A program made the position numbers and the translations under genes. Below the pieces are notes generated by a model that saw only the letters and a list, made by a program, of their open reading frames with translations, was not told where the DNA came from and made no database searches. Source: Sarea resinae (lineage: Eukaryota). From it: a stretch of DNA of 64,000 nt. Each line of letters opens with the position of its first letter. The first letter of the stretch is position 1. Positions 1-64,000 of this stretch are shown here, piece by piece. The stretch is taken from contig JAPEUD010000002.1 of NCBI GenBank assembly GCA_026026165.1, positions 124,001 through 188,000 on the forward strand, given 5' to 3'.

Positions 1-1372
1 GATAATACAAACAATACGCTCAGCTATAATCTAGAAGAAGATAATGCTAATAAAGGCAATGCTAACAGTGACATTGCAGAAGAAGAAGATAAAACTGCTC
101 GAAGACAATACTCTAGGTGACAATTCAGAAATACAACCCCCTTAAAGAGAATATTCTAAAGGACAATCCCCTAGATGACAAGCCCCTAGAGAACGAAGAT
201 CTGGACAATACGCAGGAATGCACAATCGCCTTCAGACGACAAACCTCCAGACGACGAAACTCTAGGCGACGAACCTCTAGACGACGAACCTCTAGATGAT
301 GATCCTCCACATGATGATCTTCTAAATGATGCCGATGACACCCAAGAGAGAACCAATTAATCATGTGCGAAATATGCACATAGAGAAGACAGTCCCAGGA
401 CAAAGCGCGGATTTGGCCACTAGGGCCACTAGTGAAGTGGCCCAAGTCGACCACGATACTGGAGTGGTGGCGAAGCGGCATGGAGGGACGATCATTCTCA
501 TTTCAACAGATAAGGTAGAAGGGCGTTATCACTATCGCAGCATCCCAAATTTCGGCGAAACTTCACCGTGATAGGCTGGCTCCTTTTAATGATCATCAAA
601 ATAGCCATGAAGCTACTGTCATTAACAAACAAGGAAGCCGAACGAGTCAATTATCATCGAAAAAACCAAAAGAGCACGACACGTTGTCTAATACAGCTAA
701 CTTGGAGCGAGATACTAAAATTGATGCAGATTCTAAGGCAGAGGTAGTGCTGATATCTAACAAATCAGATTCTAATAGAGTAGATACTAAGTAGGGCTTT
801 GTGTAGGAAGTAGATCGTACTACTAGCTTAGCTTCTCTAACTAGTATTGCTAACGCGCAGGAAGTAATGCTAGCCTGGACTAATTTCAAAAGTAAAGCGA
901 AGTCCCAGAAGCCTTCCTTCAAGACCATCTACTGCCAAGTTCGGAATGTGGCCCTAACGCTTCAGACGAAGAGTGAGCGCCTTGCTGTTATAAATTGACA
1001 GAAGTCTGCATATTGTTTGCAAAGTACGCGCCTACCACGAAGCTCCCAGAGTCTACGGAAAAGAGATGCGAGGAGACGAAGACAGACCATGTGCGGGATA
1101 TTGAAGCCCTTGAAGTCGCCCGAGCTAAGGAGCTTCAGGGAATGCGGGCGAGCCATGCGTGAGGAAATGCAAGCTTTCGAAGCAACCAGGTCAAGGAATG
1201 CGAGACGACTCACATAAAGCATCTACAAGGGCATAGGGAAGAGCATGCAGAGACCGTGAAAAGCATGTTGACTAAGGCAAGACAAAAGGAAGAAGCTCCC
1301 ATTGCTGCCGGTACAAAGGCTGGTCAATCGGAAGCTCAGTCATATGACGGGGTTCAGCGAAGCAGTATTTGA
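1..1372 (+). pseudogene. RIP/frameshift-damaged gene: acidic low-complexity region then coiled-coil-like C-terminus; 5' end outside window
   Basis: Protein-like reading (DNTNNTLSYNLEEDNAN..., HVRDIEALEVARAKELQGMRASHA) broken by TAA/TAG stops explicable as CAA/CAG->TAA/TAG and by frame changes; TpA-rich at the left end. Confidence 0.45.
229..333 (+). repeat. Degenerate 15-nt tandem repeat (~7 copies, cctctagacgacgaa-like, encoding PxDDE/D)
   Basis: ctccagacgacgaaa ctctaggcgacgaac ctctagacgacgaac ctctagatgatgatc ctccacatgatgatc seen directly. Confidence 0.8.
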
Positions 1373-2312
1373 GTGGTAAGGGACCACAATCGTTTCTAGA
1401 CATCCATGCAATTACCAGCATCAGTGATCAATCGAGTTTAGTTCAATTTTCTTGTGTGACCGAACCTCTTAACAGACAAAGCTCAGGGATCTTTCTGCAC
1501 TAAAACTATATGTAAACACTGTAGATAAGCAGAGAATGCTTTGTCATTCTATTTCTTGTGTGAGGGTCAAGACTACCTTTCTGAAATCATGGATCATCAA
1601 AAGAATCAATATAAAATTGACATATTTGACAACTGATTTCAAAAGGCAGATATATTGCAGAGCTAAAATTCATTTCAGGGTAAAAGATATGTGCTTCTTA
1701 TTCTGGAAATGCTTGACCTTGGAATCATAGATCTGATCAATGCAGCGACGGATCCTAGTGAGCCTGAGGATTGGTGTCGTTGGCTAGAGGACTTGTGTTG
1801 CTGCGATCATGGGTGATAGGCAGGGTAAGGCGTTTGGTCTGCAATTCCGCGACGATGTATTGATCCGAAGGAAGATGGTGCTTTCGATATGGAGTGAGTC
1901 TGTGCGGCTATCCTTTCTGTGAAATCCTGAATAGCTATCCTAGTCGCGGAACGAAGTGTAACTAGGTAAGGTAGATAAAGATCGATTATCGTTAGTCTGT
2001 AATGTTGATCGTCTGATAGGGCGGGAAACATGTCTCGGGAGCGGCATCTTGTACTTCTAGTAGCCGGAGCGCCATCCTCAGCTGTGCCGTGAAAGTAGCG
2101 GCATCTTCGCACCATATCATGAGGTATCTAGGCAGCAGCGACGGCGTCTGATTTATAGAAGGGTGCGTCCAGCATGCATGGACGTTGCGGGGCCAATGAA
2201 ACTCATACCAATTCGACTATATAGAGACCGCGTCCCTGCCCACCTGGAGCAATAAGCGGATAAAGATGGCTCACTTTTTTGTATCTAGATCTAGTCAACC
2301 TCGTTTTGTGAT

Positions 2313-3335
2313 ATGATGGCTGCTTCCAGTAAGACATCACCGTTCCTTGCCCTCCCGCTCGAGATGCGGAATCAGATATATATCGCGCTTCTCGCACCGT
2401 CCAAGCCTCCTGTGATTTATACCGGTGATCACAGGGTCTCCGCCAACGGAGAGAACGAGGTACTCACAAACATCTGTCCCGCTATATTGCGCGTGAACCG
2501 GCAGATTTATGCAGAAGCGCGGCCGATTTTGTACAACAATAGTCCCTCCAACCCCTTCAGGATATGCCTCCCGCACGCCCCACGGCCAAGTTCATGCAAC
2601 ATAAAACCCCTCACCAAACCGAAAATCGAGGACTACCCGGAGGATTGGCAGGAGGTTTACCGATTGGAGCCGCGTGCGCCAGGGGCATTCTTCAAGTCGT
2701 ATGATGGAGAGGAGATGCCCGAGGACAACGAAATCCCTTTGAGGGGCAAGGACGGATGCTACTATCCTGCACAACAGAAGCATTGTTCCGAAGGGAAAAT
2801 ATGGCCGCACGTGTTGAGACGACTTCGACATATCGAGGTGATCATCTCGACGCATGCCATTTGGAACCACGGTCAGAGATCAATCATGTATCTTGCGTTC
2901 GCACTCCCACTCCTCATTGACATTATTCGGTGTCTCGCTGAGGACGACGAGAGAGAGTCCGGAAGCGACGCCGAAAATGAAGCGGATGTTGGTCGGACCC
3001 CGGGCAATGCCCCGAAAGCCAACACCGAGCAGGAGAAGGAAAACAGCAATAAGAAGAAAGCATTGACTATTTCCCCCGCACTACCTGCGGGGAATGGAGA
3101 CTGCTCTAGCTACCACGACGTAGACGAGCTTTATCCACACATTTTCATCGAGGAAGATGGTTGGAAGTCCGAGGATATTAGTGAGTTCTGTCATTTCTGC
3201 CAAGAGGACTGGAAGGGGCATATAGAGGCTATGTTTGCATCATTAGAGAAATTGCGGAAGAGGCGCGTGGTGGTAATGAACGAAACGCCGCCGGTGGGAC
3301 TGTGGAACATCGTGCTCGGGGGGCGCTCCCATTGA
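2313..3335 (+). CDS. Fungal F-box-like protein (DUF7730-type 'FLxLPxEIRxxIY ... ILRVNRQIYxEA' family)
   Basis: 340-aa ORF with SPFLALPLEMRNQIYIALL and PAILRVNRQIYAEARPILY motifs. Confidence 0.7.
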   Translation: MMAASSKTSPFLALPLEMRNQIYIALLAPSKPPVIYTGDHRVSANGENEVLTNICPAILRVNRQIYAEARPILYNNSPSNPFRICLPHAPRPSSCNIKPLTKPKIEDYPEDWQEVYRLEPRAPGAFFKSYDGEEMPEDNEIPLRGKDGCYYPAQQKHCSEGKIWPHVLRRLRHIEVIISTHAIWNHGQRSIMYLAFALPLLIDIIRCLAEDDERESGSDAENEADVGRTPGNAPKANTEQEKENSNKKKALTISPALPAGNGDCSSYHDVDELYPHIFIEEDGWKSEDISEFCHFCQEDWKGHIEAMFASLEKLRKRRVVVMNETPPVGLWNIVLGGRSH

Positions 3336-4159
3336 GTGAATTTGGCGGTGGAGAGAAAGAGAAAGGCAAGAGACTAGATGACGTATCTAGGCTTAGGTTT
3401 CAGGAGAATGTGCGTACAGGAGTAAGTCCCTCCATATTCTTGACAGCTTGTGGTAAAGAGGCCGAAATTGTATGGGCTAGCATTTCAGTATCGAAAATTT
3501 CAAGGGCTAAAATAGAGTCTGAATGACCAATCGACTTTTCGACGCGATTGTAGAGATTCAACTGACTGCATGAAATTCGAGATACACGCAATGACGAGTT
3601 TAACAGATAGTTTACTTACCCCTACAGTAAGATATCTGCTCGATGACTTTCCTCTGCCCATTGAGTGAAGAGTCTTGGCGCGGAGTTTTGCCCAACGTCT
3701 CAATTGAAGAACCATGGAGGTGGTGGCTAGGTGTGACACGTTCGACGAACATTGTCTTGACTTTTTTTTATTGAACGTCTCGATAGCAAGATGCCACGGA
3801 CTCGCCGCAGACAAGCCGCAGACAAGCCGCTATGAGGCGTTCCACGGTCTCTTGGAAGACATTTCTTCTCATTATCAATGAACGTTTCAAACCTAGCATG
3901 CCGGGCAGCCACGGTACCGCCGTCAAGATTGCTGAAATGTACAACGAACTTCACCTAGAAACTGCCTTGCTTTATGCTTTATTTCCTTGAACGTGGCATC
4001 ACAAGCTGCGCCGCGAGCCCTTATTCGCGTCCCCTCCACTGATGTTGAGACGTTCGACGATGTCTCTTGAGAACTACTTCTTGCATAATACTTAGATAGT
4101 CCGACTGATACAGATTGCTGTTCCCGAAGAAGCGTAGCCCTGATAACATGTGTGCGACG

Positions 4160-4481
4160 AAGGCGCCATGTCAGGCTGTAGCTAGTTCAATCCATGCACC
4201 GTGCTCTCGAAGCGGTCGCCAACCGCTATGTGAGCGAGTGCATCTGCGCCTAACGCCACGATGATGCCCGTGAAATCACATCGATTGATAGTGCCGGCCG
4301 CAGCACTGTGGTCAGGCATCTTCGCATCGGTCGAGTTCATGGCGACGGTGGCCGTCTTAACAATGGCCACATCGGGGCCAAGCGCGGGCACGGGGGCGTC
4401 GTCTGGCATTGCGAGCTACCCGGGCCCTGGGGCAATGAAGTTCGACAGGGGACGGGGTAATGAGATCGTTTCCGACGGCAT
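4160..4481 (-). pseudogene. N-terminal remnant of a trans-acting enoyl reductase (LovC-like MDR)
   Basis: MPSETISLP..IAPGPG*LAMPDDAPVPALGPDVAIVKTATVAMNSTDAK..CDFTGIIVALG..VGDR..VHGLN*; in-frame stops at 4416-4418 and 4182-4184; NADPH-binding half absent. Confidence 0.75.
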
Positions 4482-4826
4482 CGCGATGTAGTGAGAACGG
4501 GAAGATCTGATCTTCCCCATCAACACTCGCACGACCGGCTGCTTCTATTGATACCGCCTAAAGATGTAATGACGGAAGTGAAGCATATAATCTGCCGACG
4601 TGCGAATCTCTTCAAGTCTCATGACTGCGTAGTCAGCTTGACTATCTTTCAATGTCAAACAGGTACACGATCGACAGAATCTATCTGCCCCAGGCCTGCC
4701 AAGCATACTCCTAATCCCACTCCTAACGACATTGATGCTCTCGTGCATGATCACTTTACTTGGCCTCCAAAAGTGCCGGTGTAACGCATCCTCACTCAAC
4801 TTTTATCTTCCACGGCCCGAGTATTG

Positions 4827-6026
4827 CTAATCGATCAACATTCGCCACTTCTTCAGAAACCAAGGCGCGACTTCCCAGCTTCGTATATCCCAAGGCTGCT
4901 TAATCCTCTGTCCATCCCCATGGGAATAACAATACAAGCCATCTCTGAGAACATCCTTCTTGAGCTCCATAGGATGGAAGAGTTGAGGCGCAGTGGCTGC
5001 AAACGTGATTGCACGAGCGCGGAATGCAGGAAAAGGTAGCAAATCGAGATATGGGTGATGTGGGATAAGGATTTGTTGCAAGGTTGGCTGCAAATGCATT
5101 GGTATCCAGGGTTTGCGGGCTGCGGCGAGAAGGGCTTGGGGATCATCTGCCATTGTTGTGTTTGGGCGGTAGAATGGCGATCTGTTATTCCAGAGGTCCT
5201 GAAGTTTTAGACCGATGCAAGGCGCAGTGTAGAAATACGCTAGTAATGTTGCTGTCAAAGAACACTGAAGGAAGTTCAAATATGGATCGGGAAGGGAAAG
5301 AGTCGAGCTGCTACGAGAGCTTATCGGGATCCGATGTCCATACAGAAATTTTGATAATCCGGAGATGACTTCCTCGAATGCCGGAAATCGGCTCGAAGGT
5401 GCATCCATCACAGTATCTGGTGAATCTCCAGGGGTCATCAAAATGCTATATGTGTAATTTTGTGGATAACAGTCAGAGTTTTGCTCTGAGTTCGATAGCT
5501 GTAGTTGGACGTCTACTGGTCTCTCTTCAAGAAGTTCTTGCTGGGGGGTATAGCGGACTAGTGGTGAGGCATTCATAGACACAGGCCAATGGGAAGAATT
5601 GAACATGCTCAAAGGGTCCTGTTCCGTTATGGGACTGTCAGGAAAGTTCGATACAGGAGGTCCACTCGCTGATCCTGCCTGAGCTGCGGCTTGGAATAAT
5701 GTGCCACCGTAGCCAGCTGAATCAATCCTTATGCCTGAATCCACGCCAAGGAAGGCTGTGGGAGCCATTGACGGAGACGGCATTTCATTGGCATTGATTC
5801 CATCGCCAGCAACGAAGTCATTCGTTATGCATCTGGTATTCAGAGACCGAAAATGGTCTGATTGCAAAGCATTAGCACAGAAGAGAGCGTCGCAATCGCT
5901 TTGCGTCTGCGGCTCTACTGTTGCAACCCGAACGGCATCGATCGGCATCATCTTCTTCGTCTGCGGCAGCGTTCCTCGAGGCTCTCGAGGCTGACGAGAC
6001 CTGAGTTGACGCTGCTTCCCTGGCAA
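4827..6026 (-). CDS. DUF3425-containing (bZIP-associated) transcription factor; N-terminus/basic region degenerate, possible pseudogene
   Basis: C-terminal LQPTLQQILIPHHPYLDLLPFPAFRARAI...PWDIRSWEVAPWFLKKW is the DUF3425 signature; upstream RVRNQESHRH resembles a decayed basic region with no in-frame ATG before a TGA. Confidence 0.75.
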   Translation of the reverse strand: MPGKQRQLRSRQPREPRGTLPQTKKMMPIDAVRVATVEPQTQSDCDALFCANALQSDHFRSLNTRCITNDFVAGDGINANEMPSPSMAPTAFLGVDSGIRIDSAGYGGTLFQAAAQAGSASGPPVSNFPDSPITEQDPLSMFNSSHWPVSMNASPLVRYTPQQELLEERPVDVQLQLSNSEQNSDCYPQNYTYSILMTPGDSPDTVMDAPSSRFPAFEEVISGLSKFLYGHRIPISSRSSSTLSLPDPYLNFLQCSLTATLLAYFYTAPCIGLKLQDLWNNRSPFYRPNTTMADDPQALLAAARKPWIPMHLQPTLQQILIPHHPYLDLLPFPAFRARAITFAATAPQLFHPMELKKDVLRDGLYCYSHGDGQRIKQPWDIRSWEVAPWFLKKWRMLID

Positions 6027-6852
6027 GCCATGGCGGTGGCTTTCCTGATTCCGAACGCGGTCTCTCGGTCTCTGACCTAGGGATTTGAGTCAATCACGGC
6101 GGCGACTGTAACCATCGCACCGTGGGTGACAAAGTGGAATCAAACTCACGATAGAGTTGTTGAGCAATGCGATTCTGTTCCCTCCGATTGGCGGTGATGA
6201 TTCGCTTTCGAGGTCTGGGGCCACCATCAGCCTCTCTTCCCCCAGAAACACTCATTATTGAGTAGACCGTGGACGCCTTCAGCCCACGGCACGACGGCCA
6301 AATCAGAGCTCAAATCATCACTTGCGTATACTTGCTTATGAACCAAGCGGCTGCACCCCGAAAACGACCATGTGCAGTAGTAGGAATGGGAGCTTTTCAT
6401 AAAATCCAGCCTGACTGATCAGATGCATGGACCGGGATGAAACATAGTCACTTCTGAAAGGATGAATCAGCAGACAAGGGGCGGCGTCCTGAGGGGACTG
6501 CCACTTCAAGCGGATAGAGTGGGTAGAAGAACACTGTGGGGGTCATCCACCAACCCAGAGTCAAGTCTTGGCAAATGATGGATTGAAGGAATATTTACAA
6601 AAAGAAATTTCACCTCCAGCTAACGTGCTCGTTTGATATCTGGACTGGACGATCATACACGGACCAACCCACTGCAGTCCCATCACCGAAAAAGTCTTCG
6701 CTGCGTGCAACTCACCACAATCACGCTGTAATCCATCTTAGAAGTTCTCGTCGAGCTTGAATACATTGAAAATCAGTCCACAATGACGCCGGTATAGATG
6801 CAAGTGAGGATTCGTGAGATGGCCCAAGGTGAGGAGAAGGAAAGAAAATACA

Positions 6853-9800
6853 TCAGTCGCCCAGGGCTCTGCGCAGATCATTCCATTTCTGCTTCAGGGC
6901 CTCGTGATTCGAGTTGATCTGTTAAGAGTTAGTGATGTACAAGTCTTCGAGAGGATGCACTTACCTCAGCATACTGCATCTTCGTCTCCACGAGATCCTT
7001 CTCCATCTCTTCCATCTGCTCCTCCAAAGCCTGGTTTTCATTATGGACTTCAAGATTCCGCTTCATGATTCGATCCATTTCCCCCTTGAGCTTCTGCTCT
7101 ACCTCATCAGGCTGCTTCTCCACAACTGCCTTGAGCTCGTCGACCTCACTTCGGAGGCCCTCGTTCTGGTCTTTGAGCTCTTCATTCTCAACTTTGGTGC
7201 GCACAAGCTCCGAGGCGACTTGAACATGCTCGGTGTCAAACTTCTCAACACGTTCCTCGAGAGAACGAACCCTCAAAGCAAGGGATGCGTTGCTCGACTT
7301 TAGAGACTCAACCTCGGCCTCGCGCTCCTTTTCGAGCCGGACCTTTTCCTCCCATTCCGTTGTGTAGAGTTTGAGCATCTCGGGAGTGAGCTTGACGGCG
7401 CACGCATCCTGGACGAGGGTGTCTGCCCGATAGACCTCCTTGTCAACACCGCCTGAGCTGCCGAAGAAGCCAGATTCGAGTAAAGAGTGAGCGGAAGGCG
7501 TTTGGTCGATATAGACATCGAAGAGGCGCTCTTTCAGGAACGTCGATAGCGCTGACATGTCGTTCATTCCAAGTAATGTCTGTGCATTCTTCTGCATGAG
7601 GAGGACACCAAATTTCAAAATTGCGCCTTCGAGTCCTTCGGAAAGAACCAGATCGTACACTCTGAGCACGAGCTGCAAAGGAAAACGGTACGCAAAGAGA
7701 GTAAGGAACCAGGGTGTGGCGTAAAGCTGAGGATTGACGCCGCGTCGATGGAGATGGCAGTAGAGCGCTGGCTCTAGATCTTCCAGAAGTCGCTCAAACT
7801 GATACAGATGGAGGTGAAGCCCTGGCATGTCCTGAATGAACATGTCACGAAGATGATACTGATTCATCAGTCGGACCAAGAGACAAAAAGCCTCATCTTC
7901 GGGCATCTGATTATACATATTAGAATGCATCAAGAGACTAGCAGTAGCAGCTTACATTGAACAAAAGAGGCATGGCAAGGAAATTCATCCCTTGCGCATA
8001 GCCTACCCCTTCGTCGAACAAAGCATAGGCCTTGCAAACCCCAAATAAACCGTCTTGCAACCCCGCACTGACGGTGTACTTCGAGAAACTTGTCCGCGCA
8101 CCAAGATCACGCCTTATTGTCTTTTCTAGCTTGTGAAGGGCCGCTGCGTCCTCCTTGGCCTTTTTCTTCTTCTCCGCCAGCAAAGAAGCTTGTAACTTAG
8201 CTATGACTTCCGGGTCTCTCTCCTGTGAAGGATGAGGTGAGGCAATGCCATTCGTAGCCGTGGTGGCTGGAGTGGACAAATCCGAATGGACAGATGATGC
8301 CGACGACGCCAACGACTCCTTCTCCTTCCCGTGGCCGTTGGCATGGCCATTAGCTTTCTCGGACGAGGATGCGCTTGGCGCAGATATCGTAGCGTGGCTC
8401 ATAGTACTCGATCTGTCCTTCTCCTTGTCCGTACCGCGGGCGACAAGGTCGCGGTAGACACTCTCCAGCTCCTCGTTCTTGCTTTGAGCTAGGACCTGCC
8501 AGACAACTCCTCGAATAGCACTGGGTATACCGCTGGCAATAGCACGACTCAATTCGTCTGCGCTAGTTCGTGCCACCGCAGCTGGTCCTTCGTAAACAAC
8601 GGACTGCCACAAATCCCAATCGACCGGGGCCGCGGGATCGGTCAAAGCGGACGGGCCCGCAGATACGCCGGATGCAGTCCCTGGTGCTAGATTGGGATTC
8701 ACCGGCGGAAGCGGAGGCGTCGAATGCCCCCCATGAGCAGAAGTCCCGGCGAGGCCGCCCTCCTTTTCGTCCGCGACGTTGGTGGGGTTGCCGATCCCGA
8801 GCCCTACATTATTAGTACTCTTCCCAATGAGACCAGCAATTGCTCCTCCGCTTTCATGTTGCTGCCCGCTTGCGTCCTGATCCAATGAGGTTATGCCAGC
8901 TTCCTCTCTCATCCGTAAAAGTTTGAAGCGGTCTCGCAGACTGTTTCTCCCGGAGCCTCTCGAACGATGGCCAGAGCTATCGGAATCATGGCCGTCTTCG
9001 ATTCTACTAAGCATCAATTCAGGGTTACTACTAATGGTTGCCATGGAAGATGCCGTGTCTCTCCGAGTGGTTCTGGCCGATGCCGCGGGTAGAGGTGGGG
9101 AAGTGACGTGATTGGAACTCGAACTTCTAGACAGCCAAGCAAACGGACTGGTAAGTTTTCTCGCTGGAGCAGGCGGTGGAAGTGTCTTCTCCAGTGGGGG
9201 TGGTGCCGATGGTGGTGGAGCCCACGGGACAGATGGCAAAGCCCCTGATAGGCCCTGGGACTTGGGAGGAGAGCCTGTTGAGCCTCTGGGAGGGAGCTGT
9301 GGTGGTGGATACATGACAGGAGGATTAGGCCCAGTTAGTTGAGTCGACGACCTTGACCGTGTCAATGTGCCCTCGTTTCCGTTCTCTTCGAGATTCACGT
9401 CGTCCAAGGAAGTCGTCGAAATTCGATGCGAGGTCAGAAGCGGTGACTTGGGTTGGGTATAGCCAGCTTCATGTGTCGTCTCAAGTTCTTCATCGGGAGA
9501 GGCCCCATCGTCGTGTGGAATTGCTGGGACTGGAGGTACCTTGGAACTGTGGCGTTGAGAAGCTGTGGTGGACGATGAGGAAGGGCGACGGTCGGTCAAC
9601 GATCTCGTGGTAGGAACTTGAGAGGAGCTGCGACTAGGAGGGAGCGACGCAGAGTCGGGAGCATCTTCAAACGTTTCCTGCCAGCACAATCCAACATTAG
9701 CACTGTCCTGGCAATCAATTTAGACGCGAGAGTTTTAACAAGGCCTTGAAAGCTTCTCATCACTGATTGCAATACGGTGTCTATGATTCAAGGCCACCAA

Positions 9801-9889
9801 GGGGCATCTGGCTGCAGCATTCAAGGAAGTGAACTTACCCCTTCGCGATCTGAATTGTTCCCGCTATCCATCTTGAGATCTTCTTTCAT
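6853..9889 (-). CDS. GYP5: TBC-domain Rab GTPase-activating protein (Gyp5-like), 4 exons
   Basis: IRRDLGART, GYAQGMNFLAMPLL, YATPWFLTLF TBC motifs; C-terminal coiled coil; introns approx. 9678-9838, 7907-7955, 6918-6964; ends NDLRRALGD*. Confidence 0.9.
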
Positions 9890-12404
9890 GTTCTCGCTAC
9901 TTGGGTTGTGAATGTCTAGACTTCCCGAGGCAGGAATTCGTTGCCCAGCGGATTCGCTGGTGGGTGATGAGAGAGCGGCGCTGCTGTCGACGGCTGATCC
10001 CCTGAGGAGCAATCCGACACTCGCGATCTATCTAACAAGGGAAAATCGAGATGGCCAAGCTCAAAGACAGCACGGCAATGCTTTTTCGATCCGAAAGGCG
10101 GAAATAACAAGGAGTTGTATGGCGTGGAGGAATTCAAGAGCCGGTAGGTTTGATCGGGGGCAGTGTTTCCCGATTTGGACCACTTGCTAACCACAACGAA
10201 GAGGGAGGGAAAGCGAATATGGCGACCAGCGTCAATCCCCGAGATAGGTATGGATAATGATTCTCGAGCTCCCACCGTAAATGAGGGTTGGGGAAACTGG
10301 AGAGATGATGATGATTGCTCTACGACAATAATGATAGTTGGCAGGAGCTGGAGGTTTACGGATATCCCATGTTAGATCGTGTACGACGACGGTGACTTGC
10401 CCAAAGTATTTGTTTTTGGTTGGTGGTACTCGGCCGTTCAGCAAGACGAACGGTTGCGGCGCGCGGGATGCCTGTCTCAAGGGGTCAGTACCGAGGGTAC
10501 GCACGGGCTGTATCTGTGAGCATGGACCCTCGACCAGGGGAAGGGGGGGGTGAGACGAAGTCGTTTGTTTCACCTTTGGGCTGTGGATTCGAGGAAGAGC
10601 AACAAGTCCTCAAGCAACTGCTGCGAAAAGATAATATAGTCGATCAGGCTGGCTTGGTCTATTCGGGTTCTCTTGTCTGTATCAAATTCTGGATTCATTC
10701 TTTGATTTATTATACTTTGATATTGTAGGCGAATGAGGTAGCTCCTATCTATCTGAGCATCAACACAATAATAAATGCGTCTTAAAAATTAAAGCAGTCA
10801 TGGGCTTCAGGGACTCTAAGAATTGCTGCTCTAGGGGCAATGCCCTGAACTGTTGAGAGGTAGGTAGGTATTGTACTGGGTCCTTCGATTTGAGCTATAG
10901 AATATGACATGCTCTTGGATCTACTACTCTGATTGACCATTGTCATGTTCGTCCAAGCACGTGAAGAAGCATAAGGTATTTATGTGCGATGTAGGTAGGA
11001 CTTGTACGACATGGATGACAGAGCGCATCAAGACCCAAGATAGACTTTGTCGCTCTTCATACATCCTGCAGCGAGCTACGAATGCATCAGATGATTCGAG
11101 TCCTTAAATCAAGTGAAAGCAAGTCAAACGTGCTGACCGTGCTGGCGGGTCAACCATCTTATTTCCATCTGTTGATGATCAATCTAGCGCAGTGGCATTT
11201 CCGATATCTCGCATGATGCTGGGACATATGCCGGCCACTCTGCTCATACTTGTTTGAGGTGGTCATCTATTGACTGTCCTGAGTTGTACAATCACAGCTC
11301 CAGTAAAGTAACATCTTTTGTCAAGAGAGATCACACCCATGTAGCTGGAGTGGGAGTGTGCATCTGACGGATCGGTCCATACAAAGACCGAAGTTTTAAT
11401 TGATAGTACCTAAGCCAGGCAACACGCAAATGCTAGCGGATGATATGAACTATGATGCTTCTATAATTCCTTATTTTCTTCTACCGCAGTCCTGAAAAAG
11501 GAAGTCAATGGAAGCATCCATCCATGTCCACAGAATACCTTGTTGCGGGTAATTGCAAAGCAGAGGTACTTTGCGTGTTAGTACAAAGACTTAAAATCGA
11601 ATGTGTGTCACGCATCTTTTGATGGTATCGAGTACTCATGGTCCAGGCAACTCGGCTCGACATGTTGGCAGAATCAATACGTTCATCGGCTTAGACCCCT
11701 CATACAACAGCATTCACCGCGGCTCCAGGCTGGCGGCAAGAGCTTACCTTGACCTCGTCCCGTACCGTAGAAGTGAGAGCTGGAGTGACGGATGGTGTCA
11801 GTCACTGCAGACTGGCAACCTCGAATTTACTTACCTCACGCATCCATGCCTGTTGCTGTCTGACCTAATAACTGTCCAGCGAATCTTCCGTTCAACCATC
11901 ACAGTTGACAGCTTGAACTTCCAACTCTAGCCTCTCATACCTTCCATATCTTCTTCTCATCCAGACTGTCAACAACACGTCTTAGACCAGACTTTCAGAA
12001 AAGCGACCTGCACCGTTGTTTTCTGCTCCTAGTCTGTCTCTGTCCGTGGGCACTCATCTCTCAACCTCTTTCCATCATTTCGAAAGCCTAGTGTCCTCAC
12101 GCTATCGAATACGCAGGATTCGCCTCTGCAATCGTTTGGATCAAGCTACCTTTAATATTGGCGTCTGCAATCCAAGAGTTACGGTAAGGTGACCCTGATC
12201 TGATCTTACTGACCTCGAGCCTACCTGTCCAGCCTCACTTGGAATCCATACCTAGACGGACCGCATCATTTGCTGTTCTACAAGCTCGCCATCACCTCAT
12301 CGAATGTCACCACCATAAAGCAAACGCAGCGCATTTCGCTTGTTGGCTACTGGGTGGCGCTGGTGAAGAAGATCTGAGGTTTTCTTTCTACGTCAGCCTG
12401 CGTC

Positions 12405-15400
12405 ATGGGGAGGATCAAGAAAACGGCCGGGCCAAAGCATGAAGCTACTCTCGTGAGTTGACCAGAGCGCATGCTGATCAGGATCAAAGCTAATCATGAT
12501 GGATGATAAGTCGCCGGCACTAGCCGCGTTCATCAAGACCGCCGTCGACCTCCCGCTGTCACAGCTACCTTCACACCTTTCTTCGTTCCCGAGCCGATGG
12601 CCTTTTCCACGAGGGGACCTGTATCACTGGATACCAGTTCTCAATCGCTTTGATCATATTCTAGAGCTCTTCAACGAAGAATATGGCTTGAATACAGGGC
12701 CCCAAACACAACCATTCAAACGTGGGGTTCTGTGTCGAGGAGATACCGACGATGGCAAGCCGTCTCCACCGTCCGGAACCGATGACGCGGGGCTGGACCT
12801 ACTCGGGTTTGGTGAAGAGGGTGATAGAGAACTGATCGAGGCCTTGCTGTCGTTTTCCAGAATCCTTCTGGAGAACTGCGGCAACCGGAGTCTTTATGCT
12901 AGCAGCGGACGTCTCAATGATCTCTTGAATACCACGTCTCTATCACTGCTTTCATGTACGCTTCGACTCGGCGTCCGTCTGGCTCAGCGGTATTATGCGT
13001 CGCGCCAGCGCACAGCGTCATCTCTCCAGCACGTCAGCGCCGCTCTTCTTGCAAGCCATTACAACATCAATCTAGACAAGGTACATAGCCTCGCTCTCCC
13101 GTTCTCGAAGTCCACGCTTCAAGGATCGCATGCCCAATGGAGCACCTCGACTCCGACAGGCACCCCATCTGGAAAGGGCAAGGAGAGAGTCTCTCAAACC
13201 GTCTCCGCTGCACCCGGCTCGTCTCCCTCAATCTTGGGCACGGATCTTGTTGCTTTCGTTAAAGATGATTCGCATAAGAGAAAGGGGACGGAGAGTGAAT
13301 CAAACTCGGCAGAGGACCAGGATTGGGCGGAATGGGGCTGTCTCCGATATCTCTTCTACGCTGAGCATCATGCGTCGGACTCGCAAAAATCTGGCACCCA
13401 AGACTCAGGACCGGGATCTGAACCGTCAGGGCCGGAGTCACCAACACCTGTTCGCAGAGTCTCGAGCCTTGGGCCTCATCACACACCAAGACCAAATAGA
13501 ACCTCTACTTCGGACGACGTCTCGACCCCCGTTCATTCACCATCACAAAAGCCCGAGGACCGTCAGGACGGTGGCTTGAAGGCGATGGAGGTACCCGTGT
13601 CAATGGTATCATCCTGCCCGATTCTCAAAGTCCTCCGAGCCAGCCTACCTGAGCTTCCTCAGAACAGTCACTATGAGTTTATGAGTAAATTACGGACGGC
13701 TTACGGTCTATCAACTTCTCTTGAGAGTCGACGCGAGTTGGTAGCGATTCGAATGCTTGCCATCACCAACCTGGCATACATTCATCCCGAAACCTCGTTC
13801 CAGCAAAAGATTCTCCAACAGGACTCAGATGAACCTCGACGTCTCCAGCTTGCTTATCAGCTTGCAGAGCTCGTCCACCCTTCTGGAACTGGTTCCCCTT
13901 CTATCCCACGGCATATACAAACATTGGCTTTGGGGACTTTGGAAGGGCTCGCAAAGCATAAGAGCAAGGCGGCCGACGTGTGCGCTGCACTTAGCGTCAA
14001 TGTTAATCATGGTGTCCTTCTTTATGTAATTCGCAAAGCCATTGCGGAATTGGGCGCTGAGGATGGCGTGGGAGACAGTATGATCGATGACGAGTGGCGA
14101 GAAGCTCTATTCTCTCTGCTAGGTACCTTGCCAACATCTACTCCTCGAACTGGTGAAGCTCTGATCGCTGCTGGACTACTCCAAATCCTGAGCGAGGCTC
14201 TCACTCTTCGAACCGCCAAGGCAGAGCGTAACCACCCAAAAGTTTTGAATTTCCTGGACACTTTCGTGTATGGCATTCGAGATGCTTTCCAGACACTGGC
14301 TAATGCTAGAGGCCTTGATATAATCTCCGATCTTACTGCGTACGAAGTCGACTCTGCCTTTGAACGTGCGAAATCAGGAGAGGGGATGCCATCAGAGTAC
14401 CGAAACCAAGTCACCGATTACCAGATTCCCTTTTTTCAGCAACAGACTCTTAGGTGGCTTTTCAAGTTCATAAATCATATGATGTCACATAGCGGAGGAA
14501 ATTTCGATCGGCTGTTGAGGAATCTGATCGATTCACCGCAGTTGCTTGGTGGCCTTCGGACCGTGCTCGGCAATTCCAATGTCTTTGGATCGAGCGTGTG
14601 GAGTGGCGCCGTCAACATTTTGAGCAATTTCATACATAACGAACCAACGAGTTATGCCGTTATCGCGGAAGCAGGACTAAGCAAAGGTTTGCTGCAAGCG
14701 GTGACTCAAAAGGAGATTGTTCTACCGGAGGAACCGCAGAGTCAACCCGGGGGGGATAGCGAGCTGCCTACGGCTGAAACGCGAACCTTGCCCGAGGGTG
14801 AAGATACTGTTACAGAGGACGAGGGAGGCCAAAGCCAAGAGCACGTCACTCGAGAAGGCTTTGCCGAAAACACTCGTATCAAGCGAAAGGTCAAGGTTCT
14901 GCAAGCTCGAGAAGGTCCTCTCGCCCAAGGGATATTACCCGCTACTGATGCTATTGCTGCTGTGCCGCAAGCTTTTGGCGCGATCTGTCTTAACTCGGCT
15001 GGTATGAAATTGTTCCAAGCTTCTGATGCTCTGGAGAGCTTCTTTGAAATATTTGAGAGCCCGGAGCACGTCAAATGTTTGGAGTCCGAGATCGATCTAC
15101 CAAGTATACTGGGAAGTTCATTCGATGAGCTTGTCCGCCACCATCCGCCTCTCAAGTCATCTGTGATGTCATCGGTCTTAGTCATGATTGCCCGCGTTGA
15201 CTTTCTATGCCATACCAGAGCTTGGTCAAAGGGCGTGGGCGCGAAGCTGTGGGTTGAAAGCGACGATGGCCAAGTAACAGTTGCCGGTGGACGAAAGTCT
15301 TTGTACGGCGAAGGCGGGCCTTTCCATAAGAACGAACAAGAAGCTTTCGATAAGGCCAAGGAGAACTTGGACGCTGATCAGACCATTGACGTGGAGATGA

Positions 15401-18400
15401 CGGACGCAGGTGTCACTCCGAAAAATGCTCTCAGTGGGGATGAAACAGTGTCCTTAGAAGATCTCTCAGAGAAAGAGGATGCGACTAACGGGCCGTCGGT
15501 GTCGACATATATCAATGTCGCTGTGAAATTCCTCTCAGGATTTTTTGCTAATACCTCGCTCTGCTCATCTTTCATCGAAATGGGAGGGGTAGAGTATGTC
15601 CTGGACTTTACGACTCTTCCAAGCCTGCCGTATGACTTCAACAGCCAAGCTGCTAGTCAGGAGCTTGCAAGGGTCATCCACATGCTTGTCGAACAGAAAC
15701 CTCATTTGGTACTACCGTCTCTCATAAAACGAACGCTCAAAGCTGCGGATGCCTTGGGCCCGTTCTGCGATCATAATGATGCTTCTGCTTTTTTTGCTCC
15801 CCTGACGACATTCGATGATTCAACTCACCATGGAAATGAAGAGCAAGCTCAGCATCTCAAGGCTAATGGAACCCAATACGTCAAGTCTCTCGTGGCCGTT
15901 CACACGTTGAGCAATGTTCTTTATGAGACCTTTTCACAGCCAATGTTTAATCATCGCTCCTCTCATACTGTGTTCAGTCAAGTGAACCTGGCAGATATGT
16001 ATGTGAAGCTTGTCAACTCACTTGGGCGCTTGCATCGGGCTTGTGTGTGGGAAGAGGTCCTATTGCAGAAAAACATCCCTGATCCCTGGAAAGAAGCCAC
16101 ACAGATCAAAGGGTTCGGGTTTGGGAACGAAGATGCCGACGAGATGCCGTCTTCTCGATCACGGCGAGACGAAACACAAACTGGCCCAGTGGCAGATACT
16201 GGAGCATTGGAGAGTCGGCCCAGCTCGGCTGTAGATCCCGCCACGTCATCTAGCACGGAGAAGAGCGAGCAAGACAAGAAAGCCGATCTGGAGCGTGATC
16301 AGAAAACCGCTCAGTACAAGAACGTGCAAATACTTCGCTACCTCTTAAGCCAGATCCAGTCCTCCATAACTCCCTTTTTTCAAGGACTCGGCAAGGTTCT
16401 AGTCGCCAAGCGCGGGCTAGATCCGTACCCCAAGCAAAATGCTGTCATGGTTGCCGATGCTCTTGCAGAAGCTGCTCTTGAGCAACTAAGATTCCCAGCC
16501 TTAGAAAAAGCTCTTGCCGTACAGGATCGCTATGCATATTGGATCGCAATACTATCATCCATCTCCCAACTCATGATTGAGGGCCCGATCGAGCGCCCTC
16601 ATCCTCAGAGTCTTACGCTAGTCCTCCAGGCTTTCAAGAATATGGGAGGACTTGATACTCTAAAGCACATACTGGAGGTTTTCTTCGAGGAGGTCAAAAC
16701 CCTCGCGCCGAACGAAGAGCAGCAGGACTTGGATCAAGACGTTTCCGCTCGGCTTACATCGGCGTATGGAGGAATAAAAATAATCCTCAATTTCTATTCT
16801 CAGATAACTACCGCAAAGAACATCGTCGAAGCCAGTCAAACCACAGCTATAGCATCGAGGGAGAGAGATAAAGACAAGCCGGATTACTTCTCTCCCGGCC
16901 AATTCCTCGTCGAGCTGCGAGCTGCTGTGCTGCCAAGTGTACGATCAATGTGGGAATCTGACTTTGTGGACAAGGCTTCAAGCTCTATTGTCAAAAACCT
17001 CATTGAGATCCTCAGAATCGTCCTGGAAGGTGACCACGAGCAGGGCGCCTCCAGACGGGCTGATAAGGTCCCGCCTCGGGGGAAAGCCTCGTTCAAAGCT
17101 TGGAAAGCTAATTCGGAGCACTTAACCAAACTAACGGAGAAGAAATACGATCCGAATCTGGCACGTGAAGCACTATATCGATCAAACAATAATCTCAATA
17201 TGGCCCAAGAATACTGCGTTTCTCAGCAAGGCCATTTTAGAGTATCTCGGAACCCTATCCCTGATTATGAGAGCCAGCAGCTTCCGGCGAGATCTCGTTC
17301 TTCCCCGCATCAACCGGATTCTGAAGCACCTGCGGCCGACAGTTCCGACCTTTCGGACAACGTGCAAGCCACAATGGCCCCACCTGTAGGTCCCGATGGC
17401 CATTCGGTGCTTTTGGAGGATGCTCAAGTCACAGTCAATGAGTCAAATGGTGACGGTTCCGCCATCAGAATAATGTCTACGCCCCCTATTCCTGGTAGTC
17501 TGGATGACGAAAGCCCGGAGGATCAAGGCCTCCTCGCAATGAGCATTGACAACATCCTGGGCAGCGTCGGCATACCTGTGCATGAGGAACTTGCAAGCGG
17601 TAGCGGCGAAGCTACCGGGCGTACTTCTCCATCTCCCAACCGTGTTGAGGGAATCGAAGCTGGGAAGCTCCCCGAAGTGGTAACTCTCGATGATCTCGAC
17701 GACGAGCGATCTGCCATACGAGAAAATCTCATTGACCGCGCGTTGGATGTATTGAACGTCCACAGCGATGTCACATTTGAGCTAGCAGATTTAATTAACT
17801 CGGCTGTTACTAAAGATGGAGACTCCCAGAGTCTTCGAAGAGAGATTGGAGAGACCCTCGTGCAGTCACTCATCTCGTTGCAGATCGACGAGGACTTCAG
17901 GCCGGCCGGCAAGAAGATTGCGGCCTATGCACATCTTCTTGCCTTAGTTCTGCAGGAAAAGGAGTTTTACGAAGCGACGCTGGACGAGTTGAAGGAAAAT
18001 TTCTCGACTCTCTTAGGGTTCGTCCGAGTCTTTCCCGATCAGTCTGCTGAACAATCTTCTTCTTGGATCGGCAATGTTCTTTTAATCATCGAGAGACTCC
18101 TCGCGGAAGATGCTCAACCGCACCAAATCAAGTGGACAGCGCCTAGCATTGATAATCCGAGAGCCGTAAGCCCGATTGCTGAGCTGAGTGAGCCAGTCGT
18201 TCCCGCTGAGGAGAAAGCTGCTCTCTTCGAAGCGCTCTTGGAGGTCCTGCCACGGATCGGAAAGGACGAGTCCCTAGCTCTTTCAGTTGTTCGGACGCTG
18301 GTGATTTTGACCCGTAATCGCGAGCTTGCGATTCGCCTCGGTCAGAAGAAGAACATGCAACGACTCTTCGTCATGGTCAAGCAACTTGCTGGGATCACGA

Positions 18401-21400
18401 ATGAGAGACTTCAAAGCGCTTTCATGCTAGTCTTGAGGCACGTAATTGAGGATGAAGAAACTCTGAAGCAAATCATGAGGAGTGAAATTGTCGCCATGTT
18501 CCAAACTCGGCATCAGCGCCAAACAGATACGACCGTGTACACTCGTCAAATGTATCACCTTGTTCTTCGCTCACCAGAGATTTTCGTCGAGATAACAAAC
18601 GAGAAGCTCAAGCTTCCGCGCTACGATTCGACTCAACGCCCACAAATGCTTGCATTAAAGAAAGAGGAGAAGTCAGACATTGAGACCACCGAAGCGCCAG
18701 CTGAGGAGATTGCGTCAACCCAAGAAGCCAGTGACGCGCAAGAAATGGACGGCGTTAGAATATCGACCGAGGCAGAAAACAAAGAGGCCAACGAAAAGCC
18801 CAAAGGCCCCGAAATTAAGCCTCCAGTCATCGAACACCCCGATGGTGTCATCCATTATCTGCTCTGCGAGCTCCTATCCTACAAGGATGTTGAAGATAAG
18901 GAGCAGAATGCAAATATCCAGCAGACAAGCAAGGAGGTAGGAATACCAGGTCAACCAAACCAGTCAGGTACGGCAGATGTCAATATGGACGATACCGAAG
19001 GTTCTTCCTCGCCAACCCCAACACCTGCAAATCAAGAGACCAAGAAGTCTGAGAAGCCGGAATTCAAGGCCGATCAACACCCTATCTACGTTTACCGATG
19101 CTTCCTTTTGCAATGCTTGACTGAACTCTTGTCTTGTTACAATCGCACCAAAATCGAGTTTATAAACTTCTCTCGCAAAGCAGATCCGCAAGCGACAACT
19201 CCTTCGAAGCCTCGATCTGGCGTTCTAAACTATCTTTTGAACGCAATCATTCCAATTGGAACCCTTAATCATGGTGAAGACATCGCTTTTCGAAAGCGAT
19301 ACTCAACTTCGAACTGGGCTATTTCAGTCGTGGTTGCCCTTTGCTCAAAGACGGGAGAACGGGAATTTGACAAGTCGAAAGATACTTCTGACACAGACGA
19401 CGAGCCAGACCTTCTTTTCGTTCGCAAATTCGTTCTCGAGCATGCATTGAAAGCTTACAAAGATGCTCATACATCGAGTGAGGCATTGGACATTAAATAT
19501 GCTCGCATGATGAATCTTGCCGATCTTTTCAACCGCATGTTGACCGGGAAGCCCAATTCTGGAGGCAACAATGTCGGGTCAGATTTGCTCCTCATGTCTC
19601 AGAAGCAGTTGGCCAGAACGATGTTCGAGAAAAATTTCATTGCTGCCTTGACAAGTTCAATTGCAGATATTGACCTTAATTTCCCTTGCGCTAAACGAGC
19701 AGTGAAATACATCCTTCGTCCGCTCAAGCTTCTTACCCAGACTGCCATCGACCTAAGTCTCTCATCGAGCCTGTCAACCACTCCAGGGCAGACGGATGAC
19801 GATGAAATTTCGACAGCTTCATCGGTTTCCGATCCAGATATAAGCCGAGAGGAGACGCCAGATTTATTCCGTAACTCCACTCTGGGGATGTTGGAGCCCG
19901 GCAGGGAGGAGGAAACCAGTTCCGAATCATCAGAAGGTAAAGTGCCGCCACACTTATCGAACTTGGTCATTGCAATTCAATTAACTTTTTTCTTAGGTGA
20001 TGAGGATATGTACGAAGACGAGTTTGACGACGAAATGGAATACGATGAAGACATCCCTGGTGAAGACGGAGACGTTGTCAGTGATGAAGATGAGGAAATT
20101 GAAGGCATGGAGCATATGGAGGGCCTCCCAGGAGATGTTGGTATGGACGTTGAAGTCGTTATCGATGATGGCGACGATGATGAGGAGCCAACCGACGACG
20201 ATGATGAGGATGAAATGGGTGAAGGGGAAGATGATATCTCCATCGAGGATGAAGTGGAAGGTGATGACAATGGAAGTCTAGAAGGAGATGAAGATGAAGA
20301 GTGGCAAAGCGAGGAGGAGGATGGAGAAGATTATGACGGAGATGAACTCATCGGAGTTCACGAACTGGACCATGGACATGTCGATAGCCCGATAGAGCAT
20401 ATCGTGCGAGCTCTGGAGGGAGATGAAGGCTACGAAGGTCCCTCGATGCTCGAACGTCTAGAAGGGGGCGATCTTGATATGGATCTAGATCCTGAAGGTT
20501 ACATGGAGGATGACATGGGCGAAGATGAAGAGGATGAGGATGATGAGGACGACATGGAGGAGGATGACGTTATCTACGAACCTGATATGGAAGATGATGA
20601 AGCTGGGATGCCCAACATGCCGTGGGGCTGGGATTCCGACGAACCGCGACTATTGGCTCGTGGGCACCACCACCACCACCACCGTGGTCCCAGTCCATGG
20701 TCTATTCTTCCACCTGGCGGGCCTGCGGATCGAGGAATGTTCGGTAAGTCGTCAATCAGATGGGATTATAGAATAATTGCTGAATATCTTGTAGTTCCCG
20801 CTTACCGCTCTCATCGCCCCACCGGAGCCAATCGTGGAAACGATGATGGTAGCAATCCTCTTCTTCAGCGGTCGGGCGGTCAAGGGACCGGTGGCATATC
20901 TGGACGAGGAGGTCGCCCTGAAGCCATGAGTGATTGGGTACATGCTATTGATCCTCACAACGCAGGCCGTGGCTTCTTCTCATCAGACAGTCCGGTATCG
21001 CTCATCAATAATCTCATAACAGCCGTTGGCCAAGCTGGTGGTCCAGGCCTCGGGGCTTTCCATCATCACGGCGGCGCCTTGCATTTCCACATTGCTGGAG
21101 GCCCGTCTGGAATGCTCCCACGCGAGCTTCAAGCTCTTATGGGCACGAGACGCCCCCCTCAGGACAGTTCCCGTCAGTCTCGGGACGATCCAGCTATGGC
21201 GGTTAGCTTTGTCCCAACTGTCACTACCAACCGCTGGCAGGATGAAGCGCGTCTGCTCTTTGGTTCTAGCTACGTGGAAAAGACGCAACGTGTCATCAAT
21301 TCACTACTTCGGGTCATGGTTCCACCAGCCATGGAGGAAGAGAAGCTCCGCAAGGAAAGACAAGCCGAAGAGCTGCGTAAACTACGAGAGGAACGAGAGA

Positions 21401-24400
21401 AAAAGGCCGAAGAAGACCGATTGGCGAGAGAAAAGGCAGAGCAAGAAGCCAAAGAAAAGCGTGAACAAGAAGAGCGTGAGGCTGCCGAGAGAGCTGCTGC
21501 CGAGGCAGAAGCAGCTGCTGCGCGATCTCAGGAAGAAGGTGCAGCAGACGAGGCCGAAGCCTCTGCAGAGGCAGCTCAGCAATCAGCTGATGGCCAAGAA
21601 ATGGAGGGTATTGAAACTTCACAGCCAGCCGATCTTACTGGCGATCCAGCCGAAGCTGGACCGTCGGAACCGCAGGCTCGTGTCCACACGACCATTCGTG
21701 GGCGGGAACTCGACATAACAGGCATGGAAATTGACCCCGAGTACCTCGAAGCGTTGCCGGAAGAGCTTCGAGAGGAGGTGTTGATGCACCAGCTCGCCGA
21801 GCAACGGTCGCAGGCAGCAGCTGCCGGAGAGGAACCAACTGATATCAGCCGCGAATTCCTTGAGGCATTGCCAGCAGAGATCAGAGAGGAGCTTCTGCAG
21901 CAAGAAGCGCAAGATCGTCGACGTCGTGAACGAGAAGAGGCACGCCGACGTGCAGCCTCTAATAGTGGATCTGCCGCTCGCGCAGAAGATATGGATCCTG
22001 CAAGCTTTTTGGCCTCTCTCGAACCTACACTTCGACAAGCTGTTCTGATGGAACAGGATGAAGAAGTCCTTGCGCAATTGCCCCAGTCGATCGCGGCCGA
22101 AGCGAGGGCTTTAGGTGGCGACCGCCGTTTGCATCAATTCATGGACATACCCCATGTTGGTCGCGCACGAGAAATAGCTCAAGGAAACATTGCAGCGGAA
22201 CAAGCTAGCAAAAAGCCTCAGCGGAGACAGATCATTCAAATGCTCGACAAAGCTGGTGTTGCTACTTTGCTTCGGCTCATGTTCATCCCTCAGCAAGGTA
22301 GTGCTCGACACTCTCTCAATGGCATTCTTCAGAACGTCTGCGAAAATCGTCAAAATCGTGCCGAGGTTGTCAGCATGATTCTTCATATCCTCCAGGATGG
22401 AAGTGCGGATCTAACGGCTGTCGAGCGGAGCTTTGCTCACTTGTCTCTTCGTGCGAAGCCAGCAACGTCGCAGAAAACACCACAGCCAGTGAAACGGACT
22501 TTGACGGGCCAATTCACGCCAGGCACAGCAGAATTATCGCCGTTGATGGTTGTTCAACAGTGTTTGAGCTCCTTGGTGTTCTTGACTCAATACAATCCTC
22601 ACATTCCCTCCTTTTTCTTGACAGAACATGAGGGATCTCTGGGCTTGAAAAGCCGTTCTAGCCGCAAAGGCAAAGGCAAGGAAAGCAGAGCAAGCAAGTT
22701 CCCGCTTAATGCTTTACTCAGTCTTCTAGACCGCAAGCTTATCATGGAAAATTCTACGGTCATGGAGCACTTATCAAGCTTGCTCAACAGTATAACTCAC
22801 CCACTTACGATGTTGTTGAAGAGAGACAGAGAGAAGGATGACGACGAACCCGACGGGGACAACGTGGCGACACCATCCGCTTCAGCAGCCGCAGCTTCTG
22901 CTGAACAAGCAGTTCCGGATGAGCCTGATCAACATATCCCTGACGCCCCGGCAGTCGCAGAAGGCGAATCGCAGACAGCCGATCCTGATGCAAATAGGGA
23001 GGGCAAGGCTGATGGTGATGTGGAGAAGACCAAGAAGCAACGAAGTCTCACGCCACCCATTGTCCCCGAAGCCAACCTTCGTCTTGTCGTTAACATCCTC
23101 GCCGCGCGGGAATGCAGTGCCAAAACATTCCGGGACACACTGTCAACCATCAATAATCTATCCGCTATCCCAGAAGCCAAAGGTATCTTTGGGAAGGAGC
23201 TCATCAAGCAAGCTCAAGACCTTGCTCAGTCTATCCTGAAGGACCTGGACGATCTAGTTGATCAGATCAAGCAAGCTAAAACAGGCACTGATGTCCAAGG
23301 GATGGCCCTTGCAAAGTTTTCACCCGCGAGCTCCGATCAGGCGAAATTACTACGTGTTCTTACCGCGTTAGATTACCTTTTTGACACCAAGCGTAACGAC
23401 AACAAGGTCAAATCTGATGACGGCAAGAATAAGGAGAGCGAAGCTATCAAGGACGACTTGCTCACCACTCTCTATGAGAATTCCACGTTTGGTCCTCTTT
23501 GGAACAAACTTAGCGAATGCCTCAGTGCGATCCGTTCTAGAGATAATATGCTTAATGTCGCTACAATACTTCTTCCGTTGGTTGAAGCTCTCATGGTCGT
23601 CTGCAAAAACACCACACTCAAAGATGCACCGATCCTAAAAGCACAGCAGCGAGACTTTGCTGCTGTCAGTCCTCCACCAGAGTCTCCTATGGAGAACCTC
23701 TTCTTCAATTTCACCGAAGAGCACCGCAAGATCCTCAATGACCTTGTTCGTCAGAATCCAAAGCTCATGAGCGGAACATTTTCTCTGCTCGTCAAGAATC
23801 CGAAAGTATTGGAATTTGATAACAAGAGAAACTATTTCACGCGGCGCTTACATTCTCGCGGTGCGGAGGCAAGGCATCCTCAACCCCCTCTACAGCTTCA
23901 GGTCCGCCGCGATCAAGTCTTCCTGGACTCCTTCAAATCTCTGTACTTCAAGTCTGGCGATGAAATGAAGTATGGAAAGCTCAGTATCCGATTCCACGGA
24001 GAGGAGGGTGTTGATGCTGGTGGTGTTACAAGGGAGTGGTTCCAGGTTTTGTCAAGGCAAATGTTCAACCCAGATTACGCTTTGTTCACTCCGGTAGCCT
24101 CGGACCGTACAACCTTTCACCCGAATCGACTCAGTTCAGTCAACCAAGAGCATTTCATGTTCTTCAAATTCATTGGCCGCATTATCGGTAAGGCTCTGTA
24201 TGAAGGTCGTGTGCTCGACTGTCATTTCAGCAGAGCAGTCTACAAACGCATCCTCGGCAAGCCAGTCTCAATCAAGGACATGGAGACTCTAGATCTCGAT
24301 TACTACAAGTCGTTGGTTTGGATGTTAGGGAACGACATCACCGACATCATTACGGAGACTTTTGCTGTGGAGACCGAGGCCTTCGGTGAGAGCCAAATCA

Positions 24401-25072
24401 TCGATCTGATTGAAAATGGACGTAATATCCCCGTGACCGAAGAAAACAAGCATGAATATGTCCGACTGGTAGTTGAGTACCGCTTGACAGGATCCGTCCA
24501 GGAACAACTAGAACACTTCTTGCGAGGTAATTCAGATCGTACATGAGCTCGATCCTCAATTTACTGACAAATTTCTTATAGGCTTTCATGACATTGTCCC
24601 CGCGGATCTGATTTCGATCTTCAACGAACAGGAGCTGGAGTTACTGATCTCTGGGCTTCCTGACATTGATGTGGATGATTGGAAGAACAACACTGAATAC
24701 CACAACTATTCAGCCTCATCCCCACAGATACAATGGTTTTGGAGAGCAGTCCGTTCATTTGATAAGGAAGAACGAGCTAAGCTCTTGCAATTCGTCACGG
24801 GTACGAGCAAAGTGCCACTCAATGGCTTCAAGGAACTCGAGGGTATGAATGGTTTCAGCAGATTCAATATCCATCGTGATTATGGCAGTAAAGAACGACT
24901 GCCTAGCTCGCACACATGCTTCAATCGTAAGCTTACTCTTGACTTGACGTTTAAGTGCAATAACTAATTCCATGCAGAGCTGGATCTTCCCGAGTACGAA
25001 AATTACGACAGTTTGAGGAAGCATGTTTACATTGCTATGACAGCTGGAGGGGAGTATTTCGGGTTCGCATAG
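12405..25072 (+). CDS. TOM1: HECT E3 ubiquitin ligase Tom1/HUWE1 (~4000 aa)
   Basis: MGRIKK start, [19 protein letters not shown] (DUF908), acidic region, UBM-like [17 protein letters not shown] repeats, [19 protein letters not shown] ... LPSSHTCFN ... YFGFA*; introns 12453-12510, 19937-19996, 20744-20794, 24527-24581, 24927-24977. Confidence 0.97.
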
Positions 25073-25599
25073 ACTCTGCTAGACCAAGCTACAGAGTGAA
25101 ATTGGCAATGTTTTATTTTACGAAGCGACGGGCATGACAAGTACGCATTTGACGGCGCAAGCAAGATCCCTTCATGTAATCCTTCTTTTCGATTGTCCCC
25201 ATAGGCGTTCGGGAACCAGCCCAGAGCTGGCCGTGATGCATATCCCCTTTCCTTTCTTGTGCTGAATCTTGCCGGCTTCAAGGATAGTTGCTCTGATGAG
25301 TCGCCAGACGATGCGGACGAAGTGCAGGTCGTCTTGCTCGTTTCAGACTCTGGATGGGATCTGTCTTTGAGCTTCTGGTTTGTTGTATTTAGCTTACATT
25401 AGGGGAACATATCCACGAAAGTGCTTTCTCGGGTTTTCTCTTAAGTGATCGTAACGCTCTGGAGTAGGCCGGAGACGAAATAGGCATGAGGGCTTTGTCA
25501 TGCAAATTTTCACTGACAACAATACCTCTATCGTCAATCATGACACAATCATTCCGGATAGCTGCATTTTTGCCTGATTCAGATCAGGAGGCAAAGACG

Positions 25600-26424
25600 T
25601 CATGTCTTTGCTTGCTTCAATCGTTCGTCTACGATCCTAGATACCATCTTCTCAAGCACAGCTACATCTCCTCCAGTCTTGCCCTCGAAATAGCCCGCCA
25701 CACTCTTCTCGACATACTTCCCCACCATATCCACTTCAACGTTGATCTCTTCTCCAGCCTTTTTACCAGCCATGACGACCCTCTCTTGTGTGTACGCAAT
25801 AAGCATAACCTCCCACCATCCATCATCCCCACCTTTCTCTTTCGTGACTGTCAAGCTCGCACCATCCAGCGTGACATACCCCTTCTCGACCACGTAGCGC
25901 AGCACCGATTTATCGCGGGGTTGGAGACGGAAGGTCAACGCGTTGCCGTCGGGGGTGACAGACAGGATTGTCGCAACGGTATCAACATGGCCTTGAACAA
26001 AGTGCCCTCCCATTCGCGTCGAAGCCGATACAGCTCGTTCGAGGTTCACTTTAGAGCCCTTCGTGAGACTGCCGAGGTTTGTCCGTCGGAGGGTTTCTGG
26101 GGCAACGCCCACTTTGAAAGACGACTTGTCGAATTCGGTGACGGTCAGACAAGTGCCTGAAATCATTAAGCAAAGACCCGTTTCCACTAAGAAAGACCGT
26201 AACTGACCATTGACACTGATGCTGTCTCCCAAATGCGCATCCTCTAGTATCTCTTCTGCGTTCGATATGGTCAATGATGTCCCGCCCCCGCCACTAGAGG
26301 TATCATCCTGCTTTTCGAGCGCCGAGACGGCTATTGTTTCCTTGTCAGTTGAGATGAAGAAGTGCCAGGTTGAAATGTTTAGAAAGAACTTACTGCCTAG
26401 GATTTCTACGATTCCGGTAAACAT
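25600..26424 (-). CDS. RIB5: Riboflavin synthase (alpha chain)
   Basis: MFTGIVE start, GDSISVNG/TCLTV, VNLERA, GGHFVQGHVD; introns 26331-26393 and 26157-26207. Confidence 0.96.
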   Translation of the reverse strand: MFTGIVEILGSKFFLNISTWHFFISTDKETIAVSALEKQDDTSSGGGGTSLTISNAEEILEDAHLGDSISVNGQLRSFLVETGLCLMISGTCLTVTEFDKSSFKVGVAPETLRRTNLGSLTKGSKVNLERAVSASTRMGGHFVQGHVDTVATILSVTPDGNALTFRLQPRDKSVLRYVVEKGYVTLDGASLTVTKEKGGDDGWWEVMLIAYTQERVVMAGKKAGEEINVEVDMVGKYVEKSVAGYFEGKTGGDVAVLEKMVSRIVDERLKQAKT

Positions 26425-26627
26425 CTTCGATAGTGTTTTGATTAGAGCAAGGTAGTCTTGACGTACTGCTTGCTCTCCATGAGTGATTATTAGCGAGCCG
26501 GACATGATCTGGACATGATTCAGGTGGGGTGGTGGGGTGGTCGCTTGCTGGAATGAATCATCTGCGCTCCGTAAGACTCAAGAACACCAGACACCAGACA
26601 TCTTTTCAGACATCTTGACAGTTGACA

Positions 26628-27902
26628 ATGGCTCCAGAATTCCCAAAGAAAAAGTGCGGTAAGCAATGAAGCTCGGTTCAATCCCCAGTTTTATCTTGGA
26701 CACCTGTTAATGTAGATTTCTGAAGGCGTGCTTGGCTGCACGGGCTCCGTGGGGCAGCGCTTCATTCTCCTCCTAGCTTTACACCCCTACTTTGAGCTGC
26801 ATGCGGTCGGCGCATCTGCTCGATCAGCGGGGAAAAAATACAAAGATGCGGTGCGATGGAAGCAGGCTTTGCCTATGTCCAAGGAGCTTGGCGAATTGAT
26901 CGTCAAGGAGTGTAAACCTGAAGAGTTCAGCGGATGTGACCTGATATTCTCGGGTCTAGACAGTGATGTCGCGGGAGAGATAGGTGAGCAATTAAAGTGT
27001 TATTCCGCATCTGATCATTGGCCTAACGATTCTATAGAGACGGCCTTCCTTAAATCAAGCTTCGCCATCTTCTCCAATTCTAAAAACCATCGCCGAGATC
27101 CTCTGGTTCCTCTGGTTGTTCCTACGGTCAATCTACCACACTTTGACGTCATCCCTCACCAGCGGAAACAATACGGCCTACAGAAAGGATTCCTGGCCTG
27201 CAATTCCAACTGCGCGGTCATAGGCATCGTTATCCCCTTTGCCGCTCTTCAGAGCAAATTTGGTCCTGTGAATGAGGTCAGTGTGGTGACCCTGCAGGCG
27301 GTGTCTGGTGCAGGTTATCCTGGTGTGAGCAGCATGGACATTCTCGACAATGTGGTCCCATATATCTCTGGCGAAGAAGACAAATTGGAAACAGAGGCGC
27401 AAAAGATCTTGGGATCGGTGAACCAGGGTGCAACAGCCTTTGAAGACCAGTCATCCCTGAAGATATCGGCAGCTTGCAACAGAGTCGCTGTGCTTGATGG
27501 ACATACTGCGTGCGTCTCGTTACGATTCGCTAAACGGCCAGCGCCAAGTGCAGAACAAGTCAAGCAGGCAATGCGGGACTACGTTTCCGATGCACAGAAA
27601 CTTGGCTGCCCTTCTGCGCCGGAGAATGCAATTGTAGTCATGGAGGAAGATGATCGGCCACAGCCAAGGCTAGATCGCGACACACAAAAGGGGTACGCCG
27701 TCAGCGTAGGACGGGTCAGGGCTGATGAGAGTGGGATATTTGACCTGAAATTTGTCGCTCTGAGTCACAACAGTAAGTCTTCAGTCTTCTCAGTCATTAA
27801 TTATCACTGCGATACAGCGCTGACAATCATGCAGCTGTCATTGGTGCGGCGGGTTCGTCCATTCTGAACGCGGAGGCTGCGGTATTGAAAGGTCTAGCAT
27901 AG
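26628..27902 (+). CDS. HOM2: Aspartate-semialdehyde dehydrogenase
   Basis: [13 protein letters not shown], catalytic [27 protein letters not shown]; introns 26659-26725, 26984-27037, 27773-27834; divergent from RIB5 with ~200 bp spacer. Confidence 0.96.
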
Positions 27903-28188
27903 ATGTAACCAACAAATCAACCTACTCTGGCACAGACTCCTTTGATACCTAGGTAAACATATCTCCATGGCATTATTATTGAAAGGCCGACGTCGAAGAA
28001 AAGCACAAAGTACATAGACTTGATCGGGCCGCCTTAGCGTCACACACGTCCTTGTATCGTAGACATTGGGCGATCCCGCATTCGGACCCCCGCCAAAAAG
28101 TTTGGTGATCTTTGAGTCGGGATTTCACCATTTCTTTCTTAGAGACTCACCATGAGTCTTTGACACATCCTCAATCCGAACCGCAGCC

Positions 28189-29524
28189 ATGGCCACAAAT
28201 TCAATCAAGTTGCTGACGGGCAACAGCCATCCTCAGTTGGCCAAATTGGTCGCTGATCGGTACGGCTTTGATGAAGACTTCCGCCATTGAGAGATCGACA
28301 TCGCTGACCAGCTGCCGCAGCTTAGGCATCGAGTTGACCAAGATTATGGTCTTGCAGTATTCCAACCAAGAGACTTCAGTGACGATAGGAGAGTCGGTGC
28401 GAGATGAGGATGGTATGACTGCGCATCATCAGCCCATGGCTGTGCCATCATCTCCCCGAATCCCAAGCTGACCAGCTCCCTCTTCCATCAAAGTCTTCAT
28501 CTTGCAGTCGACTGCCCCCGGCGACATCAACGATGGCCTCATGGAGCTCCTCATCATGATCAACGCCTGCAAGACCGCCTCTGCACGCCGCATCACTGCT
28601 GTCATCCCCAACTTCCCCTACGCCCGCCAGGACAAGAAGGACAAGTCCCGCGCGCCTATCACAGCGAAGCTCATGGCCAATATGCTGCAGACGGCAGGTT
28701 GCACACATGTAATCACGATGGATCTTCACGCCAGTCAGATCCAGGGCTTCTTTAACGTGCCCGTGGATAATCTGTATGCGGAGCCTAGTACCTTGCGGTG
28801 GATTCGGGAGAACTTGGATGTGGCGCAGTGTGTTATTGTCAGTCCGGATGCCGGAGGCGCGAAGAGGTATGTGATACCATCCTGACTTGCATCTCTGGCT
28901 CCTCCATCGTTGCAGAATGGCGGGGACCACCCACACGAAAGCTGATACGGTCTAATCAACACAGAGCCACGTCCATTGCCGACCGCCTCGATCTCGGCTT
29001 CGCGCTCATCCACAAAGAGCGTGCCCGCCCCAACGAGGTCAGCCGCATGGTGCTCGTCGGCGACGTCAAAGACCGCATCGCCATCATCGTCGATGACATG
29101 GCAGACACATGCGGCACGCTCGTCAAAGCCGCCGACACGGTCATGAACCACGGGGCCAAAGAATGCGTGGCCATCGTAACGCACGGCATCCTCAGCGGAA
29201 ACGCAATCGAGACGCTGAATGGCAGTCGCTTGTCTAGACTTGTAGTAACGAATACGGTCCCGCATGAGGGCAAGAAGGAGCTTTGCTCCCGGATCGAGAC
29301 TATCGATATCAGTCCCACCGTAAGTATCTCGTGCCCACCACGCAGCCTCTACTGTTCCTCATATTTCCCCTCTCTCCCTCACTATCCGTACATCCAATCC
29401 CCAGGCTCAATATCACAACACTGACACCTACACCCATTATTCTCCACAGCTCGCCGAAGCATGCAGACGAACTCACAACGGCGAGAGCGTTTCGTTCCTC
29501 TTCAGCCACGCGCCCACCGAATAA
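28189..29524 (+). CDS. PRS2: Ribose-phosphate pyrophosphokinase (Prs2/Prs4-like)
   Basis: [58 protein letters not shown]; introns 28260-28320, 28413-28493, 28867-28964, 29320-29449. Confidence 0.93.
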
Positions 29525-30239
29525 AGCGCGCGGCCCTACGGACCAGTTTACTTATTTCCAATCCGGTCACCAGCTACTACCCGCCCGACAGAGAGCAAAG
29601 ACGATAAGACGACCAAGAAGAAGGGTGTGATCTGAAAAGGGAGGACAGGAGGAGGAAGTAGAAACGGAGACTTTGGGAGGATTTGATATCATGACACTGC
29701 ATACGGCGTTTTAATTTTTTGTTCATATAGGGTTTCTTGATATCATCAATGTGAAGGACGTGAAATGTAAAAAAAAAATGGGAAGGCCAGTTGGCAATCT
29801 ACACCGATTCCATGTCACTATGCTCAGTGAGGCTGACTCGAGGATTTGAAGAGGATTGATGCGGATTCTTCGAGTCAGACGAGGACCCAGGCGACGGAGC
29901 CATCACAGAACGAAGTGATCAAATCAGAGATCATGAAAACATTTGAATTGTCCCTATGCGTTTCGAATGCTGATGTCGATCGATGCTTTTTTTGTAGTAC
30001 ATCCGTTCATCCATAGTCATCCTCTATCACGAGCGAGGGAAGGCAAGCCGTGGATCAAGTAGCCGACCATTTCCTCTCACTTTCGTCTCCAGCGACCGCG
30101 CCGCCCCACCACTCCTCAAAAACACCTCCAGTATGATTTTTGATGACAGATCTAAGCCCGCGAATATAGCTAGCCTTTCCTTGCACATCCATCCATTACC
30201 GGCACTTCCACGCAACTCAATCCGACTTCCGACTTCCGC

Positions 30240-31219
30240 CTACTTCCTCATCGACGATGCTCTCCGCTTCCTCAACTCGGATTTCTTGGCCTTCTCCTCA
30301 TTGACACGCTTGGCGAGGGTTTGAGCATACTCGTTCTGTTCGGAATAAGTCAGTAAAAGTCACAATTTGAAGGCATAAGTGTAGATGGCCTGATTGATTT
30401 AGGGCGGGACATCGTGAGTGGGGATTCAGGCGAGTGTGAACTGAGGATATGTATGTGGGAGCTGGAAGACAGAATGGACATACAGCAGCATCCTTGGAGG
30501 CCTCAGCATGACGACGCTTGAGTGCGATGCGGTGACGCTTGTGTTGCAGACGTTGGGGAGTGACGAGACGCTGGATGCGCGGGGCCTTGGTGTACGGCTT
30601 GGCGCCCTCCTTCTTGGGCTGGACCTCGCGGCGGATGACGAACTTGCGGACCTGTAGAATCGGAAAGTCAGCAATGAGGGTCATTTTTGAAGCTATGGCA
30701 ACGACGCAATATCCCTCGATATGGCAATTGATCAAGCAGAGCAGAAAAGAAGAAAATACGCACATCGTCCTCCTTGGTCAGGCCAAAGAATCGCCTAATC
30801 TTGGTGGCACGCTTGGGTCCGAGACGCTTGGGGTGGACGACGTCGGTCAAGCCCGGGATGTCGTTCTCGCCCTGCTTGACGATGGAGAGAGCAAGGACGG
30901 AGAGATCCATAGCGACGATGCAGCCACGGACACTCTTGCGCTTGCGCTCACCAGTGCGGCGGGGGCGGTAGCAGCTGTGGCCATCGCTGAGTAGAAGCCT
31001 CACACGCGTTGGGTGCATGACGCCCTGCTTCATGGGGAAACCCTGCTTGTCGTTGCCGCCGGTGATCTTGAAGACGTAGCCCTTGAACTCATCGCCGACG
31101 CTGTCGCCGGGCACCTCGTGGCCCATACGGCGCTCCATGAAGACGCGCAGCTTGCGCTCATCTTCGACTTCGATCAGCTTCTGCGACCCGTTGGCCGGGT
31201 AGGAAATGTTCAGCTTCAT
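30240..31219 (-). CDS. RPS6: 40S ribosomal protein S6 (eS6)
   Basis: [14 protein letters not shown]..., [26 protein letters not shown]-terminal RRASSMRK*; introns 30652-30763 and 30336-30483. Confidence 0.98.
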
Positions 31220-31466
31220 CTTGACGGGGTCTGGTGTGAACCTCCTCTCGCTCTCGACGGCGGAGTCAAGATGGTAGCTGGGTGGTGAGGTTGGTGTTTG
31301 TCGAAGTTGTCGAAGTTGTCGAGGTTGGTCGTGTGGAATTGGTGATGGGGGACTGGCTTCTCACTGCGAATCTCGCTTCTCGCTTAGCTTCAGTGTGGTC
31401 TCTTGTTCGCCAATTGCCCTTAGCGAAAGCGTAGTGTGTGCTCGCTTCGATTAGATTAGGGCCCGC

Positions 31467-31775
31467 TTAGGGCTCGCGCCCCTCGTCAACTTCCAGTCCG
31501 ACGTTGATGTTGTCGAGAATGTCATCGAAGTCGTCGTCGTCCCACAAGGGATCAAGCAGCAACTCTAGCGCGTCGAACAGCTCTGCTCCGAGATCGAGCA
31601 GGCCCTCCCGAAGTGCCCTGTTTGTGATGAAGAGCGATGCGATTGTAATTATGAAGATGGCATACGTCACGATCCCATGTACGAGGATGACCATTGGCAG
31701 TGGGAATGATACGACGGTTGCGAAATTGCATGGAAGGCTTAGAGCAAGTGACTTCTTTGATGCTTTCTTTGGCAA
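31467..31775 (-). CDS. Possible last exon/small ORF of an unknown protein with one hydrophobic helix and an acidic tail
   Basis: ILVHGIVTYAIFIITIASLFI hydrophobic stretch then WDDDDFDDILD; non-ATG start, no family recognised. Confidence 0.25.
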   Translation of the reverse strand: MPKKASKKSLALSLPCNFATVVSFPLPMVILVHGIVTYAIFIITIASLFITNRALREGLLDLGAELFDALELLLDPLWDDDDFDDILDNINVGLEVDEGREP

Positions 31776-33569
31776 ATGGTACCTTTACTATCAGTCGGCC
31801 TTCTGTCGTCCCGATATTTTGCTGTTGTGGCTCTTTGATTTCGACATATCCACTTTCTGATCTGCTGGCACCTACGGGTCTTTGATAAGAGATGGCTTAT
31901 GGCTAGGTACTGTTCTTGCCTTTTCACCACAGAGTATAATCACATTTGGTAGCAGAGCAAATCGAAACCGATTCCACCCCTGGCATCTGCTTTATTTACC
32001 GTGCTTCGCCAGAGCTTCAGCTTCATCAACGCTTTCCCGACCTGAGAGGCTCTTCCGGGTGCTCACTGATAGGTTCATTCACGGTAGGCATTGAAGCGGG
32101 TGAGGAAAAGCCGTGCTCGGCATGAGATGGCAGTCACAGTTCGAGTCCGATAGAATGAGTAGACTTCACCGCAGGCAGCATTTCTTCTGTGAAAACAGAA
32201 GCATACCGAACGTGTTACCCAATTAACGGTCTTCTAGCCTTTAGGAGAAACATCTTCTCTGCCTATCCCAGAGCTTATCCAGGTAATAGCACTTCGGCAA
32301 CGGCCTTTGACCAAACCGGCCAATCAGGAGAGCAGGTTCTACTCCAGAACGGGCAGTGCACTCGGTGAAGCCGTCGTCAATGAGCGTCACGTCCTTGCGG
32401 CCTCAAACTGAGCTGTGACGGACATATTCAAGGTCTCAACCTCATCTATGAGGTGATGAATTGATTCTCAGCGAGCAACTGATGGGGAGCTCAGGCCTCT
32501 AACTATATAAACAGCCTCCTGTCTTCCCGCATCTTTGTTTTGTTCATCTTCAGATAATCCCAACAATGTCGACTCTGGCTTCACATATGGAAACGGTAAA
32601 ACTTCAGACAATGCCTACTCGATAGGAGGGAATATCAAGGAGGCCGCTTACCGTAACCGCGAACTTCAAATCCCGGTACAGCGTCAGACATAAAGATCCT
32701 GAAGAAAAGTCCGACACGATGTACAAAGAGCGGCATATTGGATATACTCATAGAAACAACTGCACGAAGTCTGGTGTAAATCTTGACATACCGCTGTTGA
32801 CAACTTCGTGGACAACTTGGAAGTTGGAATCGAGACCGAGCTCTTCCTTCCCGCGCCCCAGGACCAGTTTGGTCAATAGCCAAGAGCTCGATCTGGCCGA
32901 GATCACATAGCCCCAGTGCTGTCGATAGATCATCGACCCACCGGTCCAAAAAGTCCAAATGTTCCACTCCATGCAGTCCATCAGCCCAGTTAGGGGATTT
33001 TCGACCGACTGTTTGTACCGTTTGGACAGCCAGAATAGTTTTGGTCGGGCATTCCCACCAGCATTCATATACAGCCCCTGGAACTAAGGGGCACCATATG
33101 CCGAATTAGGGAGGTTGAAGTCTATCTATCCAAACGGACTAATCGATTCAGTCCAATCCCCAAACCCTTGAATTGGCCATCAAAATAGCCCTGTTATCCC
33201 CAGAGCCTGCCCTCTTTCCAAACGGCGCAAGGGGATCAGTGAACCTGCGGCTTTTGTTGGAGTCGTCGAACGCCCATAGAGGCTAGAATAACATATCAAG
33301 GGCATACTGGTGATCCCTTACTCAAACATTCATCAAGTCTTTCCATGCAAGGAGCTGAAGGTCTCTGACAAAGTCGGAGACCGACTCGCATCCTCTTGGC
33401 GGTCGTGAAGAATGCCACGCTTCATTCAAGAGCAGGAAATCCTTTCGGTCCGCGAACAGATCAGGTTTGAATATCGTTCTGGGGATGATTTGGAGGAGGA
33501 AGGAATATGAACAGCCGTTATCAGGGGGCGAAAGCTTACCTCCGCACAATGGCTACAAAGAATTCAGAC

Positions 33570-34150
33570 AGACTAGGCCAGATATAGCCTATTGCATTGG
33601 CAAACTCTCTCAGTACCTCCATAGGCCTTCCTCCGATCATTGGCTGGTACTCAAAGGACTGCTACATTACCTGAAAGGATCGATATCATGAGGTTTTGAG
33701 TTCCATGGATTCGATTCCATTGAAATGATTGGCGATTCAGATGCCGATTACGGCGGAGAAAAGGACTCTAGAAATTCAGCCTCTGGCTACATATTTCTCT
33801 TAGGTGGTGGACCTATATCATGGGCATCCAAGAGACAGACCTCCGTGGCTATGTCGAGGTGTGAATCAGAGTACATGGCACTAGCCATCGACTCTCAGAA
33901 ATCCACATGGCTGCGCTACCTCACAAAGTTACAGCACAATCCCCATCATCCAATGATGTTATATGGAGACAACGTGTCATCTATAGTTCTTACTGAAGCC
34001 TCAGGGTTCCACCAAGGTCCAAGCATGTGGAGATAAGATACCAATTTACCAGTGAGGCAGTTCGCAACGGTCACATCAAGATCAGCCATGTTCCTTCCGA
34101 ATTGATGGCAGCAGACGGTTTGACTAAGCCACTAGATAGACTGTAATTTG
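33570..34150 (+). mobile_element. Ty1/copia retrotransposon fragment (end of RT + RNase H), degenerate
   Basis: TRPDIAYCIGKLSQYL, DSDADYGG, GYIFLLGGGPISWASKRQTSVAMSRCESEYMAL, YGDN, KHVEIRY, MAADGLTKPL; stops and a frameshift; no LTRs seen. Confidence 0.92.
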
Positions 34151-35769
34151 ACCTCTTTTTAAGCCAGACCCAGCAGACAAAGCACCGCAACTTTATGGCT
34201 ATTGCAGGGGATATGGCGTGGGATATTCACCAGAAGGTGCGGTTCTATTGCTTGTCTCTCCTCGTTTTCCTACTCCATTTCTAGTGTTCATTGCCTCCTG
34301 AATTGAGCATCGAGATCAACCTGTTTCCCTGTTTTTTGCAGACTATTTACGAGGTGGGAGTGTTGCAGTATTCACCACCGGGAAATCCTCAACAGTTGTG
34401 GGAAAATAGAAACTACAAGACGCGTTGTCAGCTCCGCAAATTTCGGAAAATGCTTTTCAACAGACACAAGACCTCCTACCCTACGATTGGTACAGGGAAT
34501 CGGCCATTATGATGCCAGAACTCTAACCGTTTCCCACGCTACACGGTCCACCTCTTTGAGACCGCTCTAGGCAACTGAGACCATATCGGACTATAGAATA
34601 GTGGCGACAACGCACTTTTGACTCGATGAGACTAGGTGTCTTCAGATCTAATTCTATTGTCGCTAAAACGAACCGGAACAGCCATCCTAACTTTGCAAGG
34701 TACACAGAATTTCTTGGCCAAACAATTGGCTTTCGTTTAACGTTTGCCTGATTACAAGCGTTGCGGCATGAAAGAGAGGCCCCTGCCCACCATCCCAAAG
34801 CCATTAGGCAACAGGACCGACGATACACGAGCTTCAGAGCCTTTTCAATGACGAGTGGCAGGGCCACTCCGATCACTTGCTTTTGCGCGAAGAAAACCAC
34901 GGAATGCTTCCTTCTGCCATGATCAAACGCCGGAAGCTACAAAACTACAAACGACAGAGGCTTTTGTGTCAGAATTCCAGAAGTAGCAATCGGTAAAACG
35001 CAGGCCCACCAGGATGGTTGAGATGCATATGGTAATTTCTTTCGGGGGCAACTCAGACTAGGGACCTCATTACACTTTCCTGGACGATCATGATGAATTA
35101 GGGGTGGATTGTGAAGCGCGTCGGTTCGTTCCAAGATGCGAATGGAAGCCCAGGGTGAGCTCGTTCCACCACACCCCGAGGTGATTCGAAGAAACGTCGA
35201 AAGGTACCGCACCTTGACGTTGCTTCAGCCGCCTACCAGGTTGATGGATACGACTGAGAAAAACCACATGCTACACCTGTCAGCATCTGCGTGTCGCGAG
35301 CTTGATAGACTGGAACTTTGGAAAGCCTATACTCTCGTCGTTTTCGTTTGCGAGAGTTGTCGAGCCTACCTCTAAGATGGCAAATGGGAGCTACATTGTG
35401 AATTGGTTAGTCTACCCAATCCACCCATTTCTTCCCATCATCAGAAGCAACCAAGGCACAACACCGTGGCTATCGAGCCCAGGGTTGTCAACTCACAATG
35501 CATCCTTCGGTTTTTGAAAACACAAATTTGCCCTCGGACCTGAGGCGATTGATCTTGGAAGCTTTTGGACTTTAGATTCTTTTTGAGAAAAAAAAAACAA
35601 ATATCTCTACGCCTCACCCAATGAGGTTCTCATATCATCACACAGAAACAGAACTCCCAATTGACTCGTTCGATCTAAGCAATTACTTCAACGCCAACGC
35701 CAACGCCAACGCCGACGTCAATTTGGTATTCGACTTCGACGCCTTCGACGTGAGTAGTCGAAGTCCGAA

Positions 35770-36240
35770 CTAAATTGAGAACAACCTAATCTCAGAAGCT
35801 GAAAGATTTGGCACAAGGGGCGCACAATTTTAACATGGGATCAGATGGTGCTGTCCAAGCCGTTATTGGACTGAGTATCGAGTACAGAGATTCTCGAAAA
35901 GCTTCGATCTCGATATGGGAGCCGGACTGAAAAGAAATCAGCGCTGATCGTTAAGAATTGGGGTGCGTTAAGATTGTGAATGATCTGGTACGCTACTGCA
36001 ACTTTTCGAGGCTCATTTCCAGCCAACTAATGGCAATTCGTTACAAATAATGATGGGACACCTTGTCAAGGCGGTTCTGTTCATCTCTAACTCGGGCAAT
36101 TCGCCAACCCAGAACTTATCAACTCATTCAGACCTTTCGACAATAGGCCCATCTCAATCTCAGCGGAGTAGCTTACTCATGAACTCGATGATGCAGAGGA
36201 CTTATACCGATTCACTCAGCAAAGCCTAGACTTCGATAAC
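35770..36240 (+). pseudogene. Relic of a fungal PD-(D/E)XK / Uma2-like nuclease-fold protein
   Basis: (IE)T*SQKLKDLAQGAHNFNMGSDGAVQAVIGLSIEYRDSRKASISIWEP* and downstream PISISAE*LTHELDDAE recall the 'IEvsYSQKxKdL..YIlgSDGnI..VIGldIEY..sKkAtlSvWrP' fungal family. Confidence 0.55.
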
Positions 36241-37003
36241 AGCAAGACTATCGTCCGAAAACGAGACTGATCCTCAAGCTCTCAGCAGTGCTGCCAACGG
36301 CCCAAGACTCTTGGACTGGACCGACAGGGCAGAAGTCTGGGGCCAAATTACCATTTGCATTCAGGGCTGTGTAGGATTGCCGGTAGGTATGCCTGAAAAG
36401 AAAAGCTCGGCGGTCCGAATGGTCCACACAGTTGGTCCATGGCCCTTGGACGAGGCCTTTAGACTGCGTAGACTGGACCATTTGGACCGATGGACCGACA
36501 GACCTTTCGCAGCACTGCTCGAGAGCATATCCCGTCGAGTGACGAAGACGAAAGACGGGCCGCGAAGCGCGCTGCGCTGGATGAAGACTACTAGTTCGAC
36601 TCTTAGGCTGACAGTAACTCTAATACTAGCGCAAGCTAGAGATGATTGCCTTGTCTTTGTCCTGCGGCGCAAGTGACGTTCCTTGGCGTACGTTGGCGCA
36701 CATTTTGGCGTACATTACACCTGTCATTCACTAGAATGAACCGATGATATTCAGTAGATAACAAAAAACTCGGAGCCTTACAAGCCTCCGAGCATATGAA
36801 ACTGTCTGTCAAATCTGATATGTACTTGAACAAACGAAAGCTCCTTAAGAGTGCGCTGCTCTTTGGTTCAGATAGTTCGACACCTCACTAGAAGTGTATT
36901 TAAGATCATCTTGCCCTTCCCCGACACTAGATAGCCTGTAGAAATGCGACTGGAATTGAAGGTTTTCGTACTTATCCAAAATTCTAAACTGTTCAGCTCG
37001 TCA

Positions 37004-38427
<1,424 letters not shown>

Positions 38428-39378
38428 GCTTGTAGCCTTTGACACGTCTCTGAGGAACACCGACGATAGAGAGTTCCAACACAATAGAGTATCATTCTGG
38501 CCACTCTGTCACCAGTGACAGTCGCTGCATTATCTATCGTCATATAATAAAGGGGGCAAGCAAGCATCTCAACGGAAACCCGCGGGCCAAGCCAGCAGTG
38601 ATCAATCCTCCAAACAGACCCCAGCAGACGGCAAAGATGCCACACGCTCGTACCCCTCGCTCCTATCCATCACTGGAAACATCACACTTTTCGCAGCGTC
38701 TGGCCGCCGGGTACCTCACAATCCAGACGACAATCAATAAACCAGGGATGCAATCGGATAACGGAGATCCGCGGCTATCAACGGTGATCTACCGATCCGT
38801 GCGGGGAACAGCCAACCTGGGGTCACCGCATACGGTTAGTCGTCCCCGAATACGGGCCAAGATATGCGCCCGTGGGATCTACCTTCCTGTCAGTGCGCAT
38901 GGCCTTCTATGTTGACGACGACGCGAGCGTGCGCGCAGCCGATGCTGGGGAAACAGGGTCGTGATATCTTGACTAGCGATAAGCCGCTCCCTAGGCAAGA
39001 GTATTGATGACGGGCTCGGAGATCCTGATGGGCTCGAACGGCTTAAGGAGCGTTCGGTCTTTGGCGGCGGAACCCCCCCTCCTCCCCCCCCCCCATTGAC
39101 ACCATGATTTTGGCATTGACCGAGAGTTCTGTGCCTTTTACTCGGAGAACACAGCCATTCATAACTCGTCTAGATCCATAGAATCGACTAAGTCGAGCTC
39201 ACTCCATGAAGTTACTCTCCTATTCCACACTGATCAATCCATCTTTCGAAAACATCAGATCACAGGACCTCAACATCTATCCCACATCACCTCCCTAGCA
39301 AGGACCTACTCTTCTGCCTCTTCTCATCTTGTTGCTTTTCATGCTTGTCCTCATTCTCGCGTCTCATCCACCAAAACA
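38428..39378. promoter_or_regulatory. Bidirectional promoter between hppD and the TPR gene; CGG-triplet cluster (possible Zn2Cys6 sites), GATA motifs, poly-C tract
   Basis: Divergent ATGs; CGGATAACGG 38755-38764, CGGCTATCAACGG 38772-38784; C-rich tract ~39073-39094. Confidence 0.4.
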
Positions 39379-40752
39379 ATGCAGCCCATCAGTGTCTCCA
39401 CCACGGCCCCCCTGACGCCAGCAGACACATGGATCCTAACCACAATCTTCGACCCGGAAAGCTCCCCCTCCAGCAAAAACGCCCCCATAACCGTCGACGC
39501 TTCCCTGCCTCCCGACCCTCATCTCAATCCCGCTCTATTTGCGCAGCTGAAGCAGAGGGAACTCGCCATCATCGCGCGTGTCGAGCAATCGCTTCTTCTT
39601 TGCGAGACGACTCGACGGCAGCAGGGGGCTGCTGGGAAACGACAAGAACGACAAGAACAGATACCGGACCCCATCTTCACCCGCGCACTGGCAGAGCTAT
39701 CGGACCTGATAGCCGAACACCCGCTCTCTGCCTCCTTGCGGAACAACCGGGCCCAGCTTCTGCGCCTGAGATACGGCGACGGCGTCTTGCTCCAGCGTGA
39801 CAGGGTGGATGTTCCTACACCAACGCCCAAACAAACGCCAAGTCCAGCAACCACTACAACGACCACCACTACCACCTCTTCAACGACGACGACAACGACA
39901 ACAGCAGGCACCCTCGCCCTCTCGGATCTCAATCTCGCCATCCAACTCCTGACCGCTCCTGCTTTATCTCCACTCTCACCCCCATCACCATCACCATCTC
40001 CCCTATCCTCATCTCGCATCCCGTATTCCCACGCCTCAGCACCTCTTCCGTGCTCCGCCGCCACCGCCGAATCACCTCTACCTCCACAGCAACAAATGCA
40101 CTCCGCCTCAGCAGTGGCAGCGAACAGCAGCATCGTGACCACCACTACAACGACGAACACAAGCACGAACACGAGCACGAGCAGCAACACGAGCAGCAGT
40201 ATATCGCCAGCACAGCGCAGAACCCTAGCGCAAGCCCACACGCAACGCGGAGCGCTGTTCCTCGCGGCCGCCAAGTCGCTGCAGCAGCGCCAGCATCAGC
40301 AGCGCCAGCATCAGCAGCGCCAGCATCAGCGAGGAGCCTCTCTGCCATCTCCGTCTTCATCTCCATCTTCTTCCCCTTCTCCTCCCCCCTTTCCAACCCT
40401 TTCTCCGTCCGCCAACGACAACGCTGGCTCCTCCCACCCATCGCACACGGTCCCTCTCCCACTACACCACTCACTCCCCACGGAACCATACGACGACGAC
40501 AACAACAACAACAACAACAACAACAACGACAACGACGCAGAGGCCCTAAGCGCAGCCTCGTCGCGCGACCTCCGGCTCGGCGGCATCTACGGAAACGCCC
40601 TCGCGCGCTCGCTGGCCGTGGCGACGAATCCGACGGCCAAGCTGTGCGGGCAGATGGTCAGGGAGGCGATGATACGGGAGGGCTGCTGTGCAGCTGAAGC
40701 CGGAGCTGAAGCCGGAGCTGAAGCCGGAGCTGAAGCCGGAGCTGGGGTGTGA
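39379..40752 (+). CDS. TTC36-like tetratricopeptide-repeat protein, probable HppD accessory factor HmgX, with in-frame microsatellite expansions
   Basis: ASLRNNRAQLLRL, ALSDLNLAIQL, AQAHTQRGALF, GIYGNALARSLAVATNPTAKLCGQMVREAM resemble TTC36 motifs; head-to-head with hppD. Confidence 0.75.
   Translation: MQPISVSTTAPLTPADTWILTTIFDPESSPSSKNAPITVDASLPPDPHLNPALFAQLKQRELAIIARVEQSLLLCETTRRQQGAAGKRQERQEQIPDPIFTRALAELSDLIAEHPLSASLRNNRAQLLRLRYGDGVLLQRDRVDVPTPTPKQTPSPATTTTTTTTTSSTTTTTTTAGTLALSDLNLAIQLLTAPALSPLSPPSPSPSPLSSSRIPYSHASAPLPCSAATAESPLPPQQQMHSASAVAANSSIVTTTTTTNTSTNTSTSSNTSSSISPAQRRTLAQAHTQRGALFLAAAKSLQQRQHQQRQHQQRQHQRGASLPSPSSSPSSSPSPPPFPTLSPSANDNAGSSHPSHTVPLPLHHSLPTEPYDDDNNNNNNNNNDNDAEALSAASSRDLRLGGIYGNALARSLAVATNPTAKLCGQMVREAMIREGCCAAEAGAEAGAEAGAEAGAGV
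40266..40745 (+). repeat. Coding tandem repeats: (cagcgccagcatcag)x3, (aac)n, (gctgaagccgga)x4
   Basis: Seen directly; encode QRQHQ repeats, poly-N and AEAG repeats; poly-T tracts also at ~39848-39903 and ~40138-40155. Confidence 0.9.
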
Positions 40753-41460
40753 GAGGTGCCATGCTCATGCTGGTGGAGAAGATTGTGGAGAGTTTTTACC
40801 GCGGGGTCAAACCCCTCAGGTTCGTTCGTATATGGGAGACGACTTGCGTCGTGACCGGTACAGGATGCAGCGATATGACTCCCGTAGTTTCTCTATCCAA
40901 GATACTCATGAAAGAAAAAGGTAGATTGAGTGGTTCATGTCGACCGCCAACTACCTGAAACATACATACATACATCCACCACCACCACCCACCATGCAAT
41001 TGCTAAAGCACCTATAAAAATGAGACAGGAGAAAGTCAGGACATTATAAGAAACGGAACCCAAACAAAAGCTATAGTTTCCTAGATCGGCTTCCAACGGC
41101 CTTGACATGAGTGCTTCCCACGTTGAGCGATGCTAGCTCGTCTGTGAAACTCGTGCTGGTCCGACGGCATTACTGGCGTGAGAAATCAGGGGTATTCCTC
41201 GAGTCCTAGAATTCAAGAGTACGCCTTGGCGGAACAGAAATGGACAGGAAAAGGTCAAGAACGGAAAGAACTAGGAAAGAGATCTATAGTGCAAGAAACT
41301 GAACTGGGAAAGGGATGCTTTTAGAGACTAAACGCCTAGACCACTAGACTACTTCTGACTCAAGCGCCTCCGACTCAGACTCGTCCAGCTGTCGGAAGAT
41401 CTCCTGCTGGTCCAGCGATGCTGTCACCTTGAGAAGCGAGGTCAGAAAGGGGCCTCGACT

Positions 41461-43049
41461 CTAGTCGATGATTGCTTTCAGCCCTGTGACAAGACGTCTT
41501 GCGCTCTTTAGCACCCCAGCGCTGAATGAGGCGAGTTCGGCCATGATGTATCTCGGCTCGTGCATCCTGTCGTATTCGATGTAATGGACGTACAGCGTAC
41601 AGTGCTGGTTCTCTGTCGCTACGGAAAAACACACATGAGAGAGTCCCCTATCATCCTCAAATGCAGGCGATCGTGTCCTGAGAGGTGTTGCTGGTGGATC
41701 TGGCTGAGCTGTCTTGTGATCTTGTTTCCGTGGGAGTTGGCAGAATGTCTCTAAGTCCCAGAGTAGACAGGCGCTGGCGACCGCGGCTTGGTTCTCGGCC
41801 ATGTAGACACTGTTTCTGGTCGCGCAGCATTTAGCTTCCACAATAAGAGCGGGAAAGTAGATGTCTTTAGGGCAGCTGAAGACTTTCTTCTGATCGCGAA
41901 GGCTCTCAAGGAGATTCCAGGTTTCGTTCTGATCTTTGAATGCGGTTTGGTGCAGCCTGACGGTGACATCGACAATGCGTGCCCTCAGCTCGTAAGTACG
42001 AGTGCGGATGCTTGAGAGACGGGTGGCATGTCTGAATGCAGGGTAAGCTATATCATCTGTGGAATTAGTGCCTATCCTCTTCATCCACGAGGTGGGGCCA
42101 TACTCCTCTCTATCTTAACGGCGAGACCAGTCTTGTCCGCTAGCCTGCCGAGTGCATTCTCGAAAATCCATCGCCAATCTGCCTCCTGATCCCCGAAGTC
42201 TGAAACGTGTTTGCGAGAGTCTTCTACCAGCTTGCGTGCGGTCTCCTTTATACATTGATTCCGGAGCCTGACAGTTGCACTCTGGCGCATGACAGACATG
42301 CTTAGGGTGTTGAAAAGTGTACTTTCGCGCCCCTCTGTGGAGTTAGTGCGCCCTTCAGTAGAATGTGTGCCCCCCTTAGAGGAGAGAGAAGAATGACTTG
42401 TGTGCTCCCCGCTCGACATACTCTGAAGTTCTGGAGTGGATGAACGCTGGTGCTCGAGCATAGACGCTTTCTTTACATTCTTGGCGGGCGCTTCTATGTC
42501 TTTGCAGGTAGAATCCTTTTGGCGTTCTCTGACAGCTGTACTCCGGCGCTTCCCAGTGGTCTCGATATGATCTTGCCCAGCTGGCGTAATCTGGGGCTCC
42601 TTTAAAGCGAAGAATTCCTTGGCAGTTAGACCAAGGTAGTCTTCACTGTCTATCCCTGGGATATTCTCATTCAACCACGTTATCATCCTCTTCGATAGGT
42701 ATTCAAGGATGTCAATGCCAGCTTTTTGAAGGATTTTGCGATGTTCGGCAGGGTCTTCATCCTTTCTGGTCTTCTTGCTAACAGAGGATCCGGCCGCGGG
42801 TTCTGAAGAAGATGGCTTTGTAAAGACCCTCCTCATCTGACGAGGGGGCATGGCTGAGCTCTTAGAGTCAGACTCGGGTTGCTCTTGGCTGTGGCTGTTG
42901 TCGTTGTCCAAATCAAAGGATCTCTGAGGGGAAGAGCCCATGGTCTGCAACCAGACATCGACCTTATCTATTGATCGAGGGGAGACAGGATTAACCCTGG
43001 TATATGAGGCCAAACGGTAAGTCTGTAGTGTCTTAGTCCCCTTGGTCAT
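41461..43049 (-). CDS. Fungal PD-(D/E)XK nuclease-like protein (DUF7924-type) with disordered N-terminus, 2 exons
   Basis: YFPALIVEAKCC...YMAENQAAVASACLL and CFSVAT..LYVHY; intron 42057-42103 (GTATGG..CTAAT..CAG) joins ORFs 42081-43067 and 41461-42084 in frame; start codon uncertain. Confidence 0.7.
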
Positions 43050-43209
43050 CTTCGTTATCTTGGCCACCTTGCGCGTGATTGCCAGTGGATTGAAAGAAGG
43101 GTGTAGTTTCGACGAAGATGCAGCGGGCTGACAGACGTCAAAGGGCTGAGACGGGTCTCACAAGAAGGTTGAATGCAGTCGCTGAAAGGAAGGCCAAACA
43201 TGAGGCTGA

Positions 43210-43262
43210 AAAAGAAGAAGAAGAAGAAGAAGAAGAAGAATAAGAAGTTAAAGAAGAAGAGG
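43210..43262 (+). repeat. (AAG)n microsatellite upstream of the nuclease-like gene
   Basis: aagaagaagaag... seen directly. Confidence 0.9.
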
Positions 43263-43789
43263 AGGCCAGAGTGGCTCTAGAAAAAACAACGTGCTCGCGT
43301 GTTTAGACGCCTTCATCATTCACGTCATTCAATGTGTTGACGACTGCGTCAACGGGAGACTCTGTCGGCTGACTCCGTGACAGATGAAGTGTTGCATCCT
43401 CCGCGACACTCACGGTGACTGTTCTTGGTTGAGGCTGGCCGGACCCCCGTGGTCCTCTTTGTTCCCACTGACACCTACCTCTCACTCGCCTGCACTGCAT
43501 TCACGATTTCTTTGAACGGCATCGGCACGGCAAGGGACGGCGGTGTCCAAATGGATGGCAACTATTTGCCATCTTTGGTTCTTTGTTGTCCGGCCGTGAA
43601 GGGAATGGACGTCAAGCTGGAATGGTAGCACCAAGCCCTAAGGGAGTGGATCGGGGAGGATCTGATCTGATCTGATCTGACCTGGTCGGGTCGGGTCTGC
43701 CGCATTGACAGGCAATCACACCTCGGACTTACAGAGTAAGCTCCTGACTAAAGTACAAAGTACGAAGTTCCTTGTGCTTGTTCTGCTCG

Positions 43790-44215
43790 TAGTTGTAGTC
43801 TCCTATACTAACAACTTACTCGTCTACTGTTCTGTCGCCAGCCTATATTCATTCGAGCTACCATCAATTGAATAACAACATTTAGCTCTATTGTATCTTA
43901 GCAATGATAGTTTACTTTCTGATCCTTGAAGAGAAGGATTGCTTTCTAGATTTGTGTTGACATCTAAAATATTGAAAACATTACAATTAAACCTCCAAAA
44001 AATAAAAAAAAGAACTATAAAATGCAAATATAATTAATGATAAACCTGAAAAGTTTTGTCTCGATTCCAATAATCAGGCATTTTAATTGTTTTCAATTAA
44101 CTCCTTAGGTTCTCCCTTATTAGTGAGAGAGCAGGGAAGAGAGCAAGGAAAAAGAGTAGGTATAAGGGGTAAGGGGTAAAGGGTAATCGATAGCGAGAAA
44201 ACTAATATGTATATT
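43790..44215. other. Short AT-rich island, possibly a RIP-degraded repeat relic
   Basis: Abrupt AT/TpA enrichment relative to flanks; no recognisable ORF. Confidence 0.35.
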
Positions 44216-44323
44216 GAGATCTACCCAGACCCAGGCTCAGACGCAGACGCAGAAGCGAAATCAACCAGTGAGAAGAGAGAGAGAGAGCCAACACAATCCC
44301 CCTAGTCTGCCACCGCCACCTAT

Positions 44324-46516
44324 CTACACGTCCTTGCCTCCTTTTCTGTCTCGTCCATCTTCTTCCACTCCAACTTCGTCCACTCCATCGCCGTCCCTCA
44401 CCACACCAAAACTAACCCCATCACCCACCTCCCTCCTCATCCCAATCTCCTCCCCTTCCACTTCCAAAACCCCGGCATCCTCCACGCCAGCAACTTTCCG
44501 CCTCCTGTCCCGGGCAAGGAAATACCACACGGCCGCCACGGAACCCCCCTCGCCAAGGACAAAACACGCGCAGCAGAAGATCCAGCCCTTGCGAAACATA
44601 GGCTCCTGGTCCTGCGGAAACGTGAGCAGCGGCACCCAGGCATTGAAGGCGTAGCCCATGGTATTCATTGAGCCGAGCACGAGGGCGCGCTCTTCTGCGT
44701 CGGCAGAGCAGATTTCGTTTGCTAGTGTGAGCGCCAGAGGGCCGTAGGGTACTGCGGCTCTGGAATTGCACGACCATTGTTAGTTCTGTGTCGTCAGGGG
44801 TGGTGGGCGGGGGTAGTAGGAGGATGGGGCAAGAAGGGGTAGAGATTGGGGAGGATGAGGGTTGACGAGGGTTTCGATGGGATACGCACCTATTGACGAT
44901 GAAGGCGAAATATTTAAGCCCTTTTGGGATGTACCAGATTGCGAGGAGAATTGCAGAGAGAAAACCCCAAAACTAGAATCGGTTTATGTTAGGAGAGTCG
45001 AAAACGGCAGTATTATGCTGATCCGTTCGGAATAGGAATTTACTTACGACCGAGAATAACATCACGCCCGTGCGGTTCTTGAGGAAGTCGCTCAGAATGG
45101 CAAACGTGACGGTCGATACTAGTTGGACGGCATATTGCGACGTGGGTATGACGTTCTGCCAAGAAACAAGAAAGCAGTTAAGAGGGAGCGCTGCTGACAG
45201 TATTTTTTGAACAATTTGGTCAGAATAGAGACATACCACTTTATACGTCGATTCGCCCTCGGACTTCAGCCACAGCGCCATCGGATTGACGCTGCCCGAC
45301 GGCCCCGCATTGATAAAGGTGATGTACAACACTGTGAGCACGTAGACGTGCCAACGTCCAAAAACGCGCTTCCATACAGACCTTCCCAGCCCCCTCCGCG
45401 GAGCTCTCTTTACACTTTCCATCCTGTTCCGGCCCATCTCCCTATCAGTAGCGTTCAGGTAGAACGCCCGCGTGTTTTCCGGCAAGTCCGGCAGCAGAAA
45501 GAAGCCCGCTAGAGTGATAGGAATGCTGATAACGCCATCCATGATGAACAACCATTTCCACCCTGCCAGTCCTCCTCTGCCATTCAGTCCCTTGTATACA
45601 CCTGCCTGAAGGTAACCTGAGAACATGCTGGCGGCGGCCGAGGAGGAGTGGAAGATACAGGCGCGCTTGGCGAGCTCCGAGGGCTTGTACCATGCACCGA
45701 GGATGGTATGGGCGGCGGGATAGAAGACGGATTCGGCGAGACCAACGAAGAAGCGGATGGCGATTACGTGATTTGATGTTTTTGCGCTGGCGAGACAGAA
45801 GGTGAGCATCGTCCAGACGAGTTCGGAGCAAGGGATCCAGATTGAGGGGCGGACTTTGGAGTGTCAGTGGGTGAAGATGGGAAAAAGTTATAGGACAGAC
45901 GGTATGGAGAGGATATTACCTTTTGTAAGAACAATTTGAGACGGGAACTGCCCGATCACATAGCCTACTGTCCATGCTGTCTTGTCAAAAGTCAGCCTTG
46001 GAAATTACTTGAAGGAGTCAGTACTCACGTCCACCAGATTAAGCTGATTTCCGTTCATCTTGAGGTCTTCTTTCATGCCACTAACAAAAGCATTGCTAAT
46101 GTTCGTTTGGTCGAGATTTCTAGAAATTATCAGCACAGACCCAAAGAATGAACATCCCGTCTTCTCCTACTACTTACTTGATGAAGTATCCAAATGACAA
46201 CATCGAGATCAGGAATACATCAAGCTTCTGCACGAATTTGCGTTCTTCATGACTTCGACCCGGTTCGTAGTCCTATCGTCACATCGTCAGCTGCATCTCT
46301 CTCGAACGAGCGTTAATTATCAATGCTAACCCAGATATACGACCACCATGGCGCTTTTGCATATTCCCTTGTACGCTGCCTCTCTCCATCTTTAGAGCTG
46401 CTGCCATCGTGCTCATCGAACGTAGTAACAGCAGCGTTAGATTTGGAAATATCGTGCTTGACCTCGGTAGATTCTCTTGTCGAGACATCATCTCTCTGCT
46501 TCCCCTGATGGGCCAT
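44324..46516 (-). CDS. MFS anion:cation symporter (Dal5/Fen2/Liz1/Soa1-type), multi-intron; likely sulfonate/organosulfur permease
   Basis: RFVQKLDVFL, LDQTNISNAFVSGMKEDL, IRFFVGLAES, GAWYKPSELAKR, GLAGWKWLFIMDG, GYAFNAWVPLL; adjacent to TauD gene. Confidence 0.88.
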
Positions 46517-46607
46517 TTTGAAAAATTGAGAAGTTGGGATTAGCGTACCCGTCTTGTTGAAAAAAGCTACCAAGACGTCGATTTTACTCGACGATCTCGC
46601 ATGGTCA

Positions 46608-46617
46608 ATGGCATCAT
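46608..46617. promoter_or_regulatory. CYS-3/MetR-type sulfur-regulon site ATGGCATCAT
   Basis: Exact match to the Neurospora CYS-3 consensus ATGRYRYCAT, ~90 bp upstream of the MFS ATG. Confidence 0.6.
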
Positions 46618-47101
46618 CTGGGACGCCAAATATGGCGACCACAGGGCCTCATCTCGCGCAATCGTGAAATTGTGCATTTGGGCATCGAATTGGTAACGGA
46701 TTGTCACATCGTTGCTCCAAGTCTGGACCCTGATCCTGGTTCGAAGACCCCGTTCGGAAACACTTTCCCACGTGGAACTCCCTCAGCGATTTGCCCTGGA
46801 GCCTTCGTAATCCATGACACTGGAGTGGGATTGTTTGGGGGTCTGACCCCAAAAGGCGCCTTCACGCTTCACCCCACACTTTCGCAATGGATCAGAGCGA
46901 TGGTGTGCCCGATAAGAGAAGCCTCTTATCTGCGGATTCTAGAAGAGAGATGAACACGGAGAGCATGCAGAGCATGCAGAGCACGGAGAGCATGAAGGGC
47001 GTTGACGATCGAATTAGATGGTTCCTATTAGTTGTGGGTGCTGCTGAACCATGTTTCGCCTGCAGTCGCCTGCAGGGTCGTCTTTCGTGATGCTATAAAC
47101 G

Positions 47102-47113
47102 AATTGCGCAATT
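47102..47113. promoter_or_regulatory. bZIP-type palindrome AATTGCGCAATT (CYS-3/MetR-like variant)
   Basis: Perfect 12-bp palindrome ~260 bp upstream of the TauD ATG. Confidence 0.45.
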
Positions 47114-47375
47114 AGGAAATGCCCGCCACCAGCGAACGCCGCCCAGATGACAATATCCATGGATGCATCCCCCAACGTCTCTGCTTGAAAGGGTAAACAA
47201 ATGCTGCCCGTCAAAGGCGGATGGATTAAAAATCATCGGAGAGGCAGATGAGGGGTAGATGCATTCTGCCGGATGACAGGAAAGATGGTGTATTTAAAAG
47301 TGCGATGATTCCGCGATACCATCATTGAATGACTGCAAAGGCAAAACGTGCCATAGAGAAATCAGAATCGCAATC

Positions 47376-48760
47376 ATGGCTCCCGCTGCAATCATCGATA
47401 GAATCGTGGACGTGGTCCAGCCCAAGAAAGACACTCTCGGACTCCCCGCACCCACCAGAGCGCGGCTGGAGAAAGCTGGCATCGATCTCAGCCAGGGCTA
47501 TCCGTACCGTCCAGCTGCTCCCAAGTATCTCGACGATGTCTTCGAGATCCGCAACGACGAGCGCGAGTACGTCGACGCGGGCTCTCGAGCGGACCCGGAG
47601 AAGAAGGCCCTACTGAGCGCGGCCAAAGAAGTCATCCACTTGACACAGCACATTGGCACGGAGCTGGTTGGCATTCAGCTCAAGGACTTGACGGCCCAGC
47701 AGAAAGATGAGCTCGGTCTCTTGATCGCCGAAAGGTCTGTCGTCTTCTTCCGTGATCAAGACATCTCTCCGCAGCAACAGAAGGCGCTGGGAGAGTGGTA
47801 TGGAGATATTGAAGTTCATGTAAGTGCTGCATCCACGAGCCGACGACAAACGATAGACGATGCACGATAGATCTGACCGCCACGCAGCCTCAAGTGCCCC
47901 AGGTTCCAGGTGTGCCGGGCGTGACCGTGATCTGGCCCGCACTGCAAGCCACCGAATCGGCCGCCAGCTTTCGCAAACCCGGCGGGGCGTCGAGATGGCA
48001 CAGGTATGTTGATGCAGATATTCGAGGCGGCAAGTCCTGACTCTCATTTCTACTAGTGATTTGGTCCACGAGAAGCATCCCGCTGGAGTCACCCATCTCC
48101 GTAAGTTACCCACAAACCCTTTCACTGCATGAACGGCGCTCTAACCAGCAATATCGCTCCAGACAACGATACCATTCCATCACGTCCGTATAATCTTACT
48201 ACGCCATCCTGGGCACTTATCACTGCGTAGGAGTCGTAATGACTAACCATTGTACAGTTGGCGGAGACACGTTATGGGCCTCTGGCTACGCTGCCTACGA
48301 AAAGCTCTCCCCAGACTTCCGCAAACTGATTGACGGCAAGCAAGCCGTCTACCGCAGTGCGCATCCCTACTTGGACCGTAGGAACCCCGAAGCGGGCCCC
48401 AAATACATCGAGCGCGTACACCCTTTGGTCCGCGTGCACCCGGCCACGGGCTGGAAATCCCTCTGGGTGAACCGCGCCATGACCGATCGAATTGTCGGTC
48501 TGGACAAGGCCGAGAGCGACCTGATTCTCGGATATCTTTATGATGTCTATGAGCGCAACGTGGATATCCAGGTGCGGTTCAAGTGGACCCCCCGGACAAG
48601 CGCCCTATGGGATAACCGCATCACGATCCATAATGCCAGCTGGGACTATGAAGGTAAGGAGCCCAGACATGGGACGCGAGTGACGGCGTTAGCGGAGAAG
48701 CCGTATTTCGATGCCAAGGCGCCTACTAGAAGGGAGGCTTTAGGCCTCTCTGTTGATTAG
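47376..48760 (+). CDS. TauD/TfdA alpha-ketoglutarate-dependent sulfonate dioxygenase (Jlp1-like)
   Basis: IGTELVGIQL, LLIAERSVVFFRDQ, WHSDLVHE (HxD), GGDTLWASGY, VHPLVRVHPATG, LWDNRITIH; introns 47821-47887, 48004-48056, 48101-48162, 48184-48257 (21-nt micro-exon 48163-48183). Confidence 0.93.
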
Positions 48761-49306
48761 TTTGAGCTGCCTCAGATTAGTATCTCACGACTATCCATAT
48801 AAGTAGTCAAATCAACGATGAGGTTCAAACATCACATCTTTCGGTCGATTGACATTTAGAATTGCTTTGAATTCCCAATCCCCCTTATGTAGGTAAATAG
48901 GTAAGGGCCCTCCATTTTATACCTTGAGATATACACCCCGGGGTATAGACGCACAAGTGGGGTAGATAGTCTTATATACACTAATTGAAAATTATACCGC
49001 GTGCTGCCGAGAGCAGAAGCGCTCCCACAGTGCTGGTGAAGACGTAATGGAAGGTCAATTGTGACGAATCCGAGTGAAAGCGGAACACTCTTTATTGCCT
49101 GAAGCTCCTGGATCTGTTTTTTTCGGTCTTATTGGTAGTCTCAGGGCTCATAGGAGACACCTAGTCGGTGGCGCAGCAATGGAATGAAAACAGTCCGCTG
49201 GACACCTCTGCAGCAGTCTCAACTCTGGCGGATGAAGCGTTGTGCAGCAAAGGAGGCTTTCTTCGGGTTGAGGCGATAACGGGATGTAGCTCTGGGAGCA
49301 TTCACA

Positions 49307-50916
49307 TCATTCCATCTCATGCAGTCCAGGCTGTTCCCGTACAGGTAACTCGCTCGGAGGGCTCGCAGGATCAAGCTCCGTAGCCAAAGCCTTGTCGTAT
49401 TTCGTATTCCCTCCGTGCGCCTCCGCGGCATTCGAGTTCGGCCCTTCTGCCCCTAGCTCTGCTCTCTCCGCCTTCTCGGCCTCCTCCTCGCCCCCAGGTA
49501 CAGGCTGGTGGCGCTTCCGGTGATGAAAGAACCAGGCACCTCCAACGATAGCAAGCACAACGGGCACGCCGACTCCGATCCCGACGCCGATGCCAATCTT
49601 CGAACCAGATGAAAGACCGCTGTGGGGCTCGTAATAGCCAGTGTATTTGGCACTCTTGACCTTTTTCTGGTCGGTTTGGCCATTGCAACTTAGCTCTGTG
49701 ATATTGCGTGTCTTGTTGAGAATTGCAAACTCAGTGCAGTCAAAGTTGTGATCCGTCGTATCAACTATAATGGAGTACCCATCTTCGAATCTAGGGAAGC
49801 TGACACTGTGTTGAAAGTCAGACACGAGTTCCATAATAGGCCTGAAGGCCGACCTACTTCGAAAACGAGCCATTGAGCGTGATCTCACTCGAATCTAACA
49901 GAGAAGCCAATTCGAGCTGCTTTAGTGCTGTATTTTTCGAAAATACCATAAAACTTTCGACAGAGAGAACTTTTGGCATGGACAGTAGACTTAATTTCGG
50001 GTTGTTCATAATATATAGATCCTCGATCTGGCGAAATACTGGTAATGAGACATTCGCCAATTCCGAATTGTTTGCGATGACGAGACTGAGTTGGACGGTG
50101 CCGAGGACTGGAAGCTCAATGGAGTGCAGATAGTTATTTTCCTGAAACGCTATGCTGCTGGTGACATTTTGTAGAAGCGGCGCCGAGAAATTGGTAACTT
50201 CGCTCACGTTCAGGTTCTTGACGGACTGAAGGCTTGGGAACGAAAGGGCCGTCTGCCCATTGGCAATCCCGTTACCGTTACTGTAGATCAGAACGTCCCC
50301 TGTGGCATTGGCGAAAGACAGCTGGATATCGCTCAGGAAAGGGTTATCAGTCACGTTCACTGCATCGACCGATTTCATGTTGAAACCCTTTAGCGAAGTC
50401 AAAGAGGTGTCTTGAATAACGACCGAGGAGCAATTGCTCAATCCGGTATCCAACGATAAACTCGTAAGATTGTACAGATTGTTCTGTAAGGCGATGCCGT
50501 TCCCTACAGTAGTAAGATTGGGTAGGTCCAACTCCAAGAGATTTTCTAGCTGGATAATGGACAATTTCCCGCCAATCTCCCTGAGACTGGGGAAGTTGAT
50601 GCGATTCAGGTCAGGGACGCCTTCACAGTAGAGGTCACCTCCGATGGTGGTAAGTCCAAGGAATGAAATATTTTTCCCGGCTCCAGACTGTATGAAGACA
50701 TCACCGGGAACACTGATACAGGAGGATAGCTGATCTGCCGTCGTTGCATTCGTCACCGTGTTCGAATAGCCGTCGCAATCGATGCTCTGCCCTGAAAACC
50801 GCGAAGAAGAATCAGTAGCTGTCAACACAGTTATCTCGGAGTGGCCCACCCCAAGTAAGCCCCACGATAGGCAGCGTCGCCCAAAGGAGCCTCAGAAGCA
50901 TATGGTCCAAGGCCAT
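49307..50916 (-). CDS. ECM33/Sps2-like receptor-L-domain (LRR) surface protein with a single TM helix and cytoplasmic tail
   Basis: Signal peptide MALDHMLLRLLWATLPIVGLTWG; LxxIGGxL / FPSLxxV repeats; GLSSGSKIGIGVGIGVGVPVVLAIVGGAWFFHHRKR TM + stop-transfer; introns 50792-50849, 49806-49857. Confidence 0.85.
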
Positions 50917-52364
50917 GGTGATGCTTGGCCCGAAGGACTATGACATCCAGCTCCCGCGGTGAGGAAGCACGTCTCTGAATAATGTGAAGCCGGTCATATG
51001 AGCGAAGGTGCAGCAACAGAACAATACTTTATCCGATGACAGAGCCGGACCCTAATGCGATAACAACGAGAAGGCGGCACAGACATGGCAGGGCGAAGCA
51101 GGGGTCACAACCAACAGTTGCAGGCTTCGCCGTCCCGTCACCCATTTGTCGGACGGGGCTGCAGGGTTTCGTACGATTTAAGAATGCTACGAAGCTCTTC
51201 GCTATGCCTTAGTCGTACCTCGTGCACACTATTTGGGCCCCAGCCAAGCCAATCCGCAGGCGGTGCAAACGCGAGAGGCCTTTAGCTCCAAAAGGCAATG
51301 GATCCGCTGTCGTTAGCTCTGCGGGACTGGCGACGATCGTCGAGGTAATAATGAGTCGTTCGATTCTTCTTATGTGTGTATCTTGAGGGTCGAAAGTGAG
51401 AGATGGTCACGGAATCATTGCGATTGTTTGCGTTGTGAGCGCCTTCATGAAGATGCCGCCGATTGGGCGGGTCAAGCCAGCCATGAAGAGATGCGAAGCT
51501 GGATACAGATCGTGTGAAGCGAAACAGATAACATGAAGGCTGGAAAGCCGGAAGGCAGAACAGCGTAAGACGGACGAATATTGAGTGACAAGGGACGGTA
51601 CTAGACTGCGACGATGTCTTGTTATTGGTGTTCTGCGGTGCCAAGAGACTTGTAAGACAGTCCAATGCAAGCCAAAAACGCGAGGGCACACACATGGCGT
51701 TCTCTTTGACCTGACCAGGCTTAGATGACCAGTAGACGTGCAGGGCATTGGATCCCTCGTTCCCTCAACCACTGAAGCGACCGGCGGACCCATCCTGTAA
51801 TTTGATCTCATCGATCAGAGCTGATTAGGGTGATGATGAATTCAGGGTCTCCAGCCCAATTGTCGGCCGGCTCCAACAGAGTACCTCTTAGCATCTCGAT
51901 CACCCGGGGTCCGGACGGAGCTTGATAATCTAACGAGTTACGAGCCCTCTTGAAACGGAAAGATACCGTCCAGAGGGCTGCAACCACCTCATAGTACTGC
52001 AGCATTAGGCATTCGACCTGTTCCGACCAAGGTTGATTTCAGAGTCAAATCTGTCAGCAACGATGGTAGCCAGCAGTATGAACGGCTACCGCCTTTCAGC
52101 CTAAATGAACGTGGCACCCTTGCGCGGAGTAGAGTAGAGGTCGACCAAGAGGTTGCAAAGACTAATTCCGCACATACCTTAGTACGGAGTAACAAAACGT
52201 GCCGGCTACATAGAGTTCAAAAGTAGAGGGTTTGGCCGCCGCTTTTTAATGCCCTTTTACCTAGCACAGTGCCGCTTTAAAGTGGCAACCTCTGTTTTAT
52301 AATGCATGTACTTTTTACCTTAGGCAAAACACTGCACACCTCCTTAATAATCTAAGGCTAAGAT

Positions 52365-53250
52365 ATAACCTGTGTTGCTAGCAACTTAGGCAATTATATC
52401 TTCTACTATCTAAAGAGTTAGGTACCTTTACTATAGCAAGGCTTTTAGGAAAATATTAGTACTCTACTTATAATAAAGAGTTTTACTAGAAGTTCTTATC
52501 TAATATAGTCTTAAAGACTCTTTAGTAGCTCTAGTTTTAGCAACAACTAAACTTTCTATTTAGTGTGTATAGTAAATATAGTAAGTGTAAGTTTCTTAGC
52601 TATTACTACTATATATACAACTAATTTGCTTTATTATAGGTTTTATACTTTTATAGAATATAACCTAGATATCTATCTCTATTATATTATAATAGAGAAT
52701 CTATAGGCTTATATAACTTAGTTTTTAAATAATAGTTAGATTATAAAGCTTAATACAATATATATAAGAATGTAGTTTTAGAGGATAATATACTAATAGT
52801 GTTTATATTAGCTATTACTTTTTCTTCTTACTTAAGAGATAAAGAATATAAGCTCTTATTATTATTAATAAGTATTAATACCTCTAACACTATATAGTAT
52901 ATTAGAACCTATTTAAAAGAAGAGTATAAACTTAAAACAACTACTATAGATAAGCTAACTATAAGTGTTAATAATTTATTTGTAATACTTTATTATTATT
53001 TTACCTTATATACAGATTATTTTACAACTAAATAAGAATAGCTATAGCTTGTATTTGTCTATATAATAATTGTATATATATCTATATAACTGTTATTATT
53101 ACTAGCTTTAGATATATATATAGACACTCTAGTCTATAGAGATATTAAACTATTTAAGATAAAAGACCTAGAGAATTCTAAGAAGTATCTTAGTATTAGA
53201 AAAGTATATACACACCTTAATAAAGAGAAAAGAAATAAAGAGACTTTATA
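52365..53250 (+). pseudogene. DUF3435 tyrosine recombinase ('captain')-like gene, N-terminal half, heavily RIP-mutated
   Basis: From 52898: YIRTYLKEEYKLKTTTIDKLTISVNNLFVILYYYFTLYTDYFTTK*E*L*LVFVYIIIVYISI*LLLLL..TLVYRDIKLFKIKDLEN; reversing RIP transitions gives KPTMSVDDL..LHHH..TDYF.TERERLQLA..AYTSTRP..LL..LVYRDIELF..DPE; preceded by CTAAC..TAG acceptor. Confidence 0.75.
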
Positions 53251-53599
53251 AGTGCCTATACTATTATAAGAGATTAAACTAGATTGCACTAGATAAGTGC
53301 TAGATAGTCCTAAAGATATAGGAACTGCTAAATTATAATAGCGCTACTATACTTAATAGTTGTTAAGTGTGTCACTATCTTAGGTCTTACTACTAATATA
53401 TCTTAAAGAACTTAAATAGGTAGCAGAATAAGCGTATCAATTAATATAAGCTATTAGCCTATAGCCTAGTAACTAAGTAATAAGAAGAAGAGAAAAAAAC
53501 TAATGTGCTAACTGCTTGCTTAACTAAATGCTAGAAAACTAATAACTAAATAAATGTATTAAGAACTAATAATACCTCTCTTCTAACTCTCTAAGGAAT

Positions 53600-55500
53600 A
53601 TAACCCTACTACTAACACCTAATAACTAAGCTATTACTAGTTTACTCTATTACATTCTTCTCTCCTATAAAAATAAAGTTAGCTCTTAACTTTATAAGGA
53701 TAAGAAAGAGATGCTGTTAAGGAAAAAGAATAAGAGAGAGCGCTAAAATCACTTTCTTATAGCGTGTTGTAGTAGGGTTAACAAGTTAGTTAGTTATATA
53801 GAGAGCAGTTAGAGAGATAGGTTAGCGCAGCTGTTTATTATAGCACTATTTCTTACTTTGTAAGTAGTTTCTAGTTCTTTAGTTTATTATACAATTTAGT
53901 TTAGATCTTCTTATTAGTTTAAGTCTAGCAAGCTAATAAGTTAGGTTATTTAAGTGCGTTTTATATTTAGTTCTTAATTGTTTAACATATGTATCTAGTG
54001 TTTTACTCTTACTGCTATTACTGTATCCTATAGTCTACTATATGTATCCTCTACTTCTTACTCTTAAAGAAGCAACTATTAAAGCCCTTTATAGTGTGTC
54101 CTAGTAGATTAGCAAAGAGAGCTTAGAGTAGCCTGCTTATATGCTTTAAGTTGCTTATATAGAGTGTCTACTTAGGTACTTACTAAGTAGGTAGAGGTAG
54201 AAGAACCTGCCTAGGTATAGGTATTAAGTACCTATACTCTAATTAACCTGCCTAATAAGACCTAGTAGGTAGGTGTAGGTACCTATTATATAATATAAAG
54301 ATAGTAGCTAAAATAGCATAGATTGTAAGGTATGTTTTATAGAGCATTAAAAAGCTGCTATTACTCTATAAATATTACCTATATATATTACTAAGTCTAT
54401 TAAGTCTTTATTATAGACTAAGTAAAGTAAAGACTAAAAATACTAAAAGGCAGAGAAAAACTATAAGCCTCTTATAACTTCTTATAACCTATGACTAGAA
54501 GACTAGAAAAGCCTTAATTATATCTCTAACTGCATCTCTAATTACATCTCTAATTGCGCTACTAGGACTAGTAAAACCTTAGAGCTAATGCTATAGAAAC
54601 TTAACCTATATATTACTAGAGATCTAGATACTAAAGCCCTTTATTAAAGCCTTAATAAACTAAGTGTCTTTATAATTAATAGTTATATAGTTCTAATAAA
54701 TGCAGGCCTAAAGCATATCTAGAAAAATTAAGTATAGGATAGAAGAAGAGATAGAAAAACTCACTTTTAAAGAACCTAACTATAAAAGCCTTAGTAGCTT
54801 CTTATAAGGTATATATAGCTAATAACTAAAAACAAAGCTCTCTAAAGAGGTAGTAGTAATAAGATATAACCTTGCAGACTAGGCGCTAGAAAGAGAGCTT
54901 TAGAATAACTAAATTAATAGATTTTTACAATCTCTTAATTTTATAGAGTGCAGATGCTATAGTGTTTAAATGTTACTATAATGTGTTACTCTTAGAGTTT
55001 AGAGACTAAGACTTACTGCCTAAACAAGTGTAATAGAGTTAGATTAGTTTAGGCACACTATAAACCTTACTATAACTATAAAAGGCAGTATCTTTATAAA
55101 CCTATGCTTTTATAGCATCTTTATAGGCCTTTTAGCGTTTAGCATATGTGCTAGTAGTAAAGCGTTGTCTAGTAGTAAGACAACCTTTACATGCTGCTAT
55201 ACTAGCTAAGTTCTTACATAGGGATTTACTACTAGTAATATAATAAGCCTTAGTAGCAGATATTCCTTTACTTTTTCCTTTTCCTTTCCTACTAGTACTA
55301 GAGATAGTCTTATAGGCAGTACACTTAGTACAAGCTATTATCTAGTAAATATTACTATTAAGTGTTACTAGTAGAGGTAGAAAAGAATAACTTACTGTAT
55401 TAGTGACTATAATTATATTAAGAGAGTAAGAGTGTAGTGTAGAGAGTGCTAAAAGAGAATCTTTAGTTAGTATTAAAGAAAGAATCTAGAGAGTTGTTTA
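53600..55500 (-). pseudogene. RIP-destroyed intron-containing gene of unknown function (putative cargo)
   Basis: Minus-strand splice donors GTAAGT (55011-55016) and GTGAGT (54759-54764); codon-like texture; no family recognised; limits approximate. Confidence 0.35.
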
Positions 55501-55618
55501 TAGTTAGGAATAAATAGCTAAGTGCTTTTATAGTCTTAAATGTTACCTAAATGTGTTACTATTAAGCAGTAGTTCTTAAACTCACCTTAACCTTAAAACT
55601 TAAAGAGCACTAAGAGAG

Positions 55619-56113
55619 AAATCTTAATAATGCTAATAATAGAAGTGATAAAGTTTATTAAGTCTTATTAGTTTAATAATAGAAGTGACAAAGTTAATAA
55701 GAGAGAGCAATCCTCTTACTATAGGAGAAGGTTGCTAATAATATAGGTAGTAAGGTTAAATTAAGTAGTAGACCTATATAATATTAAGGTAAATATTTAC
55801 TGCAAGGTATATACCTTAGTTAGTGTTATTAGCTAGTTAATAAGGTATATACCTTGCAGTAAATGTTATTAACTAATTAATAAGGTATATACCTTGTAGT
55901 AAATGTTATTAACTAATTAATAAGGTATATACCTTGTAGTAAATGTTATTAACTATTTAATAAAGTATATACCTTCTGCCTAAATCTTATGTGCCTAGTT
56001 CTACTATGCAATTTAACCTTACTACCTATATTATTAGCAACTTTCTTCTATATAAAGAGAAGTGCTATTTTTTATTAACTCTATTACTTCTATTATTAAT
56101 ATCATTAAGATTT
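55619..56113. repeat. Long inverted repeat enclosing a 40-bp tandem array of AAGGTATATACCTT palindromes
   Basis: gttgctaataatataggtagtaaggttaaatt (55731-55762) is the exact reverse complement of 56010-56041; arms extend imperfectly ~120 bp; palindromes at 55804, 55842, 55882, 55922, 55962 (variant). Confidence 0.92.
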
Positions 56114-56237
56114 CATTAATTTTATTAATCCTATTAACTTCCTAACTGTTTAGGCAGTAGAAAGTTATAAGATAGGTGGCTAATTACTCTCTAAATCACT
56201 TACATCACTTATAAGCTCCTTTTAAGATAAGGCAGCT

Positions 56238-58520
56238 ATAGAGAATACTAGCATTATAAAGAAGAGGTGAGTTTTAAACTTCTAAGTGAAATAGAGTAAG
56301 GTAAAACTAACTTCTTCCTAGAAACTATAGCCTACTAGCAGCTTAGGCCTAAGAGTAATATATTAAGGTAATAATAATACTATAGAAGGCTTATATTAGT
56401 GTAAGAAATAACAAAAGCTTAAGAAAGCTAAATCTAGTATAACTAAGCTAAATCTAGAGATAGAAGAATATAAAGACAATAATTAACTGCCTATAGATCT
56501 TAATAATAGGGCTGTAAGTAATTCTCTATATAGTAGTAGTAGTTAGAAAGGAAATAGTAATAAGAAGATAGATAGTAAGGCTAGGTAATGCATTTAGGTA
56601 ATAATATCTGTAAATATCTGCTAATAGTGCTACTCTAGTAATAGCAGCAGCAATAAAGTTAAGATAGTCTTTATAGTTAAGAAGATAAAGGCAAAGTTCT
56701 TAGATAAGGTTAGAAAAGCAAAGTTCTTAGATAAAGTAGAAAAGGTATATAAGAAGTAGAAGTAGTAACACATCCTAGTAACAATTTTAAACACAAAGCT
56801 AATAATATAATAGGACTATATCTAAGAGATAGAAGTAGAAAGAAACTAACCTTAATAATAAGCTAAAGAGCTTAGACTCTCTTACTCTTAGAAAGAGATA
56901 TCTAAGGTAATATATTTAGGTAATATTATTTGCTAGTGACTGATATTAGTGCAACTTGTAGTGCAACCCCTATAATATCCTCTTATTCTAAGAGAACATT
57001 TAACCTAGAGATAGCTAGCCTAGTAGAACATATAAAAGCCTGCCTATAAAGATATTATACTAGTAAAATAAGGCCTAGGATAGTTCTCTACAGCAAATAA
57101 CAACAGATTGCTAGAGCGTAGCTTAAGGAAGCAAAGTCTAAAGCATTAGAGTTAGAGCTAGATAGTAAACTTAGCGATACTAAGTTTAAAAAGACACTAA
57201 AAAAGCAGATAGAGTAGATAGGAAAGTAAAATCCACCTTAAGAGGCAAACTCTATTATAAGAATAATTACGCTAGTATAATAACAGCATAATAATAAGAC
57301 TTTAAAGAGACTGTTATAGACTCTAAAATAGATAAATTAATAGAACAACGCTTTTTCCTCTACTAGTCTGCTAAGTAGATTACTATACAGCAGCAAAAGG
57401 CTATTAAGGTAGAGAAAGCAAAGGCTAAGGATAATAAGCAGATAGTTAAAGATATTGTTAATATCTTACTACTTAAAGATAATAGAGATAGCTAATCTAA
57501 TAGTAGTGCTAATCCTAAGGTAACACTTTTAGATAACGTTGTTATAGGTTAGAATAGTTTAGTTAGGATTAGTTAGCAAATCACATGCATTGTTCTTAGA
57601 GCATGTAGTTTAAAGAGGATAGTGTTATGTTAAGAGGTTAGGATTAATTTAAAAAGTTTATTAGTTTAGTTATGTTTAGTTTTTTAGGCAGCTTTTAAGC
57701 GCAAGGCAGTTCTTTATTATTTAGTTAAATCAATCAATTAAGAGTTCTCTTACTACTTCCTTCCTAGAGAAGCAGTCACCTTCTAATCCCTTTGCTTTAT
57801 GCTATTCTACTAATTATACCTTAGTAGTAGGTTGTTAAGTAGTTGTTATAGCTATCTTGTTGACTATATAAAGAGTTATTAGGACTGTCTAGGTGTTCTG
57901 CTTTAGCACTGATTTAGTGCGTCTATTTTGTCTCTCTACAACGTTTCTTTACAGCATTTGTCTAATTAGTTTAGCAAAGACAAAATTTAGATAAGCCTAA
58001 CTTATTATTTAGAGTATAGGGCAAACGCATTAGAAGTCGCTTACTAAAAGTAGTCTGCTGCTATAAGAGAGATATCTACTGCTATAGCTATAATAATCTA
58101 GTAGAAGCTAGTGATCTTAATCTAAAAGAGGCAATGTTAGAGTTTATAGAGCAGGTTAAAGACTATACAACCCTCTCTAACAGTGATATAAAGGCTAGGA
58201 CTAATTTTGCTAGGTTTAGCAATTTAGAAGCAGAAGTGTTTCTATTATCTAATAAGGATATTAACCTAATCTTAAGTAATAAGGAAGACTTTATACTGCT
58301 AACTATAAGAGAGAAAACTTAGCTAGAGGACATTCTTAAAAGAGAGGACCTTACTATTACTAGATCTGCTATAGAGAAGGCTCTACTAATAACAGCTAAG
58401 AATGTTCTTATTAATGCAGAAGATAATAAAGATAACTCTACTAATAATACTAAAGAGAAGGACTCTAGTTCTAGTGCTGCTAAGGATAGCAATAAGTAGA
58501 GAGGTAGTTATAGCTAAGTG
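56238..58520 (+). pseudogene. RIP-destroyed multi-exon gene encoding a charged/coiled-coil protein (putative cargo), interrupted by a solo LTR inside an intron
   Basis: Intron 56267-56321 GTGAGT..CTAAC..CTAG and further GTAA donors; residual ORF 58134-58322; intron GTAACAC...TTTACAG split by the LTR at 57540. Confidence 0.5.
57540..57940 (+). mobile_element. Solo LTR (401 bp, TG...CA) with 4-bp ACGT target-site duplication
   Basis: acgt|TGTTATAGG...CTCTACA|acgt; aligns end-to-end with LTR 58633-59032, differing mainly by C->T/G->A. Confidence 0.95.
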
Positions 58521-58632
58521 GCTTTTCTTTATTAGTCTATATCTGCCTAGGGGTAGATTTTCACTTTTTCTCTAGAATTTAGTTTACTAAAAAGGTAACA
58601 CTTACTAGTAACATTATATACATTAATCACGT

Positions 58633-59032
58633 TGTCATAGGTCAGAATGGTTCGGTCAGGATTAGTCAGCAAGTCACGTGCATTGTTCTTAGGGCATATA
58701 GTTCAAGGAGGATGGTGTTACGTTAAGGGGTCAGGATCAATTTAGAAGTTCATCAGTTCAGTCATGTTTAGTTTTTCAGGCAGCTTTTAAGCGCAGAGCA
58801 GTTCTTTATTCTTTAGTTAAATCAATCAATCGAGAGCTCTCCCACCACTTCCTTCCTAGAGGAGCAGTCACCTTCTGATCCCTCTGCTTCGTGCTATTCC
58901 ACTGATTATGCCTTAGTAGTAGGTTGTTGAGTAGTTGTTATAGCTATCTCGTCGACTACACAAGGAGTCATTAGGACTGTCTAGGTGTTCCGCTTCAGCA
59001 CTGATTTGGTGCGTCTATTTCGTCCCTCTATA
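58633..59032 (+). repeat. 5' LTR (400 bp) of the gypsy element
   Basis: Starts TGTCATAGG after ACGT; ends CTCTATA (RIP of CTCTACA) just before the PBS. Confidence 0.93.
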
Positions 59033-59033
59033 T

Positions 59034-59057
59034 TGGTGACCTACGCAGGGCTCGAAC
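59034..59057 (+). promoter_or_regulatory. tRNA primer-binding site TGGTGACCTACGCAGGGCTCGAAC
   Basis: Begins TGG 1 nt after the LTR; complement reads GTTCGAGCCCTGCGTAGGTCACCA (T-loop, acceptor stem, CCA). Confidence 0.85.
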
Positions 59058-59634
59058 TGTTTGCATTCACGCAGTCAAGTGCGATGCTACTAAGCACATA
59101 ACAATGTGGATTGAAACGGCATGTTGAATCAGAAAGAGTGATATATCAGTGAGGAAGACAGGACATTGATACTATTAACTGCCGAACAGATCAGATCAGT
59201 CAAAGCTATTCAGACAGGGCTGCCAGAGACCCTGTAAATCAGAGAAGGAGTGCTTCGGATTCAGATCAGAGATTGCGCTCTTGGCGAACTTCTAGACAGT
59301 CCAATAGTTACACGACAACCCAGACTTATTGTGGAACTCAACTCTATAACCAAACGAGAAGCCGAACGACATAATGCAACGTCAACAGATCAGACGAGTT
59401 TTTCGCTGTCATCGGCAAACAAGTGAGCAGAGTTCTTACGCGAACCCCTCTAAGGTAAAGGGGTACCCCTAACAAAACGACACGAACAAACAGCGACAGC
59501 GGAGTGCAGAGAGAGAGACTTCACAAGGGGAGGAGAGGATAAGAAGAAAAAGTTGCCACTGCATATCGAAAAAGCTTGTCCTTCAGATCGTTCAAGAAAC
59601 CACAAGAATTATTACACCAGCTATTATCGCCGCT

Positions 59635-62040
59635 ATGTCTGCCTCATCTACTAGCTCGAACGCAAGTCCTGTTGCAGGATTGACTCTAGCAGTGTCTACT
59701 CTGCTAGGAGAAAGCACTATAGGGTCTTCTAGCCTTCGATACTTGCAGCCTATGCCTTCGCCTAGAAGTCATAGTGTGCCTTACTTCACTAGAGTTAATG
59801 CTACTGAATTCCTCGAGCGATATAAAGGAATGTGTACAGACTACTAGCTTAGCCTTAAAGAAGCATTCAAGAGGCTGCCACGCTACTGTGAGAGCATTGT
59901 GGCTAGGAACATCAAGACTATGCCGGAATTCAAAACTGATTAGGAAGAATTCAAGAAATCCTTGCTAAGGGAATACGCTGATTAAGATGTGGAACAGCAG
60001 ATCAACTCCTGTGCCTATCTTAAAGCATTGAAGAATAGAACCAGAGCCTAGAAGACAGCTGAGGAAATTCGCTATTACTGCCGCCAATTCATGAGCATCT
60101 CCTACGGTCTCATCTAGAAGAATAAACTTGATAGATACTCTCGCCTCCTCTGGTTTCTACAAGGTCTTCTAGAGACTATGCAAGCGAAAGTTATTTCTCA
60201 GGGACACATCAACCTTGACAAGTACAGCATCGCCGACCTAGACTTCAAGAAAGTATACGACCTAGCTATCAAACAATGCGAATCTATCTGCGCTCTTCAA
60301 AAACTCAATGAAAAGGAACCGACGAAGACTGTACAACTGTTGATTAAGAACTAGAAGCCAGTCCTAAAGACCGACTCAGCCGAACTGCTCGAGCCGCCTG
60401 TAACTTCTAAGCTAACTCAGGCAACAACTACCGCTAAGACCGACAAGGCTATCAAGGATATTACTACCTAGCTTGCGAATCTTGTCCTGCTAGTCAAAGT
60501 GGCAAACGAGAATGCAATGACAACAGCCAAGCTGCTTGCCTCTCTACCTGTATCGTGGAACTAAGGCGCGGCACAGAATGGATCAGCAAATGCTCGACCA
60601 GCACCTAGTGCTGCGGTAGCCTCAGCTAGGAACGATGGCGAATTGCCTATGCTAGGATGTTAGGGGTGTGGAAGAACTGACTATGGCGTTGCTAATTGCC
60701 CTATGATTAGACAGTTACTCGCCTATTCTAAAATCCACTTCAACGAGCGAAACAGAATGTGCCTAGGACCTAAAGAAAGCGGCGGACCTGAATTGAGGAT
60801 TCCTAGAGGAGAATATCGCGCCGTGTTTGCTGAGCGAGAATATAAGAAGTGGTACAATCAGCGCAAACAAGAAATCAGAGTCAACTCTATTCGCATCGCC
60901 TCTATCAGTGCAAGGGACCTGCAAGCCAATGATACTGATAAGGAGGTGGAAGACAGTGAAAACTCTGCCTTAGTTCAGGCAGCACGTCAACTAGAGAAGA
61001 TTTTAAGACGCAGATCAGACCCTACTCGAAGTGGGAAGGTTCTCGACCCTTAGAGTAGAGTACAGAAACAGAGGATCGAGAAAGAAGACAAACTCCTGGC
61101 TGCGAAGAACATCCGCCTAGGAACCTATCAGAGAAACCAGTATACAGAGGAGGGAGATGTCGCATACACAAGGACAGACAAAGATCGACAAACATCTAGA
61201 CCGTCTAGGACTTCAAAAGAGGTAAAGTTCGAAGTCCTAGAGGAGATGGAAATAGATCAAGCATCAAACAAGAAGCAAAGGCGAAGGCGACTGTCAGACG
61301 TGCTGAAAGAAGAATCGAATCCTACAGGACTAGTTAGAAGGATCCTTGATCAACCGCTAGCACATGTGACTGTTCGAGAGCTCTTAGGATGTTCTCTAGA
61401 CGTCTAAAAGATTTTCTTCAAACAGCTGGCGGAAGACTAGATCAAAGCAACATATTAATCGCCGTCTAGAAGTGAGGAAAACAGGTCACAGGACCTAAAA
61501 GGGAATGCCTCTCAAAGACCAGTAATGGTTAGAAAGGTGTCTAGCTCGAATTATCAGGATCAGGAACCGACAAAGGATGTGCTGTATGCAGCTAGGTGCA
61601 TGATAGCGGATGTGAGCATAGAAGGAAGCCTATAGACTAGGGCCCTCCTAGACAGTAGAGCTGAGATCTGTCTGATAAGTCTTAAGATAGCACAGAATAT
61701 TGGTATTAGCTAGACTCCGAATCCAGCTACCACTATGGTTGGCATCAACGGAAAACCTGCGGCATTCGTCGGATGCGCAGAAGCAGTCGAAGTTGAAGTC
61801 AGAGGGGTTATCACGCGGGTGCCGATTTTTATAGCGGACTATTCTGATCGACCGCTTGTTCTTAGACAGCCGTACTAGATAGCATCCTAGATGAGAACAG
61901 AGGTTAGAGAAGATAGGACAACTATGTGTACTGTCTTCTCTGAAGACTAGAAGAGGTCAAGGATGTTTAGCGCCGCTCAGATAGGGAGCACTTCAGACTG
62001 TGCGTACGACGATGTGTTTCCTGACTATTCAAAAAACTAG
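59635..62040 (+). pseudogene. gag-protease ORF of the gypsy element (RIP stops)
   Basis: ORF fragments at 59635 and 60703 and the protease motif at 61642 share one frame, ending TCA AAA AAC TAG at 62040. Confidence 0.85.
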
Positions 62041-62080
62041 GTGGCGGGCACTACCTCGAGCAGGTGTCTGTAGCGCCTAT
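62031..62080 (+). promoter_or_regulatory. Programmed -1 ribosomal frameshift signal (A AAA AAC + downstream stem)
   Basis: Slippery heptamer in the gag frame immediately before TAG; the -1 frame is the RT frame; GCGGGCAC...GTGTCTGT can pair downstream. Confidence 0.75.
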
Positions 62081-64000
62081 AAGACTGGTTGGGAAAAACA
62101 CAGAGGAAGACTCGATAGAAAGTGTGACGCGAATAGATAAGCCTTTAGAGATGTCGCAAAGTCTGGACGTGAACTCCTAGACTGACCAGAAGTTAGAGAG
62201 CCTGATCAGACAATTCCAGGCGCTGAAGGTAACAGAAGGGGAGACATTTCAGATGTCGAAAAGAATGCCGGATCCTGAGTTCGATCCGGGACCTAGGAAA
62301 GACTCTGTTCGTGTAGAAACGCTGTACAAGAAGAAAGGGATAAAGGTGAAACCAGTCGATTAGTCAACCTCAGACAGGAGCACGCTAGGAGGAGCAAGGG
62401 ATTGGAAAAAGGCCGCGAAGGAAGCTGATTAGGACGACCTGAAGAAGTCTAGAGGAGACAAGTTAGGCTAGGAAGCTTAGGATTTCGACGCCCTGTTAAT
62501 TGAGAAGTTTTCAGACCTTCTACAAGGAACGAGACTCACCTTAGAGCGACTAGGAAAGATGATTGTTGGCGATGATATGACTGACCGAGAAAAGGAGATG
62601 CTGACCGCTATGCTTTATAACCGCGAAAAGGCACTGGCATAGGAGTTCTCAGAAATTAGAAGGGTTTGTCCTAAGGTTGCGCCTCTGCAAGAGATCTGAA
62701 CTATTCCACATGAGGCATGGCAGGCGAGCAGCTTCTTGGTTCCGCGGGCACTGACCGAAACGATTATCGAGATGCTTTAAGAAAGGCTTAAGAATGGTCT
62801 CCTCGAACCCTGCCATAGGCCTTACCGAAACCCCTGGTTCCTAGTGAAGAAGAAATCCGGAAAATATCGCATGGTAAATGCAGCAATAGCAATCAACAAG
62901 GTCACGATACGAGATGCGAACCTCCTACTGTCAGTAGAGGAGTTTTCAGAGGAATTTGCAGGAATGCAGGTGGCCTCCTTAATTGATTTCTTCTCTAGAT
63001 ACGACCAAATCGAGTTAGCAGAGCATTGCCGAGATTTGACCGCGTTTATAACACTACTTGGCTTGCTACGTCAGACTACCTTACCACAAGGGGCAACCAA
63101 CTCAGTGGCACAGTTCGTGAGGATTGTTACTAAAATCTTGGCCGACCATATACCAAGACTAGCTAGGCTGTTCCTTGACGATATCGGCGTAAAAGGGCCG
63201 AAGACAAATTACAACAATGAGGAGATCCTACCTAGCATAAGGCGCTTTATGGCGGAACATATTCAGGCACTAGACAAGGTCCTTGTTGACATCGAGCGGT
63301 CAGGATGCACAGTTTCTGGAGAAAAGTCACAGTTCGGCATGGGTGGCATAAAAATAGTCGGATATGTATGCGACTCAGACGGCAGGCATCCTGACAGCAC
63401 TAAGGTCCTAAAAATTGTCGAATGGCCAGAATGTAAGAACGTCACAGAAGCCTAGGCCTTTATTGGAATTTGCGTCTACTATCGAATTTTTATCCAGGAC
63501 TTCGCGATCATAGCCAGACCAATATTTATCCTATTCAAGAAGGATGTCGATTTTACCTAGGGACAAGACTAGATTTTCGCTATAGACCAGCTAAAGTACG
63601 CTCTGACTTCTGCACCCGCGCTTGTTACAATAGTCTATAGACTAGAAGGAGGAGAGATAATCCTAGCTGTCGACGCAAGCTTGTTAGGTTAGGGAGCAGT
63701 GCTAATGCAGATCAACCTACATACTAGAAAGCGACACCCTATCTGGTTTGAAAGTGGTCTGTAGAACGATGCTGAAAAGAAGTATGATGCTAGGAAGCGA
63801 GAATGCCGAGGACTACTCAAAGCGTTGAAGAAAGTACGAGTCTATTTGTACGGCTAAGAATTTACAGTGGAATCAGATGCTAATACGCTTGTGGCTCAAC
63901 TAAACATGCCAGCATCGGACCTCCCTAGAGCATTAGTTACGCGCTGGCTAGCCTGGATACAGCTATTTGACTTCACAGTCCGCTATGTCCCTAGACAGAA
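62037..64000 (+). pseudogene. pol (RT, RNase H) of the gypsy element, RIP-inactivated, truncated by window end
   Basis: ORF 62844-63455 RT core; GPYRNPWFLV, DASLLG*GAVL, YDARKRECRGLLKAL RNase H motifs. Confidence 0.9.

Follow-up and report, generated by a model that had tools for sequence, protein, structure and literature searches.

The locus described here raises the question of what lies at the edge of an AT-rich, RIP-mutated block and, particularly, whether one end of a Starship, with its captain recombinase, is preserved there. The window, that is, the whole 64-kb stretch of DNA that was analysed, corresponds to C56:124,001-188,000 in a fungal assembly of 25.5 Mb and 143 contigs; positions beyond it are given as window-equivalents. 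After the first 2 kb, the GC content is 46-57% up to ~52,200, and core genes are found to the left of this point (e.g., those for a HECT ligase, riboflavin synthase, aspartate-semialdehyde dehydrogenase and ribosomal protein S6e). The host gene nearest to the element (Table 1) is presumably ECM33-like. Beyond ~52,200, GC drops to ~0.2-0.3 and RIP indices become strongly positive, and the downstream stretches place the right limit of the AT-rich block at window-equivalent ~102,700. An open Tc1/mariner-type transposase frame of 403 aa, apparently not RIPed, was also observed amid core genes (L045:4018-5226, minus strand).

The original prediction placed at this edge a captain of the DUF3435 type, in a frame from 52,898 riddled with stops that became readable after reversing C->T and G->A changes. 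Four stops were indeed found in this frame (53,033, 53,039, 53,045 and 53,087), and all seven of the motifs quoted are compatible, in order, with its codons after such a reversal; in 5.3 kb of RIPed DNA nearby, six of them are never matched in full, and the three-residue DPE is matched 13 times. The homology is visible without de-RIPing as well. When the frame, whose first position is the exact start of exon 3 of the gene, was read with X at stops and left unrepaired, a phmmer search over 1.84 billion proteins gave five matches (best E 9.6e-16), all of them DUF3435 (PF11917) proteins. Similarly, an intact captain used as query, P0007, matches 52,880-53,242 (E 1.2e-9), and a profile of 20 captains matches 52,889-53,242 (E 7.6e-14) and 52,608-52,844 (E 1.5e-5, profile columns 45-123). 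By contrast, no family scored in a Pfam scan of the RIPed fragment, and a genome-wide search with PF11917, which gave five matches at three other places, missed the window captain. On the strength of these sequence comparisons, we regard the Starship captain at ~52,400-53,247 as real. Elsewhere in the genome, two further DUF3435 fragments score above the Pfam cut-off (C35:422,993-423,256 and C104:95,559-95,984), the former of which obtains a low score with the Tardis-type profile and is possibly from a different family; a match on C40 (E 0.07) was discarded after inspection, which shows no captain there.

The mutations that separate this captain from its relatives have the bias expected of RIP. 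In comparisons with three relatives, the ratios of C>T/G>A changes to the reverse are 229:66, 223:63 and 233:53, versus 37:47 in a control with two intact relatives. Likewise, against nine homologues, 22-33 mismatches per pair are explicable by RIP, with null means of 8-12 and null maxima of 18-23. RIP is heavy and flat from ~52,400 to the LTR at which the captain breaks off, and weak over the element's first 100 bp.

Three captain exons can be recognised between ~52,400 and 53,247, with introns at positions that match, in a DNA alignment, those of an intact metagenome relative, L103 (Table 1). Exon 1 is marginal by the RIP-aware protein score alone (9.2 versus a null maximum of 9.7). Two exons thus precede the frame from 52,898, and the start of the gene is near 52,400; the end of the span first proposed (53,520) falls within the LTR and not in the Starship. 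Among the invariant captain columns, those with Arg and Lys are taken by us to be catalytic from what is known of tyrosine recombinases; the position of the first Arg is occupied by the stop at 53,087.

Table 1. Features of the element, its captain and the adjoining insertions (window positions).
Feature	Position	Strand	Basis and remarks
Host gene nearest to the element, outside	49857..50891	-	Receptor L domain; 1.3 kb from the insertion site
Conserved ungapped 5′ terminus	52182..52278	+	Likeness to L103, L105 and C28; contains the TTAC at 52,257
Left direct repeat/target motif of Tardis type, TACGGAGTA and following A	52183..52192	+	Left boundary of the element
Left terminal inverted repeat, probable	52193..52210	+	Inferred from position and likeness to both ends of the C28 element
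Captain exon 1	52396..52586	+	Aligns in DNA with first exon of L103; weak; no ATG left, start region 52,396-52,410
Captain intron 1	52587..52639	+	GT...AG intact; position as in L103 intron
Captain exon 2, RIPed	52640..52847	+	Profile match (E 1.5e-5); 36% identity to L103 (E 6e-10)
Captain intron 2	52848..52897	+	Donor mutated; aligned to L103 intron
Captain exon 3, start of DUF3435	52898..53247	+	phmmer, P0007, profile and L103 matches; Lys region near exon end
Captain intron 3 stump	53248..53264	+	Donor aligns with L103 donor; ends in the 4-bp insertion site of the LTR
LTR, family A (~11.8-kb retrotransposon)	53265..53654	-	Short internal stub behind; interrupts captain
Solo LTR, family B	53768..54093		Matching 4-bp target duplication
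hAT-type element D1	54160..64000, on to window-equivalent 100,818	+	Self-BLAST; nested inserts
Solo LTR, family C, nested in D1	57533..57943	+	Self-BLAST, flanks, depth
Ty3/gypsy-order element C, younger, nested in D1	58633..64000, past the window	+	LTRs 97.5% identical; protease, RT, RNase H

The 3′ half of the gene, with the HxxR/Tyr residues, had been noted as missing after 53,250, and it is in fact absent from the whole 51-kb AT block, where the best other score with either a plain or a RIP-aware profile is 21.5 (versus 93 and 56). At the other loci fetched, none was found beyond C28, C104 and weak matches, and a genome search with two intact captains, in which only top candidates were scored and a heavily RIPed copy could escape, gave none either. 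Captain homology ends at the donor of intron 3 and the LTR begins 17 nt further on, which argues that the gene was interrupted in place and its remainder lost. Consequently, the internally deleted, non-autonomous derivative suggested at first is not the simplest reading; the rest of the captain was probably lost through recombination between nested hAT copies. With a stop at the first Arg and the exons for the remaining residues absent, the R-K-H/Y-R-Y set of an autonomous element is incomplete, which counts against an active Starship but not against a derelict one. The relic cannot make a recombinase and is probably not movable in trans, as no right end is recognisable.

If the captain belongs to a Starship, an element end is expected close to it. 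As predicted, no other gene lies between the captain and the GC-to-AT edge, and it points inward; its start region (52,396-52,410) falls within ~2 kb of the 5′ end, as expected of a Starship captain, the end being at 52,183. Here lies TACGGAGTAA, that is, TACGGAGTA with the following A, in its only copy in the window, 213 bp before the captain start region and on the correct strand; within the 174 kb of C56:114,001-288,000, the left repeat is likewise the only exact copy of TACGGAGTA. Genome-wide (25.5 Mb), the 10-mer has 53 forward and 50 reverse copies, a count from which the probability of a chance occurrence is ~0.0005 within 250 bp and 0.015 within 7 kb. The 9-mer has 714 forward and 738 reverse copies versus 97 and 90 for the controls, an enrichment of ~7.8-fold over the reversed control. 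An Rfam scan of 48,000-56,000 gave no match and, thus, no 5S rDNA target.

The similarity between termini provides a test that is independent of these counts and the stronger of the two. Among 19 metagenome loci, three are close relatives with sufficient upstream DNA (L103 and L104, which are one element found twice, and L105), and they carry the motif 235 bp (L103/L104, with one mismatch) and 319 bp (L105) before the captain; on that strand, an exact copy is lacking from nine distant loci, and the upstream DNA of the remaining seven amounts to 200 bp or less. Inside the motif, 51 of 87 positions of the window are identical, without gaps, to L103 and the same number to L105 (null mean 21.8, maxima 37 and 38), while just outside it identity falls to 9-14 of 50. 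The two metagenome elements behave in the same way towards each other (36/40 inside the terminus, 11/50 outside). The terminus is common to all three close relatives and to a pseudo-captain paralogue in this genome, which carries it at C28:20,287. Since similarity starts at the motif and collapses outside it, the left end of the element is placed at 52,183. The central claim of the original prediction, a RIP-destroyed Starship captain at the left end of its element, is borne out. At the level of the assembly, the boundary is covered by one contig from read run X1 that spans 50,870-53,289 with no difference and reaches 25 bases into the LTR, although X1 may be the source of the assembly and hence not independent; runs X2 and X3 do not cover the region.

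The family label follows from the nearest labelled relatives and from the target motif. The best match, P0002, leads to P0007 (57%) and from there to relatives in Eremomyces (192051, erebil1_192051) and Delphinella (295949, delstr1_295949), both of which are fam03 in the supplement of PMC11162782, where two other locus tags were not found. Family 3 is Tardis, whose target is given as TACGGAGTAG (Table 1 of PMC12153272). Among the matches listed from the starfish supplement, all 15 of the “DR up” rows with the motif end in TACGGAGTAA, and the captains of the two such rows looked up are fam03. Thus, the window element has the TACGGAGTA target or direct repeat of Tardis (fam03), and its probable TIR may be compared with published Tardis TIRs, which start ~3 bp after the direct repeat. 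We infer the label Tardis from neighbours in sequence rather than from a tree, and a profile search for other captain families returned the same clade only, with no outgroup.

Two other readings of the edge have to be considered against this evidence. In the original prediction, TTAC was the family cue, and the element would be a TTAC-bounded, Hephaestus-like Starship, formerly multicopy and internally deleted, with its left end at 52,257 or 52,315. TTAC is present at both positions and shares with the Hephaestus target an A at N7, and the steep drop in GC starts near 52,280-52,380. However, these TTACs lie 75 and 133 bp inside the motif, at a density (~9 per kb) that is the background here, and three of four TTACs at the opposite edge of the block likewise have an A at N7. 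The conserved terminal similarity begins 75 bp further out, at the Tardis motif, the labelled relatives of the captain are family 3 and not the TTAC-using Hephaestus, the end is TACGGAGTA(A), and the break in the captain coincides with an LTR. The comparison of termini has, therefore, already largely refuted the TTAC-bounded version, which is left as a highly improbable one. We give marginally less credit still to the idea that the locus is an orphan DUF3435 pseudogene near a TACGGAGTA promoter motif that occurs there by chance. While the genomic enrichment of the 9-mer and the lack of a right end would be in agreement with this idea, the similarity of the 87 bases inside the motif to independent elements is far above the null and ends at the motif.

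Comparison with known systems agrees with the Tardis reading. Like Tardis h1 of Aspergillus fumigatus (fam03; PMC12153272, PMC11162782), the window element has an inward-pointing DUF3435 captain as first gene, and a TACGGAGTA target whose left repeat is extended by an A towards the element. The captain is <1 kb from the end in both cases (~500-780 bp in four tabulated Tardis elements versus 213 bp in the window). Unlike Tardis, it has a captain reduced to a 5′ fragment with stops, a TIR that differs from those of Aspergillus, and no right direct repeat, right TIR or cargo boundary, and it is a single derelict copy and not an active 80-kb element. HEPHAESTUS (fam02; PMC10104507) belongs to the same captain clade 1 and is susceptible to RIP, and in intact relatives of the window captain, as in its captain HhpA, Tyr takes the place of His in the catalytic motif (column Y357); HEPHAESTUS, however, targets TTAC(N7)A, and the window TTACs are internal. 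Derelict Starships (bioRxiv 2021.12.13.472469; the term is recommended in PMC11162782) are, likewise, dead elements with RIP and nested TEs, although the Macrophomina Derelict keeps its cargo without a captain (bioRxiv 2021.12.13.472469), whereas the window element keeps the left end and half a captain, with its cargo undefined. Degraded Starships are thus already described, and the window element has the features of a derelict one and lacks those of an autonomous one.

The captains of L103/L104, L105 and the C28 paralogue are the top-scoring relatives of exons 2 and 3, and share with the window the ~100-bp terminus and the intron positions (checked on L103). They differ in keeping the 3′ catalytic exons and, in the case of C28, also a probable right end and one cargo gene. 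The C28 copy is a second Tardis-type element, complete-looking and ~4.9 kb long (C28:20,287-25,151; L069:8287 to L070:3151), with the same 5′ terminus, a full-length captain with several stops and an apparently intact alpha/beta hydrolase gene as cargo; its right end consists of an inverted-repeat arm and TACGGAGTAG, and paired TIR arms are seen.

The LTR in the captain heads a nested pile of transposable elements of ~50 kb. Its family, A, has 25 other matches in the genome, many of them paired ~11.4 kb apart, and read depth jumps ~50-fold at this LTR, whose edge was set from 16 other copies. When compared with L022, the LTR (53,260-53,654) shows RIP-type changes at CpA (33), CpG (17), CpT (5) and CpC (4) sites. 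Further inside, D1 holds the solo LTR and the younger Ty3/gypsy-order element of Table 1 as well as another family-A retrotransposon with two additional D copies; a hAT dimerisation domain was found in copy D2. The 8-bp flanks match in the D2 and D3 pairs and are mismatched in the D1 pair, which suggests that recombination took place between two D insertions, with the intervening DNA removed or displaced, so that the two sides of D1 were not originally adjacent. The hAT-type element carries, additionally, a histone H3-like gene (~54,900-55,300 of the window in D1; L037:1001-8500 in D2, with a Pfam Histone match of E 2e-10 in D2), and H3-like genes borne by hAT elements are reported (PMC6710886, PMC3538342).

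The direct repeat is observed on the left side only, and no empty-site allele was found. Its right counterpart was sought without success in 312 kb of downstream C56 sequence and with two genome-wide patterns, which alone covered the ~311 kb of the far contig end, and no right arm matching the left TIR was found. Three exact copies of the repeat lie downstream on the plus strand of C56, all of them without a TIR, and a matrix that combines TIR and direct repeat reaches at most 12.5 on C56, below the top null score of 13.4. Also rejected as a right end was a 17/18 match at window-equivalent 121,130, as its score is within the null (90 versus a null top of 93). Of the genome-wide end patterns, one gave two matches and the other gave C28, which was built in, and four that failed on inner similarity, so that no convincing end was obtained. 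The same 21-mer was seen at near-equal offsets at C11:26,167 and C118:26,161, which would be in line with duplicated contigs or with a segmental duplication.

Pseudogenes and a small group of secondary-metabolism-like genes, all of which may be cargo or host accessory DNA, separate the pile from the core genes, which resume at ~134.5 kb. The group extends over window-equivalent 113-132 kb (L040:8995 to L042:8223) and comprises CobW, two short-chain dehydrogenases, SnoaL, FSH1, anthrone oxygenase, MFS and methyltransferase genes; a backbone synthase was not found in the frames that were scanned. Beside the pile, a stop-containing zinc-finger-like gene (window-equivalent 103,156-105,648) has a paralogue at C85:100,810-103,250 that is 67-73% identical. 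A further stretch, on the minus strand at window-equivalent 100,822-102,102 (L039:6822-8102), is single-copy and heavily RIPed, and has a weak Pfam match to dual-specificity phosphatases (E 1.2e-4).

Two questions, that of a former duplication and that of a surviving cargo, divide the remaining interpretations. The RIP of the captain had been read as the mark of a formerly multicopy element, a claim that is unproven. In fact, BLAST detects no second copy in the assembly of the 1.1 kb from the element end to the LTR, and X1 depth over the captain stretch (373 versus mostly 335-390 on flanking unique DNA) is that of single-copy DNA. Additionally, unique DNA to the right of the pile is RIPed equally over 1.3 kb (GC 0.16-0.28), an effect that fades ~300-400 bp past the last repeat. 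Leakage of RIP into single-copy DNA is reported in PMC9453070 and would suffice to explain the RIP of the captain. Alternatively, the same Tardis left end may have been RIPed when the element was duplicated in one nucleus, the second copy having segregated away since. RIP of duplicated Starships has been demonstrated experimentally for a two-copy Hephaestus (PMC10104507). At a GC of 0.17-0.26, the captain stretch exceeds the LTR next to it (0.26-0.31) in AT content, and its RIP is flat over ~900 bp and fades towards the element end. On the other side, the unique DNA at the right edge indicates that leakage can reach such a level, provided that this DNA did not itself belong to the duplicate, and the C28 paralogue is only ~53% identical, which is too low for the RIP threshold. 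Taking these points together, we lean towards leakage and hold the former duplication to be a possible, though less probable, source of the mutations. As for cargo, the element could still be largely present, with the ~31 kb of accessory-looking genes at window-equivalent 102.7-134 kb as its cargo and a decayed right end. The pseudogenes, the zinc-finger-like gene with its C85 paralogue and the secondary-metabolism-like group that precede the core genes would fit such a proposal, which we nevertheless find unlikely: within this stretch there is no exact direct repeat and the best TIR-DR score is 10.6 (null 13.4), a scan of 68 long frames and 24 six-frame translations revealed none of the typical auxiliary families of Starships, and, judging from the flanks of D1, the two sides of the pile were not originally neighbours.

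We consider it very probable, then, that the locus is the left end of a derelict Tardis-family Starship whose captain was interrupted by transposable elements, cut by a deletion and RIPed. In the history that we propose, the Starship would have integrated through its captain tyrosine recombinase at TACGGAGTA, ~1.3 kb upstream of a host gene, and an LTR retrotransposon would then have inserted into the third intron of the captain. Further LTR and hAT elements would have piled into this retrotransposon, and ectopic recombination between two hAT copies would have removed the rest of it, together with the catalytic 3′ exons, a stretch of the cargo and, probably, the right end. RIP would finally have erased what remains.

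With no defined cargo, the element is of modest weight, but it shows a Starship dying in place, with an LTR in a captain intron, nested transposable elements, a deletion and RIP. It also indicates that scans with the Pfam DUF3435 model miss relics of this kind, which are picked up by a family profile and by the terminal sequence. More tentatively, and at slightly worse than even odds, we propose from the aligned ends that a ~100-bp ungapped 5′ terminus may be general to Tardis-family Starships, extending beyond the published direct repeat and short TIR, and that it would likely be a recombinase-binding array that outlasts RIP better than the captain gene. Among the mostly open-access papers listed on Starship/Tardis direct repeats and TACGGAGTA, no description of such a conserved Tardis terminus was found, and supplements may bear on it. 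If the proposal is true, the terminus would be usable as a probe to find and date derelict Starships missed by DUF3435 searches, and would help to test whether distant fungi share the same abundant host motif as Tardis target. Together with the 7.8-fold enrichment of the target, the shared terminus bears on the nature of this motif and on its recognition by the captain, a question raised in PMC12153272.
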